Positions 1 through 64,000 of a DNA stretch of 64,000 nt are shown piece after piece. The position numbers and the translations under genes were made by a program. The notes under the pieces were generated by a model, which made no database searches, was not told the origin of the DNA, and saw nothing but the letters and a program-made list of their open reading frames with translations. Source of the DNA: an uncultured virus (IMG/VR IMGVR_UViG_3300020056_000010) (taxonomy: Duplodnaviria > Heunggongvirae > Uroviricota > Caudoviricetes); the IMG/VR virus record IMGVR_UViG_3300020056_000010. One strand, written 5' to 3'. How positions within the stretch are numbered: the first letter of the stretch is position 1; the number at the start of each line of letters is the position of its first letter.

Positions 1-3000
1 CTGTTGAAGGTGTATAAGTTACTGCAGTTGGCGTAAACTTGTCACCATCATTCTTGAGAATACCAATAATCTCATTAAATTTCTCATAAGCTTCTGCAGC
101 AAATACCGCAGAATTAGCTTGAGTCAACTCGTCTGTTGAAAAACGTAGTCTTTCATATGCAGCAATTGTTTCTTCTCTTTGTGCACCGATTACGTTCTTA
201 GCAGCTTTAAAGTAATATGCATTACCTGCTGTCACAGAGTTATAGTTTGTGTCAAGCATTGTGTCATACTTAACTGCTGGCAAGATAAACTCACGAACGT
301 CTCTCTTACACTTAGCAGAATCATATGCATAGAATTCTTCGTTATTATCCAACCAATCGATAAATTCTTCGATGATGAATTCACGGTTATCTTGTACAAC
401 TTCACGAGCTGCAGTTGCAGGAGCATTACCTGTATCGGTAAAGATAATGTTGTTTGCAAACTCTTCACCATTCTTAAGAATGTTAAGTGTTTCATCAATT
501 GATGTTGAGACTCTATCATTTACTTCTGTGTTTGCATTTCTAAAGATGTGCTCGATAGAATCTTTTAGATGCTCAATAGAACCAACTGTTTCATCAAGTT
601 GTTCATTTACAACAACATATGAAATTGGTGAGCGATAAGTAATACCGTTTAAACGACCCCAGTAGTTACCCTTGGTTGCAATGTCTAGTCCAGTGTTCTC
701 TACGATGATTCCAGTATCACGGAAACACTTGTCTGCATTATACCCTTGGTAGCCAAGACCTACATCAGAATTCAATGCAGAGGCCGGATGTGTAGTGTTT
801 GCAGTCAAGAAGTTAACCATGTCGTCAACGATTGCTTGTTTGTTCTCTGCAAGAGCGTCTGCAAAATCTGTATTAGAAAGTAACGCAATACCTTGACCTG
901 CTGAATCTTTAGGTGCTTCTGCAGGTTTAACAATTGTTGTTTTACCGCTGGCTCTCATTGAGATGTCACCGAACTGAGAACCTGAGTTGTTCAATGTAAC
1001 CTGACCACCATCAAGAGCGAAGAACGCCTGACGAGTAAAGATTGACAATGAACCAATACCGTTGATACCAGCACCGTTCTTAGCAACGTATCCTGTACCG
1101 TTTTGAGTACGAGGTGTAAAACCAAAACAAAGTAGGTATGTGTAAAGTGAGTCAGGATCTAGAACTGCTCTGTCCATAAGCGCACAACCGCCACCACGAC
1201 CAATTAGTCTGTTCGGGAAGTCGTCAATACCAAGTCTTACGACTTCAGCTGTACCGCCTCTTTGTGCAGTCAGGATGTCGCCTGGTTCTACATTACCTTT
1301 AAGGTTGCGAACGTGAACTGTATTAGGTAGATCATCAATATATGAAATAAAGCCTGTGGCACCACTTGAGAATACAACCTCATCATCAATCTCAAAGTTT
1401 GCTTGACCCACAACATTAGTGATATAGAATTCTTGTCCAAGGTCGTAGATTGTACCTTTTGAGTTGAATGGATTAAGTGGAGGTTCAACATCCAAGCGGT
1501 TGAAGTTTGAAAGCTGAGAGGAGTCTCTGATATATGGAGATCTTCTCATTAGAGCACCAGGACGATAAACGATAGCGAAACCACCCTCAGGATGATCGAA
1601 GTTATCGACCTCGAAGTTCATATATGAGAAACCTTGAACGTAACAACCTGATCCAACCTGAATACCGTTTGTTCTTTCCCAACCTGGCTTCTTCTGAATA
1701 ACTGTTGCATACTGACCAGCAGTTGATGTCATTGAGCAATCATCAGGAAGAGAGATTGGTTCATCGACATAATAAGTGCCTGGTCCGACCGAGATGTGTA
1801 CAGCGTTGTTAATATCGTTTCTATTATACGAACCACCGGCTTTCTCTAATGCAAGTTCTTCAGCTCTTTTCAATGTTTGTACTGGTCTTAGAAGTGTACC
1901 ATCATTGTCGTCGTCGCCGTCTGCTGAGACGTAAACCTTAAGAGCTTTTTCTGTTTTTCTTGAGAATTCGTCATAAAGTTGACGATAAGTCATTTGCTCT
2001 ACATCGCCGGTCTTAACATTTTTAAGAGCGAAATAACTATCTTCGTCGATAGGAGCTTCAAACTTTTTGGTTAGATCCATGTCAAAATCGACAAGCTTAG
2101 AATCGTCGATTGTTGAGTTAGAGATCAATGAATCTTCAACATTACCGTCTGTAAATGTAGATTTATTTTGTTGTAACTCAGTTGCAGCAGAATTGTTTAT
2201 AGTAATATTTTCTGCAACAGTATTTGTCATAGTACCTTGGAAAGCAGTGTTTGCAATCACTGAATTCTGTAATGTACTTTGGTCCATAGTTGTATTCGTA
2301 AATACGTTATTGTTACCAGTACCGTCTGAGAAATCTGAATTTACTATACTTGTGTTATTAGCAGTAGAATCATTTAGTTCTGAATTTGTAATAACAATAT
2401 TGTTTGCAGTTGTATCAAAGATATTTGAATTACTAATTGCAGTATCATAGACACTACCGTTAGCAAATATAGATCTAGTGATTACAACATTATCAAGATC
2501 TGTGTCGCGAATATCTGAGTTAGAGATAGCGACATCCCAGATCTGAGTATTACCATAGATCTCTGCATCAAAAATGTCACCGTTTGAGAAGTTCGTGGTG
2601 ACGATAGTTGAGTTAGACATAAACGCGTCTTCAAGAATAATCTCGTCGATGGTAATGTTTGTAAGAATAAGACCGTTAGCTGTACCTTGATCGATAGTAA
2701 CGTTATTATACTCTGAATCGTCAATAGTAGAATTTGTAAGAGTAACGTTGTTTCCTGTACCGTCATTAAACTGAGAACCAGTAATGACAGACTGAGACAT
2801 TGTTATGTTGTTAGCAGACGAGTTTGTAATTCTACCAAGATCGATAGTGGTATAGGTAAACACGTTGTTATTACCAGTACCATCTGAGAAATCAGAGTTT
2901 GCTATTTCAAGATTGACACCAATAGAGCCTTCAAGACTTCCGCCAATAAATCGGGTTGTTTCGATTCGTCCATTTGTGAATGTTGAAGTGTTGATAGTAA

Positions 3001-3217
3001 CACTTGTCAAAGTAGAATCTGACATAGATACGTTTCTAATAGTACCACCGGTGATGGTGATTCTATTAAAAATCTCGTACTGAATAGCTTGAACTAGTTC
3101 TTTACGGGTGATGTTCTTTGTGCCGTCATCACCTTGAATCAAGTTAACAATGACAAAGAGGTCTTCCGGTCTTGTATTGGCGCCGGTTATTGGACCTAAT
3201 TCTGAAATCTTTGACAT
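1..3217 (-). CDS. Large virion structural/tail-fibre-like protein; only the 5' part is present (runs off the left edge, >=1072 aa)
   Basis: Not in the ORF track because it has no stop inside the window. ATG at 3217 (MSKISELGPITGANTRPEDLFVIVNL...), and the frame reads open to position 1. N-terminal Asn/Ser/Thr-rich beta-helix-like repeats, then a VYVSADGDDDNDGT...VQTLKRA...ISVGPGTY pectin-lyase-like cap. Late promoter upstream. Confidence 0.8.
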   Translation of the reverse strand, partial: MSKISELGPITGANTRPEDLFVIVNLIQGDDGTKNITRKELVQAIQYEIFNRITITGGTIRNVSMSDSTLTSVTINTSTFTNGRIETTRFIGGSLEGSIGVNLEIANSDFSDGTGNNNVFTYTTIDLGRITNSSANNITMSQSVITGSQFNDGTGNNVTLTNSTIDDSEYNNVTIDQGTANGLILTNITIDEIILEDAFMSNSTIVTTNFSNGDIFDAEIYGNTQIWDVAISNSDIRDTDLDNVVITRSIFANGSVYDTAISNSNIFDTTANNIVITNSELNDSTANNTSIVNSDFSDGTGNNNVFTNTTMDQSTLQNSVIANTAFQGTMTNTVAENITINNSAATELQQNKSTFTDGNVEDSLISNSTIDDSKLVDFDMDLTKKFEAPIDEDSYFALKNVKTGDVEQMTYRQLYDEFSRKTEKALKVYVSADGDDDNDGTLLRPVQTLKRAEELALEKAGGSYNRNDINNAVHISVGPGTYYVDEPISLPDDCSMTSTAGQYATVIQKKPGWERTNGIQVGSGCYVQGFSYMNFEVDNFDHPEGGFAIVYRPGALMRRSPYIRDSSQLSNFNRLDVEPPLNPFNSKGTIYDLGQEFYITNVVGQANFEIDDEVVFSSGATGFISYIDDLPNTVHVRNLKGNVEPGDILTAQRGGTAEVVRLGIDDFPNRLIGRGGGCALMDRAVLDPDSLYTYLLCFGFTPRTQNGTGYVAKNGAGINGIGSLSIFTRQAFFALDGGQVTLNNSGSQFGDISMRASGKTTIVKPAEAPKDSAGQGIALLSNTDFADALAENKQAIVDDMVNFLTANTTHPASALNSDVGLGYQGYNADKCFRDTGIIVENTGLDIATKGNYWGRLNGITYRSPISYVVVNEQLDETVGSIEHLKDSIEHIFRNANTEVNDRVSTSIDETLNILKNGEEFANNIIFTDTGNAPATAAREVVQDNREFIIEEFIDWLDNNEEFYAYDSAKCKRDVREFILPAVKYDTMLDTNYNSVTAGNAYYFKAAKNVIGAQREETIAAYERLRFSTDELTQANSAVFAAEAYEKFNEIIGILKNDGDKFTPTAVTYTPST

Positions 3218-3253
3218 TCGGTTATACCCTTATAAGTCTGCTGTTTTTCTTTT

Positions 3254-3261
3254 TATTTATA
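3254..3261 (-). promoter_or_regulatory. T4-type late promoter TATAAATA
   Basis: Exact TATAAATA on the minus strand, about 37 nt upstream of the ATG at 3217. Confidence 0.65.
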
Positions 3262-3904
3262 AAACAATACCGTATCGTTCACCCGGAATCGATACAATAA
3301 AATAGCCTTGATCTTTTTCTGTTTTGTGACAAAATTGATGAGATATATCAGTTCTATCTTTCACAACATTATAAAGAGCTTCAGGTCCTCCCCAAACTGT
3401 CCAATCATCAGTAATATGTTCATAGTCCGTTCCAGAAGATTTTAAATTATTTTCTGAATCAAAATAATCTATCTTCATGATTCTTTGTTTTAAATTCATA
3501 TGATAATGTTTTTTACCTAATACATTACCTTGCTTATCTAAATAATATCCAGTTCCCCAGTGCCATTCTTTACCTAAATTGTCTGTAGGTTTATTATGAG
3601 TTGTAGTCACGTAAAGTCTCAGATTATCAGTAGTCAACGTACCTAAATCTATAGCAATCAAACCAGTTCGTGTTCCTTCAGGACCTGGCTCGTACAATCT
3701 TCTTGGTACTGAAAATCCATACTTTTCTAAAAAAGTATCAATGTCTTGTCTAATTTCTTCTGAGTTATTACGAATGTAAATTACAACCGAATGCACATCT
3801 TTGCGTCTAACAAATTCTAATGTAGTTAGGATGCTTATTGGAAATATATCTAATGCTTCATCTAGGATATCATAATAGCCTCTAAAAATATTTGAATCTA
3901 CCAT
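3257..3904 (-). CDS. Hypothetical protein
   Basis: 215-aa ORF translationally coupled (TAATG) to the upstream gene; no motif recognised. Confidence 0.7.
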   Translation of the reverse strand: MVDSNIFRGYYDILDEALDIFPISILTTLEFVRRKDVHSVVIYIRNNSEEIRQDIDTFLEKYGFSVPRRLYEPGPEGTRTGLIAIDLGTLTTDNLRLYVTTTHNKPTDNLGKEWHWGTGYYLDKQGNVLGKKHYHMNLKQRIMKIDYFDSENNLKSSGTDYEHITDDWTVWGGPEALYNVVKDRTDISHQFCHKTEKDQGYFIVSIPGERYGIVL

Positions 3905-5415
3905 TAGTTGCCCCCTGTCCCATTAGCCAAAACTAGTGTAATAGTTTGAGTTACATCTGTTGTGGGATAACCTATTCTTCTTATTTCAACAGAAATATCT
4001 GCAGATACATCTACTCCGTAATATGCAATACCTGCCGAGCCTGCGTTAGAAGGATCTGGATTTCCCCATGTTACTGCGACGTTAGTATCTAATGGAATCC
4101 ATGTGTTCCAAAGAGGATTACTTATAATGATCGAGCCCTGTGGCCCCGTAGAAAGAGTTGGAGTTTGCGGAGAGTTTACAGCAAGCGGAAGGTTCTGCAC
4201 AACATTACTGTAATTTAATCTTACCTCATAGCGGTCGCCATTTCCTGTACCAATGTCGTCTTGTAACCAGTCTATTACATCACCTAACGCAGGAACATTA
4301 CTTCCACCTATATTTGACAAGTTTTCAATAATTTTATCAGTTGTGCCGTCTGATCTAAGTTGGAAACCAAAACGACAGAAAGGACCTGTAGTAGTCGTAT
4401 TTGTTGCATTAAATCGCCACGTAGTATTAATACTATTTGCTGGAACAGGCTGATCTGTTGGCACACTAAATTTTGTTACTGAACCATTCTTTTCTATACG
4501 GAAACCAAAATAATATGATTGATTTCTTTCAGTATTACCACCAGTTGCAGGTGGGGTAAAGATTTGAGTAGCAGCACCCGTATCAAGGTCAAATTTTAAG
4601 TAGCCTGGATTTCCGTAACCGCCGTCGTGGTTACCTACAGCGAATGCTGGAGTTCCGCCTTTACCGAGTTGTACGACATAATCAACCTCTACATCAACAT
4701 CAACAGTACCGTTCCATCTTCCGCCATAAAAACCACCTTCACCGGCTTTACCCCACTCATCTGAGCCACCTCTATTGATAAGACCGAAGAACTCGTAGTT
4801 ATCTCCATTACCTTGGTCGCCGCCGCCACCGCCGCCACCTGCACCCCAGTGTCCCCAAGGTGCAGAGCCACCTGCAGTATTTCTAGCAGCTGCAGCCCCG
4901 CCTGCGCCGAATGGTGACGCTTCACCCGCTGTAGCATTCGCACTTGTAAACGCGTTGTTATTTCCTCCAAGACCAGATTGTGCTCCGGCTTTAGTATCAG
5001 TCTGGGCTACATCATCTCGTGTTACGTTAAACGCAGTGAGAAAATTCGCACGATCTATTTGTGATGGTACTACCCCGCCGTTTGCCGCTACTGCAGCATC
5101 AAAGGTTGACATAAGCATGATACCACTAGGCCCACCAGATCCAGCTCGACTTACAATATCAGAATTGTTTTCAAAACCAGAACCACCAGCACCGCCTCCG
5201 CCGTATGCTTCAAACGCTAGATTAATTATTCTTGTAGCGCCATAAAATTGGCTCATAGCAATAGGTTCGCCCTGCTGACCGATAGCAGAGTTTTGGTTTT
5301 TATTAGGTACTAAACCTCCTCCTCTAGCATATTCTGATAGAGAGTGCGGCTTAGTGCCGGTAAACTCGTTGGCGATGTCTTGAGTGTTAAGAGGGCCGGA
5401 AGTCTTGATAGCCAT
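3904..5415 (-). CDS. Glycine-rich tail fibre adhesin-like protein (gp38-like)
   Basis: N-terminus MAIKTSGPLNTQDIANEFTGTKPHSLSEY; several poly-Gly motifs (GGGGAGGSG, WGAGGGGGGGDQG); lies directly downstream of an S74-bearing fibre gene. Confidence 0.6.
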   Translation of the reverse strand: MAIKTSGPLNTQDIANEFTGTKPHSLSEYARGGGLVPNKNQNSAIGQQGEPIAMSQFYGATRIINLAFEAYGGGGAGGSGFENNSDIVSRAGSGGPSGIMLMSTFDAAVAANGGVVPSQIDRANFLTAFNVTRDDVAQTDTKAGAQSGLGGNNNAFTSANATAGEASPFGAGGAAAARNTAGGSAPWGHWGAGGGGGGGDQGNGDNYEFFGLINRGGSDEWGKAGEGGFYGGRWNGTVDVDVEVDYVVQLGKGGTPAFAVGNHDGGYGNPGYLKFDLDTGAATQIFTPPATGGNTERNQSYYFGFRIEKNGSVTKFSVPTDQPVPANSINTTWRFNATNTTTTGPFCRFGFQLRSDGTTDKIIENLSNIGGSNVPALGDVIDWLQDDIGTGNGDRYEVRLNYSNVVQNLPLAVNSPQTPTLSTGPQGSIIISNPLWNTWIPLDTNVAVTWGNPDPSNAGSAGIAYYGVDVSADISVEIRRIGYPTTDVTQTITLVLANGTGGN

Positions 5416-6660
5416 TTACTTCCCCACTTTTGCTGAGAGTTCCTTAATGGCTTCGATAAGTAGACCTACTAGATTACCATGTCGAACTGCATAAGTTTCT
5501 TCATTAGTATCAGGATTCACTGTTTTATATACAATGCCAGGTACGACTTTCTCAATTTCTTGAGCCATAACACCAGTCATCTCTTCACCCGGTCTACTCT
5601 TATAGTTAAACGTGTATCCGCCAAGTTGCAAAACTTTATCTAAAGCATTTTCAATTGGATTAATATTTTCTTTCATCGCGATATCTGAGATGTTTGCAAA
5701 AGCTGTAATATCTCCGCTGGCCTGTATTGTGCCCAGATTTGCGTCAGTGGCGTTGTTAACAACCAACGAACTAAATGTTACATTTGATCCTGTTCCTACT
5801 GCCTGACCAATATTAATTGGAACAACATCATTTACTGCAGCTCCAAATGTAACACCTGTTCCTGCTGAGAAAGAACCTTGTGCCCTTGCATTTGTAAAGT
5901 AAAGATTATCGGTACCTTCGTCTAACGCGTCAGTGTCGTGGTTAATAAGTGAGCTTACTGTACCTTGAACGTTGCCGAAGAAAGTCGCTGGAATATTTGC
6001 AGCAGGTCCACCATTTTCAAGTACTTTACCTGACCCGTTTCCGCCTGTTGGAGATGGATGATATACGTCTCCAGTAAGATCACCAGTTACGTTACCAATT
6101 ACGCTACCAGTAAAGGAACCAGAACCGCCTTGAGTTACGATATTATTTGCACTAAATGTTCCACGAACAGTAAGCGCATCTTCAATTACCACATCATCTC
6201 TTACGTATAGATCTACAACTTGAAGAGTGCCATTTGGTAGCAGTCTAAGTTTAGGATCTCCAGAACCTGTGTCTAATATAATAGCAGTGTTTACAGAATC
6301 TTCCATACCGAAAGTCCATGTGTCGGTATTATCTGTAAGTTCGATTCTAGGGCCACCTGCTGTATATTTCAGAACAAGTTGATTCTGATTTGTTGTAGCA
6401 TTCATTGTAATAGGATTGTGGAATGTAACGTTATTAGCAGAGTTATAAGCTCTTACGTGATCTGAAAAAAGTTCATCATTTGCTTTTAAATCTGTTGCTT
6501 CAAAAGTTCCCACAAGAGTAGCGTTACCCGTGGTGTCGTCACCGAGAGCAGATGCGGTTACTACTTCAGCTCTAAACAAATCTACCATTTCATTGGTTTT
6601 ATCAAACCAGTTTTGAAATGTTTGTGTAGTTGTAATGTTTGTAATACTTGATTTTGCCAT
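5416..6660 (-). CDS. Tail fibre protein with C-terminal intramolecular chaperone (peptidase S74)
   Basis: C-terminal SDIAMKENINPIENALDKVLQLGGYTFNYK...GVMAQEIEKVVP...LLIEAIKEL is the S74 auto-cleaving chaperone signature. Confidence 0.85.
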   Translation of the reverse strand: MAKSSITNITTTQTFQNWFDKTNEMVDLFRAEVVTASALGDDTTGNATLVGTFEATDLKANDELFSDHVRAYNSANNVTFHNPITMNATTNQNQLVLKYTAGGPRIELTDNTDTWTFGMEDSVNTAIILDTGSGDPKLRLLPNGTLQVVDLYVRDDVVIEDALTVRGTFSANNIVTQGGSGSFTGSVIGNVTGDLTGDVYHPSPTGGNGSGKVLENGGPAANIPATFFGNVQGTVSSLINHDTDALDEGTDNLYFTNARAQGSFSAGTGVTFGAAVNDVVPINIGQAVGTGSNVTFSSLVVNNATDANLGTIQASGDITAFANISDIAMKENINPIENALDKVLQLGGYTFNYKSRPGEEMTGVMAQEIEKVVPGIVYKTVNPDTNEETYAVRHGNLVGLLIEAIKELSAKVGK

Positions 6661-6846
6661 TTATCTGTTCTCTAATTGATCTAAGCGCTCATTTACTCTA
6701 ACGAGAGTTTCACGAACAACAACAAGTTCTTTTGTTAAGAGCTCAACTTTTCTATATAAAGCTCTTTCTTGTTTATATTTATTTAGCGCAGCTTTGTCTG
6801 TGTTTAAAACTGCGCCTGTTGATTGCTCTCGTTTTAGATGTATCAT
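6661..6846 (-). CDS. Small hypothetical coiled-coil protein
   Basis: 61-aa ORF abutting both neighbours in the structural operon. Confidence 0.65.
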   Translation of the reverse strand: MIHLKREQSTGAVLNTDKAALNKYKQERALYRKVELLTKELVVVRETLVRVNERLDQLENR

Positions 6847-9800
6847 GTTAACGCGATGCCTCTATAATCTTTTACCATAGGTACTTGATGGAGATCATCT
6901 GCAATAAGATCAATTCTAATTGCAAACTTTCTATATCCGCTAAAGTCTCCTTCAGTGCTTGTATATTCAAGAACTCCATTAGCATCTTTGTTCGCGTCGG
7001 CTACTTTATACTTGTACTCTCGATAATCTTTTTGATTAATCGCTGAACAATATACACCCACACCTTCTACCAATTCTAATTCAATCCAAGGTAGAGTATC
7101 AAAGTCTGCAGCGTCATATGTATTCTGCGGTCTGATATAAACTTTGATATCGGTGTTTGGTGGTCTGTAACCTGTAACAAAGATTTCCATATCTTCAGCA
7201 TCAAGATCTTCTGCCAACTCAATTCGTTTTGAGATATATTTAGAAGTATCTGCTGCAGTAGAAGCTGTCATATACTGATAAGCAATGGCAGCTGATAAGT
7301 CCATATCAACCATAGGTGTTGATGTAGAGTTTGAGCTATTCGACATTTCTACTGTAATATCAAATGGTTTCGATCTTGATGGATCATTTGATTTACTAAA
7401 GAGTGTTACACCTTGAGTAAATGTGTTATTATCACCGAATCTCATTGGAAGCTGATAAGTCGTGCTTGTATTAGCAGGAGGAACAAAAGTACCTTTAAGC
7501 TGTGTTCTTGTAATGCTGTCATTTGCTTTCATAACAATTGGTTGTATATAACTCAAGTTAATATCATCAATTGTAGCAATCGTTGCTGTAACACCAGATG
7601 CTAGTCCTATAATACTTCCTGCTGCAAACCCACGACTTGTTCTTGCTGAGCTTCCTTTAAGATGAAGTTCTGCTCTGTCAAGTTTATCGTAGTAAGAAAC
7701 TCTACCTACAACGATAGGCTCACCCGAAGCAACTGTAAAGTGAGCTGGTTTGTCTACAGTCATTTCAGTATTGCTGTTAACGCTTACGACTCTGAATATG
7801 TCTTTAGCCACGTTTCCAGAATCTTCCATTAGAACATAGTCATCGGCGGCATATGTATCACCGAGAACACCGGAATCCGCAGTTACAGTAGTACCACTAA
7901 TAGTCATTCCACTTACTGTAGCGCCTTGCTTAGGCTTGATCTGATAGACATACTCGTCTTGTACAAACTTACCATCCCAATCTGACAATGTAAAGAATTC
8001 ATGATCGTCATTTGTCATAGTAACAGAACCGACTGAAGCATTAAAGTCATGTCTGTGCAACTTAAACTTGATATCTTCGTCTTGGTAAGCACTCCAAGCT
8101 CTGTTGTTTGTAGATGTAAATAGAACACCATCACCCCAGTCTTGTACAACAGCCTGTCCATTTGTAGAACCAGATGTAAGATCAGCGCCACCAACTTTAG
8201 ATGTAAAGTGCAGATAGTTTGGATCGTTGGCATCAGGCATTAGAACAACACAGTATTCTTTCTCGATGTCCATTCTTACTGGAGCTGGGAAAGTTACTGT
8301 TGTAACCAGATCTGAAGTATCAGAAACATTTACTTCTGAGGCTAACAAATGTACTTTACCGAAAGGCAAGATTGTATTTGTTGGATAACCATTTTCCACT
8401 TCACGAAGCATAACAGTAATACCATTCGTTTCTGACTTTCTCTTAAAGTAAAGATCAATCTTTGAAACGAATACACTGTTAGATCCTTCACCCATACCTT
8501 TCTTGATAAAGAATGTCTGAGCAAGTGGATCCCCGTTGCCATTTCCTGGAGGATCAGCGGGTGGATCCGGGCGAGGTCTTCTTCTACGTGGCAGGTTGCG
8601 AGTTGTCGTTGTTTCATTATGGAAGAACTCTGCAGTTCTTGTAGAGGCAGTCATAGACTGAGCATCTATAGAAATATTATATGAGTTATATGAGATAGTA
8701 GCTCTAGATGTTGAACCTGAAGCAATACTTGAGTACTGATCAACGTCAACAATGTAGAGTACTCTTTCACCTACAAAGAATGTTTCTTCAGGAATACTAA
8801 ATACGGCTCTCAATACGCCGTTTTCGTCTGTAAGTACATCAGCACCTTTATTACCAAATGCTTGAATATCTCTTGTAGCATTTACTGCAGTACCTGGCGC
8901 AACGTCTTGATTAACGTCAATACCATCAAAGAAGAAATAATGTTTAGTGTTTGGTCTCAAACCAGATACAAAAATATTTACATCTCTTGCTCTAATAAAC
9001 GGCATGAATTGTACGTTAGAAACAAAGTCACCAACTCTTTGGTCGATAGTAGCGTTCTCTCGAGCTGCAATAGTAGAAACTGTACCTTCTTGAATTGGTG
9101 TTGGGAACCAGTCATTCGGGTTACCGATCTGAGTACTTCCAATAACGTCACCCCACTGAGTATCAGTAAGAGGAATATATCTTTGTAATCCTTCAACAAA
9201 GCTTGTAAACGGTGTTGCTAGATCGATATTCAAACGTGTTGGGTTTGTTACAGTATCATGAACCATATCATGTGATGGGAACAATTCTGCTGTACCGTTA
9301 AACGACCAGAAGTTACTTACGCAGTTTCTAAAGTTTGTTGCATAAGGCTGGTTAAGTAGCTCAACGTGCGCATTTCTTTCAAGCGTAGCAACATCAGCAT
9401 CTGCCGTATTCGGGAAGATAGTGGCATTCGTACTGGTTTTGTACTTTAGATCCATTGGAAAAGTTTTTACTGCAGGAGTAAGAATCTTTCTGTTAAAATG
9501 AATCGCTGCTTTGTAGTCAGTATCTTCTAGGTTAGCAAGAGAACTGTCGTTCATTGGATCTACAAGATAACCATTCTTAAATCTTGTCAATCCATTTTCA
9601 TCTAGAATTGTCATGTTCTCGACAGAAGATTCAAGCTGGCTCAAGCTGATATAGTACTCAAGTCCTTCAAGTCTTTTCTCAATCTTTTCGATATCTCTCA
9701 TTCTATAACGAGGAGTACCTTTTGATTTAGCACTTACAGCATACTCAAATTTTCTTTGGTTCGCGGCTTCATTAGGACTTAGAGCTGGATATCCAGGAAT

Positions 9801-12248
9801 TGTAACCTGCGAAATTACCATCTCATCAGCACCTACCTGAGGAGGAACTGGAGTAGCAGATTCTACGCCTTTTACAATCTTAATGCTACCAAATGAATCT
9901 ACAATAATACTGTCAACACGAGCAAGATATGTTTCAATGTCACCTGTTGCAACAGCATTCAAGCAAGGTTGTAGGTAATCCGTTCTTGAGAACTGAGGTG
10001 CTTGCTGACCAACAGTCTGAGTAATTGTTCCGGCAGATGCAGGAGTTGTATGACTATATTGAACAGCAGCATTTTTGTCTGCATGAGGTCTAAAGTCAAT
10101 GCATTCGCGCATGTTGTAAATCTTTTTATTGCCAGATGAGTATGTTGGAATTTGCCATGAACGACATTTATCATTTGGCAAAACAGCAGTCTCGTCGTCG
10201 ATAGGATAACTATCGATCGTAAAGAAGTATTTACCGCTGCCCGGATTCGGTTCGAAACATTTCATACGTACTGTAATCGTACCAGCATTTGGCTTTGGTC
10301 TGCCTGGAATATATTCCATATATGAGATATCATAGAAAGTATCTTTCTGGTTGATTCTCAATCTAAAGCTTTCACTGTAATCTGTTCCAGTGTTGTCAGT
10401 TACTTCTAGAATCTCATATACATCTGGGAAGCCAAGGCTGTACGTATTTACTACAGCCGAATAAGTGTTCTTTACATAAACATTGCGCACAAGTTTACCG
10501 AACGGTCTTGGATTCGCAGTATATCTTGTATTTACATATAGAGTACCGGCAGGATCTGAGTTGTCTGCAGGATCAAGGTTAACTGTGATCTCATTTAAGT
10601 TGACAGATCTTGAAAAACTTAATATATTAATCTTATCATTACCGGCATCGACAAACGTTAGGTCTGCCTGATCTGGTGAGAAGTCATCAGCTTGAATGTC
10701 GGAATCAGAAAGTGTAAATGAGTTTCCTGTAATACCAGCAACTGCTACAGATTCTCTCGTAGGAATAGTCATGTCAGTAATTGACTTAAGACTAAACTGC
10801 CCTGTGTCAAAAATAAACGGAGCATTTTTAACGTCTTGAAGTATTGAGTTGTTTGCAATAAAGATTGTGCCTGAATCGCCATTAATTCTATCCACATCTT
10901 TAAACGTGAAGTTTGAATTAGTCATCTTAATATTGCTTAGATATAGACGATTTTCTGTAATATTTCTTGCATATGCAGAACCAATAGGAGTACCAGCAGA
11001 GTTTTGCAATTGCATTGTATTCATACCAAGATCTACTGTACCGCTTAGATCTGTAATGTTAACATATCCACCATAATTGATTGAGATGCTTTGATTCTCA
11101 TGAACAACAGTATTTGCAATCTGATCAATAGTAAGCTCTTGGTCGCCTCTATGATCGATTCTAAATCCTTTTACGTAAGCAGAACCTTTTCCTATGATAG
11201 CTTTTAGATCATCGCCGCGTTTGTCTACAACAACATCCATTCTATCTACGATGTAGTTACCTGACTCTTCATATGTTCTACGAGCCAGTTCATCTCCCAA
11301 AGCATTGAATTGAGAAACGTCACGAATAGTAACAGCGTTACCGTTCTTATAGCGAACCAATGTAAAGAATGTTGCGTCTAGATCAGCAGATGAAGTTGTT
11401 TTAGTAACAAGCTTTGGAACAAGTTTAAGTCTATCTGCACCAGGAGCATTCTCGTTTGTAGATCCAGAAGCATTGTCATAAAGAGTGTTGTCTTGTTCTG
11501 GGCGAATAATACTTTCTTCAACTTCAAAACCAACTGAAACACCATCTGGATTATTGTCATATTTTGAAATAATCAGAGTTTGTTCGTCAGCAAAGAGGAA
11601 GTGACCTTTCTGGAAGATAACACCAGAAGCCGATTGCAAACCAAATGATTGTCCAACCGGAGTAGGCTTGTTCGTAACACTCAAACCAGTTACGTTTGTT
11701 AGAACTGTCGTGTCAACAAGAACAGAACCATTATATCTTTTCTTTGTAATTGTTAAAACTTCACCGGCAATGAATGTTTTAATCGGAGTATTTGTAGTTG
11801 TATCTACAGCGTTGTTATATGAGATAAAGAACGTGTTTAGGTTAGGAGGTCTTGTTTCAAAGCCTCTTTCTGACCAAATAATGTTTGCTGTAAGGCCGTT
11901 AGTTTGGCCTTCAATTTCATACACAACGTCTACTGTAGGATCACCAGCGAGGTCATCAGCCACCTCCTGGCTTGGTCTGTAAGTCTGGATATCAAAATTA
12001 TCTGGGTTATTTACTTTTACGAACTTTAGATCGCTAAGTTCTGTAAAGTTACAACCTTTAATAATGCTACCTTCTTTGTAAACATTATCGCCAAACTGCT
12101 CCACCTGATTTTGAAGGATTGTTTGAAGTTGCGTCAACTCACGAGCCTGAACTGCGTAAGCAGGTTTAAACAAGATCTTATAAAATTGTTTTTCTAAATC
12201 AAAATCATCAAAATATGGTGATATATTTAGATCTGTATTAATAGGCAT
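6843..12248 (-). CDS. Large virion structural protein, VrlC/DUF4815-like
   Basis: 1801 aa. N-terminus MPINTDLNISPYFDDFD...ILFKPAYAVQARELTQLQTILQNQ, plus LARRTYEESGNY and DPLAQTF motifs typical of this family in marine T4-like phages. Confidence 0.8.
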   Translation of the reverse strand: MPINTDLNISPYFDDFDLEKQFYKILFKPAYAVQARELTQLQTILQNQVEQFGDNVYKEGSIIKGCNFTELSDLKFVKVNNPDNFDIQTYRPSQEVADDLAGDPTVDVVYEIEGQTNGLTANIIWSERGFETRPPNLNTFFISYNNAVDTTTNTPIKTFIAGEVLTITKKRYNGSVLVDTTVLTNVTGLSVTNKPTPVGQSFGLQSASGVIFQKGHFLFADEQTLIISKYDNNPDGVSVGFEVEESIIRPEQDNTLYDNASGSTNENAPGADRLKLVPKLVTKTTSSADLDATFFTLVRYKNGNAVTIRDVSQFNALGDELARRTYEESGNYIVDRMDVVVDKRGDDLKAIIGKGSAYVKGFRIDHRGDQELTIDQIANTVVHENQSISINYGGYVNITDLSGTVDLGMNTMQLQNSAGTPIGSAYARNITENRLYLSNIKMTNSNFTFKDVDRINGDSGTIFIANNSILQDVKNAPFIFDTGQFSLKSITDMTIPTRESVAVAGITGNSFTLSDSDIQADDFSPDQADLTFVDAGNDKINILSFSRSVNLNEITVNLDPADNSDPAGTLYVNTRYTANPRPFGKLVRNVYVKNTYSAVVNTYSLGFPDVYEILEVTDNTGTDYSESFRLRINQKDTFYDISYMEYIPGRPKPNAGTITVRMKCFEPNPGSGKYFFTIDSYPIDDETAVLPNDKCRSWQIPTYSSGNKKIYNMRECIDFRPHADKNAAVQYSHTTPASAGTITQTVGQQAPQFSRTDYLQPCLNAVATGDIETYLARVDSIIVDSFGSIKIVKGVESATPVPPQVGADEMVISQVTIPGYPALSPNEAANQRKFEYAVSAKSKGTPRYRMRDIEKIEKRLEGLEYYISLSQLESSVENMTILDENGLTRFKNGYLVDPMNDSSLANLEDTDYKAAIHFNRKILTPAVKTFPMDLKYKTSTNATIFPNTADADVATLERNAHVELLNQPYATNFRNCVSNFWSFNGTAELFPSHDMVHDTVTNPTRLNIDLATPFTSFVEGLQRYIPLTDTQWGDVIGSTQIGNPNDWFPTPIQEGTVSTIAARENATIDQRVGDFVSNVQFMPFIRARDVNIFVSGLRPNTKHYFFFDGIDVNQDVAPGTAVNATRDIQAFGNKGADVLTDENGVLRAVFSIPEETFFVGERVLYIVDVDQYSSIASGSTSRATISYNSYNISIDAQSMTASTRTAEFFHNETTTTRNLPRRRRPRPDPPADPPGNGNGDPLAQTFFIKKGMGEGSNSVFVSKIDLYFKRKSETNGITVMLREVENGYPTNTILPFGKVHLLASEVNVSDTSDLVTTVTFPAPVRMDIEKEYCVVLMPDANDPNYLHFTSKVGGADLTSGSTNGQAVVQDWGDGVLFTSTNNRAWSAYQDEDIKFKLHRHDFNASVGSVTMTNDDHEFFTLSDWDGKFVQDEYVYQIKPKQGATVSGMTISGTTVTADSGVLGDTYAADDYVLMEDSGNVAKDIFRVVSVNSNTEMTVDKPAHFTVASGEPIVVGRVSYYDKLDRAELHLKGSSARTSRGFAAGSIIGLASGVTATIATIDDINLSYIQPIVMKANDSITRTQLKGTFVPPANTSTTYQLPMRFGDNNTFTQGVTLFSKSNDPSRSKPFDITVEMSNSSNSTSTPMVDMDLSAAIAYQYMTASTAADTSKYISKRIELAEDLDAEDMEIFVTGYRPPNTDIKVYIRPQNTYDAADFDTLPWIELELVEGVGVYCSAINQKDYREYKYKVADANKDANGVLEYTSTEGDFSGYRKFAIRIDLIADDLHQVPMVKDYRGIALT

Positions 12249-12260
12249 CTACTGGTTTCC

Positions 12261-13934
12261 TTAAAATTCTAGAACTAGTTTGTATTCTTCTCTGGAGGCC
12301 GGTGTTCTTTCTAACGCGATAAAGTCTTCCATGAAATATACTAATCCTGATCTTTGAGTATATGAAGATTCTACGACATTGTTTGCCTCTGGTGTATTTA
12401 TGGCTATTTTCTGTCCTGTTGGAATAACAAATTTCTTAGTGTAATCTAAAGAAATATCGTTATTTACAGTGTTAATGTAAGGTCCCATGTATTCTGACAA
12501 GAAAATAGTGTTTGAATCTGCATCTACTTCATGGACCTTTGCAGTAAATACAACTTCGTTATTCAAGTCTGTTTGAGTTATAATATCGTTTTGATTAACG
12601 AGTGCATAACCATCTGTTGTTACCGCGATTCTATTATCAAAAATTTCTGGTGTGCTGTTTGCTGGGAGTACATCGTTATTCGCGTCTCTAAACTCTGGAT
12701 TTTTTACAACACCAATGTATGAGAACGTGTTTGTTTGACCAATTTGATTGTTATCTGTCTCTGTAACATATGCATATAGCAAAATATGTCTGCAGTGCAT
12801 CTCGTCAATCAAATCGAAACCGTGTCCTCCAATAGGAGAAAGAACTGGTCTAAGTAAACAACGAACGTCAGTAGATCCAGCGGCGCCAGGATCGAACTCA
12901 TAAAGAGGATCTTTGATCTCTGCTTCAATTTGGTGATAACCACTACCAAAATCTAGAATAGTAACCGAAGAAATATTTCCTCCGACAACATTTGCTTTTG
13001 CAACTGCGCCAGATCCATCTCCTCTTATTACAACCTGAGGCTGAATAGAGAATGATGAGTTTGATGCAAAGTTATTTCCACCTACTGCAGAAAGGAAATC
13101 GCCATCACTGATTGTAACTCTACCAACAGCTTGACCGTCCGACGATTGAGAAATATATTGATAATCAGTAATAGTATACAAGCGTGATACACCGCCTGGA
13201 TCTGTACAATATAAAGACATTCCCACGTAGTAACCGTTTGTTTGACTTAGGTTAGCTGATCTTACTCTTACCTCACTGTTATTTGGAGGAGCAGACGCAA
13301 ATATACCGGATACGAAAGGATAGCCAGCATTCTCAATCGGGTTTGTTACAAAGATATCACTGATAGAAGAACCCGTAACTTCTACCTGAGTATTTGCTAA
13401 AGGATCTGAATCTGTAACACCAATAAGCGGAATATAACCAGAAGCATTGTAAGCTTCAAAATCAGATTCAGAAATCACAAACATAAACTTCCAGACATAT
13501 TTATCTGCAGTTCTATAGATTTGGTTTTCTGTTTGTGAGTTGTAGTTAGGTGGATTCAATGATGGAGAATCAAAATTATTAAACAAACACTTATAAACTC
13601 TATAGTCTCCAGTGTCATTATTGTTTGGACCAACTACAGCATAAAACTTTTTATCTTCTAGATCTACTGTATCGTCATATTGCACATATACTTGATCTTT
13701 TTGCCAAGCATGGTACTTAATCATATAGCGAATATCGTTAGGGAAGATCTTTTTACCAAACAGTGTTTTTTCTAAAAATAAATTTTTATTTTGAATAGAG
13801 TTAACAGCGCTCAGGCGTGTATTTGTCTCGGTTGTTACCGCCGAAACAAAAACATATAAATTATTATCTCTGACTTCTTTATCAAATAGACGTAAATTGT
13901 CAGCTTTTAATCTTGTGGTTACTACTTCGCCCAT
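12261..13934 (-). CDS. gp8: Baseplate wedge subunit gp8
   Basis: W...VYVQYDD, YRVYKCLFNN, TADKYVWKFMF motifs; C-terminal SGLVYFMEDFIALER...EEYKLVLEF. Confidence 0.8.
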   Translation of the reverse strand: MGEVVTTRLKADNLRLFDKEVRDNNLYVFVSAVTTETNTRLSAVNSIQNKNLFLEKTLFGKKIFPNDIRYMIKYHAWQKDQVYVQYDDTVDLEDKKFYAVVGPNNNDTGDYRVYKCLFNNFDSPSLNPPNYNSQTENQIYRTADKYVWKFMFVISESDFEAYNASGYIPLIGVTDSDPLANTQVEVTGSSISDIFVTNPIENAGYPFVSGIFASAPPNNSEVRVRSANLSQTNGYYVGMSLYCTDPGGVSRLYTITDYQYISQSSDGQAVGRVTISDGDFLSAVGGNNFASNSSFSIQPQVVIRGDGSGAVAKANVVGGNISSVTILDFGSGYHQIEAEIKDPLYEFDPGAAGSTDVRCLLRPVLSPIGGHGFDLIDEMHCRHILLYAYVTETDNNQIGQTNTFSYIGVVKNPEFRDANNDVLPANSTPEIFDNRIAVTTDGYALVNQNDIITQTDLNNEVVFTAKVHEVDADSNTIFLSEYMGPYINTVNNDISLDYTKKFVIPTGQKIAINTPEANNVVESSYTQRSGLVYFMEDFIALERTPASREEYKLVLEF

Positions 13935-13955
13935 ATCAATCTCGCTGTTTTACAA

Positions 13956-13963
13956 TATTTATA
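13956..13963 (-). promoter_or_regulatory. T4-type late promoter TATAAATA
   Basis: Exact octamer in the short intergenic gap upstream of gp8. Confidence 0.65.
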
Positions 13964-13970
13964 AACATTT

Positions 13971-15632
13971 CTAGCCTCTTCTTCTGATTCTAGGACGTGG
14001 ATAGACTCTTCCTGAAGAAGTTCTAGGTCTAAAATTTTTCTGTGGGAAGCTGGTGCCTGATTCTGGTCTTTGATTAAACCAACGAGCAAAAAGATTTGCA
14101 CCGCCTCTTAAACTTTGCCAATCTGTTGGGTCGTCAGTTCCAGAATCAAACATTTGATTCTCATTTGCATTATCTATAATCCATGCATGGGCTTCGGCTT
14201 GAGTCATATTGGGCCATGATTCTGCTAATATAGCAAGTATACCAGCAACCTGAGGTCCTGACATGCTTGTACCCTGATACTTGGCTAATCTATAACTAGA
14301 ATTTCTTGGATCAGTGGTTCCGCCACTATGCACTGAGCTTTGAATTGCTTCACCAGCACCGTAGACATCTACTTGATCTCCACAGTTACTAAACGTTGCT
14401 TTATCTTCATTATTATCGTTGCCTGTTGCTCCAACGACAATAACAGGAGCGTATCCAGCACCCGATCCTGTTCCTCTATTATAATAGAAGGCGTAAGTAA
14501 AGCCATAATAAGTTAAGTAGCAAAGATTATTATAGTCCTGATCTGTTGGAGTACAAATTTTCCAATATTCATTGCCAGCAGATGCTACAATAATAATTCC
14601 ATCATCTATCGCATCTTGAATGTCTGCTTGTCTTGATGTAAAATAGTTTGGAAACGCATATCCTGTTAATGAGCTATTACCAAAACCACGGGTGTTTAAT
14701 TCTGACAACGTCATGTCTCTGCCAGGATTAAAATCTGTACCACGGTAAATAGTTCTAGTTACATTACCAAAGTTGTTGTCTCCGGGAGTAATTGAAGATC
14801 CGTAACTATTATTTGTGATAGTAGGATTTTTTCTTCCAGTTGCGGCATTAATAGGCTTAGCGTTGTGCCATGCTCTAATATAATCCCAATAAGTAGATGA
14901 GCTGTAACCATTAGTATTCCAGTTTGGATTAGTAGAATATGGACTAAGATTATAAACATTAGCATCTCTAGCCCAGCCTTGAGTGTTTCCTGCTACTGTT
15001 CCGGCACAGTGACATCCATGATTGTTATCGTCTTCATCTATTGCATTTGTATAAGATCCAGAACGGTCATAAGTATAAGTTCCAGTACCAGATCCAATAT
15101 CGTTTTGGAACCAGTTATACTGTATCACTCTTGAACCGCCGGATCCATCTGGGTTTACTGCAAACTCTGGATGAGCAGGATCAATATGTCCATCTACAAT
15201 TACAACGTCAACGTGTTTCCCTGAAGCCGTAATAGTTAAATCTGAAGTGACTGTTGTTGTTCCACCATCACCCCAGTTGGCTCTATTAGATGTTTCTGAT
15301 TGACGAAGTAATCCCCAGTTAAGATGGCTTGCATTCGTAGACCAAGATTTACTGAACTGCCCGTTTGTAATAGTATAGGCTGGTCTTATCGTAATGTCAA
15401 CCAATTCTGCTAACTCAACATCCCAAACTCTATCATCAGCTTTTATAAGTTCAACTTCTGATCTAGTTAGCATGTAATGAGTGTTGCGAGAAATAGTTCT
15501 ACGTTTAGAAACTTCTACTTCTCTATCGGGAATGTACAGATTTCCGCCAGGAGTTTCCATATCATTATAGAAATCCTCTAGATCCTCTTTACGATGAAGA
15601 GTAACGATCCATTCTTGTTTTGGTTCTTCCAT
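13971..15632 (-). CDS. Subtilisin-like serine protease (peptidase S8)
   Basis: Catalytic triad motifs VDVVIVDG (Asp), HGCHCAGTVAG (His), GTSMSGPQVAG (Ser); oxyanion-hole motif ASAGN. Confidence 0.9.
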   Translation of the reverse strand: MEEPKQEWIVTLHRKEDLEDFYNDMETPGGNLYIPDREVEVSKRRTISRNTHYMLTRSEVELIKADDRVWDVELAELVDITIRPAYTITNGQFSKSWSTNASHLNWGLLRQSETSNRANWGDGGTTTVTSDLTITASGKHVDVVIVDGHIDPAHPEFAVNPDGSGGSRVIQYNWFQNDIGSGTGTYTYDRSGSYTNAIDEDDNNHGCHCAGTVAGNTQGWARDANVYNLSPYSTNPNWNTNGYSSSTYWDYIRAWHNAKPINAATGRKNPTITNNSYGSSITPGDNNFGNVTRTIYRGTDFNPGRDMTLSELNTRGFGNSSLTGYAFPNYFTSRQADIQDAIDDGIIIVASAGNEYWKICTPTDQDYNNLCYLTYYGFTYAFYYNRGTGSGAGYAPVIVVGATGNDNNEDKATFSNCGDQVDVYGAGEAIQSSVHSGGTTDPRNSSYRLAKYQGTSMSGPQVAGILAILAESWPNMTQAEAHAWIIDNANENQMFDSGTDDPTDWQSLRGGANLFARWFNQRPESGTSFPQKNFRPRTSSGRVYPRPRIRRRG

Positions 15633-16643
15633 TTATGCCTCCAGCTGGAGAACTGTTAACACAACTTGTACTGTTGATGTAGACCCAGATTTATTTGTTA
15701 CTCTTACTGGAATTGTTGTATCGGGCGTACTTTCGTTACTAAATCCTATAGTACCAGGAGAGATAACTACCGTTTGTGCGCCTGTTGTAATAACTTCAGC
15801 AATTACACCCGCGTCTGGCGCCGGGTCTGATGTTTCCGCTCTCCCAGCATCTGCTGTACGAGAAGCAGCATCAGTATAAATTCTTACCCAAGCTGCTCTG
15901 TCTGTTTCGATTTTTAATAGGGCATAGCCTTTGAAGCCAGTGATTTCTACGTCTGCAGAGGCTCCATCAGCCAAAGATGTAGAAGTACCTGTAGCAGCTG
16001 AACGAGTTTGTAGAGATGAACCACCACCTCCGCCACCGATCTCAGACTGATTAGCAATACCAACCCACGCGCCGTTATGTGCAAAATATGCTCTACCTTC
16101 TGCATGAACATGAGCAAACATACCGTGGTATGTTGTAGCATTTGGAAGTGCGTTTGTATCTGCGAAGTTGTTTGAGAAATAAATTGGACCAGTTGTTGTA
16201 ATGCTGTTTGTGCCCATATCGAGATTTACTGCTTGAACTGCACTAACTGCGTCAGAATCTGTATAGCTTGCCCCAGCCTGTTGAGCAACCCAGTCGTAAT
16301 CTGTACCATTCCACGAAAGTACTTCGTTCGTTGCTGCAGTACTTGTATTCAAGTGAGTGTCAATGCCAGCGTCATTGCCTGCTGACGCATCTACGAATGT
16401 AAAAGTACCCGCGCCGTCTGTTGATAGAACTTGTCCTGCAGTACCTTCACTAATACCAAGATCGAGTAATGTTGCAGGAATAGTTGGTTTGCCGGTTAAA
16501 CTTGCATAGGTCCCGTCAAACATGTTTGCGACGTTGGCGTAAAGCTCAACAAAGTTATCGTTAACTTTATCCATAGCATCGCGCAACGGATCTCCTGTTC
16601 CGTCGTTCGACGTTACGCCGATGTTAATATTTTGCCTTGCCAT
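15633..16643 (-). CDS. Baseplate/tail fibre connector with gp9/gp10-type N-terminus
   Basis: MARQNINIGVTSNDGTGDPLRDAMDKVNDNFVELY is the T4 gp9/gp10 N-terminal motif; fibre-type GTAGQVLSTDGAG repeat. Confidence 0.7.
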   Translation of the reverse strand: MARQNINIGVTSNDGTGDPLRDAMDKVNDNFVELYANVANMFDGTYASLTGKPTIPATLLDLGISEGTAGQVLSTDGAGTFTFVDASAGNDAGIDTHLNTSTAATNEVLSWNGTDYDWVAQQAGASYTDSDAVSAVQAVNLDMGTNSITTTGPIYFSNNFADTNALPNATTYHGMFAHVHAEGRAYFAHNGAWVGIANQSEIGGGGGGSSLQTRSAATGTSTSLADGASADVEITGFKGYALLKIETDRAAWVRIYTDAASRTADAGRAETSDPAPDAGVIAEVITTGAQTVVISPGTIGFSNESTPDTTIPVRVTNKSGSTSTVQVVLTVLQLEA

Positions 16644-16670
16644 TTCAGCTCCTAAGTTTTTAGTTATTTA

Positions 16671-18878
16671 TTATAATGCGTCAACCTTGAGGATGGTACT
16701 ATCTACTGTAATGTCTGTTTTATCAGAAGTTACTGCATAAGTATTCGCACTTTGTCCTGGTCCAACGACTGGTGGACCACCGACAACATAATCATCTTTA
16801 CGTGTTAATGAGAATTTAGATCCAATATTTGTTTCTACTTTTGTTTTATAAACGAATTTATTAAATGCTTTAGTACCTGCAGGGTGCACTGTTCTTTTGA
16901 GAATCTCATCATATTCAATTGGATCAACTACACCTTGAATCTCATAAGAGAATTCTTGGTAATAATCGTTATCTCTAATCTTATTTTCAGGCTTAATGTG
17001 TGAATTAAAGTTTCCATGATAACCTTCGGTCACACCCTGTTCTAGCGCGCTTAGAGTACCTTGTGCAACTACATCGTTGTTTGCATCTCTTAGATAAACA
17101 GTTTCTTGGTCAATATAACCAAAACCTGAATTAATTACTTTTACTTTATTAATGCGGCCAATTGAGAATTCAGTAAGAGTACTTACAAGAGCGTTTTCAC
17201 CGAACTTTCTAGTATCATAGTTTCTTTCTGCTGTAATTACATTGTATGAGTTACTTTCATGAACAATTGTCCCGGCTGTAAAGCCATAATAAGCATATGG
17301 TCTTACTTGTAAAACTTGGTTTGTAGAATCAAATCCTATAATCTCACCCGTTACTGTTCCTTGTGTAATTATATCGCCTTTATCAAAGTTAGCACTAAAT
17401 TCTGAAAGAACAAGGTTTTGATCGTGTCTTTCAAAAGCTTCCATTACTGGATCTCTCAAAATAGCAAACACGTCATTTTCATATGATGCACCCGGATTAA
17501 CATTAACAAGAGTTCTAACCTTACCGATATCAAACGGCGTAAGATCGAATGCCTCGTTGATAACAGAATCCAAGGCAGGAGTTGGATCAGCACCAGACAT
17601 AGGAACTAGAGCTGGTGGCACGGTACTATAATTTGTAGAGTTAATTGGAACATTTAAAAAGTTTCCAATAATATCTGTAATAAGCTCAACAGTTTCTATA
17701 TTACTTAAAGTAACTGTTACGTCATCAGGATCTCCAGTATCTGGGAATAGATCGCCCGGCGACGAACTATTTACTTCAGACAAAGAAAAATCTGCAGGTT
17801 GAAGAGTAATATTCGGTGTTCTATCGAGTGTTGAGATTGCTGTACCATCAAACTCGTTTCCAGCATTCATTTTAACGCCAACAGCAGCAGGGTTTTGTCC
17901 AGTTACAAAACCTTCGTTTCCACTCGCATCTCTGAGTCTTTCTTCAATAACGAAGTCTTGGTCTTCATTATCTAGAATAATAACCTGATCTGAAACGTGC
18001 AATCTTGTTTCAGCAGTCGAATAACCAAAACCACCATCTTCAATTGTATATGAGATCGTTCCCGTAAATTCATCTTGCAATTCTGTAACAATTGCTCTGC
18101 CACCTTTACCAAGAGAAGATGTAAAGTCAAAAATATCACCGATATTATTATCTGTAGTTCTAGGTGCAGTCTGATCAATATCAATAGAAGAAGCAGAGCC
18201 TTGTACCTGACCAAACTTAACATCAGTGCCGTCTACCCTTGTAATAATATCATCGAACTTAATAAACGTGCCTTTAACATCGTTAATATAAATTACAGGA
18301 ACAAGAGTTCTATTCAACATAATAAAGTTAATTTTATCAACAGCAGCTCGCGCACCAGAAATACTACCGATAATGTTCTTACCCGCTAGTGAATCATATT
18401 CGTATATAATAGCTGAATTTGCTGGTGATGGGAATTCAGCATTGTTTGGGAACAACTGAAGATATGTACCAGTTTTCCAAGAAGAATCAGAGGGTTTTAG
18501 AATATTAGATGCAGGATAATATATCTCTACATCTTCTTGAAAGAACATTCTAAAGAAAAGAACAATACCGCTCTCAGAACCTTTTCTTCTATAAAGGCTC
18601 ATAATATTTCTTACAATAAACTTGACCGTACCTACGTCATCAAGTGGCAGATCTGCAAGAAACTTTTTCTGAAAGAATATAATCATTTCAGATAGAGTTG
18701 TAGCAATGTCACGATATTCAAACAAACGTCTGTTATTATACACAGACATATTAGTTTGTGTTTCTAGAAACTTATAGTATTCTTCTACAAATTTTACAAG
18801 CTCGTGACCTTCATCCCTGTAAAGTGCAGGGAACTGCAGCTGAATCTGGTGAGCAATATTTTTCTCGATTTTCGCCAT
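16671..18878 (-). CDS. Baseplate wedge initiator, gp7-like
   Basis: YRRKGSESGIVLFFRMFF, DNDYYQEFSYEI and VHPAGTK motifs; follows gp6. Confidence 0.7.
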   Translation of the reverse strand: MAKIEKNIAHQIQLQFPALYRDEGHELVKFVEEYYKFLETQTNMSVYNNRRLFEYRDIATTLSEMIIFFQKKFLADLPLDDVGTVKFIVRNIMSLYRRKGSESGIVLFFRMFFQEDVEIYYPASNILKPSDSSWKTGTYLQLFPNNAEFPSPANSAIIYEYDSLAGKNIIGSISGARAAVDKINFIMLNRTLVPVIYINDVKGTFIKFDDIITRVDGTDVKFGQVQGSASSIDIDQTAPRTTDNNIGDIFDFTSSLGKGGRAIVTELQDEFTGTISYTIEDGGFGYSTAETRLHVSDQVIILDNEDQDFVIEERLRDASGNEGFVTGQNPAAVGVKMNAGNEFDGTAISTLDRTPNITLQPADFSLSEVNSSSPGDLFPDTGDPDDVTVTLSNIETVELITDIIGNFLNVPINSTNYSTVPPALVPMSGADPTPALDSVINEAFDLTPFDIGKVRTLVNVNPGASYENDVFAILRDPVMEAFERHDQNLVLSEFSANFDKGDIITQGTVTGEIIGFDSTNQVLQVRPYAYYGFTAGTIVHESNSYNVITAERNYDTRKFGENALVSTLTEFSIGRINKVKVINSGFGYIDQETVYLRDANNDVVAQGTLSALEQGVTEGYHGNFNSHIKPENKIRDNDYYQEFSYEIQGVVDPIEYDEILKRTVHPAGTKAFNKFVYKTKVETNIGSKFSLTRKDDYVVGGPPVVGPGQSANTYAVTSDKTDITVDSTILKVDAL

Positions 18879-20677
18879 TATGTTATCTTAATCGGTTTAA
18901 TGTTAATCGTTACATCTTCATCTTGGATAAAGAAGATTCTTCCGTTAGGTGACTTAATGTCGTCTCGTTTAGTTGTTGCCATCACTTTAATTCCAGCACC
19001 GGTATAGTTCTGCACTGTAAGTCCTGTTAAGTTAACTTCTCCAGTAGTATAATCTACTGTACCAGTTTTTGGTAGAACAACCTTAGGATCTACAGGATCG
19101 TTTGTTACGATTTGAATATTTCCTTTACCGTCGTCCTGCATGTAAACTTGAGTATTGTCATATGTGAAAGAGCCTGTTTTAATTGCAGGCTTATAATCTA
19201 TAAATCCAATTGTATCATCAAAAGGATATGGCTTAACTAACTCAGCAAAGAATTTAAATGATGGGTTTGCCGATACGCCTTTTGCTGGTGAATACAAGAT
19301 ATATGGACACGCGTCAATCTCGTTAGATTGAATTGATACGTCTACATCATCTATATCACCCGAAAGTTTTGATACGCGAAGTGTTTTATTAAAGTCATCG
19401 AGATTATTATTACTATAAGTTGTAATAGCAGATCTGATCTCTGTTTCTATTTGATCTGGAGATTTGCTTGTAATATTTGAATCGTAATACACGTCGATAG
19501 ACAAACAAGCATATAGGAATTCAGATTCAATAAAGATCGGTTCAATAGCAACAGGAGATCTTTCTCGTAGGAACTCAATGTATCTTGCAGACAATGTTTG
19601 CGATAGACTGTCTTCTCTTTCACCAAGATAAACTGAAATAGCAACTCGTCCAAACTTTGGAGGTGTAAGATCTTCACCACCGTAAGCAGAAACGGCTTTA
19701 ATTTCTGGGAAGTTTTGCTTCAATAGAATCTCATAGTCTGATGTTGTAATTGCTCGCTCTTGAATCTGCAGTGCTTTTGGCGCAAAGTAACGAATGCTTT
19801 CAAGAGATTCTCTTTCAGCACCACCTGACGCAGCACTAATTGTTTCAACAACAGCAGTACCACTATTCAATTCAAGACTAAATACATCAGCGCCATTTGG
19901 CTCTTCACCAGAACAGATTCTGTATCTTACTCGAACATCCTCAAATTCTAGAGGCTGCAGACCGAATCTATTATTACCGAAGTAGATAGTGTATCTTCCA
20001 TCAAAATATGGTTCTACATAGAATACTTTATCTGTTGGACCAACACCAAAGATATCATTCTTTCTTACAAATATGTTTTGGTTTTCTGTTTCTTCAGCGT
20101 CAACAAATACGACGATTGAATCTGTATCAGCATTCTCGTTTGAGAGGATAACACGAAGAATACCGTCAGCATCAACAAAATAACCTTCGCGTTCAAAGCT
20201 CGCAAGCATTTGACCTTCGAAGATCTCTACATTATCTGCAACAAATGTATTGACTGCAACCTTTTTAGCAACATAAGCTTTATCTGTAACAAACTCAAAG
20301 TTCTGACCTTGATATACACATTGGAACTGAGTATATTCTGGAATTGGAATAGTTTGGATTCCTGGCGTGTCGTTTGTGATTGTGATTTTAATAACAGCTT
20401 TTGCAGATCTTCTACTTCTTGGCAGATAGTTCAGTTCTTTAGCATGAGAAACAACCGAGTTCATAAGTACGGCTGAGTCGAGGAACATCTCGTTCAATGC
20501 CATATTAGAATAAAAGTTATTATGATAAGTGTTATATGCTAATACGTCAAGAAGAACACTCATGTTAGAGCCTTCAAAGTTATAGTCTTTGAATTGTGTT
20601 TGACTCTTCATATATTCTTTCAGTGACGATTTCACTGTTGCGAAATCTAATTCATTAATTTTGAGTTTAGATGCCAT
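18878..20677 (-). CDS. gp6: Baseplate wedge subunit gp6
   Basis: LDFATVKSSLKEYM...FKDYNFEGSNMSVLLDVLAYNT...FLDSA; QERAITTSDY. Confidence 0.92.
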   Translation of the reverse strand: MASKLKINELDFATVKSSLKEYMKSQTQFKDYNFEGSNMSVLLDVLAYNTYHNNFYSNMALNEMFLDSAVLMNSVVSHAKELNYLPRSRRSAKAVIKITITNDTPGIQTIPIPEYTQFQCVYQGQNFEFVTDKAYVAKKVAVNTFVADNVEIFEGQMLASFEREGYFVDADGILRVILSNENADTDSIVVFVDAEETENQNIFVRKNDIFGVGPTDKVFYVEPYFDGRYTIYFGNNRFGLQPLEFEDVRVRYRICSGEEPNGADVFSLELNSGTAVVETISAASGGAERESLESIRYFAPKALQIQERAITTSDYEILLKQNFPEIKAVSAYGGEDLTPPKFGRVAISVYLGEREDSLSQTLSARYIEFLRERSPVAIEPIFIESEFLYACLSIDVYYDSNITSKSPDQIETEIRSAITTYSNNNLDDFNKTLRVSKLSGDIDDVDVSIQSNEIDACPYILYSPAKGVSANPSFKFFAELVKPYPFDDTIGFIDYKPAIKTGSFTYDNTQVYMQDDGKGNIQIVTNDPVDPKVVLPKTGTVDYTTGEVNLTGLTVQNYTGAGIKVMATTKRDDIKSPNGRIFFIQDEDVTINIKPIKIT

Positions 20678-21094
20678 TTATCTTGTCCTCTCTAGAAATA
20701 CGTCAACTGATATTGGATTTGATTGGTTGCGTATCATAAATTCAACACGAACTCTTACAGTATTATCGTCAACTAGAGAGGATACTGTTACATCTAGTAA
20801 TTCAGCTCTAGGCTCGTAAATATCTAGTGTTGTTCGTACTTGATCTTCGATTGTTTTTAAAACGCCGGGCGTTATATTTTCAAATAGCATGGCTTTGAGA
20901 TGACCACCAAGATTTGGTTGCATCAATCTTTCACCACGATCAGTAAGTAATAGATTTTTAATTGCTTCTTTTACAGACTCTTCGTCTTTGCGCACTGTCA
21001 GATCAGAAGACACAGGACTTTTCTCCATATCCTTTTTAAAATCGGAATATATGGAGATCTTTTTAGTTCTACCTGTTAATAGTTCTATTGTCAT
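20678..21094 (-). CDS. gp25: Baseplate wedge subunit gp25
   Basis: SVKEAIKNLLLTDRGERLMQPNLGGHLKAMLFE...YEPR motif. Confidence 0.92.
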   Translation of the reverse strand: MTIELLTGRTKKISIYSDFKKDMEKSPVSSDLTVRKDEESVKEAIKNLLLTDRGERLMQPNLGGHLKAMLFENITPGVLKTIEDQVRTTLDIYEPRAELLDVTVSSLVDDNTVRVRVEFMIRNQSNPISVDVFLERTR

Positions 21095-22719
21095 ACTGAC
21101 GTACCTAGTTGTTTTTGTTCTAGTGCTTTAAATTCTTCAGACTTCCACATTCTTGTTGGGCCTTTATCAATATGAATAAATCCTTTATAACGGCCAAACC
21201 CTCTAAAACCTACTTCTTTTGCTAGATCTACAAAATCATAAGCTTCTTCAGAAACTGGTGTGCTTTCTCTATTCCAACCAGCCCATGTAATATCAAAAGC
21301 CATTCCCTTAGTGTGCTGACCATTAAGTGTAGTAGTTTTACCAGCGTCATAAAGTTTTTTCTGATACTGCATACTTCTCCAACAGCTGTTTACGATAAGA
21401 CGCTTACCGACTTTAGCCTGAAGTTTCATGAGCATAGCTTTTACTTCAGGATCAGTTTGTGTCCATCCAGCACTTCCAAGAGCCGCTACCCAACCACCTT
21501 GAATACCAATCTTAGGATGTTTATTATCTTTAATTTCTTCCCAAGTTGGCACTCCTTCATACTCTTGAGTTGTTGGAGGCGGTACATTACCTTTTTGTTC
21601 AAATTTCTCTCTTGATTTATTTATTCTTTCTTTGCGTACCTCATCTTCTAATCTGATAGCTCCAGCTCTAATAGCCTCACCTTTTACTCGATCTGACACA
21701 TTTTTTAGTGTATAAAACACTTCTTCGTAACGATTTGAAAAGTCGTTGAGTGGATCTTTTAGTTTATTAATCACACCTTCAATACCAGTAATCAAACCAC
21801 AGATTTTTGCAATTAAAAGTTGTACCTCTTCAAGAGATGGGTTTTCGAAAACACTCATAGCATAATCAATTTGAGCTCTAAGTTTCTTACCAAGATTCTT
21901 AATATTTTCTTCATCAAAGAATTCTAATATTTCGTGTTTAAGCTGAGTAATTCTTTTTACAATTTTGTCGTTGACAAATGTTTCGATTTGTCCCATAATA
22001 TTCTCAACACTAAAGTTTTTAATAGCATTCTCTACACGCTTTACGATTTTTTCAAATGCTTTTTCTACCTTTTCTTTAATAGCTTCAATAAGAGCTTTTA
22101 CTTTAATTTTTTCAAATAATGCTTTAAGCTCATCTTCAACATTACGTATCTTTGCAAGGAATGTAAAGGCATCCTGAATCAAACCATCGATATCATCAAG
22201 TAGATCAAAAAAAGCATCGATAGCCGCAAATATATTCGGCATAAGTGCACAAAACTTTCCTAGAATACTATTCGAAGAAGACCCAGTATAATAATAGTTA
22301 AGCTCAGATACAATCTGCGCAGGCTTTGTATTATAAAGGTTTTCAATAGAGGTGGGTGTATGATTAAACTCTCTTAAATACTCAGCATATTCTAAAGGAG
22401 TAATAGGACCACGATTTAATCTATATTCTAATACTTCATTATCATCTGCACCAATGTAAGTCTGCGCGATATCTCTTTTTAAGAAGTCAGTATTAAATTT
22501 AGAAAGAGAATCGTAAAAGTTTGGAAATCTTTTTACAGATTGAATTAAAACATTTTCAGAAGTGTCCTCGATCATGCTTGCTCTGAAATTAGCTTCAATC
22601 TGATCAAGAGCGCTAATCGTAAGCTCACCTCTACCGTTTACACCAGAAAGCTTCGTGGTTGTATCTACCTGTTGGCCAGGATTTAAACACTGTTCCATGC
22701 CACAACATTTACACGTCAT
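21091..22719 (-). CDS. Helical tail-associated protein with C-terminal peptidase M15 (Zn D-Ala-D-Ala peptidase-like) domain
   Basis: C-terminal VNSCWRS...GQHTKGMAFDI...GFIHID carries the M15 His-x6-Asp...His Zn ligands; long helical N-terminal part. Confidence 0.75.
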   Translation of the reverse strand: MTCKCCGMEQCLNPGQQVDTTTKLSGVNGRGELTISALDQIEANFRASMIEDTSENVLIQSVKRFPNFYDSLSKFNTDFLKRDIAQTYIGADDNEVLEYRLNRGPITPLEYAEYLREFNHTPTSIENLYNTKPAQIVSELNYYYTGSSSNSILGKFCALMPNIFAAIDAFFDLLDDIDGLIQDAFTFLAKIRNVEDELKALFEKIKVKALIEAIKEKVEKAFEKIVKRVENAIKNFSVENIMGQIETFVNDKIVKRITQLKHEILEFFDEENIKNLGKKLRAQIDYAMSVFENPSLEEVQLLIAKICGLITGIEGVINKLKDPLNDFSNRYEEVFYTLKNVSDRVKGEAIRAGAIRLEDEVRKERINKSREKFEQKGNVPPPTTQEYEGVPTWEEIKDNKHPKIGIQGGWVAALGSAGWTQTDPEVKAMLMKLQAKVGKRLIVNSCWRSMQYQKKLYDAGKTTTLNGQHTKGMAFDITWAGWNRESTPVSEEAYDFVDLAKEVGFRGFGRYKGFIHIDKGPTRMWKSEEFKALEQKQLGTSV

Positions 22720-24778
22720 AGGAACCTCCAGTTTCAGGTTTAGAAGTTACGGTAGTAGATGCTTTCTCATAGTTACTTTTAATCTCATCAAGCACTTTCT
22801 CAAATTCTCCAACAGTAATCTTAGCATTATTCTTCACCAGTTTACCATCAGCATAAATTGGCTTAGAGTATCTGCTTTGACCAGCCTTTGGACCGTTTAC
22901 AATTGGAAGTGAAGCCCACTCTGCAGCAAGATTATTTGCAAAGGTTGTTCTAGATATCTTACCGCTGAGATATCCGTCAAGACCGCGGAATCTAAGTAAT
23001 TCTACAGCCATCTTATCTTGGTTAATCGGACTAAATTTATCACCCAATCCTAGACCTGCTTTTGCATATAGTGGATCGCCAGGAGGTGGCGGATCATTGT
23101 CATCGTTGTCATATCCACGGAGAGTATCTTCCATGATTTGATATCTGCCCATAGCCTCTGAACCTGAAGCGTTATCAACAGATTCTTGATATTGAAGAAC
23201 CTGTCCAATAGTCATAGTTGTGATTGGTCTAGATGGGCGCAATGCTCGATCAATTAGTCCTGATACAGCATTATATCCACCATCCTGATCTCCTTCAAAT
23301 CTTGCAATAAGATTTAGAAGAGGAGTCAAACTACTTTGCATTGCTGCCGTTGCAGGAGTAGTTGATGCAAGAGTTTCTGTGGTGGATACTGTTTCACCAG
23401 AATGGTCAGGTGAAGATGCACCGGCACTACCACGAGATCCGGTGTCTTTATTTGTTTGTAGGTTAACGCCTTTCTCAGGAGGCTCTGGAGCTTTAACGGG
23501 CTGTGCCTTGGTATCCATACCACCAGGTCTCGTGACATCCTGCGCGTCTCTAGCAGGATCTGCACTGCCCTCAGCCATGCGAACAAAGTCGTCAATAAAT
23601 GTTGTAGTACCACGAACCATCACATAACCATCAGAACTGACTCTTAACTCAGCATCTCCTTTGAGATCAAATGAGTCTGTACCTTGGAATCTTACGTCAG
23701 CACCTTTGATCTTAAAGTCTTCTGCTGAATCCATAGCAAATAATTTATCAGAATGCCAAAGCATTTCTTCTGACGCAGTACCAAATATTTTTGGTGCCTG
23801 AATACCGATACCTTGTCCGGCTTCTATCTGGGTTTCTTTCTTCGAAAGAAAAGACATGTAGCCAGCATTAGCTTCTACCTTTACCTGTCCTGCTCTCATC
23901 TGTAGGTTTTCAGATCCATTGATAATTGTTTCAGGTCCGCCTACACCGAGATAATAATTACCATGTACAATTTGTTTTAGATCTCCTTGGATCTCTTCTA
24001 CTTTATGGCCTTTTACGTAGACATGTGCATCACCATTAATTGTAACAGTACTTGCATTACCAACTAATACGTGCTGTTTTCTATCAATGACTTCATATTT
24101 GTCTGATCTTGATTTTTCTGTAACAGTACCACGAGAATCGATCTGTACATAAGAACCTTCCTTATGCCAGACAGTAATTCTTTCTGAGCCGGGAGTATCA
24201 TCAAGCTCAATAGTATGCACACCACTTTCGATTACTTTATTATGTGGATATTCAGTATCATATGCTGGTGCGGGTTCATCCCATGTTTCGTCTGAATCTG
24301 CTACCTTAACATTTAAGGCTCTACCCATCTCCCATTCAACAAGATTTGTTTCGTGTAAATATTCACCACGGGCTAGTTTAGAAACGTCGTGTTGCCCGAT
24401 ACTTTCTGGCTCAGATCCTTTAGCAAGAAGGTGGGCGTCTTTTGGTGGAATAGTTCCCCAGCCATTTTTTTCTGGATCAATACCATCAAGATTCTGAGTT
24501 GGAATTGTACCAATAATCATAGGTTGCTGAGCATGTCTTCCGTCTAGGAATAAACCAAACACCCATTTATTTGTCTTTGCGCCGTGGAAAACGTTTGCGT
24601 CATAAGCACCTGAAACAAGAACAGCCCAAGGCAACTCATCGTCAGGTATATCTTTATTTGTTCCATGTATACCGAACGCACGTACCTGCACACGCCCTTC
24701 TTTACGAGGGTCGACTGTGTTTGCAATAACACCCACAAACCACAATGGGTCGCGTATTCCTATACCGTAATCAGGCAT
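22709..24778 (-). CDS. gp5: Baseplate hub/central spike gp5 with C-terminal lysozyme-like domain
   Basis: OB-fold WFVGVI...DPRKEGRVQVRAFGIH; YPHNKVIESGVHTIELDDTPGSERI; beta-helix; C-terminal LIARFEG...GYNAV...AMGRYQIM...QDKMA...EWASLP muramidase. Start placed at ATG 24778 (MPDYG). Confidence 0.88.
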   Translation of the reverse strand: MPDYGIGIRDPLWFVGVIANTVDPRKEGRVQVRAFGIHGTNKDIPDDELPWAVLVSGAYDANVFHGAKTNKWVFGLFLDGRHAQQPMIIGTIPTQNLDGIDPEKNGWGTIPPKDAHLLAKGSEPESIGQHDVSKLARGEYLHETNLVEWEMGRALNVKVADSDETWDEPAPAYDTEYPHNKVIESGVHTIELDDTPGSERITVWHKEGSYVQIDSRGTVTEKSRSDKYEVIDRKQHVLVGNASTVTINGDAHVYVKGHKVEEIQGDLKQIVHGNYYLGVGGPETIINGSENLQMRAGQVKVEANAGYMSFLSKKETQIEAGQGIGIQAPKIFGTASEEMLWHSDKLFAMDSAEDFKIKGADVRFQGTDSFDLKGDAELRVSSDGYVMVRGTTTFIDDFVRMAEGSADPARDAQDVTRPGGMDTKAQPVKAPEPPEKGVNLQTNKDTGSRGSAGASSPDHSGETVSTTETLASTTPATAAMQSSLTPLLNLIARFEGDQDGGYNAVSGLIDRALRPSRPITTMTIGQVLQYQESVDNASGSEAMGRYQIMEDTLRGYDNDDNDPPPPGDPLYAKAGLGLGDKFSPINQDKMAVELLRFRGLDGYLSGKISRTTFANNLAAEWASLPIVNGPKAGQSRYSKPIYADGKLVKNNAKITVGEFEKVLDEIKSNYEKASTTVTSKPETGGSYDV

Positions 24779-26183
24779 TTCCTTGATCCGTTCTACTATC
24801 AGTTGCAGACCAATCAAACTTTACCAGAAGAAGAGAAGTTGTAAGTTCTCCATGTTTCATCTGATGACTTGTGGTCTTAATCATATATTTACCACCAAGA
24901 GTATCATTTCTTTTTGAGTCAACATTCAACTGAGCAATATCTAATTGAATGATTTCACCAGGACGTAAATCCAATCTACCCTTAAGTGCAGCTTTTACTT
25001 GTACATTATTTAAGTGGTGATAATAAGAAACTCTGTTCTGCGTAATCGTAGGAACAAATCTTTCTGCTCTAATATTAGATTTAATATCACCAACGCTTTG
25101 GTAATCTTTATATACTACAAAATGTCTTGCATTTTCTTCAGTAAAAGTTTCATCTCTAAAAGCTTGTGTATGTGGCTGAGCATCAGGGCGGCTTTGACGG
25201 GCTTGGTTACCGCTGAAGTCCATATAATCGGCGTCTTCATCATAATTAAAATTATAGTCTGTAACTTGTTTTCTTACAATGTCAATCTCTGTTACTCTGC
25301 TTCTATAAGCTCCTGAAAAAATATCGGTGGCCGTATCCAAACCTTTATTTACAACTTGTAGTTGCTCAATTCTTTCGAGTTGAGCTAAAGGTCTATTTGG
25401 ATCCATACTACCAACAGGACCGTAATATAAATGCTTAATTTTCCCAGCATTATGTTTATGAATAAAGAACTCGTCTGTTACCCAATAATAAGATTCGAGA
25501 GTCTCAAAGAATCTATATGTACATGAAGGAACATTTGTATTGAATCCCATGCTTGCAAGTAAATTCATTGTGTAAGCTGGTGTATAACGTGGTATAGTTA
25601 AACCAGTTGCCGAAAAAGTATCCTGAAGATAAAACTTTCTTTGTCCAAAATCTTCTTCAACAATGGTAGATTCTGTAAGGTCGTATCTCTTAGCAGATCT
25701 CATTGTAAAATCTTGGCCATACAGTTGATCTATTTCAGTTTCCCCACCTACCTTTGCGTAATAAGTTTGAAATACTCTTTTTGCAATCTCGTGTATTTGC
25801 CCATTGTAGGCTTTGATTACTTTTCTTTTGTTGGCATTAAAAGTTTCTTTAGAAACAAAGTGCATTTTATATACAGCACCGTCTGTATTTTCCATAGGTG
25901 TAATGTCACTTATACGGATCACTCTTGTTTCTAAAACAACCTTATACGGCATATCAGAAGAAATAATTGTCATAAGCAATGTTTCTTCTGCGCGCAACGG
26001 CAAATTCTCAAGAAGACCAACCGTCTCCTCGATCTCTAAAAATCCCTGATACTGATGAGCTTCCATGCTCTGCGAAATCTCAAAGCCGGTAATAAACTGA
26101 GCAATATCCTCTACGCGTTTGGGATCAAACTCGTTTACAATCTGGCAGGATACGACTTCGCATTGGGATAGATTACGTGACAT
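24771..26183 (-). CDS. Putative baseplate hub protein (gp27-like)
   Basis: Lies between gp53 and gp5; LPLRAEE, YRFFET and C-terminal GRLDLRPGEII...GGKYMIK..SH motifs of hub proteins. Confidence 0.6.
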   Translation of the reverse strand: MSRNLSQCEVVSCQIVNEFDPKRVEDIAQFITGFEISQSMEAHQYQGFLEIEETVGLLENLPLRAEETLLMTIISSDMPYKVVLETRVIRISDITPMENTDGAVYKMHFVSKETFNANKRKVIKAYNGQIHEIAKRVFQTYYAKVGGETEIDQLYGQDFTMRSAKRYDLTESTIVEEDFGQRKFYLQDTFSATGLTIPRYTPAYTMNLLASMGFNTNVPSCTYRFFETLESYYWVTDEFFIHKHNAGKIKHLYYGPVGSMDPNRPLAQLERIEQLQVVNKGLDTATDIFSGAYRSRVTEIDIVRKQVTDYNFNYDEDADYMDFSGNQARQSRPDAQPHTQAFRDETFTEENARHFVVYKDYQSVGDIKSNIRAERFVPTITQNRVSYYHHLNNVQVKAALKGRLDLRPGEIIQLDIAQLNVDSKRNDTLGGKYMIKTTSHQMKHGELTTSLLLVKFDWSATDSRTDQGNA

Positions 26184-26440
26184 CAGTTATTTCTTAGTTT
26201 TCTAATAAATTCTTGTTCTATACGTGGCAAATATTCTCTATCAATTAAGAATATCTCTTTCTTATTTTCATTCAACGCATATTCTTCGTCATAAATCTTC
26301 CAAGGTTTCCACTCGTCTGGAATAATTCGTTTGATAATAATCTTACGACCTGTTTCAGTACGCAAGATAACGCGATCTTCTTTACGAAGATAAATCGTTC
26401 GGAAAGATTCTGGCGCTAGTTTGACAATTTCTACTGCCAT
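26183..26440 (-). CDS. gp53 C-terminal part (separate ORF)
   Basis: IYDEEYALNENKKEIFLIDREYLPRIEQEF resembles the gp53 C-terminus; in frame with the upstream ORF; own SD (GAGGT). Confidence 0.6.
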   Translation of the reverse strand: MAVEIVKLAPESFRTIYLRKEDRVILRTETGRKIIIKRIIPDEWKPWKIYDEEYALNENKKEIFLIDREYLPRIEQEFIRKLRNN

Positions 26441-26443
26441 CTA

Positions 26444-26818
26444 CTATACCTCTTTGTAATAATATATAATATTCTCGTCATTATCGTCTTTAGTCCAGTC
26501 GATAATGTCCTCACCTGTGAGTCCCGATGCTTCACCGTATTTGTCAATTAAAAATAAATTGAACTCGTGATTTGATTTAGGCCATTCGTGATATGGATCT
26601 GTAATATTGTTAGCCATATAAACTAGCCATTCATAATCTACAGAGCCATAATACCACTCTGCGATATCCTGTGCTCTTTCACCTTCCTTAACAGTGTAAG
26701 GCATATAAAGAAGTGGATTGTTTGTAACTTCTTTTGTAAACGTATTGCGGCGAGTGATGTCTTTAACTTTAACACCTTGGTACTCAATTTCTGGAAATTT
26801 TTCAAAATATCTTGTCAT
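26444..26818 (-). CDS. gp53: Baseplate wedge subunit gp53, N-terminal part
   Basis: YFEKFPEIEY...YTVKEGERAQDIAEWYYGSVDYEWLVYMANNITDPYHEWP (LysM-like gp53 motif). Confidence 0.85.
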   Translation of the reverse strand: MTRYFEKFPEIEYQGVKVKDITRRNTFTKEVTNNPLLYMPYTVKEGERAQDIAEWYYGSVDYEWLVYMANNITDPYHEWPKSNHEFNLFLIDKYGEASGLTGEDIIDWTKDDNDENIIYYYKEV

Positions 26819-27906
26819 GCCACCGTCGTCCCATTATTGTTACCCTGATTTGTTTCAGCAGGAGGGGGTACTGACTTTGCAGTCTTAGGTGGAGGAGTAG
26901 CAATACCATAATCGTGTGCTGTCTCAACCTCAAGCTCTGATAACTGTATACCAAGTCCTACCGCTGCTGGTTTACCACCTCTCATAATCGATACGCCACC
27001 TGTAGGTCCGTAATCAACTGTAATGTTTTGAATCATAGCTGGTTTAAATTTCATAAAATGTTCACCATTTACACCAAGCAAATAAATGTTTACTGTAGAT
27101 GGATATCTTAAAAATGCTGAATTGATTCCAAATAGATTTGCTGTTTGTGGTAAAGAGTGCTGTTTCAGGTGATAAACAATATTCTTAATTATCTCTGAAT
27201 CTCTTGTGTTATTTGGAAATAGCTCCCAGTTAAACTGGTGCTGTCTTAGATTTACACCTTCAAATGTAAGGGTTTCACGAGGGTTCAGAACCTGTCCAGT
27301 AGCATTGTTTACTGCACGAGCATAGTCACCCGGCAATGCTTTTCTTAATAGGTATTGAGCACCAGTTACGACGTCAGCAATATCTGTACCCATAGCATTT
27401 TTAAGTGCACCTTGAAGCTGAGCCATTGCGCCACCGCCACCCGACGTGCCACCACCTCCAAGCATACTTCCAACCGCAGCGCCCATACCTTGTAGAATTT
27501 TTGGAAGATCTCCAATAGTTTGGCCATTACCACCAGACTGAATATAGTTGTTTACTCTTGTAGCAATTTGTTCTACAAAAGGATCTCTCTCAAAGTTATT
27601 TACTCTGAGGCTCGTTTGGTCTGTAAGCTGCTTTGGAAAAGGTAACTCGATTGATGTTGTAGTTTTAAGTGTTGCTGCAACAGTTCTACCAAACTGATCT
27701 TCCGGTGCTTCAAGAAGTCCACGCGCGGTTCCCACAGAATCTCCGTCTCCAAATAAAGATTTGAAGTCGTATTGTTTGAACACCATAAGAATCTTATGCG
27801 GTTGGCCGTCTGAAGGAAAGCTAAAAAATTTTGGAGCTTTATCTTCTTCTTTTTTAGTTCTTAGTATTTCCGGTGGGGTAAATTTTTTACCGATTGAGCC
27901 GATCAT
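26815..27906 (-). CDS. gp48: Baseplate tail tube cap gp48
   Basis: NPRETLTFEGVNLRQHQFNWELFPNN..DS..IKNI...LRYP...ITVDY...LSELE. Confidence 0.8.
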   Translation of the reverse strand: MIGSIGKKFTPPEILRTKKEEDKAPKFFSFPSDGQPHKILMVFKQYDFKSLFGDGDSVGTARGLLEAPEDQFGRTVAATLKTTTSIELPFPKQLTDQTSLRVNNFERDPFVEQIATRVNNYIQSGGNGQTIGDLPKILQGMGAAVGSMLGGGGTSGGGGAMAQLQGALKNAMGTDIADVVTGAQYLLRKALPGDYARAVNNATGQVLNPRETLTFEGVNLRQHQFNWELFPNNTRDSEIIKNIVYHLKQHSLPQTANLFGINSAFLRYPSTVNIYLLGVNGEHFMKFKPAMIQNITVDYGPTGGVSIMRGGKPAAVGLGIQLSELEVETAHDYGIATPPPKTAKSVPPPAETNQGNNNGTTVA

Positions 27907-27924
27907 TAAACTGCCGCCTTTTTA

Positions 27925-27953
27925 TATAAATAGGTTATTATGATCTATTTATA
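27925..27953. promoter_or_regulatory. Pair of opposed T4-type late promoters serving gp4 (+) and gp48 (-)
   Basis: TATAAATA on + at 27925-27932 and on - at 27946-27953, in the 54-bp gap between divergent late genes. Confidence 0.75.
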
Positions 27954-27972
27954 CTGAGAAATGAGGCGGCAC

Positions 27973-28428
27973 GTGGCGTATGGTGGAAGGTTTAGACCAA
28001 AGAACCCCGTAAAATATAAAGGTGATCCAACAAAAATTTATTATAGATCTATGTGGGAGTTCAAATTCTTTCGTTATGTTGATGAACACCCGCATGTTTT
28101 ATGGTGGGCCAGTGAGGAATATGTAATTCCATACTATTCACCAATTGACGGTAAGAGGCATCGGTATTTTCCTGATGTTGTTGTTTGTAAAAAAGGACCG
28201 GATGGAACTCAATCTACTATGATGATTGAGATCAAACCAAAAGGACAAACAAGACCGCCGGATAGATCTAAAATGAAAACGGCTAAGGGCAACTTATCAA
28301 GGCGATATATTAACGAGGTGAAAACGTACGGTATCAATGAAGCAAAGTGGAAAGCAGCTCGAGCGTGGTGTGCACAACGTGGATGGACATTCCACATATA
28401 TACTGAGGACCAATTAGGAATCAAATAA
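27973..28428 (+). CDS. gp4: Head completion nuclease gp4
   Basis: AYGGRFRPKNPVKYKGDPTKIYYRSMWE...WASEE..IPY...HRYFPD...EIKP...NEAKW. GTG start at 27973 preferred over ATG 27961. Confidence 0.92.
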   Translation: MAYGGRFRPKNPVKYKGDPTKIYYRSMWEFKFFRYVDEHPHVLWWASEEYVIPYYSPIDGKRHRYFPDVVVCKKGPDGTQSTMMIEIKPKGQTRPPDRSKMKTAKGNLSRRYINEVKTYGINEAKWKAARAWCAQRGWTFHIYTEDQLGIK

Positions 28429-29054
28429 TGGCTGAGATATTTAGCAATATTCTATCACAAGGTATTAGAGCGGGTCAGATGCCTGCTCGTACAGCACAGG
28501 CTCGTGAATGGTATAGAGACCAAGCAAAAGAAGTTACTCGGTCATCTCGTAACAGAACTCGTGCCGATCAATTAATAAGAGAGATTCGTAGAGATGGCGA
28601 TAGACCACAGCGCAGTCAATTTAGACTAGGCGACATGTATCTTTTTACCTATGATCCAAAGCATAAAGACAAGCTTCCGTACTACGATAGGTTTCCTCTT
28701 ATTTTTCCAATAAATAAAGCTAAGGGTGGATTTCTAGGTATTAATATGCACTACCTACCGCCAGTATTAAGAGCAAAGTTAATGGATCAGTTGTATACTG
28801 TTACGACAAATAAACGTTTTGATGAGACTACAAGATTGAGATTGTCATATGATATTTTGAACGGTGCGGCTAAGTTTAGAGAGTTTAAGCCGACAATCAA
28901 ACATTATCTCAATGCTCATGTGAGAACAAAGCCAGCTTACATTTATCCAAGTGAGTGGGATGTTGCATTGTTCTTACCAACACAGAAATTTGTCGGTGCA
29001 AATGCTACTCAAGTTTATGCCGACTCTAGAAGAATTATAAGGGCATCACGATAA
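28428..29054 (+). CDS. gp2: DNA end protector protein gp2
   Basis: YDPKHKDKLPYYDRFPLI...GFLGINMHYLPP..R motif. Confidence 0.92.
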   Translation: MAEIFSNILSQGIRAGQMPARTAQAREWYRDQAKEVTRSSRNRTRADQLIREIRRDGDRPQRSQFRLGDMYLFTYDPKHKDKLPYYDRFPLIFPINKAKGGFLGINMHYLPPVLRAKLMDQLYTVTTNKRFDETTRLRLSYDILNGAAKFREFKPTIKHYLNAHVRTKPAYIYPSEWDVALFLPTQKFVGANATQVYADSRRIIRASR

Positions 29055-29845
29055 TGGCATTTAACTTATCACAATTCAAATCCCAGATGGACTGGTTCGG
29101 TGGACCAGATCGTGCCTCTTTATTTGAAGTTGAGCTCAGTGGCTTACCTTTAACTAAATCGAGAGCGGGTTCATATGACCTTAAATTTTTCTGTAAAAAC
29201 GTAGCCATACCGGGCATGATCTTTAACCCTGCTCAGTATGAAGCCGTGGGTCAGATGCGTAAGGTCTATCCTATGGGATTCAACCCAGAACCAGTACAAG
29301 CAATCTTTTTACTTGATGCTGATAAACAAGTACTTACATTCTTTCATGGCTGGGCTCAGAGTATGGTAAACTTTAGTACCGCGGGTGGAGCATTCTCTGC
29401 GGTTGACGGTACAAAACCATTTGAAATTAATTATCGTGATGATTACGCATGTCGAATGGTTATCAAACATTATAGTGCAAACTATTTGCAAACCGGACAA
29501 TACTATGAGGTAATTCTAGATAAAGCGTTCCCAATTCAAATGGGTGATGTGGATCTTGCATGGGAGAATGGTGACAGTTTTGTTGTTCTACCAGTAAGTA
29601 TTCAATATGATAGAATCGAGTTCTCAGGTGAAAGATATGGTTATCCTATAGGCGGGGATGGAAACAGCCTACTTAAATTACTTACAGCAGCCGGTAGAAT
29701 CAACGACATTATGGGCGGTGGTATTCTTCCAACTGATGTACAAGATGCAGTTAATAAACTCACTGGAATTAACAGCGAATTTGATAATATTTCTAGCAAA
29801 GGTCGAAGTCTCGCAAACCAGGTGGGTAGATTCTTAGGTGGATGA
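29054..29845 (+). CDS. Tail tube initiator / gp19-like tube-fold protein (gp54-like)
   Basis: FEVEL...FFCKNVAIPG...W...YRDDY...AFPIQMGDVDLAW pattern; synteny gp4-gp2-gp54-gp26. Confidence 0.7.
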   Translation: MAFNLSQFKSQMDWFGGPDRASLFEVELSGLPLTKSRAGSYDLKFFCKNVAIPGMIFNPAQYEAVGQMRKVYPMGFNPEPVQAIFLLDADKQVLTFFHGWAQSMVNFSTAGGAFSAVDGTKPFEINYRDDYACRMVIKHYSANYLQTGQYYEVILDKAFPIQMGDVDLAWENGDSFVVLPVSIQYDRIEFSGERYGYPIGGDGNSLLKLLTAAGRINDIMGGGILPTDVQDAVNKLTGINSEFDNISSKGRSLANQVGRFLGG

Positions 29846-29862
29846 ACAGGAGAAATTAAATT

Positions 29863-30561
29863 ATGCTACCAAAAATTGATCTTCCTATTTTTGAAACAAC
29901 CTTGCCATCAACAGGTGAGAAAGTCAAATATAGAGTGTTTACAGTAAAAGAAGAAAAAATTCTTCTTGTTGCTTCTGAAAGCGAAGACCCAGAACAAAAC
30001 GTCTTAGCAATCAAGCAAGTTTTAAATAATTGTTTAATTGATACAGATGCTAGCAAACTAGCTATGTTTGATATGGAATATATGCTTCTACTTATCAGAG
30101 CAAGATCAGTAGAAAACGGTGTTAAGTTTAGCATAGTAGATCCAGACACAAACGAGCAAGTAGATTTGGAATTAGATTTAGATGAGGTAAAGGTTACCAA
30201 AGATCCTAATCATACTAATCAAGTTCCTATTAACGATGACTATGTTCTATTTCTAAGATACCCTACAATAGATGAGTTCATTAAAATCGCTAGTATCGAT
30301 CCTTCAGATCCTTTAGCGAACTATGTAATTATGATTTCTTGTTTAGATAAAGTCGCTTCTGAGGACGAAGTCTTTGAATTCCATAAGTATACTCAAAAAG
30401 AAATTGATGAGTTTATGGAGGGAATATCGGCACCGGTTGTAAAAGGAATTCAAAATTTCTTCGACACCATGCCAAAGCTACGTCATGAAGTATCTTATAA
30501 GAATAGTAACGGAGATGAGAAAACTTTTGTTATTGAAGGAATTAACTCTTTTTTTTCCTAG
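29863..30561 (+). CDS. gp26: Baseplate hub assembly protein gp26
   Basis: MLPKIDLP...LPSTGEKVKYRVFTVKEEKILL...FDMEYMLLLIRARSV...FFDTMPKL...IEGINSFF. Confidence 0.85.
   Translation: MLPKIDLPIFETTLPSTGEKVKYRVFTVKEEKILLVASESEDPEQNVLAIKQVLNNCLIDTDASKLAMFDMEYMLLLIRARSVENGVKFSIVDPDTNEQVDLELDLDEVKVTKDPNHTNQVPINDDYVLFLRYPTIDEFIKIASIDPSDPLANYVIMISCLDKVASEDEVFEFHKYTQKEIDEFMEGISAPVVKGIQNFFDTMPKLRHEVSYKNSNGDEKTFVIEGINSFFS
30549..30556 (+). other. Candidate -1 programmed ribosomal frameshift site (T TTT TTT)
   Basis: 8-T run in the last codons of gp26 (TCT TTT TTT TCC TAG); the -1 frame reads TTC CTA GTG CTG AGT CAT straight into the gp51-like ORF. Confidence 0.6.
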
Positions 30562-30731
30562 TGCTGAGTCATATTAGCCTCAAGGACTATTACAGAATTA
30601 ATTTCTCGATGGCTCAGCACCATAAATACTCTATAAGTGATATTGAAAATTTGATACCATACGAAAGAGATTTGTATTTTAGTATGCTGATTAGTCATAT
30701 TCAAGAACAACAACAGGCACAGCAAGGTTAA
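30561..30731 (+). CDS. gp51: Baseplate hub assembly chaperone gp51-like (56 aa)
   Basis: Below the ORF-track cutoff. VLSHISLKDYYRINFSMAQHHKYSISDIENLIPYERDLYFSMLISHIQEQQQAQQG matches the YYxxNFxxxQHHKYSxxxIENxIPxERxxY family. Confidence 0.8.
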   Translation: MLSHISLKDYYRINFSMAQHHKYSISDIENLIPYERDLYFSMLISHIQEQQQAQQG

Positions 30732-30735
30732 TTAA

Positions 30736-32796
30736 ATGGCAGTATCAGAAGAAACACAAGCTATCATAGATAGACTTAAAGCAGAAGGTGATTTAATTCG
30801 CAATAGCGGAACTAATTCTCTGCGCACGATGACTATCAAATTAGATAAGTTTGAAGGTTTGTTTACAAGTATTAATAGACAACTTGTTGCTCAGACCGAT
30901 CTTTTGAGAGCTCAGGCCGGATTAGCAGCTCAAGCCCGTAGAAACGAAGAAACAAGAAGACAATACGAAGAACTTACTCCTCCAACAGTAGAAAACGATT
31001 CGTCACCGGCTACCTCAGGCCCAGGACGAAGTGGAACTGAAAGAAGAATAGACGACGTAGCTAGAAAGCTTTCATCTGCTTTGAGTCTTAAGAATCTAGC
31101 AGTAGGCGCTGCTGGAATGTTTGTCGGATATAATTTCCTTAAAGGTTTCATTAATCAAAAGTATGATGGAGCTTGGGACAAGATGGAAACCGGGATTGGT
31201 AGCCTCGGTAGAAGTCTTGCTAATATTGACACAACAAAACTAACTGAAAATATTACAAACTTTGTTGATTCTCTACCCAAGCTTACAAATATGATTAATG
31301 ACATTACTAAAGCATTTCAAGACTTTAAAACAAAATGGGAAGAATATGGATGGACAGATCTGATCAGTGGCATATGGAATGCTTTAAGCAACGTTACTCT
31401 TACCATACTTGGACTGAAAGCAACCATAGCTGGTTTTAGAGCCTCTACTGCAATTGCCAATTGGAGAGCTTCTAGAAATGCTATAAAATTGTCAGGTGGT
31501 GATCCAACAAAAGTTCCAAAGCCAGATTTACCAGTTGCGTCATCAAAAACACCAATTGGTGTGTCAAAAGATGGCAGACCAATCTATGACGATCCTTTAA
31601 AACCGGGAAGATATCTAGACGAAACTGGTAAAATAATTCCTGATTCTAAATTACCAGACGGAATGTCTAGTAATCCAAGCGGTAAGGTTACTACAAATCT
31701 TGGAAACATTGATCTGAGTGGAAGAAACTTCGTAGTAAAAGATGGAGAATTCTATTCTAGATCTAAACCTGATACTCCACTTAGAGGTGCGGCAAGAGAC
31801 GCTGCACAACGAGCATTGAGTGCTGACATTATTGGTGGCAGAGTCCATATACCTGGCATTAGTACATCACCTCCTATAAGAGCAACTATTTCTGATATTG
31901 GAAAGCAAGCTGGGCAAAAGCTGAGACCTAAAATTGTTTCTCTTGCCAAAGATAAAGTTTGGAAAGTTTTCGGAACCGCTCTTCCAATTATTGGCATGGG
32001 CGTTGGAGCTTGGCTTGCTCTTAATAACTTATTTAAAGGAGATTATACATCTGCGGCAGCCAACGGCGTATCCTTGTTTTTGCCTACAATATCTGGTACC
32101 GCTGTAGATATTGGAAGTGTTGCTACAGAAATTTTCTTTGAAATGTCTGAAGAAGCCTTTGGAGAAAAGACTACCTTTAATCCTGCTAATGAAGCTCACG
32201 TAGACTTCATGGTGATTATTGGACAAGAAGTAGAAAAAGCAATTGAACAATATCAAAAAGAGCAATCAGACAAAAAAAGAAGAGAATTTGACGCTTTACC
32301 AGCAGATGAAAGAGCTCGCATTTTGGGACAACAAGAAAGCAAATTAGGTGAATACTATCGCGGGCAAGATCCGAACTATAGTGTTCTAGAAGATATGTAC
32401 GCTGTTCCAAACTTTAGAGGACAAACAAGAGATAACTACACCGGTCCTTCGTCTTTCTATGGATATGGAACAGGCCCAAACTCTAATACGCAATATCGTT
32501 ACACACCAAATTTTGGATCTGACGGTAAGTTTAGATATTTTGATAGAGAAGAACTCGGAACCATCCAAAAAATGTCTTTTAATGGAGGAAGATTTAACAA
32601 CAGTATGATTGGTCTAGCATCATACGGAGGAGTTGGCGGTGCTCCTGTTGTAATTAATGCACCTCAAATAAGTGCGCCTGTTGTGAATAATGTAGAAGGT
32701 GGGAAGTCGGCCAACTACATTCAGATGGCCTCCTTCGGTGGTGGCGGGGGCGGCTTTGGAAGCGACGACCCCTACAACCTATCATTTATTTCGTAG
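30736..32796 (+). CDS. Putative tape-measure / baseplate hub subunit (gp29-like)
   Basis: 686-aa helical Ala/Gly-rich protein with hydrophobic segments (LPIIGMGVGAWLAL), directly after gp26/gp51. Confidence 0.5.
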   Translation: MAVSEETQAIIDRLKAEGDLIRNSGTNSLRTMTIKLDKFEGLFTSINRQLVAQTDLLRAQAGLAAQARRNEETRRQYEELTPPTVENDSSPATSGPGRSGTERRIDDVARKLSSALSLKNLAVGAAGMFVGYNFLKGFINQKYDGAWDKMETGIGSLGRSLANIDTTKLTENITNFVDSLPKLTNMINDITKAFQDFKTKWEEYGWTDLISGIWNALSNVTLTILGLKATIAGFRASTAIANWRASRNAIKLSGGDPTKVPKPDLPVASSKTPIGVSKDGRPIYDDPLKPGRYLDETGKIIPDSKLPDGMSSNPSGKVTTNLGNIDLSGRNFVVKDGEFYSRSKPDTPLRGAARDAAQRALSADIIGGRVHIPGISTSPPIRATISDIGKQAGQKLRPKIVSLAKDKVWKVFGTALPIIGMGVGAWLALNNLFKGDYTSAAANGVSLFLPTISGTAVDIGSVATEIFFEMSEEAFGEKTTFNPANEAHVDFMVIIGQEVEKAIEQYQKEQSDKKRREFDALPADERARILGQQESKLGEYYRGQDPNYSVLEDMYAVPNFRGQTRDNYTGPSSFYGYGTGPNSNTQYRYTPNFGSDGKFRYFDREELGTIQKMSFNGGRFNNSMIGLASYGGVGGAPVVINAPQISAPVVNNVEGGKSANYIQMASFGGGGGGFGSDDPYNLSFIS

Positions 32797-33019
32797 AATC
32801 ACCTTTGTCAGAAACGAAGGAATACATTTCTTTCGCTTTAGACATAAGCTCTTCTACAGAATACATTTCGATGTGCTTTTGAAATTCTTCCATCTGCATC
32901 TTACCTGCATCCATCATTTTTTCAGCAAATGACACGTTCATGTGATACTGCTGATCCATATAATCTTTTGCAAGTGTTAGCATTTCTGAACGAATTTCAA
33001 ATGGGTTTTTATTAGCCAT
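32786..33019 (-). CDS. Hypothetical phage protein
   Basis: Probable start MANKNPFEIRSEML at 33019 with AAGGAG SD. Confidence 0.7.
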   Translation of the reverse strand: MANKNPFEIRSEMLTLAKDYMDQQYHMNVSFAEKMMDAGKMQMEEFQKHIEMYSVEELMSKAKEMYSFVSDKGDSTK

Positions 33020-33110
33020 AACTTTCTCCTTTGTGTATGTATGTGTTAGCCAATTTGGGTGAATATCATAATAACCTGGATTACATATATTCATTTTGTT
33101 TTCCTTTTAA

Positions 33111-33138
33111 AGAAATGGGGAGCTAACCGTGGCTCCCC
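33111..33138 (-). terminator. GC hairpin downstream of hsp20 (probable intrinsic terminator)
   Basis: GGGGAGC-N8-GCTCCCC stem followed by ATTTCTTT on the minus strand. Confidence 0.5.
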
Positions 33139-33155
33139 GCGGATTCGTTACGGAA

Positions 33156-33599
33156 TCACCCGTTTAGAAGTTCTGGAGCTCGGCCGATTTCAATCTTACG
33201 AGGCTTCTTCTCTTCCGGAATCACATTCTCCAATTTAACTGTCAAAATGCCATCTGCGAAATGTGCACCACGTACGACAATTGTATCTGAGAGTGTAAAG
33301 CTACGACGGAAGTGACGCGCTGAGATACCTTTATGTAGGTATGTACGTTCTTCTTCGTCGTCGTTTTTTGTCCCTTCAATATATAGAACACCGTCTTTTA
33401 GTTCGATGTCTAGTTCATCTTCGCCAAAGCCCGCGACCGCCAATTCAATGGCATAGTTATCGTCGTCGATCTTTGCGATATTATATGGGGGATAATTAGT
33501 TTGACCCGGTGTTTGTTCTCTCATTCTTTCGATCATGCGATCAAAACCGATGAAAAGTGGGTCATTGAGCATATCTGCTCTAAAGCTACGTGTATTCAT
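33156..33599 (-). CDS. hsp20: Small heat-shock protein Hsp20 (IbpA-like)
   Basis: FIGFDR...NYPPYNI...YAIELAVAGF...YLHKGISARHFRRSFTL...GILTVKLENVIPEEKKPRKIEI; start ATG 33599 with AAGGAG SD. Confidence 0.95.
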   Translation of the reverse strand: MNTRSFRADMLNDPLFIGFDRMIERMREQTPGQTNYPPYNIAKIDDDNYAIELAVAGFGEDELDIELKDGVLYIEGTKNDDEEERTYLHKGISARHFRRSFTLSDTIVVRGAHFADGILTVKLENVIPEEKKPRKIEIGRAPELLNG

Positions 33600-33655
33600 T
33601 GCTATCTCCTTTATTAAGCAAGATTTATAATAAGGGAACCCATTAGGCATTCCCT
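33600..33655 (-). promoter_or_regulatory. ROSE-like RNA thermometer in the hsp20 5' UTR
   Basis: Hairpin AUCUU-G-CUU-AAUA-AAG-GAGAU: the UUGCU motif pairs with the SD and leaves a bulged G; preceded by a second hairpin AGGGAA...UUCCCU. Confidence 0.7.
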
Positions 33656-33659
33656 ATAT

Positions 33660-33690
33660 TATTTATATCACATTATTTAGGAGATGTCAA
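33660..33690 (-). promoter_or_regulatory. Composite sigma70-type and T4 late promoter for hsp20
   Basis: TTGACA (33690-33685)-N17-TATAAA, whose -10 box is part of TATAAATA. Confidence 0.7.
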
Positions 33691-34051
33691 CTTTTTTTTC
33701 AAGAATTGCGTGTGCAATAATGTCCCCGTTCTTAAGGGCAACTAAACTGTCACATGTATTCTTGACTATCAATTTAATTTCAGAAGTCTCTTCTACAATC
33801 TGAACACACGAAGCGAGAACAAGCGATTTCTTAAGTGCCCAATCCTCTTTAATATAAATCTTTGCAATGTATCCTTCCGGCACTTCAAGAGTCTGCCCTG
33901 TTGGAATAATTGCTCTTACATCTGGAATCAACTGTAATGCATCCGCATCTGGACCGAATCCTTTTACATGCATTTTTTGTAGTTTATTCCAATTATTATA
34001 AGTATCAACAAAGTCTCCATGCTTTAAGGAGACGGCAATATCAATCATCAT
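33677..34051 (-). CDS. dUTPase-fold protein with degenerate catalytic motifs
   Basis: RAIIPTG..LEVPEGYIAKI...ALKK...EIKLIVKN...LKNGDIIAH tracks the trimeric dUTPase fold, but RSG, GxIDxDYxG and motif V are absent. Confidence 0.6.
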   Translation of the reverse strand: MMIDIAVSLKHGDFVDTYNNWNKLQKMHVKGFGPDADALQLIPDVRAIIPTGQTLEVPEGYIAKIYIKEDWALKKSLVLASCVQIVEETSEIKLIVKNTCDSLVALKNGDIIAHAILEKKVDIS

Positions 34052-34449
34052 TTTTTTCCTATATTGTACTTAGCCTCTAAGTTCCATTCATTTTTCTCTT
34101 TATGAGATAGAATCTTAATTTGATTAAGCTGAGCAACTGGATCTTGAGCTTTCTCCGTATTTACAACTGAGATGAGATCCCATTCCTCAAGCAAATTTAC
34201 GATAGTATTTCTTCTAGCCTTATCTTCTTCTGAGAAGGTGTCTTTCTTTCCGTCTAGGATAAACAACTCTTTAAAATGTAGAATTGCATAACGACCTTGT
34301 TTGTGAAGAATATGGCAAGTTTGATATAAAGTCTTATCTTTACGAGATGAAATACCGATTCGTGTTAGTGTTTCTTTGACTTTTAAAAAGCTATCTGGCG
34401 AGGGAAGAGAGATCTCAATTCCCACCCCTTTAAAAATATCTTCTTGCAT
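34048..34449 (-). CDS. regA: Translational repressor RegA
   Basis: PDSFLKVKETLTRIGI...LYQTCHILHKQGRYAILHFKELFILDG...RRNTIVNLLEEW...KYNIG; start ATG 34449. Confidence 0.95.
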   Translation of the reverse strand: MQEDIFKGVGIEISLPSPDSFLKVKETLTRIGISSRKDKTLYQTCHILHKQGRYAILHFKELFILDGKKDTFSEEDKARRNTIVNLLEEWDLISVVNTEKAQDPVAQLNQIKILSHKEKNEWNLEAKYNIGKK

Positions 34450-34510
34450 AACCACAGCATCCTTATTATTATTGTTATTATCACGATGCTCACCATGACC
34501 ATCCAAACAA

Positions 34511-34518
34511 TATTTATA
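34511..34518 (-). promoter_or_regulatory. T4-type late promoter upstream of regA
   Basis: Exact TATAAATA on the minus strand, just after the gp62 stop. Confidence 0.5.
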
Positions 34519-34522
34519 TTTT

Positions 34523-34921
34523 TCACACTCCCCCTGTGACAAGTTTGCTATGTACATATTTCATATCTTCTTTACTCAAAGCTTTCTGGTACATCTTGGC
34601 TACGGTACGGTTACACTGATAAACCTGTTGAATCGCATCTAAGTCTGCATCTTTATCGGCCTTTGGCCACTTTGAGAAACGTTTACGCTTGCGTAGTGCT
34701 CCACGATAATATTGAAACTGAGCGGCATGGAACATATGAGCTCGTTGATTCATTTCATTCGCATGTAAGATAGTATCCTCGAAGTTTGCGAAACCACGAT
34801 TTACCATATAAGGAATGTACTGCTTTTCAATCAGTTCTGGATTTTCGTTATTGTTAATCAGATCTTCCTTCGAGAAAGAAGCTGCTGTCATAAAATCAAA
34901 TGGGTTATAGTCCTTCGCCAC
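34523..34921 (-). CDS. gp62: Clamp loader small subunit gp62
   Basis: YIPYMVNRGF...DTILHANEMN...QFQYY...LRKRKRFSKW; lies between gp44 and regA; GTG start at 34921. Confidence 0.88.
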   Translation of the reverse strand: MAKDYNPFDFMTAASFSKEDLINNNENPELIEKQYIPYMVNRGFANFEDTILHANEMNQRAHMFHAAQFQYYRGALRKRKRFSKWPKADKDADLDAIQQVYQCNRTVAKMYQKALSKEDMKYVHSKLVTGGV

Positions 34922-35102
34922 GAGCTTCCTCAATCTTTTTCAAAATATCATTTAAATCATCTGCACAAGTGGGGCAGGCTTTTAATTCAAGAGGCCCTTC
35001 ACTTGTATCTAATTTTATACTAAACAAGTCAGCTTTGTCAACTGTTTTTTCACAATAAAAGCAAGTATGCTTTTTAATAAGACGTTTCATCCATTCGCTC
35101 AT
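34905..35102 (-). CDS. Small putative Zn-ribbon protein
   Basis: CFYC...CPTC pairs; coupled to neighbours. Confidence 0.6.
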   Translation of the reverse strand: MSEWMKRLIKKHTCFYCEKTVDKADLFSIKLDTSEGPLELKACPTCADDLNDILKKIEEARGEGL

Positions 35103-35327
35103 TTACCACTCCGGCGCTGAATAATCTTTGTGCAATTTATATGAAGCTATTCCATCTAATCCATAAGATGGGCAAACGTGAATGTATTTAGGCAAACCTA
35201 AATCGTCTTTCTCACCCGCTTCACCACAAATGAAGTATGCACCAGTTTTTTCAGGTGAGCTATGCTTCCAAATTTTTAAGAGCTTTTGGTAAAGCTGATA
35301 TTCATTATCACTAATTTCAACCATCAT
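35103..35327 (-). CDS. Hypothetical protein
   Basis: Packed ORF; probable start MMVEIS at 35327. Confidence 0.55.
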   Translation of the reverse strand: MMVEISDNEYQLYQKLLKIWKHSSPEKTGAYFICGEAGEKDDLGLPKYIHVCPSYGLDGIASYKLHKDYSAPEW

Positions 35328-35505
35328 CTTCTTCCCAATATCTAACATAAAAGTATTTGCCGCAGTTGTCAATCTCTTTCTGCGGATAACCTTCGCTCAA
35401 CAGCCAAGGAAGGATACTTTCATCTTCGCCTAAGTCTGCGGGTAAAGGTTTAGGAAAACCATACTTCCAACCGCTGGGCGGATCGCACATCATCACTTTA
35501 GCCAT
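35317..35505 (-). CDS. Hypothetical phage protein (DPPSGWKYGFPK motif)
   Basis: 62-aa ORF in a tightly packed operon. Confidence 0.6.
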   Translation of the reverse strand: MAKVMMCDPPSGWKYGFPKPLPADLGEDESILPWLLSEGYPQKEIDNCGKYFYVRYWEEDDG

Positions 35506-35506
35506 T

Positions 35507-35728
35507 TCATACTACAATATCAACTAATTGTCCCTGTGGTTTCTCATCAATCACTCGACCAGCATGGTCGTAACGGGTCCATTGAACGGTTTCAACCCAT
35601 GTCACTCCAGTCGGTGTTTCAAGATGTTTCGTTTGTGTTACCTTAACACCATGAACAGTAGTATTAGTGGTGTAGTAATTACTTGTTGTAATCTGTGGCA
35701 TGATGCCATATACTTCTACGTTATTCAT
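35507..35728 (-). CDS. Hypothetical protein
   Basis: 73-aa ORF overlapping the gp44 stop. Confidence 0.55.
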   Translation of the reverse strand: MNNVEVYGIMPQITTSNYYTTNTTVHGVKVTQTKHLETPTGVTWVETVQWTRYDHAGRVIDEKPQGQLVDIVV

Positions 35729-36678
35729 TTAAAGGATGTCTCCATCATGATTTCAGTGAGGCATGCAACCATATTTATCTCAAGATCAGCGACAAAGTTT
35801 GCTTTGTACATATAGTCTGCAAGAGTTACGATAAAGCCTGGCTGAGATCTGAGTTCGACCTTATCATTGGCCATATCATAGATACGACGGAACATCTCGT
35901 TCATATCTTGATCTGAGTTCTTTGCAACCCACTTACGCATGTTTGTGAAGTCTTTACTCTTTAGAAGTTTAAAGAGTTCATCAAGGGATTCTTGTTTGAG
36001 ATTAACAAAGATACCTTCATCAATAGCGCCAGAAGCGGAGTAAGATTGCAACTCTGTAAGTACACGTCGAAAATCAGGGAAGTGTTTTTGGATTACTTTT
36101 GCAACAACTGCTTTATCATACGCAACGTTTTCTTGTTCAAGAATAGCTTCAACACGGCGTAGGAATTGCATCGCGAGCTTTGGCCGATCGGATTGCTCGA
36201 TGGTAAAGTCAACCTCTGACAAACGAGAACGAAGTGGAGAGATTATACGATTTTTAAAGTTACAAGTAAAGATGAACCCGCAATTGCTTGAATATTCTTC
36301 AATAAAGTTGCGTAGCGCGGGTTGAACATTTGCTGCGTTGAGATAGTCCGCCTCGTCAAAGATGACGTATTTTCTACCACCTGTGAAGGAAACCGCTGAG
36401 GCAAACGTGGAGATGTCATATCGGAGGGTATCGATATTGACGTTAAGTGAGCCGTTTTTAATAATATAATCGCAGCCAAGTTCATCGAGCATAGCTTTTG
36501 CGATTGTAGTTTTGCCAACACCTGGACCGCCAGTGAGTAGTAAGTTAGGAATAGATTCATCTGCTACAAATTTTTTGAAAGCAGATTTAGTTTTGTCTGG
36601 TAGAATTGTGTCGCCAATTACCATTGGCCTGTACTTCTCTACCCAAAGTACTTCATTTGCTTTTGCATCAATAGACAT
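35725..36678 (-). CDS. gp44: Clamp loader large subunit gp44 (AAA+)
   Basis: LWVEKYRP, Walker A GGPGVGKTT, Walker B DEAD, PLRSR, FPDFRR. Confidence 0.96.
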   Translation of the reverse strand: MSIDAKANEVLWVEKYRPMVIGDTILPDKTKSAFKKFVADESIPNLLLTGGPGVGKTTIAKAMLDELGCDYIIKNGSLNVNIDTLRYDISTFASAVSFTGGRKYVIFDEADYLNAANVQPALRNFIEEYSSNCGFIFTCNFKNRIISPLRSRLSEVDFTIEQSDRPKLAMQFLRRVEAILEQENVAYDKAVVAKVIQKHFPDFRRVLTELQSYSASGAIDEGIFVNLKQESLDELFKLLKSKDFTNMRKWVAKNSDQDMNEMFRRIYDMANDKVELRSQPGFIVTLADYMYKANFVADLEINMVACLTEIMMETSFK

Positions 36679-36697
36679 TCAATCACCATCATCATAT

Positions 36698-36730
36698 AAA
36701 AAGAAATGAGGGGGCCGAAGCCCCACTCAT
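36698..36730 (-). terminator. Intrinsic terminator
   Basis: ATGAGTGGGGC-TTCG-GCCCCCTCAT followed by TTCTTTTT. Confidence 0.75.
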
Positions 36731-37017
36731 TATTGTACCACTTTGTCAGCGAGTGGTGCGTCCTCAGGTACATCCGGAGCTGGAGCATCGGCTGCCGGCA
36801 TGTTACCATCGGGAGCTCCTTGCGGAGCATTCTGTTGTAGGAACATTTCGATTTTGTTACGAAGCATTCCAATAATTGCCATCTCGTTACCGGCTACTGC
36901 GCCGCGGCGAGACGCAACATCTACAAACTGTACAACAGTTGCTAGATCCTGAAGAGAAAGTTGGATCGGTTGAGGTGCTTGTCCCTCGGGTGCTTGAGCT
37001 GCTTGAGCTTCATTCAT
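36730..37017 (-). CDS. Hypothetical protein
   Basis: LSLQDLATVVQFVDVASRRGA core with low-complexity ends; SD AAAGGA. Confidence 0.7.
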   Translation of the reverse strand: MNEAQAAQAPEGQAPQPIQLSLQDLATVVQFVDVASRRGAVAGNEMAIIGMLRNKIEMFLQQNAPQGAPDGNMPAADAPAPDVPEDAPLADKVVQ

Positions 37018-37023
37018 AATTTG

Positions 37024-37686
37024 TTATCCTTTCTGATAAGTCGACTTAGTATCAATTGCCACGAAGTACGTGACGTCCGTACCCTTGAACTCAGAGATTC
37101 CCTTTGCGCAAAGAGAAACTTTGTAATCCTGAGGCAAGAGCTTAAGATTATCGGTTTTAATGATAATCTTAAATTCATCAGATGTAGTGCCGATTTCAAC
37201 ACCATAATCATCAGAATTTTGATTGTTGCTATCAATAGCTTTCAACCAGATTTTCCCTTCGGTCCCTACAAAGGCTACCTCAGAGAATTGTAACACACCT
37301 GCAGCCTTAAGAACAGACTGTAGGTCTTCCCAAGAAACATCAACAACTACATCCAGAGATGGCAGTTGAATCTCTTTTTCGGGAGCTGCATGAATCATTG
37401 ATATGTCAGCGTAAACATATTTCGTCTTACGACGACCATCGTTGATCATAAAGTATTTATCATGAAACTCTACGTCGGGATCCTTGTAAAGTGATAAAAT
37501 TGACAAAAATCTTGACAAATCATAGATACATGCTTGAGATGGAATCTGATCTGGAATAGTTGCAGACGCAACCAATGTCTTTTCTGGTGTTACTGTTTTA
37601 AGTACACCGCCGGGTTTCATAAGAATCGACTTGTTGATAGTCGAAAAACTCTTAAGAATGGTAAGAGTACGTTCACTAAACTTCAT
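37024..37686 (-). CDS. gp45: Sliding clamp gp45
   Basis: MKFSERTLTILKSFSTINKSI...IYDLSRFLS...NLKLLPQDYKV...YFVA; upstream of gp44. Confidence 0.93.
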   Translation of the reverse strand: MKFSERTLTILKSFSTINKSILMKPGGVLKTVTPEKTLVASATIPDQIPSQACIYDLSRFLSILSLYKDPDVEFHDKYFMINDGRRKTKYVYADISMIHAAPEKEIQLPSLDVVVDVSWEDLQSVLKAAGVLQFSEVAFVGTEGKIWLKAIDSNNQNSDDYGVEIGTTSDEFKIIIKTDNLKLLPQDYKVSLCAKGISEFKGTDVTYFVAIDTKSTYQKG

Positions 37687-37712
37687 TATATAAGCTCCTT
37701 ACAAATTTCACA

Positions 37713-38612
37713 TTATGTATTAATTTTACTACGTTTTTTGGATTTTGTCAACTGTTTTTTATTGGCATAAGTTTTACGATTGCTTTTACTGTCTGCGGTG
37801 GCTGACACACCGAGAGAACCAATAGCAGCCATATTACCTTTAAAGATATAAGTGCCAATGTGATTGAGGTGCATCCAAGGGCACATAATCACTTTCATAC
37901 CGATGTCACGGGCTTTCCTACAGAAGAAGTAATCCTCTGATAGATAACGACGCGATTCCGGATCAATTACACAGTCAAAGAACGCTGTGATATCTCGCGA
38001 ACCATCAAACTTGTCCGTACGAACATGATCTGGTTTGTACTGAAGTTCAGGATAGGCATCGCGATATTTCTCAAGTGTTTCTCGTGGAATACACATAAAG
38101 CCTGTACCACCCTCACCAATCTCAAGTGGTTCACCAACATTAAATGTATCTAATTTCTTAACAGGATTAAATACATAGTCTGCTGTATAGTTATCAAGCT
38201 CGAATGGATTTTCGTCACCTTTACCAAGCTCTGCAGCCTTAGCAACCTTTTCCCACGCGATTGTTTTCTTAGGATAAGGTCCTACAACAATATTATGATT
38301 CTCGGTGTCTGCTAGATTTACAGCAATTAATCCTAGAACATCTTTAGCATTAAATGCGATGTCTGAATCGATGAATACAAGGTGAGTACAATCAGATCTG
38401 AGGAACTCATCTACAACATAATTACGTGCCCTCTGGATAAGGCTCTCGTTAAAGAGATAATAAAAACGGATAGGAATACCATTTGCTGCACACATCATAG
38501 CCAGGTCGTTACAGGACTTAGCATATGAGCCTGAGCAGTTACCACCGTACATCGGAGTACCGATAAAGAGCTTCTGCTCTTTGAGTTTGTCTAAAGAGAT
38601 TTCAATTTTCAT
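37713..38612 (-). CDS. GT-A fold glycosyltransferase-like protein
   Basis: IGTPMYGG, ESLIQRARN, LVFIDSDI (DxD), GTGFMCIPR, YLSEDYFFC, LNHIG. Confidence 0.7.
   Translation of the reverse strand: MKIEISLDKLKEQKLFIGTPMYGGNCSGSYAKSCNDLAMMCAANGIPIRFYYLFNESLIQRARNYVVDEFLRSDCTHLVFIDSDIAFNAKDVLGLIAVNLADTENHNIVVGPYPKKTIAWEKVAKAAELGKGDENPFELDNYTADYVFNPVKKLDTFNVGEPLEIGEGGTGFMCIPRETLEKYRDAYPELQYKPDHVRTDKFDGSRDITAFFDCVIDPESRRYLSEDYFFCRKARDIGMKVIMCPWMHLNHIGTYIFKGNMAAIGSLGVSATADSKSNRKTYANKKQLTKSKKRSKINT
37723..37751 (-). promoter_or_regulatory. sigma70-type promoter for gp45
   Basis: TTGACA-N17-TAAAAT, embedded in the 3' end of the upstream gene. Confidence 0.65.
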
Positions 38613-39244
38613 ATTTCTACTTGCTCCATATCATTTTCTGCTCTATGAATAGCCTGAATCCGAAGGATGTCTGCTGCGACATCATGTCTGCTATCATGAG
38701 CACTAAATACTTTTTCCCATTGCTCAGTATCTGCAACGGGTACGAATCCATTCTTTGTTGTAAAGTTAAACTTCGCATCAATAAATGTACGAGTATCACG
38801 TATACGCCAGTAAGGAATGTACTCGTTTAGAAACTTGTCCTTGCCTACGGCCATTGCCATATGATCTAGAATAACTGGGTCAAAACCGTTTGAACGGCTC
38901 CACCAGTAATCAACTTTATCTTGAGTACGAAGATATCCGATCATCTGCTCAATAAACTGTGGTAGCTTAAGATCATCTGGCTTTGGTTTTAAAAGCTTAC
39001 GAACTTCTGGTGCTTGCTGTAGCCACCAATCAAGATCTGACTTTTGATATTCAAAGTCATAGTTCTTTATTTGATCTTGCAAATCAAGTTTTGCTTTTTG
39101 AATGATACCTAAAAGTTCTTGAAAAGAATAAGGCTCATCAAGAAAGCGATCCCATACAAATGTTGCATAAGAACACTCAATGCCAGGCGCCTTACGAGCA
39201 CACTGGCCAATTGTTTCAAAGTCTAGGATAAAGTCAGTTCTCAT
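38609..39244 (-). CDS. dexA: 3'-5' exonuclease, DexA-like (DEDD family)
   Basis: ILDFETIG, WWLQQ, WSRSNGFD, RDTRT, HDSRHDVAAD. Confidence 0.8.
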   Translation of the reverse strand: MRTDFILDFETIGQCARKAPGIECSYATFVWDRFLDEPYSFQELLGIIQKAKLDLQDQIKNYDFEYQKSDLDWWLQQAPEVRKLLKPKPDDLKLPQFIEQMIGYLRTQDKVDYWWSRSNGFDPVILDHMAMAVGKDKFLNEYIPYWRIRDTRTFIDAKFNFTTKNGFVPVADTEQWEKVFSAHDSRHDVAADILRIQAIHRAENDMEQVEI

Positions 39245-40449
39245 AGAAAAGCCTCAAGTGTAGTAATGTTTTCTTGGTATTCAAGCTTCTGAGTACCATT
39301 ATACTGCAAAATGTAATCGGTGTCAACCATTTTTCTTAGACCTTTAAGTGTTGCTAGAACCTCTGTGGCCATGTCTGTGGCTGTTTGCACAGGGACATTT
39401 TGGCAAATATGATTTGCTACCTTAGGGCCCGCATCGACCAATTCAAAGTCTTCGGGCAAGCCCATGATTGACATAGCTTCTCGGTAATTAATAAATCGAT
39501 CTTCATCAGGATGAGTAAGCATAGTAGGATAGTGGCCAACGAAAGCGCCGATACGATCTTTTGGAACAATGACACCTCTTCTCATAATCGACCCACCCTT
39601 AGCAAGTTTCTCATGTTTATAGTGGCACTTATCAACTTCTTTCTCAAAACCGTTTGCAGCCATCCAGTCAGCAACTTCATTATAAGTTTTACCTGCTCTT
39701 TCGATATAAGAGAAAGAATCCACACCACGAGCTGACGTTGGATCTACATCGCGAGAATGCTCTGTATGAGTTTTGCCTCCTTCAATCTCTTCAAGAATGT
39801 ACTTATAGTACGGGTTGTCGGAAGGCTTTTTAGTATTGATAGGTTCAGTTTGAAAGTTTGATTTTACATTACGAATTAATTCTTCGATTGGTGTGTACTC
39901 ACGATTGTAGTATTCAAAGATTGGTACGCCGTTATCTCGTTTCCAGAAGAAATAAAATGAGCGTTCTCGTACCTGTGGAACACCATGAAGTAGAGATCTA
40001 GTCCGGTATACACTCATCGTATATCCATTGTCCTTACCAATCTGTTTCAATTGATTACGAACATTAGTTCCAATCTTACCAGCAAATCCTGGAGCGTTCT
40101 CGCCCCAGAAACAGTCTGGTCTATATTCACCAAGAATATACTTTGCAGTCTCAATCATCCATTTGTTGTTTTCGTTGTCGTCACCGTATCCATGTGACAT
40201 CATTGATAAACCAGCGCATGGACACACTGATGATACAACATTTGCTCTTTCGCCTGGCGGTGGCCTATGTCCTTTATCTAGAACATAATATGGAATCTTG
40301 TTGTCGTAATAATTTAGAATATGTTTGTCATTACCAGCAAAAGGTTCATATGACATAAAATGAATTGGAGGTGCACCAAAGGCTCGATGGGAACCAATAG
40401 TTTCACCTCCAATTAGTGGTACGATACTTGCGTGGGTAATATCACTCAT
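39241..40449 (-). CDS. C5-cytosine DNA methyltransferase-like protein with atypical SAM-binding motif I
   Basis: Motif IV CPCAGLS, VI ENAPGF, VIII GVPQVRER, IX REAMSIMGLPEDF, X QNVPV; motif I reads VPLIGG instead of FxGxGG. Confidence 0.75.
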   Translation of the reverse strand: MSDITHASIVPLIGGETIGSHRAFGAPPIHFMSYEPFAGNDKHILNYYDNKIPYYVLDKGHRPPPGERANVVSSVCPCAGLSMMSHGYGDDNENNKWMIETAKYILGEYRPDCFWGENAPGFAGKIGTNVRNQLKQIGKDNGYTMSVYRTRSLLHGVPQVRERSFYFFWKRDNGVPIFEYYNREYTPIEELIRNVKSNFQTEPINTKKPSDNPYYKYILEEIEGGKTHTEHSRDVDPTSARGVDSFSYIERAGKTYNEVADWMAANGFEKEVDKCHYKHEKLAKGGSIMRRGVIVPKDRIGAFVGHYPTMLTHPDEDRFINYREAMSIMGLPEDFELVDAGPKVANHICQNVPVQTATDMATEVLATLKGLRKMVDTDYILQYNGTQKLEYQENITTLEAFL

Positions 40450-41447
40450 GCTAAAAACTTTCTCACTGTTGAGAGCGCTGTGCTCACAGCCTGATGCATA
40501 TCAAGATAGGCATACAAACCGCAGCGACCGATAAAGGTCATATGCTCTGGTATTTCGGCTTTATATTTTTTGTATAGCTCTCGGTTCTTACCATCGCGAT
40601 CTTTTACTGGATAATAACGTTCATAGTTATTCTCAGAGTAATCGCATGGTTCCTCGAACGTTAGCGTTGTGATATATTTATTATCGCCGTGACAGGGAAT
40701 ATTCTTCCATTCAGTAACACGAGTCTTTGGGCCGTGATGAGTAAAGTTTACAGTAGCGGTTGGTAATGCCCGTGGAATCGGCAGGCTTACAGTCTCAAAC
40801 TTGATTGAACGATATGGAAGCTTATCATATTTCCATTCAAACCATTCATCAATTGGCATAGAATTAAACACATGATCGTATTCTTTATCCATATGATAAT
40901 TATATTCAGTATTTAAAGATACAGTTATATTGTGGTGAGTGAGAATGTTCTCAACCATTTTAGTATAGCCATGCCGTGGCATGAATTGTATCTTATCATT
41001 TGGAAAGTATTCTTCGTTGTAATCATCACGAATAGGAACTCGATTGATAATATCAGGATTCAACTGATCAAGTTCGACACCCCACATCTTCTTGGTATAA
41101 GGTCTGAAGAATACGTCGAGAACATTCTCCTCACCGACAATATCTTTTGTTTCACGATTTACTGGTAATGTGACGTATTGTCCATCCGAGAGTTGAGCTT
41201 TAACTTTGTGCCGATACTCAACCCACTCAGTAAACTGTGAAAGCCATTCAAATACTTCTTCATTATTAGTATGAAATAGATGAGGACCATACTTATGAAC
41301 TCGAATGCCATGTTCATTCTCATAATCATATGCATTACCGGCTACGTGATCTCGTTTATCAATTACATCTACATTATGTCCTGCTCTTGCAAGCTCACGA
41401 GCAACCACACAACCTGATAGACCCGCACCTACTACTAAATACTTCAT
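40446..41447 (-). CDS. glf: UDP-galactopyranose mutase
   Basis: VVGAGLSG FAD motif, HVAGNAYD, VHKYGPHLFHT, LPYRS, ERYYP, GRCGLYAYLDMHQ. Confidence 0.92.
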   Translation of the reverse strand: MKYLVVGAGLSGCVVARELARAGHNVDVIDKRDHVAGNAYDYENEHGIRVHKYGPHLFHTNNEEVFEWLSQFTEWVEYRHKVKAQLSDGQYVTLPVNRETKDIVGEENVLDVFFRPYTKKMWGVELDQLNPDIINRVPIRDDYNEEYFPNDKIQFMPRHGYTKMVENILTHHNITVSLNTEYNYHMDKEYDHVFNSMPIDEWFEWKYDKLPYRSIKFETVSLPIPRALPTATVNFTHHGPKTRVTEWKNIPCHGDNKYITTLTFEEPCDYSENNYERYYPVKDRDGKNRELYKKYKAEIPEHMTFIGRCGLYAYLDMHQAVSTALSTVRKFLA

Positions 41448-42541
41448 GCTGCTAATACTCTCTCAAGCTCGTTTCTTTGAATGCTCTGATCCAAAGGATG
41501 GTTATCATATAGAGCATCTCGCTGAGCTTTGGCAGTAGCTTGCAATTGAGTAAGATCCATTGCTTCTACGTCTTGTACTCGAAGTCCAGCAAGACCCTCA
41601 TCTTTATAATACACCATCATTTCTGGTTTGTCACCAATAATAATAGAACCGGCGTCAGCAACCTGCAGTGGGCGTGCTCGCCACCACCCAGATCCGGCAT
41701 GGAAGTATCCGGGCATTAGACAGCCCCATTGTTGTTCGAATACTTTTACCATTTCCGGTTCGGTTTTACGCTCTGACTTATATTTACCACGCTTTGCGCC
41801 ATAGTAAACAATCTCCCACTTCCAATCGTCAGGTTGCTGCGCCTTGAGCCATTTTCGCGTTTTCTCTTGAACAAGAGACGCAAAATTCCATTTCATTTCT
41901 TTTTCTGGTGTATCACCAAAGAAACTATCCAAACCAACACTACCTGTTCCATAACCGTTGTCTGCACGACGATTTAGATGATAAGGATTTGGATTATATG
42001 TGTAAACGTTTTCTTCTTTCCAGCCAAGTTCTAGTGTTGACATATCACCACCTGCAAAGGCGCTTACAAGCAAACGATTCTCTTTACTGGTGATAATGTT
42101 ACAAGCATCGATATATTGTTCTTTATATGACGCTACAGTTTCTTTATCTTCTACACCTTGCCATAGATCAAAGAGATACTGGCGGAATACACCTTCATCG
42201 TTTGCTTCGAGCTTCTCTTTATATGTTTCAATAGTGCTGTAGATCTGTTTAAACTGCCAATCGTCAAAAGCTAAGATGCAGTTTGGGCGAGCATGTACGG
42301 CATACAGTCCGGACCATAGGAATTGACAGAAGGCCTGGATGCTGTGAATGTATACCACTACCTCATCATAGTGATCTAGGTTCTCGCCTAGTCTGACAGG
42401 CCGCTGTTCAACCTCATATCCCATATCTTCAAGGCAACGAATGAGTGAATAGTGAGATGGCACAACCTGAAGTTGTTGCTGCAGAAAGAAGTCTTTCGTA
42501 CACTGCAGCTTATTCATACCTGTTACAAGGATTTTTTTCAT
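41444..42541 (-). CDS. GT-B fold, beta-glucosyltransferase-like (putative DNA glycosyltransferase)
   Basis: LAFDDWQ and WWRARPLQVADAGSIIIGD recall T4 BGT (LFTDIRL...TLRVWETMAS..VMLID); lies in the dCMP hydroxymethylase operon. Confidence 0.55.
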   Translation of the reverse strand: MKKILVTGMNKLQCTKDFFLQQQLQVVPSHYSLIRCLEDMGYEVEQRPVRLGENLDHYDEVVVYIHSIQAFCQFLWSGLYAVHARPNCILAFDDWQFKQIYSTIETYKEKLEANDEGVFRQYLFDLWQGVEDKETVASYKEQYIDACNIITSKENRLLVSAFAGGDMSTLELGWKEENVYTYNPNPYHLNRRADNGYGTGSVGLDSFFGDTPEKEMKWNFASLVQEKTRKWLKAQQPDDWKWEIVYYGAKRGKYKSERKTEPEMVKVFEQQWGCLMPGYFHAGSGWWRARPLQVADAGSIIIGDKPEMMVYYKDEGLAGLRVQDVEAMDLTQLQATAKAQRDALYDNHPLDQSIQRNELERVLAA

Positions 42542-42903
42542 TTCGACTCCATATATCTTTTACATTCTTTAAGTTTCATCTCTTCATATTCAATATCATT
42601 CAATAGTCTATTTAGTGGTGAAGGATGAGGCATAACAAAGTGTTCAATACCTAGTCTATTTAGCGTTTCTGACACGAAGTTGCCGAGAGCAATAACTCTT
42701 TTATAACCATTAATATAACATAGTAGAGTCTCTTTGTCAACCATAGATTGATTGTAAGGTCCGGTTTCGTGAATAACATTGGTAAATGCATAGTACCTTA
42801 TACCGAGGTGATCCATCCACTGATTCAATCTTTTAATAGTAGGACTCTGCTGATGTGCAGGACCGTTTGAAGGATTTATACCAACTACAATCATATCAAT
42901 CAT
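42538..42903 (-). CDS. Minimal uracil-DNA glycosylase superfamily protein
   Basis: VVGINPS, FTNV, VIALG and HPSPLN motifs of the UDG fold in 121 aa. Confidence 0.7.
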   Translation of the reverse strand: MIDMIVVGINPSNGPAHQQSPTIKRLNQWMDHLGIRYYAFTNVIHETGPYNQSMVDKETLLCYINGYKRVIALGNFVSETLNRLGIEHFVMPHPSPLNRLLNDIEYEEMKLKECKRYMESK

Positions 42904-43420
42904 CTAATGTTGTTACTACCACGCCTGCTTCTTTATACATGGGAAGTGATTCTTTATACCATACCTCTTCCCAATTACCCTTGTCTGTCTTTGCAGTAGG
43001 CATTACAACTCGTTTAATACCAGCTTGGATAACGCACTTTGTGCATGCTGGGCAAACTGGCAGGCCATAAACATATAGTGTGGCATCCTTTACAGTAACG
43101 CCATTATACAAAGCATTCATAAGAGCATTCATTTCAGCATGAATTATACGAGGATACTTTTCATCTCGATTGTTGAGTCGTTCATCGCTATCTTCAATAC
43201 CTCGAGGAAAACCATTGTAACCGGTGGCAAGGATCCGCCTTTCAGCATTAACAACAACAGCACCTATCTTACTCGACGGATCCTTACTCCAGCCAGAGAT
43301 GATCTCAGCCATCTCCATGAAACGACGATCCCATTTTATATCCTTGGCATCTTCCTCACGCATACGCCGTCTCATGTAATCGTGGTAACTTTCTCGATAA
43401 TATTCCATTCTACTCATCAT
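42896..43420 (-). CDS. cd: dCMP deaminase
   Basis: WSKDPSSKIGAVVV...GYNGFPRG...HAEMNAL...VCPAC...QAGIKRVV; the true start may be 43408. Confidence 0.92.
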   Translation of the reverse strand: MMSRMEYYRESYHDYMRRRMREEDAKDIKWDRRFMEMAEIISGWSKDPSSKIGAVVVNAERRILATGYNGFPRGIEDSDERLNNRDEKYPRIIHAEMNALMNALYNGVTVKDATLYVYGLPVCPACTKCVIQAGIKRVVMPTAKTDKGNWEEVWYKESLPMYKEAGVVVTTLDD

Positions 43421-43649
43421 CTTTTTTGTTTAGAAGCTTTTGCTCCATTTGTTCCTTAATATCATGAACTCGTTCTTTTTCAATTAAGTCGATAATCAGA
43501 TTTGTAAGATCTAGATCTTTCTTGAGAAAAAACATTCTTTGCTGTATCTTCTCAAGTTGCTTTTGATAGTACTCTAATTCCTTTTCTTTACGCAATCTAG
43601 TCTCAATGATATCAGAAATCATTATAAGTTTGCCGGGCTCATGATCCAT
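43410..43649 (-). CDS. Hypothetical coiled-coil protein
   Basis: 79-aa ORF coupled to gp42. Confidence 0.65.
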   Translation of the reverse strand: MDHEPGKLIMISDIIETRLRKEKELEYYQKQLEKIQQRMFFLKKDLDLTNLIIDLIEKERVHDIKEQMEQKLLNKKDDE

Positions 43650-44344
43650 TATTTCACCAAATTAAAATGTCTTTCATACACGTGTAAATTCATGACTTGC
43701 CAGATGAGCATACCTTTTTCAATCTCACCGTGTTCACCTGTAACTGCAGCCATTTCATTCCAATTAGAAACAAACTTGTCCATAAGGTATTGTGCCCAAG
43801 CATAATCATTCTTATAGCCAAAAACAACATCATTAGAACGCATTTGAGATACCATCATCAAGACACCATCACGAATATAGAATGTTTGTGCATTTGTACA
43901 GATGAAGTCAGACTTGCCGCCTTCATTGAATTCAACCCAGATTGATGGACGGTTGTAAACCATTTGAGCACGGCGGCTGTCTGGATTACACCATAATTCA
44001 TCAAAGGCCATATAAAATTGTTTGAAGTACTTATCCGAGAAAACAAGATGGCCATAGTTAGAGTTGATATTGCCATGCTTGTCTGCTGAATATTTCCAAG
44101 CTGCGGGTGGATCTTGGTTCTTGCCATGAATATCATAGATATTTGTACTTTGGCTTTCATACCAATCCAACTCAGCTTCAATATAAGCTTGATTTGGTAT
44201 GCCAAAGATAGATGGTTCAGATGCAACGAAGTTTGCACCAATCATCTCGATGGTTTTCTGGCCAGTTTTATCGATTGTAAATGCTTCATCCGCGAGCTCA
44301 CCAATAAAGAACTCACGGATGTCTTTTACACTATTCATCAACAT
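43649..44344 (-). CDS. gp42: dCMP hydroxymethylase (thymidylate synthase superfamily)
   Basis: INSNYG...NPDSRRA...DFICTN...MRSNDVVFGYKNDYAW...LHVYERHF closely parallels T4 gp42, including the cytosine-specifying Asp (NDYAW). Confidence 0.88.
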   Translation of the reverse strand: MLMNSVKDIREFFIGELADEAFTIDKTGQKTIEMIGANFVASEPSIFGIPNQAYIEAELDWYESQSTNIYDIHGKNQDPPAAWKYSADKHGNINSNYGHLVFSDKYFKQFYMAFDELWCNPDSRRAQMVYNRPSIWVEFNEGGKSDFICTNAQTFYIRDGVLMMVSQMRSNDVVFGYKNDYAWAQYLMDKFVSNWNEMAAVTGEHGEIEKGMLIWQVMNLHVYERHFNLVK

Positions 44345-44690
44345 TCGTCACCTGTCGGTTAATTGGACGATTGAAAATATCACGGGAACCGTCTTGGCCC
44401 TCGATCTTTTGTCGACAATATGCAACAAAGAATGATGCATAGTTGATTAGATCTTTAGCACTATCTTCGAGCGATTCGAAGTTTGGTTCATAGTCTTCGC
44501 CACGCATAGCTTCCATAACAGATTTCATACGAAGCATTTTGCCATGCATGACATCATGGATCGATTGCACGCCGTTTGGATAGTAATCGGCTTGTTGTAC
44601 AGTCGAGTTCGGATTTTGATAATCACGAGACTTTTTGACTTGGATCTCAGCACACTCGGCTAAGACTTTTGCGGATTCAGGTGTTGACAT
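44331..44690 (-). CDS. Nucleotide-modification-associated all-alpha protein (Nmad1/DUF1599-like, MazG-like fold)
   Basis: KKSRDY...KMLRM...ESLEDSAKDLINYA pattern; directly upstream of gp42. Confidence 0.65.
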   Translation of the reverse strand: MSTPESAKVLAECAEIQVKKSRDYQNPNSTVQQADYYPNGVQSIHDVMHGKMLRMKSVMEAMRGEDYEPNFESLEDSAKDLINYASFFVAYCRQKIEGQDGSRDIFNRPINRQVTNVDE

Positions 44691-44699
44691 ATTACCTCC

Positions 44700-45428
44700 T
44701 TAGATTTTTTCACAACGGGGAAACAGTTTATGGCCACGCTCTGGCACGTGGAAGTAACCCATAATTGGAATTATACCACGGGAATCATTTTTTGTAAAGG
44801 AAAGACTTGAGCGTGCGCCTTTACCAGATTTTGGCTTTTTCCAATACTGAGTAGTATCATCAAGATTAACCAAAGAAACATGAGCGCCCACGATTTGATA
44901 TTTATCGTCAAGTTGAAAACGCTTAAGAAGATGCATAGATACTTTTTCACCAGCGTTAGCGTTACCGGTCCACATGTTAAATTTTTCAAAAGCTTGAGAC
45001 ATGCAGTTTTTGTCTTCGATTTCCGTACGGCGCGTATTAGTGTATACCCAATCATAGCCATCTGAAAGATCAACTCGTAAGTCAATACCAGTATTTTTAA
45101 GAAGACGGCCGAACAAATTATTGATTGGCGAGCTGTAAAGTTTAGAAATCTCAGCTGAACGCTGGGACATTGGCAGTGCGTCAAGCTCATCTTTGATAGG
45201 ATTGTCGTACCAATTAGAAGCAGAATCCAATTTTTCGGTATTGAAAATGCGTTGGAATTCTGGAATTATAGAACGAATACCTTCGATAAGAGGGGTGTAT
45301 TCGCCGTCGGCATTGAATGTTTCTTGACCAGATGTTTCTGCGATGTTGTCATCAGCATAATGTAATTGTGATTTTTGTGAAGCCAAGAAGTCGCCAGCAG
45401 TAGTAAATTTCATATCGCCCATAAACAT
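44700..45428 (-). CDS. Hypothetical protein, possible PD-(D/E)xK nuclease
   Basis: 242 aa; GYD...EIEDK could be a restriction-endonuclease-like active site; first gene of the modification operon. Confidence 0.55.
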   Translation of the reverse strand: MFMGDMKFTTAGDFLASQKSQLHYADDNIAETSGQETFNADGEYTPLIEGIRSIIPEFQRIFNTEKLDSASNWYDNPIKDELDALPMSQRSAEISKLYSSPINNLFGRLLKNTGIDLRVDLSDGYDWVYTNTRRTEIEDKNCMSQAFEKFNMWTGNANAGEKVSMHLLKRFQLDDKYQIVGAHVSLVNLDDTTQYWKKPKSGKGARSSLSFTKNDSRGIIPIMGYFHVPERGHKLFPRCEKI

Positions 45429-45461
45429 TGTGTGTGTTCCTTTCTGTGTAACGATAATTCT

Positions 45462-45489
45462 ATTATATCAGGATTAGAGAGAATGTCAA
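45462..45489 (-). promoter_or_regulatory. sigma70-type early promoter for the DNA-modification operon
   Basis: TTGACA-N16-TATAAT with an extended -10 TG. Confidence 0.7.
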
Positions 45490-45767
45490 CTATAATTGCG
45501 CACATAAACGTCAAAATGTGTCGCATTTTCTGCAGGAGTGTCGTGGGCCCAAGAATTCTCACGAGGACCACGAGGACGAATACGAAGACCTTGCGTATTC
45601 TGTTTACCATAGTAACTCAAAGTGCCATATAGTTTACGAGCACGAGTGATGTATCCATTACGCTCAACAAGCAAAGCTTTCAATTCAGCGATCGCAGGAT
45701 CGTCAAGAGACTTTACCGTGAAACGATAATCAAGAGAAGAACGGTTTTTGTAAGTTACGTATGCCAT
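45486..45767 (-). CDS. Hypothetical early protein
   Basis: 93-aa ORF with SD, in the early small-gene cluster. Confidence 0.7.
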   Translation of the reverse strand: MAYVTYKNRSSLDYRFTVKSLDDPAIAELKALLVERNGYITRARKLYGTLSYYGKQNTQGLRIRPRGPRENSWAHDTPAENATHFDVYVRNYS

Positions 45768-45901
45768 TATTTTGTTTCCTTATTCACGATGATGTAAACT
45801 GTTGGCTCGTCGAGCTTAGAGCCGATAAAAGCTTTTGCATCTTCTAAGCGAGAGCACATAGCGATGATCTGGTTGTTTGCTGCATTTTGAATATAGTACA
45901 T
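45767..45901 (-). CDS. Small hypothetical protein (44 aa)
   Basis: Below the track cutoff. MYYIQNAANNQIIAMCSRLEDAKAFIGSKLDEPTVYIIVNKETK, coupled by TAATG overlaps on both sides; AGGAGG upstream. Confidence 0.65.
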   Translation of the reverse strand: MYYIQNAANNQIIAMCSRLEDAKAFIGSKLDEPTVYIIVNKETK

Positions 45902-46215
45902 TAGAGTACCTCCTGTGGAGATACTCGCTTAGCACTAGAGACGAGGAAGTCACGATAATCATCGTCCAACTCTGCGAGTTCATCTTCCCAATCGTCGTGA
46001 GTGCGAAATGTGACGGGAAACTCTTTGTAGTACAGATTGTTCTGCATGCATAGAGCACCAACGAAAGCAACGGCATCTTGAATACGCTCAAGACCGCTGA
46101 CGATGTAGTCAGCTCCGCCCTTCATCTTCCAGTAGGCGTTACCATCGGAAAACTTACCAGACTCGCAGTGAGCACCATAGTTTTCAAGACACTGAGTAGA
46201 GATTACATATTTCAT
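45901..46215 (-). CDS. Hypothetical early protein
   Basis: MKYVISTQCLENYGAH...YWKMKGG; strong AGGAGG SD. Confidence 0.75.
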   Translation of the reverse strand: MKYVISTQCLENYGAHCESGKFSDGNAYWKMKGGADYIVSGLERIQDAVAFVGALCMQNNLYYKEFPVTFRTHDDWEDELAELDDDYRDFLVSSAKRVSPQEVL

Positions 46216-46243
46216 AGGTGGTTCCTCCTGTTCCTATAATAGT

Positions 46244-46272
46244 AATATAGTACATTTGCTAGTGAATGTCAA
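46244..46272 (-). promoter_or_regulatory. sigma70-type early promoter
   Basis: AAAAAGGG-TTGACA-N17-TATATT-ACTAT; near copy of the promoter at 47156-47184. Confidence 0.75.
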
Positions 46273-46286
46273 CCCTTTTTTTCATT

Positions 46287-46487
46287 TTATTTGAAAAAAG
46301 TTTCAACTACTTGATTTTCTTTCATCAAGGTAACGACCCTAGAATTGCTATGCCTACCTCTAACATGAACTTGAAACCATTCCCTAGCTTCTTTTTCAGT
46401 TTCGCATATGACAGCACAGCACTCAGGCAATTCACTCTCGACTGCTTGGCACATAGTGCTAAATTGTGTTGTTACTGTCCAAGTCAT
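46287..46487 (-). CDS. Hypothetical early protein
   Basis: 66-aa ORF with GGAG SD. Confidence 0.55.
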   Translation of the reverse strand: MTWTVTTQFSTMCQAVESELPECCAVICETEKEAREWFQVHVRGRHSNSRVVTLMKENQVVETFFK

Positions 46488-46491
46488 AATA

Positions 46492-46797
46492 TTACTCCAC
46501 GGTTACGTGTACATCATGACGGCTATGGCCATCAACGACAAATCCTGGAGAACAAGGGCAAGAGCAGCCTGCATATTGGCTCCAACGAACCTTGGTATCA
46601 GCAGGTAAACCCATTGCTTCCAAGACGCCAGGAATAACTTCTTTTTTGTAAACAGTATGTTCACGTTGCTTACGGTTCATCAAGTTTTCCATGATGGTCT
46701 CACCCTGTGGCCAAACATAGATGCGAGTTTGCTTAGAGTACTCTCTCCAAGATACCATTGGACCACGTTCACGGATATCGATATCAGTCGTTTTCAT
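46492..46797 (-). CDS. Hypothetical protein (WSQYAGCSCPCSPGF motif)
   Basis: 101-aa ORF with a Cys-rich motif. Confidence 0.7.
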   Translation of the reverse strand: MKTTDIDIRERGPMVSWREYSKQTRIYVWPQGETIMENLMNRKQREHTVYKKEVIPGVLEAMGLPADTKVRWSQYAGCSCPCSPGFVVDGHSRHDVHVTVE

Positions 46798-47126
46798 TAC
46801 ACCGCTTCCTTTTCAATAAAGCCAAAACCTAAAACTTCATATTCAACACCGTCAACTTCCATACGATCAAACATTGAAGTTGAACGAAGACCGTAACCAC
46901 CCTCATGAAGAGGAGCTAGACGAGTAACGTTTGGATTGTAGTCACCGTTATCTTCGATGTCTGTACGGCTCCAAGAACCCATTACGTTGTTAGTCCAACG
47001 GTAAGCATACTCAAGAGCATCCATTACATTGTCGAAACCTTCAGCAAGAACTTCTGCTACTGGAGTGAAACCTTCAACGTCACCAGAGATTTCGTTGCGG
47101 TCCATGTGCTTAACGATGATTTTCAT
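46797..47126 (-). CDS. Hypothetical early protein
   Basis: ALEYAYRWTNN..GSWS...RSTSMFD; first gene after an early promoter. Confidence 0.7.
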   Translation of the reverse strand: MKIIVKHMDRNEISGDVEGFTPVAEVLAEGFDNVMDALEYAYRWTNNVMGSWSRTDIEDNGDYNPNVTRLAPLHEGGYGLRSTSMFDRMEVDGVEYEVLGFGFIEKEAV

Positions 47127-47155
47127 GTTGTTTCCTTTTCATTCCTTATAATAGT

Positions 47156-47184
47156 AATATAGTACTTTGGAAGGCAAATGTCAA
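47156..47184 (-). promoter_or_regulatory. sigma70-type early promoter
   Basis: AAAAAGGG-TTGACA-N17-TATATT-ACTAT with an A-rich UP region. Confidence 0.75.
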
Positions 47185-47284
47185 CCCTTTTTCGCACTTT
47201 TTTTCAAATAAAATGAAAAAAGATTTGCAAGGAAATCAATGGCTTATAAAATAAATAGTAAATAATTTGCAATAGGGGTTAAAA

Positions 47285-47779
47285 TTGCGCAGTCCTTTGA
47301 TACATTTAGACTATGAAATCGATAAAAAAAGATGGAGAGATATCTTTTATGATAACATACAAGAGTATGGTCAGTGGCACAGATCTGTTCCGAAAGCTCA
47401 AAACTTGTATTGGTATCAATTGTTCATATCAGATGACCATCCACTCAAGAAATTAACTATAGACGTGGAAAGAGATCTAAACATCTATGGGATGAACAAT
47501 TTTCCTAGGTTTTCTTATCAATTCAAATATTCAAAATTAGAACACCACCAAGACGAAGACAAGATGGTGTCTATAAACATCAATCTGTTTGACACACAAC
47601 CAGTCATACACATAGAACATAAGCCTTATCCTTATGAATGTGCATTTGTGGATGTCGGCCATGTTATGCATGGTGTTGAGCCAGACCCAAACGATAGACT
47701 TATATTAAAGTTTGCTCTGCGACATCCTTGGGATGAAGTTTATGAAAGACTTGATAAATTTGGTTTACTCAATGAATAA
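47285..47779 (+). CDS. Small 2OG-Fe(II) oxygenase/cupin-like protein
   Basis: HQD (HxD)...SININL...YECA...HGV...DRLILK facial-triad pattern; TTG start with a GGGG SD. Confidence 0.65.
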   Translation: MRSPLIHLDYEIDKKRWRDIFYDNIQEYGQWHRSVPKAQNLYWYQLFISDDHPLKKLTIDVERDLNIYGMNNFPRFSYQFKYSKLEHHQDEDKMVSININLFDTQPVIHIEHKPYPYECAFVDVGHVMHGVEPDPNDRLILKFALRHPWDEVYERLDKFGLLNE

Positions 47780-48227
47780 CACTATTTTAAAGTTTAAATC
47801 TCCTTGGGATACATCAATTCTTCTATCAGAATGGAATAGAGATACTGCCAATACGTTTAGTAAGTTAAACGAAAAGTGGGAAAAAACGTGGTCTATAGGT
47901 AGTTACGGCAAATCTATAGCGGATCAATTTAAAGGTGAAATAAAGATTGGTTATTATTTCCAACCAAAAGGCACAGATATAAAGCCGCATAGAGATACTG
48001 GATGCAAAACCAGAATAAATGTAGTGCTATTAGGCGGCGAACAAACACTATACATTAACAATCAAGAACACGTATATGATTGTGCATTAATTAATGTTAA
48101 TAAGTATGAGCATTACTTGAAAGAAGCCGAAGAAGATAGATTGTTATTTTCTATTATATTTTTAGATAGTTCTTTTGAAACTGTTTACGACATCATTAAA
48201 AGTAATATCGAATATAGAAAACTTTAG
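47772..48227 (+). CDS. Small 2OG-Fe(II) oxygenase/cupin-like protein
   Basis: PHRD...RINVVL...YDCA...EH...DRLLF; start ATG 47772. Confidence 0.65.
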   Translation: MNNTILKFKSPWDTSILLSEWNRDTANTFSKLNEKWEKTWSIGSYGKSIADQFKGEIKIGYYFQPKGTDIKPHRDTGCKTRINVVLLGGEQTLYINNQEHVYDCALINVNKYEHYLKEAEEDRLLFSIIFLDSSFETVYDIIKSNIEYRKL

Positions 48228-48662
48228 TAGCAATCTTTCTTCATCGTATGGCGGTACCCAATGTTCTTTAGAAGTGTCTAGAACAGCGCACTTATAAAAA
48301 GCTGGTTCTTGCCCTGTAAATTGAATAGGACCGTAATTATCAGAAAGAACTATATTAATAGAACACTTTGTGTTATGATCTATGTGTGGTGGTACCTCAG
48401 TATTTTCTTGTTGTTTGTAAAATCTTGGCCTTACATCTTTGGAAGAAGTTACTTCCTGTATTAAGTCAGTAAGTCTTTTTACTTCCTTAAACATAAAGTT
48501 TGATAGATCCGTGACTTTTGCTTGTTCCCACGTTGGAGCATAATCAAACCAACTGCCTTTATTCCCTCCCGTTGAGAAAGGGTTGTAGTCTAAAGATTCT
48601 GCTTCTAGTAATAAGAGATCTTCGTTGTATTGTAAATTTAAGTGATATAGCATTGTACTCAT
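48162..48662 (-). CDS. Small 2OG-Fe(II) oxygenase/cupin-like protein
   Basis: PPHID...SINIVL...YKCA...EHWV...ERLLLK. Confidence 0.7.
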   Translation of the reverse strand: MSTMLYHLNLQYNEDLLLLEAESLDYNPFSTGGNKGSWFDYAPTWEQAKVTDLSNFMFKEVKRLTDLIQEVTSSKDVRPRFYKQQENTEVPPHIDHNTKCSINIVLSDNYGPIQFTGQEPAFYKCAVLDTSKEHWVPPYDEERLLLKFSIFDITFNDVVNSFKRTI

Positions 48663-48669
48663 ATAAATA
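48662..48669 (+). promoter_or_regulatory. T4-type late promoter
   Basis: TATAAATA 25 nt upstream of the ATG at 48695. Confidence 0.55.
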
Positions 48670-48694
48670 AATAGAAATAAAAAAGAGGCGGTCT

Positions 48695-49015
48695 ATGAAA
48701 AGAGTATATTATAAGGTTAGTTTTGTTTCAGCACTAGATAGTCCTGAAGCTGGAAGAACAATAATGAATGATGCAGTGTCAAATTCTGACGCGGCAATGT
48801 GGACTAGACTATCTAATTCAGGCCTCTACTCGCACCGTACTGCAGTTAGTTTTTTCGAAGGATCAGATAGCATCATCGAAAATCAATATGACATAGAAGA
48901 CTCAGTGTATGATAATCTAACAAATGGATTAGATGATGTAATCACTGATCTAAGAAATATTTTAGAAGCAAGCCCACAGATTTCTGCAGCAGAGATCACC
49001 ATTACTAATCTTTAG
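48695..49015 (+). CDS. Hypothetical protein
   Basis: 106 aa, GAGG SD, late promoter upstream. Confidence 0.65.
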   Translation: MKRVYYKVSFVSALDSPEAGRTIMNDAVSNSDAAMWTRLSNSGLYSHRTAVSFFEGSDSIIENQYDIEDSVYDNLTNGLDDVITDLRNILEASPQISAAEITITNL

Positions 49016-49638
49016 CGTATATACGCCCTTCTTAATATCCTATGGCCGTCAGCATTAAAGTATGGCTTACGTCTATGGATAGTAGAATGGTTTGCATACA
49101 CTGCCAACTTCTTAGGTTTCCAATATACTTCTTTTGGTTCTCGTGTTAAGAAGATCTGACTTAGTTCCTCATTAATTTCTTCTGGCAAAATTGTAAAAGG
49201 GCACCACCTCGCATAATATCCTTTTTCATCTTTTTGAATAAGAGGAGTTTTTCCTCTATAAGCTTTCATTCTATATAAACGTTCTTGAGCCTTTGTTTCA
49301 AAAATAAAGAATTTGCCAGCGTTCATAGGTTTGGAAAAATCTAATCCAGTTTCGATGTCAATGTATTTTTTAGCAACATCTTCATCCAATCGAGTAGAAA
49401 TATATTGTGTTGCAGGGCATGCCTCTTCAGCTTCCTCGCACCACAGAGCTGCATATTTTGGAAAATCAACTACGTGAGATCCGTCTTGATGCCACTCTTG
49501 ATCTGGAACAGTAGCAGTCTCGTGAGATGTTACAGTTCCTAGATTGAGATCCGTTTGAACATTTCCAAATTGCTTGCAAATTTCTATAGCTTCGTCAAAC
49601 GAGTTTACGTTTTCGTATTCATATAATTCAATTGTCAT
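49012..49638 (-). CDS. TauD/TfdA-family dioxygenase
   Basis: EWHQDG...ALWC...ATQY...VYWKP..LAVYAN..TIHRR...RILRR. Confidence 0.8.
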   Translation of the reverse strand: MTIELYEYENVNSFDEAIEICKQFGNVQTDLNLGTVTSHETATVPDQEWHQDGSHVVDFPKYAALWCEEAEEACPATQYISTRLDEDVAKKYIDIETGLDFSKPMNAGKFFIFETKAQERLYRMKAYRGKTPLIQKDEKGYYARWCPFTILPEEINEELSQIFLTREPKEVYWKPKKLAVYANHSTIHRRKPYFNADGHRILRRAYIR

Positions 49639-50452
49639 AGTAAAACGCCGTCCTATATAGTTCTCTTTCTTCGGGTCCTAAAAGCGCATTTTCTCTTTTA
49701 TGGATAGTCGTAATTTGATCCATAAACATGATATCGCCTTCTTCCCATTCATGACGATAGATATACTTTGGTTGCATTAATCTATCGATCAATTCTTGTT
49801 TATGTTTAAAATCATCCATCAACGGATATGGAAAGTACAAAACTTTTTGTTTAGTGATGGGATGAATTTGTACAATTTTCTTTTTAACACTAATTAGCCA
49901 TCTGCCGTTCTTTAATTGTTTAGCTCTCATTTTAGGATGTTTTTGCATTGTCATAAGGCCATCACGAGATCTAAAGTTGTATTCATCTAATCTTCTATGA
50001 TCTTCTACATCGTGACCATCTTTACCCGTATAGATGCCACCATTACCAGAAACATTCTTGTAGTTTGTAATAGTAACTTCTACGTCGTCCAATTCATCTT
50101 TTAAAGTCTGCGGTAAATCGTTATACATTTTTGTAGAATACGCTACGATTGTAGGAGCATCTTTAATAACCTTTTTACCATAAAGAGCAACGACCTCTTC
50201 TGGATCTAGGCAGCAAGCGCTATTACAGTGCCACTCTAGTTCTCCTTGGCTAAACAATCCTCTCTTACCATTTTCTAATGTTTTATTTGTAATTCTAAAC
50301 AACGCTGGAAATTTTGGATGACGTACAAACCAGTTGTCGGTTAGATGTTTTCCTAGACCAAGAACATAATCGTTGAATTCTTGATCTGACATAGTCTGAT
50401 TTTTAAGTACTGCAGTACCATTTTCAGCTAATTCTTTTATTACGTCATGCAT
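49628..50452 (-). CDS. TauD/TfdA-family dioxygenase (HxN variant)
   Basis: LEWHCN...HPITKQKVLY...YRHEWEEGDIMFMDQITTIHKR...RELYR. Confidence 0.8.
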   Translation of the reverse strand: MHDVIKELAENGTAVLKNQTMSDQEFNDYVLGLGKHLTDNWFVRHPKFPALFRITNKTLENGKRGLFSQGELEWHCNSACCLDPEEVVALYGKKVIKDAPTIVAYSTKMYNDLPQTLKDELDDVEVTITNYKNVSGNGGIYTGKDGHDVEDHRRLDEYNFRSRDGLMTMQKHPKMRAKQLKNGRWLISVKKKIVQIHPITKQKVLYFPYPLMDDFKHKQELIDRLMQPKYIYRHEWEEGDIMFMDQITTIHKRENALLGPEERELYRTAFYYDN

Positions 50453-51263
50453 TTACAATCTCCTCAATTGCCGGTATATAAAGCCTCTTAGCAACTATTT
50501 CATGAGCTTCTTCTGTAAAGTGTGCCCATTCATCTTCGAACATTGTGCTGTAGTCTTCAAAGTTATTCAAGACCCAGTGAAACGGGTTTTCTGTTAAAAA
50601 ATTATCTTCATTCACATAAAAAGGAAAAGGTCCTATAGTATGAATATACTTATACGGACACTTTACCGCTGATTCGAACAGTAATAAATCTTTAGCAGCT
50701 TTCTTTCTATAATAACTAGACAATCTGACATCATTAGAAAAATTTACAACAGTATCAAAATCTTTTCTATTTTCAGCTCTTCTCTTGAAGGCATCATATA
50801 AGGTAAGATTTGAATTTGGTATTTGCTGAGCCTGCAACCATTTAGCATAATCTATTTTTTGTTTCTTATCTATCAACATTACAGCTTCTGCTGGCATGGT
50901 AGACGGCAATTCGAAAATTTCAGGAGGAATATAGCCTCCGATTGGAACAACACCCTTGAAAGATTTATAAATCACTTCTGAGTAATTATCTCGCTCTATG
51001 ATAGAATCAATTTCTATCTCTCGCGTCTCTGTAGCCACTGGTATAGAAAATCTATACCAAGGAGGCAGGTCTGCTATAACAAGGTCCGGATTCCAATCTT
51101 CATTGACTTTGTATTCGTCATAGATATGATCGGGCGTAATTCCTCTTAGCGCAGCATTTCTTACTTGAATGTTTGGAAAATGTTCTGCAACCCACTCTGG
51201 CCAGCATTTTAGTGGGGGTCTACAGCTATTGGACGTACCCAATATCAGTATTTTCTTCATCAT
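50445..51263 (-). CDS. SGNH/GDSL hydrolase-like protein
   Basis: Block I ILILGTSNS, block II NAALRG, C-terminal DEWAHF. Confidence 0.6.
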   Translation of the reverse strand: MMKKILILGTSNSCRPPLKCWPEWVAEHFPNIQVRNAALRGITPDHIYDEYKVNEDWNPDLVIADLPPWYRFSIPVATETREIEIDSIIERDNYSEVIYKSFKGVVPIGGYIPPEIFELPSTMPAEAVMLIDKKQKIDYAKWLQAQQIPNSNLTLYDAFKRRAENRKDFDTVVNFSNDVRLSSYYRKKAAKDLLLFESAVKCPYKYIHTIGPFPFYVNEDNFLTENPFHWVLNNFEDYSTMFEDEWAHFTEEAHEIVAKRLYIPAIEEIVNA

Positions 51264-52272
51264 TTAAAACTCCATAAGGTATCAATACATCAAATGTAGT
51301 ACCCTCTACACTATGAGTATATCGTTCATTGTCAAACTGCATAATGTTATATTTATTATTGCAGCTCGTGGTAGTAGAAAAAACGTTTTCTTTTATCTTA
51401 AATCCAGACCAATCGCCTTTTAACTTTATTTTCATATGTACTGGAAAGGCCTTTGCTTCTACACTTGCATCCCGATGCTCAGGAACATCGGCATAGACTC
51501 TAGCAAGCATCACCTTGTACAATTTTTTATAATACTTTCTTTCTATATATTTGATAACCGTGTGGTCAGGTATCATCTCAGTTAAATTTATAACGTTAAT
51601 GATGGACTCATCTGACAACCACGTGTGATCGTTGACATCTAATCCCTTATTATCTAGCAACTTAGACAAACCGAGTTCATACTTTTTAAACTCTGGATCA
51701 TAACCTTGCTTAATCATTGGAGGCAGATTCAACGCGTAATCACTTTTCTCATTTAGTATCACTTGACAAACTCTTTGCTTAGTGTCATTGATGTTGTAAT
51801 ATCCATCCAAAGTTTTACTAGAACAGTTGTGTGGTTTTAGATATGGTAAGGAATATTCCGAAATCTGCTGAAAGAATATATCGCGTGATATATTCTCCAT
51901 AGACCAGAACAAACCAGACAATCCGTGTTCCCTTGCTACTCTAATTTGATTTGGTATCAAATAATCCCAGTTCGGTCTAAATCTTTTTTTCCTATGCCAT
52001 CTGTCTGAATACTTAGGTGGAACATAATATCTAGAGCTTACTCGTCCAATGTCGTCTGTTATACGTTGAAGTCCAGACATACATACAATCTCTAGATTTT
52101 CCATGTTTATTAAGACATCGTATGTTAACATTTGATCCAGTCTTAATCTTTCCATAGTATAATTATATTTCAACGCCATTTTAGATTTAGCTATGGCTTC
52201 TAGCTCTTCTTCTAGAATATCCCAAACAAAACTAGGGCAGCTGTCTTTTAAATCGTATAGTTTAAACTCCAT
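51226..52272 (-). CDS. Putative GNAT-like / 2OG-oxygenase fusion protein
   Basis: N-half IVCMSGL...RVSSRYYV...QIRVARE resembles an acyltransferase fold; C-half VPEHRD...THSVE is an HxD...H cupin. Start ATG 52272. Confidence 0.5.
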   Translation of the reverse strand: MEFKLYDLKDSCPSFVWDILEEELEAIAKSKMALKYNYTMERLRLDQMLTYDVLINMENLEIVCMSGLQRITDDIGRVSSRYYVPPKYSDRWHRKKRFRPNWDYLIPNQIRVAREHGLSGLFWSMENISRDIFFQQISEYSLPYLKPHNCSSKTLDGYYNINDTKQRVCQVILNEKSDYALNLPPMIKQGYDPEFKKYELGLSKLLDNKGLDVNDHTWLSDESIINVINLTEMIPDHTVIKYIERKYYKKLYKVMLARVYADVPEHRDASVEAKAFPVHMKIKLKGDWSGFKIKENVFSTTTSCNNKYNIMQFDNERYTHSVEGTTFDVLIPYGVLNDEENTDIGYVQ

Positions 52273-52777
52273 GATGATCTGCGTGCGCTCCTTCAAACGG
52301 TGCAAATAAATTAATCCACCATCTGTTTACGGCAGATCCATCACTATGACCGAAGTAATTTAAAACACCCATTCCAATATAGCCCATAATCACAGTAGGC
52401 AAAGATATGATTACTATAGGAACAAACATGTAAATTCCATATTTTTGAAAAAACATTATACGCGGATTTTTTAAAAGATCTTTTACTATTCTTGGAGGAA
52501 TCTTGGTATCAGACCAATCAGAGATCAAGACCTTATATCCTTTGTGCTTAGGAGAATGCGGGTCTTTTTCTGTGTCATGATACTTATGATGCAACCTATG
52601 AATACCTATCCATCCCAATGGTTTATATACACCAATGAAAAGAGCGCAGGTGAGACTTAGCCATTCCCACCAGACTCTTCTTTTCCCTCTTCTATGAGCC
52701 CAGTATTCATGTAATCCAAACGAAGCGCCTATAGAAGCAACAACAATGTAAAACGCATACCAATATAATAGTATCAT
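52262..52777 (-). CDS. Minimal membrane fatty acid desaturase
   Basis: Three His boxes (HEYWAH, HRLHH, HADHH) plus DTEKDPHSP; hydrophobic segments. Confidence 0.85.
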   Translation of the reverse strand: MILLYWYAFYIVVASIGASFGLHEYWAHRRGKRRVWWEWLSLTCALFIGVYKPLGWIGIHRLHHKYHDTEKDPHSPKHKGYKVLISDWSDTKIPPRIVKDLLKNPRIMFFQKYGIYMFVPIVIISLPTVIMGYIGMGVLNYFGHSDGSAVNRWWINLFAPFEGAHADHHGV

Positions 52778-52803
52778 TTCTGTTTCCTCGCTTATGTCAA
52801 TTA

Positions 52804-54513
52804 TTATTTATCAAAGACTAACCCAAAATTCTTACTGATAAAATGAGTCATTACTGTGTTTTCTCTTTTCACGATGTCCCACAGTCTTGTACTAGAAACG
52901 TCCCATTGTGCGGTACCCTTCTTAAACGATCTAGGATCATTGACATCATGCTTGTTATGCCACATCTCGCATAGACTTTCAACAGGCACCTGATTCTTTT
53001 CTACCTTATAAGACATAATTGTTTCATTATCATATCCAAATGCAGCTTGAATCTGCGGTGGATAGATTGAAAACTCTTTAAGCTCTTTCATCTTTGCAAT
53101 CACTTCTTCTATATCACTAAAATAATCAAGCTGCGCCATGATAGGCCTAGAAGCCATCATAATTCCCGTATTAAAAATATCGTTACCTGGTTCTAGATCT
53201 TCATCTTGTAATAAAGCGTGCGCATTCCAATATTTGCTTTGAGGGGATCTAAAATCATAGTGGTAATTTTTAAAATAGTTTGGTTTGTTTGGAAATACTT
53301 CAGCCTCTTCTTTTGTTGTTTTGTTACAACAAAGAGCCACCTCTGCTTTCAAATAATTAAACGCGTCTACATGACTATGGAAGTATACGTCGTAATCAAT
53401 ATATAGAACTAGATCGTAATCGTGTGTAAGCTTGTCAAGCAACCAAACTTTGTATAGATTAATTATATCATATACTGAAAGATCTGTAAACCTTTTTGCG
53501 AACTCAATATACTGATCATCATGCCCAAACTCGATGTAATCCGCGCCAATGGCCTTTGCATACTCTGCGTGATTTTGATGCAACTGTTCTTTGTATTGGG
53601 CTAAACGCTCTTTTGTTCTTTTACTTTTATTTACAGGATCATCTTCATGTCCTCTTGGATTATCAAGCTTGTCGTCTGGTATTTCGATATAGATTGAATA
53701 TACGCATTTTGTTTTATCGTTAAAATAAGCATTAAACTTTTTGTTTACAAAATGAGCTATCTTGATCTTATTCCAATCTGGTATGACAGGATCTCGGCTT
53801 AAAATCCAATTCCATTCTTTATCCATTATAACATAAGGTACCTTATATTTTTCCATAATATAAGAAAAGATGCTCTCATTGTTTGGATAATAGTAAGCTC
53901 TTAGAAAATGAGCGTCGTCTCTATATACGTTGCCATCCTTAATATTTTTAATAAGCTCTGCGGCTTCAATCATACGCTCTGAATATTTTATTTCTTTAAT
54001 ATGCTCTGATTTAGCAATCATGATTCCAGTATTCATCACGTGATTATCTTGACCATCTAACATGTCTTTTGTAATATGGTACTTAATCGTAGGACTGCGT
54101 TGACCAACCATCTCAAATAAAATACTCTCGAGCTCTTTATTCTTAATATCCTCATCTTGATCTATTATATGAATGCCTTTGCTTAGATCTAATTCTTCAA
54201 ACACATTTTCATTCGTATTGAAGATTACATCCATATCTACATACATCACCTCGTCATATTTTTCTGCAAGCTGAGCAAACAATACATGCTTATATAGATT
54301 CGCCTTCGTGAATTCATTATCGCCGATATCCATATCATCCATCTGATTGTGATAGAATATCCAATCCACTCCAATCTTTTCGGCATAATCCTTTTTATTT
54401 TGGATCAACCTGTCAAAGTATTCAGAAATCATATGCTGAGCATGATCCGCCACTTGCCATCTATCTTTTGGTATGTCAATATTGTCGTATGTTGTAAAGA
54501 TTACTCTCTTCAT
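52804..54513 (-). CDS. Glycosyltransferase with two tandem GT-A domains
   Basis: Repeated NLYK...YDEVMYVDMDV / YDLVLYIDYDV...NTGIM...NESIFSY / NETIMSY...HFVNK / HFISK. Confidence 0.8.
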   Translation of the reverse strand: MKRVIFTTYDNIDIPKDRWQVADHAQHMISEYFDRLIQNKKDYAEKIGVDWIFYHNQMDDMDIGDNEFTKANLYKHVLFAQLAEKYDEVMYVDMDVIFNTNENVFEELDLSKGIHIIDQDEDIKNKELESILFEMVGQRSPTIKYHITKDMLDGQDNHVMNTGIMIAKSEHIKEIKYSERMIEAAELIKNIKDGNVYRDDAHFLRAYYYPNNESIFSYIMEKYKVPYVIMDKEWNWILSRDPVIPDWNKIKIAHFVNKKFNAYFNDKTKCVYSIYIEIPDDKLDNPRGHEDDPVNKSKRTKERLAQYKEQLHQNHAEYAKAIGADYIEFGHDDQYIEFAKRFTDLSVYDIINLYKVWLLDKLTHDYDLVLYIDYDVYFHSHVDAFNYLKAEVALCCNKTTKEEAEVFPNKPNYFKNYHYDFRSPQSKYWNAHALLQDEDLEPGNDIFNTGIMMASRPIMAQLDYFSDIEEVIAKMKELKEFSIYPPQIQAAFGYDNETIMSYKVEKNQVPVESLCEMWHNKHDVNDPRSFKKGTAQWDVSSTRLWDIVKRENTVMTHFISKNFGLVFDK

Positions 54514-55175
54514 ATTCCAATCACCATATATCTTGTATATTCTTCGGAGGGGCTCATTTCACCCTTATAAAATACTCTTACTAAATCTAAAGACTCTACA
54601 AAAGAATCTAGACTATCGTGAGTATTAATGTGTTCTGGTTCTGCGTGATAGTTGTTTGATTGAAAGCAAACCATCGTATTATGATCTTTAGAATTTGTGA
54701 TGAGCTTAATATCGTCGGGCTCCATGTGTTCACAGCTTGTATTAATAATCAGCTGAAAAGCATCTTTTCTTTCTAAGAAATAATTAATAGCATCATCAGT
54801 TATGCCAAGATTGTTTCTACACTCGGGAATATTTTGTTTTAATTCCCAGTGAATGCGTTCACACATAGGATCTGAATCAACATTCCAGATCTTTACTTCT
54901 TCATTAATGTGTTCTCTTAGTAAAATTCCAGTAAGACCGTACCAACTTCCCATTACCAGAATATCTTTCAAAGGTGCATATGGATAATAGTCATCAGTAA
55001 GATATTTTGAGAGCTCAGATACTAGCCATTCTTTACTGGCCATTTGTGCATCGTTAATGCTGTTTATAATATCGAACGATCTATATAAATCTTCGTCTTG
55101 GTTATATTGTGAATCTTTATAAATTCTTTCGATTTCTTGAATAGCATTCTTATAGATCAGTTCTTTGTAGTTCAT
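54510..55175 (-). CDS. Class I SAM-dependent methyltransferase
   Basis: SKEWL, ILVMGSWYG, NVDSD, IINTSCEHM, FQSNNY. Confidence 0.75.
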   Translation of the reverse strand: MNYKELIYKNAIQEIERIYKDSQYNQDEDLYRSFDIINSINDAQMASKEWLVSELSKYLTDDYYPYAPLKDILVMGSWYGLTGILLREHINEEVKIWNVDSDPMCERIHWELKQNIPECRNNLGITDDAINYFLERKDAFQLIINTSCEHMEPDDIKLITNSKDHNTMVCFQSNNYHAEPEHINTHDSLDSFVESLDLVRVFYKGEMSPSEEYTRYMVIGI

Positions 55176-55764
55176 ATTTTAATCCATTATACATATCAAT
55201 TGGCGCATCCCATTCAGCAGGGTTTGCTATACTGTTTACTATTCCATTTTTAAATGTGTTGTGTGGAATCTTTTCGTGTACAAGAAACCTATCAATGCCT
55301 GGATACTTTCTCATGAAGTAATCCTTATTAGATAGAAAGTGTTCCCATACATCATGTTGCTGTCCTGCCGTCCATGTAATTACAGAACTATTTATGTGCA
55401 CGTCATAGGCATGCGGAGCCATGTACAGATCATCTTTCCAATAATCTTTAAGTATTGTTAGACCATCCCATGTAATAAACTCAGACGGATCTCTTTTAAT
55501 ATCCATATCTAAATCAAAGTAAAGACACTTACCTTCTACAGGAAAGTCTTTACTGAACATAGCAAGCTTATTCCACCAGTATTTTAGTTTTGGTTTTTCA
55601 AATACTGGAATACATGGAATAGCTACACCGTAAGTATCGTCTGTATAACAATAGAATTTTGCTAATGGAAAATACTTTACTAATTGTTCTGTTAATCTGT
55701 TTACGTGTTCATAGTTATACTTATCACCGTGTTTTACGAATATAATGTTTAACAATCCTGCCAT
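55150..55764 (-). CDS. Glycosyltransferase (GT-A, GT8-like)
   Basis: VKHGDKY, FYCYTD, WWNKL, LYFDLD (DxD), NSSVITW. Confidence 0.75.
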   Translation of the reverse strand: MAGLLNIIFVKHGDKYNYEHVNRLTEQLVKYFPLAKFYCYTDDTYGVAIPCIPVFEKPKLKYWWNKLAMFSKDFPVEGKCLYFDLDMDIKRDPSEFITWDGLTILKDYWKDDLYMAPHAYDVHINSSVITWTAGQQHDVWEHFLSNKDYFMRKYPGIDRFLVHEKIPHNTFKNGIVNSIANPAEWDAPIDMYNGLKYELQRTDL

Positions 55765-56825
55765 CTGAATCCTCGTATGCCATTCATAATTTCAATTTTA
55801 CGATATAACTCATCGTACATAGACTGATCAAATTCAGACACTAATCCTTGATTGACTGTATCTAATTCTTCTTGTGTTCGAGTAGTTAAATAGTTCATTT
55901 CAGGCGGATTAAATAATAGATTATAACTTCTAAGTTCATTGTCTCCTATAAACACGTGCGGATTATCAGCATAAAAATCATTGATTTCTTGCATATCAAG
56001 TATATTAAAATAAGATACAGTAGGAACTACTTTCGGGACAATACCAGCTTCTTCGTTGAGCTTTTTAATTGTTTCTAGTGTATTGTTAAAATTAGTTCCA
56101 CGTATCCATTCATATTTTCTGCCAATATGATCTAGACTCGCTACCATTTCTACTTTTTTAAATTTTTTTAAAGTGTTCATAAATCGTTTTGAAATTAAAG
56201 AACAATTTGATGTAAGCCACACAGTACAATCAGGATTTACTTCTGCTAACTCTTCAAGTATTTTAGCATTTCGTAGATCAGAAAAAGGTTCACCACCTTT
56301 AATATGCAATACATGCAGATCAGGCAATAAGCTTATAATCTTTTCAATATCAGACTCAGTCAAATTAACATGAGGCTGTTGATGATTACCAAATAAATGA
56401 TCGATTGTGGCCCATTTAGTACTGAAATAACTACTACACATTATACAAGTTTGGTTGCAAATATTGCTTGTAGTAAATTCTAAATAACTAATCTTTCCCG
56501 GCTCATATTTTCTCCATTCTGGATTCAGCCAATAGAATGCTCCAGCGTGGGTGCCATCTTTTTGTTTTATTCTTGAAGCACAATTATCGCATGCAACAGT
56601 TCCCATAATACCTTTTTCTTCAAGCTCTCGTCTTATATGCATATTCAAATCAGAGTAGGGAAAGTCTTCATATTCAGTTGCCGTAGCAATTTTGTATTCT
56701 TCTATACTATCAGTTGCAATAATTTCATTTATGTGTCTAGTGAATACCATGCAACAAGGCTTGAGCCAACCTTGTGGATCAATTACTAACGCATGATCTG
56801 GCCATCTACATGCGGGTATATTCAT
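55749..56825 (-). CDS. Radical SAM protein with N-terminal SPASM/twitch-like domain
   Basis: C...PCC...CDNC N-terminal cysteines; CNQTCIMC; GGEPF. Confidence 0.88.
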   Translation of the reverse strand: MNIPACRWPDHALVIDPQGWLKPCCMVFTRHINEIIATDSIEEYKIATATEYEDFPYSDLNMHIRRELEEKGIMGTVACDNCASRIKQKDGTHAGAFYWLNPEWRKYEPGKISYLEFTTSNICNQTCIMCSSYFSTKWATIDHLFGNHQQPHVNLTESDIEKIISLLPDLHVLHIKGGEPFSDLRNAKILEELAEVNPDCTVWLTSNCSLISKRFMNTLKKFKKVEMVASLDHIGRKYEWIRGTNFNNTLETIKKLNEEAGIVPKVVPTVSYFNILDMQEINDFYADNPHVFIGDNELRSYNLLFNPPEMNYLTTRTQEELDTVNQGLVSEFDQSMYDELYRKIEIMNGIRGFRWQDC

Positions 56826-57988
56826 TTCAGTCGCTCAATATATTGACGATACATTTCAATATTTTTAATGCAAATTTGTTCATCAGTACCAAACTCAATC
56901 AGAGCATTGTTTAAATAGTTTCTAAGCTTATCTAAATACTCTGGAGTCTCTTCTTCTACTGCCCAAGGTGCGATATCTTGCGGGGATGTTGTTCCACCCA
57001 TAGGAGCCAAGACATGATAGGCAAAAGAAAGATTTTTTCTATTACAAAATGATACTATTTTAGGCAAAGTCCACACGTTATCTTTACTAATCACAAATGA
57101 ACAACCGACATCAGCAACACCATATGATTGAAGTTCATCTATATGTTTTAAAACCGTTTCTAAATTACCATTTCTTCTTAAATCTTGATATATCTCAGGA
57201 TCAATTGAATCTAATGAAATCGTAAATTCAGTGTTTGGCCTTTGAGCAAATTTTCTTGCGTATCCATTTAAGATACTACCGTTTGTTGTAAATTGAATGC
57301 GAAGATTTTCTGGGTTTTCCTCCTCTACCATCTTAAGAATTTTATGTACTATTCTTTGAGCAAATGGCTCCCCGCCTGTAAAGTTTAATTTATAAACTTC
57401 ATGTATAATTTCACGTAAAGATTCTACGAAAGCATCACCAACTTCTGGATCATCATATATACTTGTAAATCTATGCGCAGTTTCTGGATTCTTCTTTACA
57501 AAATCTTCCATATGTTGAGAAGAATGATATGGACTGCAGAATTTGCATTTATAATTACAAGTATTTGAAAGTTCTAATTCTATATCCCTTGGAACAGGAT
57601 GATTTAAGTCTCTCTCACCACCTACCCAGTCTGCATCTAAACTGCTTGGAGGTTTATCTGCATCGCATTGCTCTTTGCAATACCTGCACCATTCATGCAA
57701 ATCACCCATCATAGAAGCTTGACGAATTTCTTCAAAGCCTTCATCATTTTGCCATAGATCTCTTAAGCTGTCTCCTGGTTTCCATCGTGCCTGATTGGTA
57801 AAAGGATCTTTTTCGTAAGGTGTAGTATCTTTATGCTCTCTTACATGGCGCATAACAAAAGGGCAGACCTTTAAATTGCCTTTCTTATTAATATGAATAG
57901 CTTGAAAAGGCGCCCAACAACTTACTGTTTTATATAAAGCTGGTAGTTCGGGTCTTCTATACTTGTTAATTTTATCGACGTATTTCAT
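56822..57988 (-). CDS. Radical SAM protein with N-terminal SPASM/twitch-like domain
   Basis: CWAPF...VCP...CRYC; CNYKCKFC; GGEPF; TTNG; ISLDS. Confidence 0.9.
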   Translation of the reverse strand: MKYVDKINKYRRPELPALYKTVSCWAPFQAIHINKKGNLKVCPFVMRHVREHKDTTPYEKDPFTNQARWKPGDSLRDLWQNDEGFEEIRQASMMGDLHEWCRYCKEQCDADKPPSSLDADWVGGERDLNHPVPRDIELELSNTCNYKCKFCSPYHSSQHMEDFVKKNPETAHRFTSIYDDPEVGDAFVESLREIIHEVYKLNFTGGEPFAQRIVHKILKMVEEENPENLRIQFTTNGSILNGYARKFAQRPNTEFTISLDSIDPEIYQDLRRNGNLETVLKHIDELQSYGVADVGCSFVISKDNVWTLPKIVSFCNRKNLSFAYHVLAPMGGTTSPQDIAPWAVEEETPEYLDKLRNYLNNALIEFGTDEQICIKNIEMYRQYIERLK

Positions 57989-59184
57989 TTATATTCCTTT
58001 AAATATGGAGCCAACTCATATATGTCTTCGTTATTTTCTCGTGCTACTAAACAAAAATCAATCCATTCAATCATTCTTTTTCTTATTTCCGCAGGAGTTT
58101 TAAACGGATCTATTGTTGTTTCAACACTCATTACATTGTTTAAATTACTTACATGCAGTTTATCACTTACCCAATATGTGTCTGATCTTTTAGTAAACTT
58201 AGATTCTAAATAATCAAATAGATTTTTCTTTCCTTCTTCCTGATGTTGTATTGTTAAGAAGTTAGGTGAACAATACTTTGGAAACGTTACAAGGTTCGCC
58301 ATACTGATACGAGGAACACCTGGCACATCAATAAAATAATCAATGAGTTCTGGAAGATGCATCCAGTTATAAACCGAAACAGTGGATACTACGATAACAT
58401 GCCTGCCTGCATATTTATGATATCGTTTAATGTTGTTTATTGTTTTTTGAAAATTGCCTCCTCGGATCCAATCATACATTTCATGCACACCGTCAATGCT
58501 TGCTTGGACATGAACTTCATCGATGCGATGTAGCAACTCAATTACATAATCAGTAACTAACTGAAAATTAGTGCAAATCTCAACACGGCACTTCGGATTC
58601 GTTTCAGCAAGCTTTTTAAGGATAAGAATATTATTTGGATCGGCAAACGGCTCGCCACCTTTAATCGTAAGATGCTGTAGATGTGGTACTAGATCTAATA
58701 CCTTATCCACATCTTCTTTCGTCATCTTATACATTTCAGTATGAAACTTGTGGTTCTCATCTCGCCAAGTAAGGCCAGATTCTACAGCCATTTTCTCATA
58801 TGGCGCCCATTTAGAACTATACTTACCAGAGCAAGTAACACACATCTGGTTACAAATATTGCTCGTAGTAATTTCCAAAAATCGAATCGGAGTAATTGGC
58901 GCGTCTTTATCTTCTTCATATGTTGGAAAAATAAAGCGATTATAAGAATCGAAACGGGCTATACGACCAGCTTCCCAGTGTACCTTACACACGTTACATT
59001 GTTTTGGAAAGTTACCTTCTTTAAAATCTTTACGAAGCTTATCATAAACTTCACCATTAAAGAACTCAGTAAGATCAGGAACGTCTTTAATATGAGATAT
59101 AGCTGTGTTGTCCCCAGCACAACATAGAACTATTTCGCCAATAGGATTAATTGTTATTCCTGTTTCAGGCACCATGCATTTCAT
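57985..59184 (-). CDS. Radical SAM protein with N-terminal SPASM/twitch-like domain
   Basis: C...LCC...CNVC; CNQMCVTC; GGEPF; ASIDG..YDWIRG. Confidence 0.9.
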   Translation of the reverse strand: MKCMVPETGITINPIGEIVLCCAGDNTAISHIKDVPDLTEFFNGEVYDKLRKDFKEGNFPKQCNVCKVHWEAGRIARFDSYNRFIFPTYEEDKDAPITPIRFLEITTSNICNQMCVTCSGKYSSKWAPYEKMAVESGLTWRDENHKFHTEMYKMTKEDVDKVLDLVPHLQHLTIKGGEPFADPNNILILKKLAETNPKCRVEICTNFQLVTDYVIELLHRIDEVHVQASIDGVHEMYDWIRGGNFQKTINNIKRYHKYAGRHVIVVSTVSVYNWMHLPELIDYFIDVPGVPRISMANLVTFPKYCSPNFLTIQHQEEGKKNLFDYLESKFTKRSDTYWVSDKLHVSNLNNVMSVETTIDPFKTPAEIRKRMIEWIDFCLVARENNEDIYELAPYLKEYK

Positions 59185-59201
59185 AATATAACTCTATAAG
59201 A

Positions 59202-59762
59202 TTATTTAATTAAACTGTCGATTATCGCCAAGCCTTCGGTAATTCTAGTTGATTTTCTAATTTTTGATTTAATGTCTTTATCAGCTTCTTTTACTACATC
59301 AAGTTCTAAAGCCCATAACTTAAACTTAAACAGCTCTTCTTTACTTTCATTATCTTGCCAAAGAATTTGAAAGAACCCAGTGTCAATCTCATTCTTTTTG
59401 ATCTTAACTTGTTTGTCTAAATTGAGTAGAGTTGACTCTTTATCAGAAACTTTCTTTTCAAGTTCTTCTTTTTGATCTTGAAGAACCTTCAGACCTAGCA
59501 TTTCACGAGCAAGTTCTTTCGCTGCGAGATTGATTTGTATGTTATGTGCTTTTGATTCTGCTTTTAATCTATCAACAGTATCATTCAAAATTTTATCGTG
59601 ATCCCAACCTTCTTCCATCAATGCTTGATAGTCTGGATTGTTTTCATCATTTGGAAACGAATAAGGAAAAAGCTTTTCATCTTCCTCATATAGTACTTTA
59701 ATAATAGTGCGCTCTGTGTTAGCATACTGAGCACTCACTATTCTTCCGCTAAAATCTGCCAT
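59202..59762 (-). CDS. Hypothetical protein with coiled coil
   Basis: 186 aa, AAGGAG SD, within the operon. Confidence 0.7.
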   Translation of the reverse strand: MADFSGRIVSAQYANTERTIIKVLYEEDEKLFPYSFPNDENNPDYQALMEEGWDHDKILNDTVDRLKAESKAHNIQINLAAKELAREMLGLKVLQDQKEELEKKVSDKESTLLNLDKQVKIKKNEIDTGFFQILWQDNESKEELFKFKLWALELDVVKEADKDIKSKIRKSTRITEGLAIIDSLIK

Positions 59763-59773
59763 TTATTTACTCC

Positions 59774-61747
59774 TTATGCTGTGCCGGCGTATTGGAATTT
59801 ATAATAACCGGTATCAATAATATTTGATCCTGCAGCATCACTTGCAATTTCAATTTTATATGTTAGATACTGCCCAGTACCATATGATGTAAGGGTTCGA
59901 GAATCAGCAAACAAAAACTCAACAGAATTGGCTGCTGTAGCACCTGGCTGTAATATATGCCACGTATTCATTGCATCGCCTTGTTGTGTTATGGTGCCAG
60001 TGCTTGTTCCACTATCAACTGTTCCACGAACATAATAAGTACCAGCAAAATAGTTTGAGAAATTGATATCACTATTGGTTGCCGAATTCCTATAGTCTGA
60101 CCAGTTTTGCATTGTTGTAGCAGACCAACTCGTGCCGCCGCCATAGTCATTTCCGTGTTCAACTTTACCGGATATGTTAACCCCTGTAGCTAGTCTAAAT
60201 CCATGTTTAGTTCCATGCGTTTGTTCGGCTGGGTTTGTTTTTGGAGTTCCTTGTGTACCTTCTAATCTTATATTATCGCCTTCTAATTGATTATGGTAGT
60301 AACCTGTTGAAACAATATTACTACCTCCGCTATCAGTTGCAATTTCAATTTTCCATCTATGGAATTTTGTATTATAAACGGGTGGGTTTGCAGTATCTGT
60401 AATATTCCAAGAACGTGATGTTGTATTATCTAAAGTTAACCAAGTATTTAAGCTATCTCCTGAAGTTGTCAGACCGCTATTAGAGTCAATGGTTGCTCTA
60501 ATATACCATGTTTGTGTTGGTCCAGAATTAACCCAATCGGCGTGGTTATTAGCGCTATATTCAGGAGTTCTAGTAGAATCCCGATCTTCAACAGTAGCAT
60601 CGCTGTTAAATCTCCATCCAAGTGTAATGTTGTTAGTATCTTTTTGTGCATAACCATTAACGTGTTCAGTTGTTTCAGGCACTGATTGAGTCCCTTCAAG
60701 AGATGTGGTTTCAGCAGCTGAAGGTATACCTTGATAAATCTTAAATGATTGGCTTTGTACAACCGTTGTGGTACCAGTTGGAAATTCTTGTGTACGATAA
60801 TCGTTAGTGTTAACATAAAGCTGTTGATAGTTACCACCGCCTCCAGCACTTCCGTCTGGAGTACGACGTTCGTCTATATACAGTGCACCATTTAGAACAC
60901 CATCAGATCCGTCTACATTATATGAGAGTTGATACTGACCAGCAGAGTTTGAAGACAGATAGTATCTCAAAAATTTATTCATAAGAGTTGACCAAGACCC
61001 TGGAGTATGGGCATTGATTCTATTGTTTGCAAAATCCCAATATATTGGAAGTTGGTCATAAATTTCTGGATAGGAAGCTGCAGGATAATCTACTTTTGCT
61101 AGATAATAATTCGTATCGATAGTTTGTTCTACTGCTTCCGGAATACCTGAGGCTGTATAAGCTGCCGTATCTGATACTTTGTTTATTGCTATGGGTGTAG
61201 TACTGACAAGTGAAGCATTAGCTGGCGATGCTGACGTGGTAATGAAATACGTTCCGCCTTTTGCAGCAGTCTGTCCACCGCCACCAAACTGAGTTAAAAC
61301 CGGAGCCACAAAAGTATCATAGAAGTCTGAAATTGTCATAGCTCGCAAGTGAGTATTGATATCTTCACCTTCTTCACCGTCTGGATTATACAAGTATAAA
61401 GGATACTCGTGATTATTTGCATCTCCAGAAGGCGCTGATACGGCATCTGTTACTTGACGAATACGTGAATAGTTCTCAGTAGTGAGTACAATATCTGCTG
61501 TTTCTGCTTCAGTTGCAAATCTATCAACACGAGTACTATAAGCACCGGCTACATAAAATGTATCTACGAAAGGCTGTCCTGAAATGACTGAGCCGTTTGA
61601 GCCTTGTACTTCTAGTGATGGATTAGGATCTTGAGCAAAGGCATATCCTGCAAACTCATGAAGAGCTGTCATATATGTTGAATCGCCTTCTGCAATTTGG
61701 TTCGTACCTGATGCGTCTGATAAGAAAAGTGGTGATCTTACTGCCAT
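59774..61747 (-). CDS. Putative virion structural protein with duplicated C-terminal domain
   Basis: Ser/Thr/Gly-rich; NDYRTQEFP motif; two repeats LEGTQ...NTW...KIEIA.D..GSNI..TGYY. Confidence 0.65.
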   Translation of the reverse strand: MAVRSPLFLSDASGTNQIAEGDSTYMTALHEFAGYAFAQDPNPSLEVQGSNGSVISGQPFVDTFYVAGAYSTRVDRFATEAETADIVLTTENYSRIRQVTDAVSAPSGDANNHEYPLYLYNPDGEEGEDINTHLRAMTISDFYDTFVAPVLTQFGGGGQTAAKGGTYFITTSASPANASLVSTTPIAINKVSDTAAYTASGIPEAVEQTIDTNYYLAKVDYPAASYPEIYDQLPIYWDFANNRINAHTPGSWSTLMNKFLRYYLSSNSAGQYQLSYNVDGSDGVLNGALYIDERRTPDGSAGGGGNYQQLYVNTNDYRTQEFPTGTTTVVQSQSFKIYQGIPSAAETTSLEGTQSVPETTEHVNGYAQKDTNNITLGWRFNSDATVEDRDSTRTPEYSANNHADWVNSGPTQTWYIRATIDSNSGLTTSGDSLNTWLTLDNTTSRSWNITDTANPPVYNTKFHRWKIEIATDSGGSNIVSTGYYHNQLEGDNIRLEGTQGTPKTNPAEQTHGTKHGFRLATGVNISGKVEHGNDYGGGTSWSATTMQNWSDYRNSATNSDINFSNYFAGTYYVRGTVDSGTSTGTITQQGDAMNTWHILQPGATAANSVEFLFADSRTLTSYGTGQYLTYKIEIASDAAGSNIIDTGYYKFQYAGTA

Positions 61748-61757
61748 AACAAAACTC

Positions 61758-61976
61758 CTATACTATTGCCTGGATACCAGGCGTAACAGCAAAGTACCAA
61801 GTTTTAGTTACACTACCAGAAGAATCATAAATTTTAAGGGTATGATTCTGCATACGAATTCCCATTGCTATGGAAGATGCAGATGTTGCATCAGTGTTTG
61901 CAATATTTAATAAATGTCGGCTATCATTAATAACCTCACCACTGAATGTGGTGTTCGCAGAAACTCTAAGTACCAT
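61758..61976 (-). CDS. Small putative structural protein (paralogue of the adjacent gene)
   Basis: VINDSRHLLNIANTD...LKIYDSSG; AGGAG SD. Confidence 0.65.
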   Translation of the reverse strand: MVLRVSANTTFSGEVINDSRHLLNIANTDATSASSIAMGIRMQNHTLKIYDSSGSVTKTWYFAVTPGIQAIV

Positions 61977-61985
61977 GATCTACTC

Positions 61986-62171
61986 CTATGTTACAGCAGC
62001 AGCGTATAGCGTACGTACTTCTGTCCCGGTAGAATCATATATTCTTAGAACGTTATCTTGAATTGCCACCGCATAATTGATAGATCCGCGTGTTGTGAGA
62101 TCTGTATTGGCGATGTTTTGTAGGACAAGTGAATTTGTTATCACTGTCGTTGTGCTTACTTTAATTGCCAT
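61986..62171 (-). CDS. Small putative structural protein
   Basis: MAIKVSTTTVITNSLVLQNIANTD...LRIYDSTG; start ATG 62171 with AAGGAG SD. Confidence 0.65.
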   Translation of the reverse strand: MAIKVSTTTVITNSLVLQNIANTDLTTRGSINYAVAIQDNVLRIYDSTGTEVRTLYAAAVT

Positions 62172-62197
62172 CTTCAACTCCTTTGGGTTTCAGGCTA

Positions 62198-62395
62198 CTA
62201 TCCACGGTCGTATCGGCGTAATCTCTCCTCTCGACCTATTCTCTTACCATAACCAAGATCTTTCATAATTCTCATACGCTCTTCTTCAGCGTAATTAGAC
62301 CATTCAGAGATCTGTTCTTTCGTTCTACCACAGCCTATGCAATAACCCTTAGAAGGATCAATATAACAGATAGACATGCATGGTGTTACGTACAT
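62198..62395 (-). CDS. DUF1289-family small Cys-rich protein
   Basis: TPCMSIC.....GYCIGCGRTKEQISEW pattern. Confidence 0.8.
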   Translation of the reverse strand: MYVTPCMSICYIDPSKGYCIGCGRTKEQISEWSNYAEEERMRIMKDLGYGKRIGREERLRRYDRG

Positions 62396-62413
62396 TATCG
62401 ACCTCTTTATTTT

Positions 62414-62427
62414 CTATTTATAAATAG
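62414..62427. promoter_or_regulatory. Palindromic bidirectional T4-type late promoter
   Basis: CTATTTATAAATAG is a perfect 14-bp palindrome with TATAAATA on both strands, between divergent genes. Confidence 0.7.
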
Positions 62428-62478
62428 TATTGTGAACTCTTCGGCATGAATTTGAACTTAATTATATAGGAGATTAAG

Positions 62479-62790
62479 ATGGCTGAAGACAACGGTTACC
62501 ATCCAGCGGATACAAACGGCGACGGTGTTGTAGATGATATCGAACGCGAAATGTATCTTGAATTTAAAAGAAAAGAATTAGAAGACAAGGACGCACAGCG
62601 TGATGCAATGCGTGGGATGACTTGGTTTGCTTTATTCGGCATGCTACTTTATCCATTTGCAATTGTCTTAACATCATATTTTGGACTAGATACTGCAGCA
62701 GGAATCGTTGGTGATATTGCACCGACATATTTTGTTGCTATTTCTGCTTTGGTTGCAGCATTCTTTGGTGCTGACGCTATCCGTAAGTAG
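62479..62790 (+). CDS. Small two-TM membrane protein with an EF-hand-like loop (holin candidate)
   Basis: DTNGDGVVDDIE fits the DxDxDG...E Ca-binding loop; two hydrophobic helices; AGGAG SD. Confidence 0.6.
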   Translation: MAEDNGYHPADTNGDGVVDDIEREMYLEFKRKELEDKDAQRDAMRGMTWFALFGMLLYPFAIVLTSYFGLDTAAGIVGDIAPTYFVAISALVAAFFGADAIRK

Positions 62791-62796
62791 ATAAAT

Positions 62797-62829
62797 CAAA
62801 AGGGAGGCCTTCCTAGGTGCCTCCCTTTC
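62797..62829. terminator. Bidirectional intrinsic terminator
   Basis: AAAAGGGAGGC-N10-GCCTCCCTTT stem with T-tracts on both strands. Confidence 0.8.
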
Positions 62830-63193
62830 TATCTGTTTGTTTCGATGTACAGCACCCGGCTAGCTTTCCATTCGGTACTAGCGACTCACCGACCATCCAA
62901 AAGCTGCAGACTTATGGATGGATTTTTTTGGGTACGTTCGCGTAATTGCAGGCTTTCCCCGTGCGCCATAAGTAACGAGGACTGAGTTCTTACTGCCTGG
63001 TCGAGTTTTCCTCAGTCCTCGCTAATTCTGGTTTTCACGTCACCGGTATTTCACGGGCGGTATATTCACCAGAATGTTCTTGCCCGACCTTGTTTACTCA
63101 CGACGCGCAGGCTACGTCAGGCAATATATCTCTTTAATCCATTTTTGCCACTTTAGCGGCTGAGGGTTTGGAACCTCTCAATATTGCCTTGAT
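62798..63193 (-). ncRNA. Candidate large structured non-coding RNA (~390 nt), class not recognised
   Basis: No ORF >=60 aa; GC-richer than the flanks; many inverted repeats and two potential pseudoknots; bounded by a sigma70 promoter and a terminator. Confidence 0.65.
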
Positions 63194-63199
63194 ACTATT

Positions 63200-63227
63200 A
63201 ATATATACTTTTTCTAGTAAATGTCAA
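63200..63227 (-). promoter_or_regulatory. sigma70-type promoter driving the candidate ncRNA
   Basis: AAAAGGG-TTGACA-N16-TATATT, the same family as the early promoters at 46244 and 47156, with no downstream ORF. Confidence 0.7.
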
Positions 63228-63247
63228 CCCTTTTATTGAATTTTTTT

Positions 63248-63448
63248 TCAAATTTCTTCTACCGTTACCTTATACAACTTACCGTTGAAGTCTTCCATAG
63301 TAATGGTTTTCTTCGTTGACAGCATGTAACCATCGATAGGATGCAAATCCATTTTTACTCTACCAACCTGAGTAATCTTATTTTCTGGTTTATCATTGTT
63401 GAAAGCGGTACTGATCACGTGTGCGATATAGTCGCAATAAGCCAACAT
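63248..63448 (-). CDS. Hypothetical protein
   Basis: 66-aa ORF with GAGGA SD. Confidence 0.65.
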   Translation of the reverse strand: MLAYCDYIAHVISTAFNNDKPENKITQVGRVKMDLHPIDGYMLSTKKTITMEDFNGKLYKVTVEEI

Positions 63449-63462
63449 AACAAAAATTCCTC

Positions 63463-63675
63463 TTAACGCATTGTAGCGTTATCTACATAGACTCCATCGT
63501 CGTTTTCGCCGACATAAACGCGGTTGATATTTGAACCATATGCTATCTTATAAACCCACTCGCCACTGGCATTGCGGATATCGTCGGTAACACATACAGT
63601 AACGGGATCTCCATCCCAGCCTTGATCTGCTAGGAGGGTGTTCATTTGTTCAACTGTAATATTTGCAGGATCCAT
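63463..63675 (-). CDS. Hypothetical protein
   Basis: 70-aa ORF with GAGG SD. Confidence 0.65.
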   Translation of the reverse strand: MDPANITVEQMNTLLADQGWDGDPVTVCVTDDIRNASGEWVYKIAYGSNINRVYVGENDDGVYVDNATMR

Positions 63676-63888
63676 TTAAGCCTCTTTCATATATTCTACG
63701 ATAAGTTGCAGATCTTCTTTGGAAAAATCTGATTTACGAGTACCCCAAGTAGCGCCGAAGCGAGTAAGCTTGTCACCGACAACTGCAAGATGATTAGATT
63801 TTGCATCATCTTTTTCTGTGGCTGCACAGTTCATCATGTAACGACCGATAACACCAAGCTTTTTCTGGTTAGGAGTAGTTTCCATCAT
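63676..63888 (-). CDS. Hypothetical early protein
   Basis: Start reassigned to ATG 63888 (MMETTPNQKK) with GAGGA SD; the track's TTG start is the promoter -35 box. Confidence 0.7.
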   Translation of the reverse strand: MMETTPNQKKLGVIGRYMMNCAATEKDDAKSNHLAVVGDKLTRFGATWGTRKSDFSKEDLQLIVEYMKEA

Positions 63889-63916
63889 ATTTATATTCCT
63901 CATTGATTGTAGAACT

Positions 63917-63945
63917 ATTATATCAAAGTTTGAAAGAGCTGTCAA
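63917..63945 (-). promoter_or_regulatory. sigma70-type early promoter
   Basis: AAAAAAAGGG-TTGACA-N17-TATAAT with an extended -10 TG. Confidence 0.8.
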
Positions 63946-64000
63946 CCCTTTTTTTGAAAAAACTTTACGAAATCTAAAAATAATTCGTAAGCTACTTCCT

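Follow-up and report, generated by a model that had tools for sequence, protein, structure and literature searches.

What an uncultured T4-like myovirus encodes in the longest stretch of its DNA free of open reading frames is the question addressed here. The DNA analyzed, referred to throughout as the window, comprises 64,000 nucleotides of IMG/VR record IMGVR_UViG_3300020056_000010, and an earlier note made from its letters alone had described the stretch as a single structured non-coding RNA of ~390 nt, transcribed from the minus strand between its own promoter and terminator and containing two potential pseudoknots. Our analysis points to a real, structured non-coding locus that is probably transcribed, the RNA of which (~400 nt) is a chain of five autonomous modules, A, B, C, D and E, followed by a terminal hairpin T (Table 1). 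All module families are absent from Rfam, and A and E-T represent at least two well-supported new families.

Coding gap, fold and genome context

The gap between positions 62791 and 63247 (457 nt, six frames) is the longest ORF-free stretch of the window, the runners-up measuring 158 nt and 174 nt with ORFs counted from 50 aa and from 60 aa, respectively, and the largest ORFs within it are 46 aa and 42 aa long. This rank had been recognized before, as had the base composition of the region, its GC content of 0.46-0.505 exceeding that of the adjacent DNA (0.31-0.43). Folding of the minus strand yielded -142.4 kcal/mol (z -6.91), a value reached by none of 100 shuffles, whereas the plus strand folded at z -3.09. 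Along with the covariation found in A and E-T, this difference supports the earlier claim of a structured minus-strand non-coding RNA. G-U pairs were frequent in the covarying helices, e.g., six at pair 4-77 and six at pair 9-72 of A, and since they correspond to C-A mismatches on the opposite strand, they fit an RNA on the minus strand.

A search with the 4227 models of Rfam 15, including RNase P, tmRNA, 6S, group I/II introns, ribozymes, GOLLD, ROOL, HEARO and manA, yielded nothing that reached gathering score anywhere in the window, in line with the proposed novelty of the RNA. At E<=10, ten weak matches of chance level were obtained in 62700-63300, mostly on the terminal hairpin, the best of them reaching 21 bits where the gathering score is 92. 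ARAGORN called no tRNA or tmRNA genes in the window and RF00005 was absent from the E<=10 matches in 62700-63300, and the statement that hallmarks of tRNA, tmRNA, RNase P, introns and CRISPR are lacking was upheld. RNase P RNA had been considered as a candidate for the size of the region and a resemblance of GGUCGGGC and GGGGAAAGCC, and was discarded because no Rfam match was found and the modules are permutable. Comparison of the RNA region with 50,697 GenBank phage records by blastn gave no match, and the clusters of related phages matched these records through tRNAs only.

The window carries Pfam genes for gp5, gp6 and gp9/10-type baseplate proteins, a clamp-loader subunit and a tail-tube cap protein, together with three radical-SAM genes and one C5 methylase. 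The gp6-like baseplate protein is best matched by Sinorhizobium phages phiN3 and phiM12 (40% identity), followed by Caulobacter phage Cr30 and the marine Melnitz phages. The nearest cultured relatives of the RNA-carrying phage group are alphaproteobacterial phages, e.g., Sinorhizobium phiN3/phiM12, and all phages related through the modules are uncultured. The sequencing runs containing the stretch are labelled as salt-marsh metagenomes. Searching the small flanking ORFs against PHROGs and Pfam brought no result with a bearing on the RNA. The three radical-SAM genes are adjacent, two of them with SPASM domains, and adjoin a 657-aa Gly/Thr/Ser-rich protein without family, followed by a pair of small paralogous ORFs and a DUF1289 Fe-S protein; this region (55749-59184, 59774-61747 and 62198-62395) may be a peptide- or protein-modification cluster. 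The C5 cytosine methylase gene adjoins a gene for UDP-galactopyranose mutase (39241-41447), a pair that may be related to DNA or surface-sugar modification.

For the convergent gene adjoining the RNA region (62479-62790), IMG/VR contains at least 596 relatives, and the DNA downstream of these relatives differs. Among 80 such loci, 77 share nothing with the window in this part, the full RNA region was found in the window's own contig only, and two (L004 and L005) have in common with it a piece of 69 nt, located behind a promoter and immediately 5' of a tRNA. On contig G002, which contains an identical locus, two tRNA genes are located ~13 kb from it, amid protein genes and free of modules A to D; hence, the RNA locus is not simply the tRNA cluster of this phage. 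The spacer between these two tRNAs (L267, G002:C1:22700-24400) contains a hairpin with a UACCGAAU loop, then CCCUAGGUCG, which recalls module E.

Modules of the RNA and their order in related phages

Covariation among homologues, which had been proposed as a check on the RNA, exceeded both shuffle and slid-partner controls for A and for E-T. In the alignment of module A (A2, 23 distinct sequences), 91.1% of cells were paired, and in 14 of 23 pairs both partners had changed. Such double changes were counted in 101 cells, against a shuffle mean of 33.6 with 0 of 500 shuffles as high, and the covariation score was 0.542 vs at most 0.092 with slid partners. In the E-T alignment (A3, 15 distinct sequences), 95.8% of cells were paired and double changes were present in 9 of 24 pairs; here 45 cells were changed in this way (shuffle mean 15.4; 0/500 shuffles as high), at a covariation score of 0.363 vs at most 0.133 with slid partners.

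Table 1. Predicted features of the RNA locus and metatranscriptome contigs placed over it (positions in the window).
Feature	Position	Strand	Remarks
sigma70-type promoter (predicted)	63200..63227	minus	-35 TTGACA 63227-63222, -10 TATATT 63205-63200, spacer 16
Module A	63076..63192	minus	5' leader RNA, ~115 nt; covariation, 23 distinct sequences
A-P1	63119-63127/63181-63189	minus	encloses P2 and hairpin P3
A-P3 hairpin	63147-63160	minus	covariation support
A-P4 hairpin	63102-63118	minus	covariation support
Module B	63025..63075	minus	imperfect ~50-nt hairpin; fold z -3.7; invariant 44-nt core
Module C	62973..63024	minus	14-bp hairpin with conserved 24-nt loop; fold z -5.5
Module D	62927..62972	minus	two short hairpins and conserved single strands (GGGGAAAGCC ... 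GUACCCA)
Module E	62830..62926	minus	P1, P2, P3 and candidate pseudoknot; 15 distinct sequences
E-P1	62893-62899/62915-62921	minus	hairpin in 15/15 homologues, stem sequences differ
E-P2	62859-62863/62878-62882	minus	covaries
E-P3	62833-62836/62849-62852	minus	
Terminal hairpin T	62797..62829	minus	11-bp G+C-rich stem; terminator-like on both strands here
Contig of run X19 over the RNA	62866-63181		depth 22.9; next upstream contig from 63230
Contig of run X20 over the RNA	62359-63174		depth 10.8; next upstream contig from 63230
Contig of run X21 over the RNA	62923-63173		depth 11.5; next upstream contig from 63285
Contig of run X3 over the RNA	62866-63408		depth 13.9; spans promoter

All helices that had been read directly from the letters found a place in the modules. 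The first of them is P1 of A, with double changes in 7 of 9 pairs, and two of the claimed hairpins are P3 and P4, both supported by covariation. The stem of P4 covaries (GACG/CGUC vs GUGG/CCAC in 8 of 23 sequences), and its loop GCCUG (63108-63112) is complementary to CGGGC (63082-63086). RNAalifold, unaided, recovered P1-P3 of A plus the GCCUG:CGGGC pairing. The covarying P4 stem and the invariant loop pairing would together form a candidate H-type pseudoknot inside A. Another H-type pseudoknot inside A, GAGG/CCUC across P2, is not taken to be general, being possible in the window-like subset only and mismatched in 'GAGUGG' variants. The covariance model R1 scored 125 bits at module A and found no second copy in the window.

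The claimed helix 63025-63032/63068-63075 is, as judged from the fold, the closing stem of module B, the core of which is identical but for 2 positions across 7 distinct flank contexts. That at 62976-62986/63011-63021 is the stem of module C, which shows compensatory changes in a few variants: among 3 distinct copies, the stem is GAGGACUGAG/CUCAGUCCUC vs AAGGAAUGAG/CUCAUUCCUU. The second hairpin of module D covaries in 8 distinct copies (UGC/GCG, AGC/GCU, GAC/GUC, GCAA/UUGC); the single-sequence fold of D (z +1.1) was no better than that of shuffles, which makes D the weakest module. Both E-P1, which forms in all 15 homologues, and E-P2, for which covariation was found, had been read before. 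The second of the claimed pseudoknots, the candidate one of E (62872-62876/62888-62892, UCGGU with ACCGA), had 96% of cells paired and is invariant but for 3 broken terminal pairs, so that covariation speaks neither for nor against it. Among the 23 variants of A and the 15 variants of E-T, the unpaired loops UAGCCUGCG, AAGGUCGGGC and UACCGAAU are invariant.

Related loci were collected with sequence patterns. That for A, made of two invariant words of the 69-nt piece common to L004 and L005, gave 14 viral loci and 24 true metagenome loci among 28 returned; a search of 185,579 species genomes brought up just 2 hits, both due to chance and lacking A-like flanks. A looser A pattern returned 36 loci from viral contigs, 22 of which were chance hits in high-GC coding DNA, and was set aside. 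The E pattern returned 61 loci with 25 true E, the remainder being unrelated and mostly of one coding family, and the C pattern 29 loci, 5 of them true and representing 3 distinct copies.

The modules occurred in various orders. The order promoter-A-B-C-D-E-T of the window was found as well in L085, L092 and L226 (window type), and L094 and L227 have A-B-C-D-E-T plus an insert, being mosaic relative to the window; the full chain is confined to these two types, i.e., to about 3 distinct genomes. L083 has the order C-A-B-D-E-T, and L088, L093 and L212 have B-A-tRNA-tRNA-E-T. Of the 23 distinct variants of A, 14 have a tRNA called by ARAGORN 42-205 nt downstream of the point where the A motif begins, and one has a tmRNA. 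The gap from the end of A to the tRNA (Asn, Gly, Pro or Thr) is often just ~9 nt, and a promoter match is located 112-119 nt upstream in 9 of 23 variants. By these positions, A is a portable promoter-proximal leader. In L082, L086, L091, L203 and L228, A is followed by an ORF of ~60 aa and then by a permuted alpha-type tmRNA with the tag ANDNVAPSDYALAA; as A heads these units, the tmRNA uses the same leader as the tRNA operons.

Module B follows A in the window, L083 and L094, precedes it in L084, L088 and L093, and is embedded in L193, L201 and L202 at the tip of a hairpin belonging to another, larger RNA. In L083 and L205, module C precedes A; in L213, it comes after a tRNA. Module D was always found immediately 5' of E, and in L132 a protein gene's stop codon marks the start of D-E-T. 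E and T close clusters in L088, L144 and L158, and E-T lies downstream of a gp32-like gene that encodes the usual acidic tail (L141) and of a gene for a Gly-rich membrane protein (L142, L174). By this placement after tRNA operons and protein genes, D-E-T is a portable 3' end module. In the relatives, leader A and the 3' module bracket tRNAs, permuted tmRNA, manA-like RNA or small ORFs.

Predicted promoter, terminal hairpin and metatranscriptome contigs

The proposed minus-strand sigma70-type promoter was found as a consensus match only, TTGACA-16-TATATT agreeing with the consensus at 11 of 12 positions. On its 5' side lie GGG and an A-rich stretch, and the predicted start is near 63193. As the promoter scan gave 9 promoter-like sites in 2 kb vs 5.2 in shuffles, the match taken alone is weak. 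The first helix had been said to begin a few nucleotides past the start, and P1 of module A indeed opens ~4 nt after the predicted one. Early expression of the RNA is suggested by the promoter type alone. The word GGGTTGACA occurs at four minus-strand sites of the window (63940-63948, 63222-63230, 47179-47187 and 46267-46275), one copy being contained in the 158-nt ORF-free gap at 47127-47284; together with the upstream A-tract, it looks like a common early-promoter word.

Hairpin T had been taken for a terminator. The 11-bp G+C-rich hairpin is present and its stem appears in the folds of both strands, but the minus strand was not called by the terminator scan, because the loop measures 10 nt and just 4 U follow the stem. 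In the 15 sequences compared, 100% of the cells of the stem were paired, double changes were present in 5 of its 8 pairs, and the loop contained one of two 6-nt palindromes, CCUAGG or CUGCAG, in 15 of 15. The U-run after the hairpin is missing in 6 of the 15 homologues; hence, T is not merely a terminator. The palindrome CUGCAG is also present in the E-P1 loop of the window type (loops 62808-62819 and 62903-62912). The palindromes kept in the loops of the 3' module could reflect loop-loop self-pairing, or sites at the DNA level.

The stretch is contained in six metatranscriptome runs, and contigs of four of them were placed on the locus; as assembled contigs, they carry no strand, end or processing information. 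In three of the four runs the RNA contig ends at 63173-63181, 12-20 nt short of the predicted start, a weak hint that the transcript starts at the predicted promoter. Contig ends alone were used here, as depth (10.8-22.9 over the RNA vs 2-6 for most flanking contigs in the RNA runs) and uncovered stretches cannot rank expression.

Known RNAs and the possible role of the locus

The tRNA gene cluster of T4 ends with rnaD (species 2) and rnaC (species 1) according to the T4 annotation, and PMC9697503 still calls the function of these RNAs unknown. Modules A to E resemble them in that, in the relatives, they are likewise found with tRNAs of T4-type phages; the window locus differs in having no tRNA. 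In addition, T4 RNA C, as read from its sequence, contains a T-arm and an acceptor end, and neither was detected in the modules by ARAGORN or RF00005. The covariance models R1 (A) and R2 (E-T) gave no matches in the T4 genome at E<=1 and nothing significant in phiN3, phiM12, Cr30 and Melnitz-3, where the best R2 match reached 13 bits (E 0.09). As positive controls, R1 matched 5 of 5 and R2 4 of 4 records known to carry the respective module.

Another structured RNA of marine T4-like phages is manA (RF01745; PMC2864571), which has been proposed to be a cis-regulatory element of the 5' UTR. Matches to manA below threshold (40.6 bits vs gathering score 55.2) lie between tRNAs downstream of A in L081 and L089, and an Rfam scan of nine related loci returned tRNA, tmRNA and this sub-threshold manA as the only matches; by contrast, 62700-63300 contains no manA match even at E<=10, and the modules here have no following gene. 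GOLLD, ROOL and HEARO are structured non-coding RNAs of unknown function that are often carried by phages and lie near tRNA genes. The present RNA has no Rfam match, is shorter and consists of separable modules. A two-piece tmRNA and a riboswitch are encoded by marine T4-like phages (Melnitz, pelagimyophages), with non-coding RNA cargo just downstream of an early promoter (PMC9004378). Similarly, A heads a unit with permuted alpha-type tmRNA in L082, L086 and L091, whereas the window has no tmRNA, and the A and E-T models have no match in Melnitz-3. The leaders, spacers and trailers of bacterial tRNA operons (e.g., 3'ETS-leuZ) and the 3' ends of mRNAs release functional sRNAs, some of which share the terminator of the mRNA. 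By analogy, A and D-E-T would occupy the same leader and trailer positions; their degree of structure is far above that of typical sRNAs acting by seed pairing. PMC10690425 presents a catalogue of 8,495 candidate structured RNAs from IMG/VR with DNAVirus_X alignments, which may contain pieces of the modules; five query strings were absent from the six of its files that were searched. No description of the modules was found in our literature search.

We consider it probable that the stretch is a tRNA-less 'stable-RNA operon' of uncultured marine/estuarine T4-like myoviruses, the modules of which are cut apart and act individually. Behind a predicted host-type early promoter lies a minus-strand region of ~400 nt with five autonomous domains and a terminal hairpin, in which A is the leader, B a plug-in hairpin, C a long hairpin with a conserved loop, and D-E-T the 3' end module. 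In analogy to T4 RNAs C and D, the transcript might be cut at AU-rich linkers into separate small stable RNAs; the locus is without tRNAs that could direct RNase P or RNase Z cuts. Once released, the modules would each bind a protein or RNA partner via their invariant unpaired loops, and they may be more than passive end-protection.

It is possible, though unlikely, that the locus is a cis-acting scaffold or relic instead, with A and D-E-T as 5' leader and 3' stabilizer/terminator, B, C and D as spacers, and the tRNA cargo lost, so that what remains would have no role of its own. The 5'-most position of A at the promoter and the 3'-most position of E-T, around varied cargo, fit purely cis roles (stability, termination) equally well; E-T or D-E-T closes protein genes too, A-P1 sequesters the 5' end shortly after the predicted start, and the phage has tRNAs elsewhere. 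However, simple hairpins suffice for end protection, yet long unpaired stretches are invariant throughout the 23 and 15 variants, and at least three diverged cargo-less forms (window, L094 and L083) persist with their compensatory changes intact. The U-run missing from 6 of 15 T hairpins, and module A standing alone between promoter and terminators in L087, speak as well against such a scaffold. A distinctly unlikely reading goes further in the other direction and regards the modules as new classes of trans-acting phage RNAs that bind specific partners, A, B and E being decoys or effectors. These three, with their pseudoknots and invariant loops, would then be aptamer-like and aimed at host proteins, e.g., RNA-processing or defence factors, while the 3' module would self-associate by its 6-nt loop palindromes into RNA-RNA assemblies; if true, the cassette-like reshuffling would represent a phage toolkit of plug-in RNA parts.

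The claim of one ~390-nt RNA of a single class did not hold, as its parts occur apart, reordered and even nested in another RNA, and the ribozyme, decoy or anti-defence roles suggested for it are conjectural. An integrated RNA machine of this length, the domains of which cooperate via tertiary contacts, appears highly improbable to us, despite the strong fold of the whole minus strand (z -6.9) and the identical full chain in several contigs (L085, L092 and L226). The contact that would best represent it, the claimed pseudoknot 63054-63058/63082-63086, pairs GCCCG of B with CGGGC of A, i.e., it joins two modules usually found apart. Of the 23 distinct A variants, 19 keep CGGGC with no B in the vicinity, and B keeps GCCCG without A in 4 loci, so the contact is not required; moreover, CGGGC has an ever-present alternative partner inside A. 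The full chain, known from about 3 distinct genomes, provides too few sequences for covariation between modules. The cassette-like reshuffling, the palindromes in two hairpin loops and the position in a hyperplastic genome part, as seen in the 77 of 80 neighbor-gene loci that differ downstream, would also suit an element acting at the DNA level, such as a replication origin, a recombination hot spot or a mobile promoter/stem-loop cassette. Such an element, like a short protein gene, is scarcely credible: the fold is strand-asymmetric (z -6.9 vs -3.1), G-U pairs occur in covarying helices, and the region is present in RNA libraries with a contig break at the promoter, while the ORFs are at most 46 aa long and run across modules that are shuffled independently of each other.

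If the stable-RNA operon is the right explanation, phage 'tRNA clusters' may be regarded as broader stable-RNA operons, and the tRNA-free version would serve as a natural experiment on whether the accessory RNAs can function by themselves. Small stable RNAs of phages have been known since T4 RNAs C and D, with their function still unexplained. The uncatalogued, covariation-supported families described here form a reshufflable set around tRNAs, tmRNA and gene 32 in abundant marine/estuarine myoviruses, and A and E-T provide RNA biologists with new families with candidate pseudoknots.

Several further elements were observed in the related loci. Another uncatalogued structured RNA, 'G', in L193, L201, L202, L089, L204 and L225 is closed by CAUACG...CGUAUG with 5' GUCUGUGYAGAGG and extends, e.g., over ~170 nt around the B motif in L201; B is located at its hairpin tip in some copies, and a short hairpin takes this place in L089, where 'G' had no Rfam match at E<=0.01. 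Between A and tRNA-Thr, L084 and L088 carry a tRNA-like element with the T-arm GGUUCGAUUCC, an 11-bp closing stem and a large odd insert, which was called neither by ARAGORN nor by RF00005. L081 and L090 have in common, after the first tRNA, a small motif (…AACGGUGAC…GC.GGGAGAGACC…) between tRNAs.
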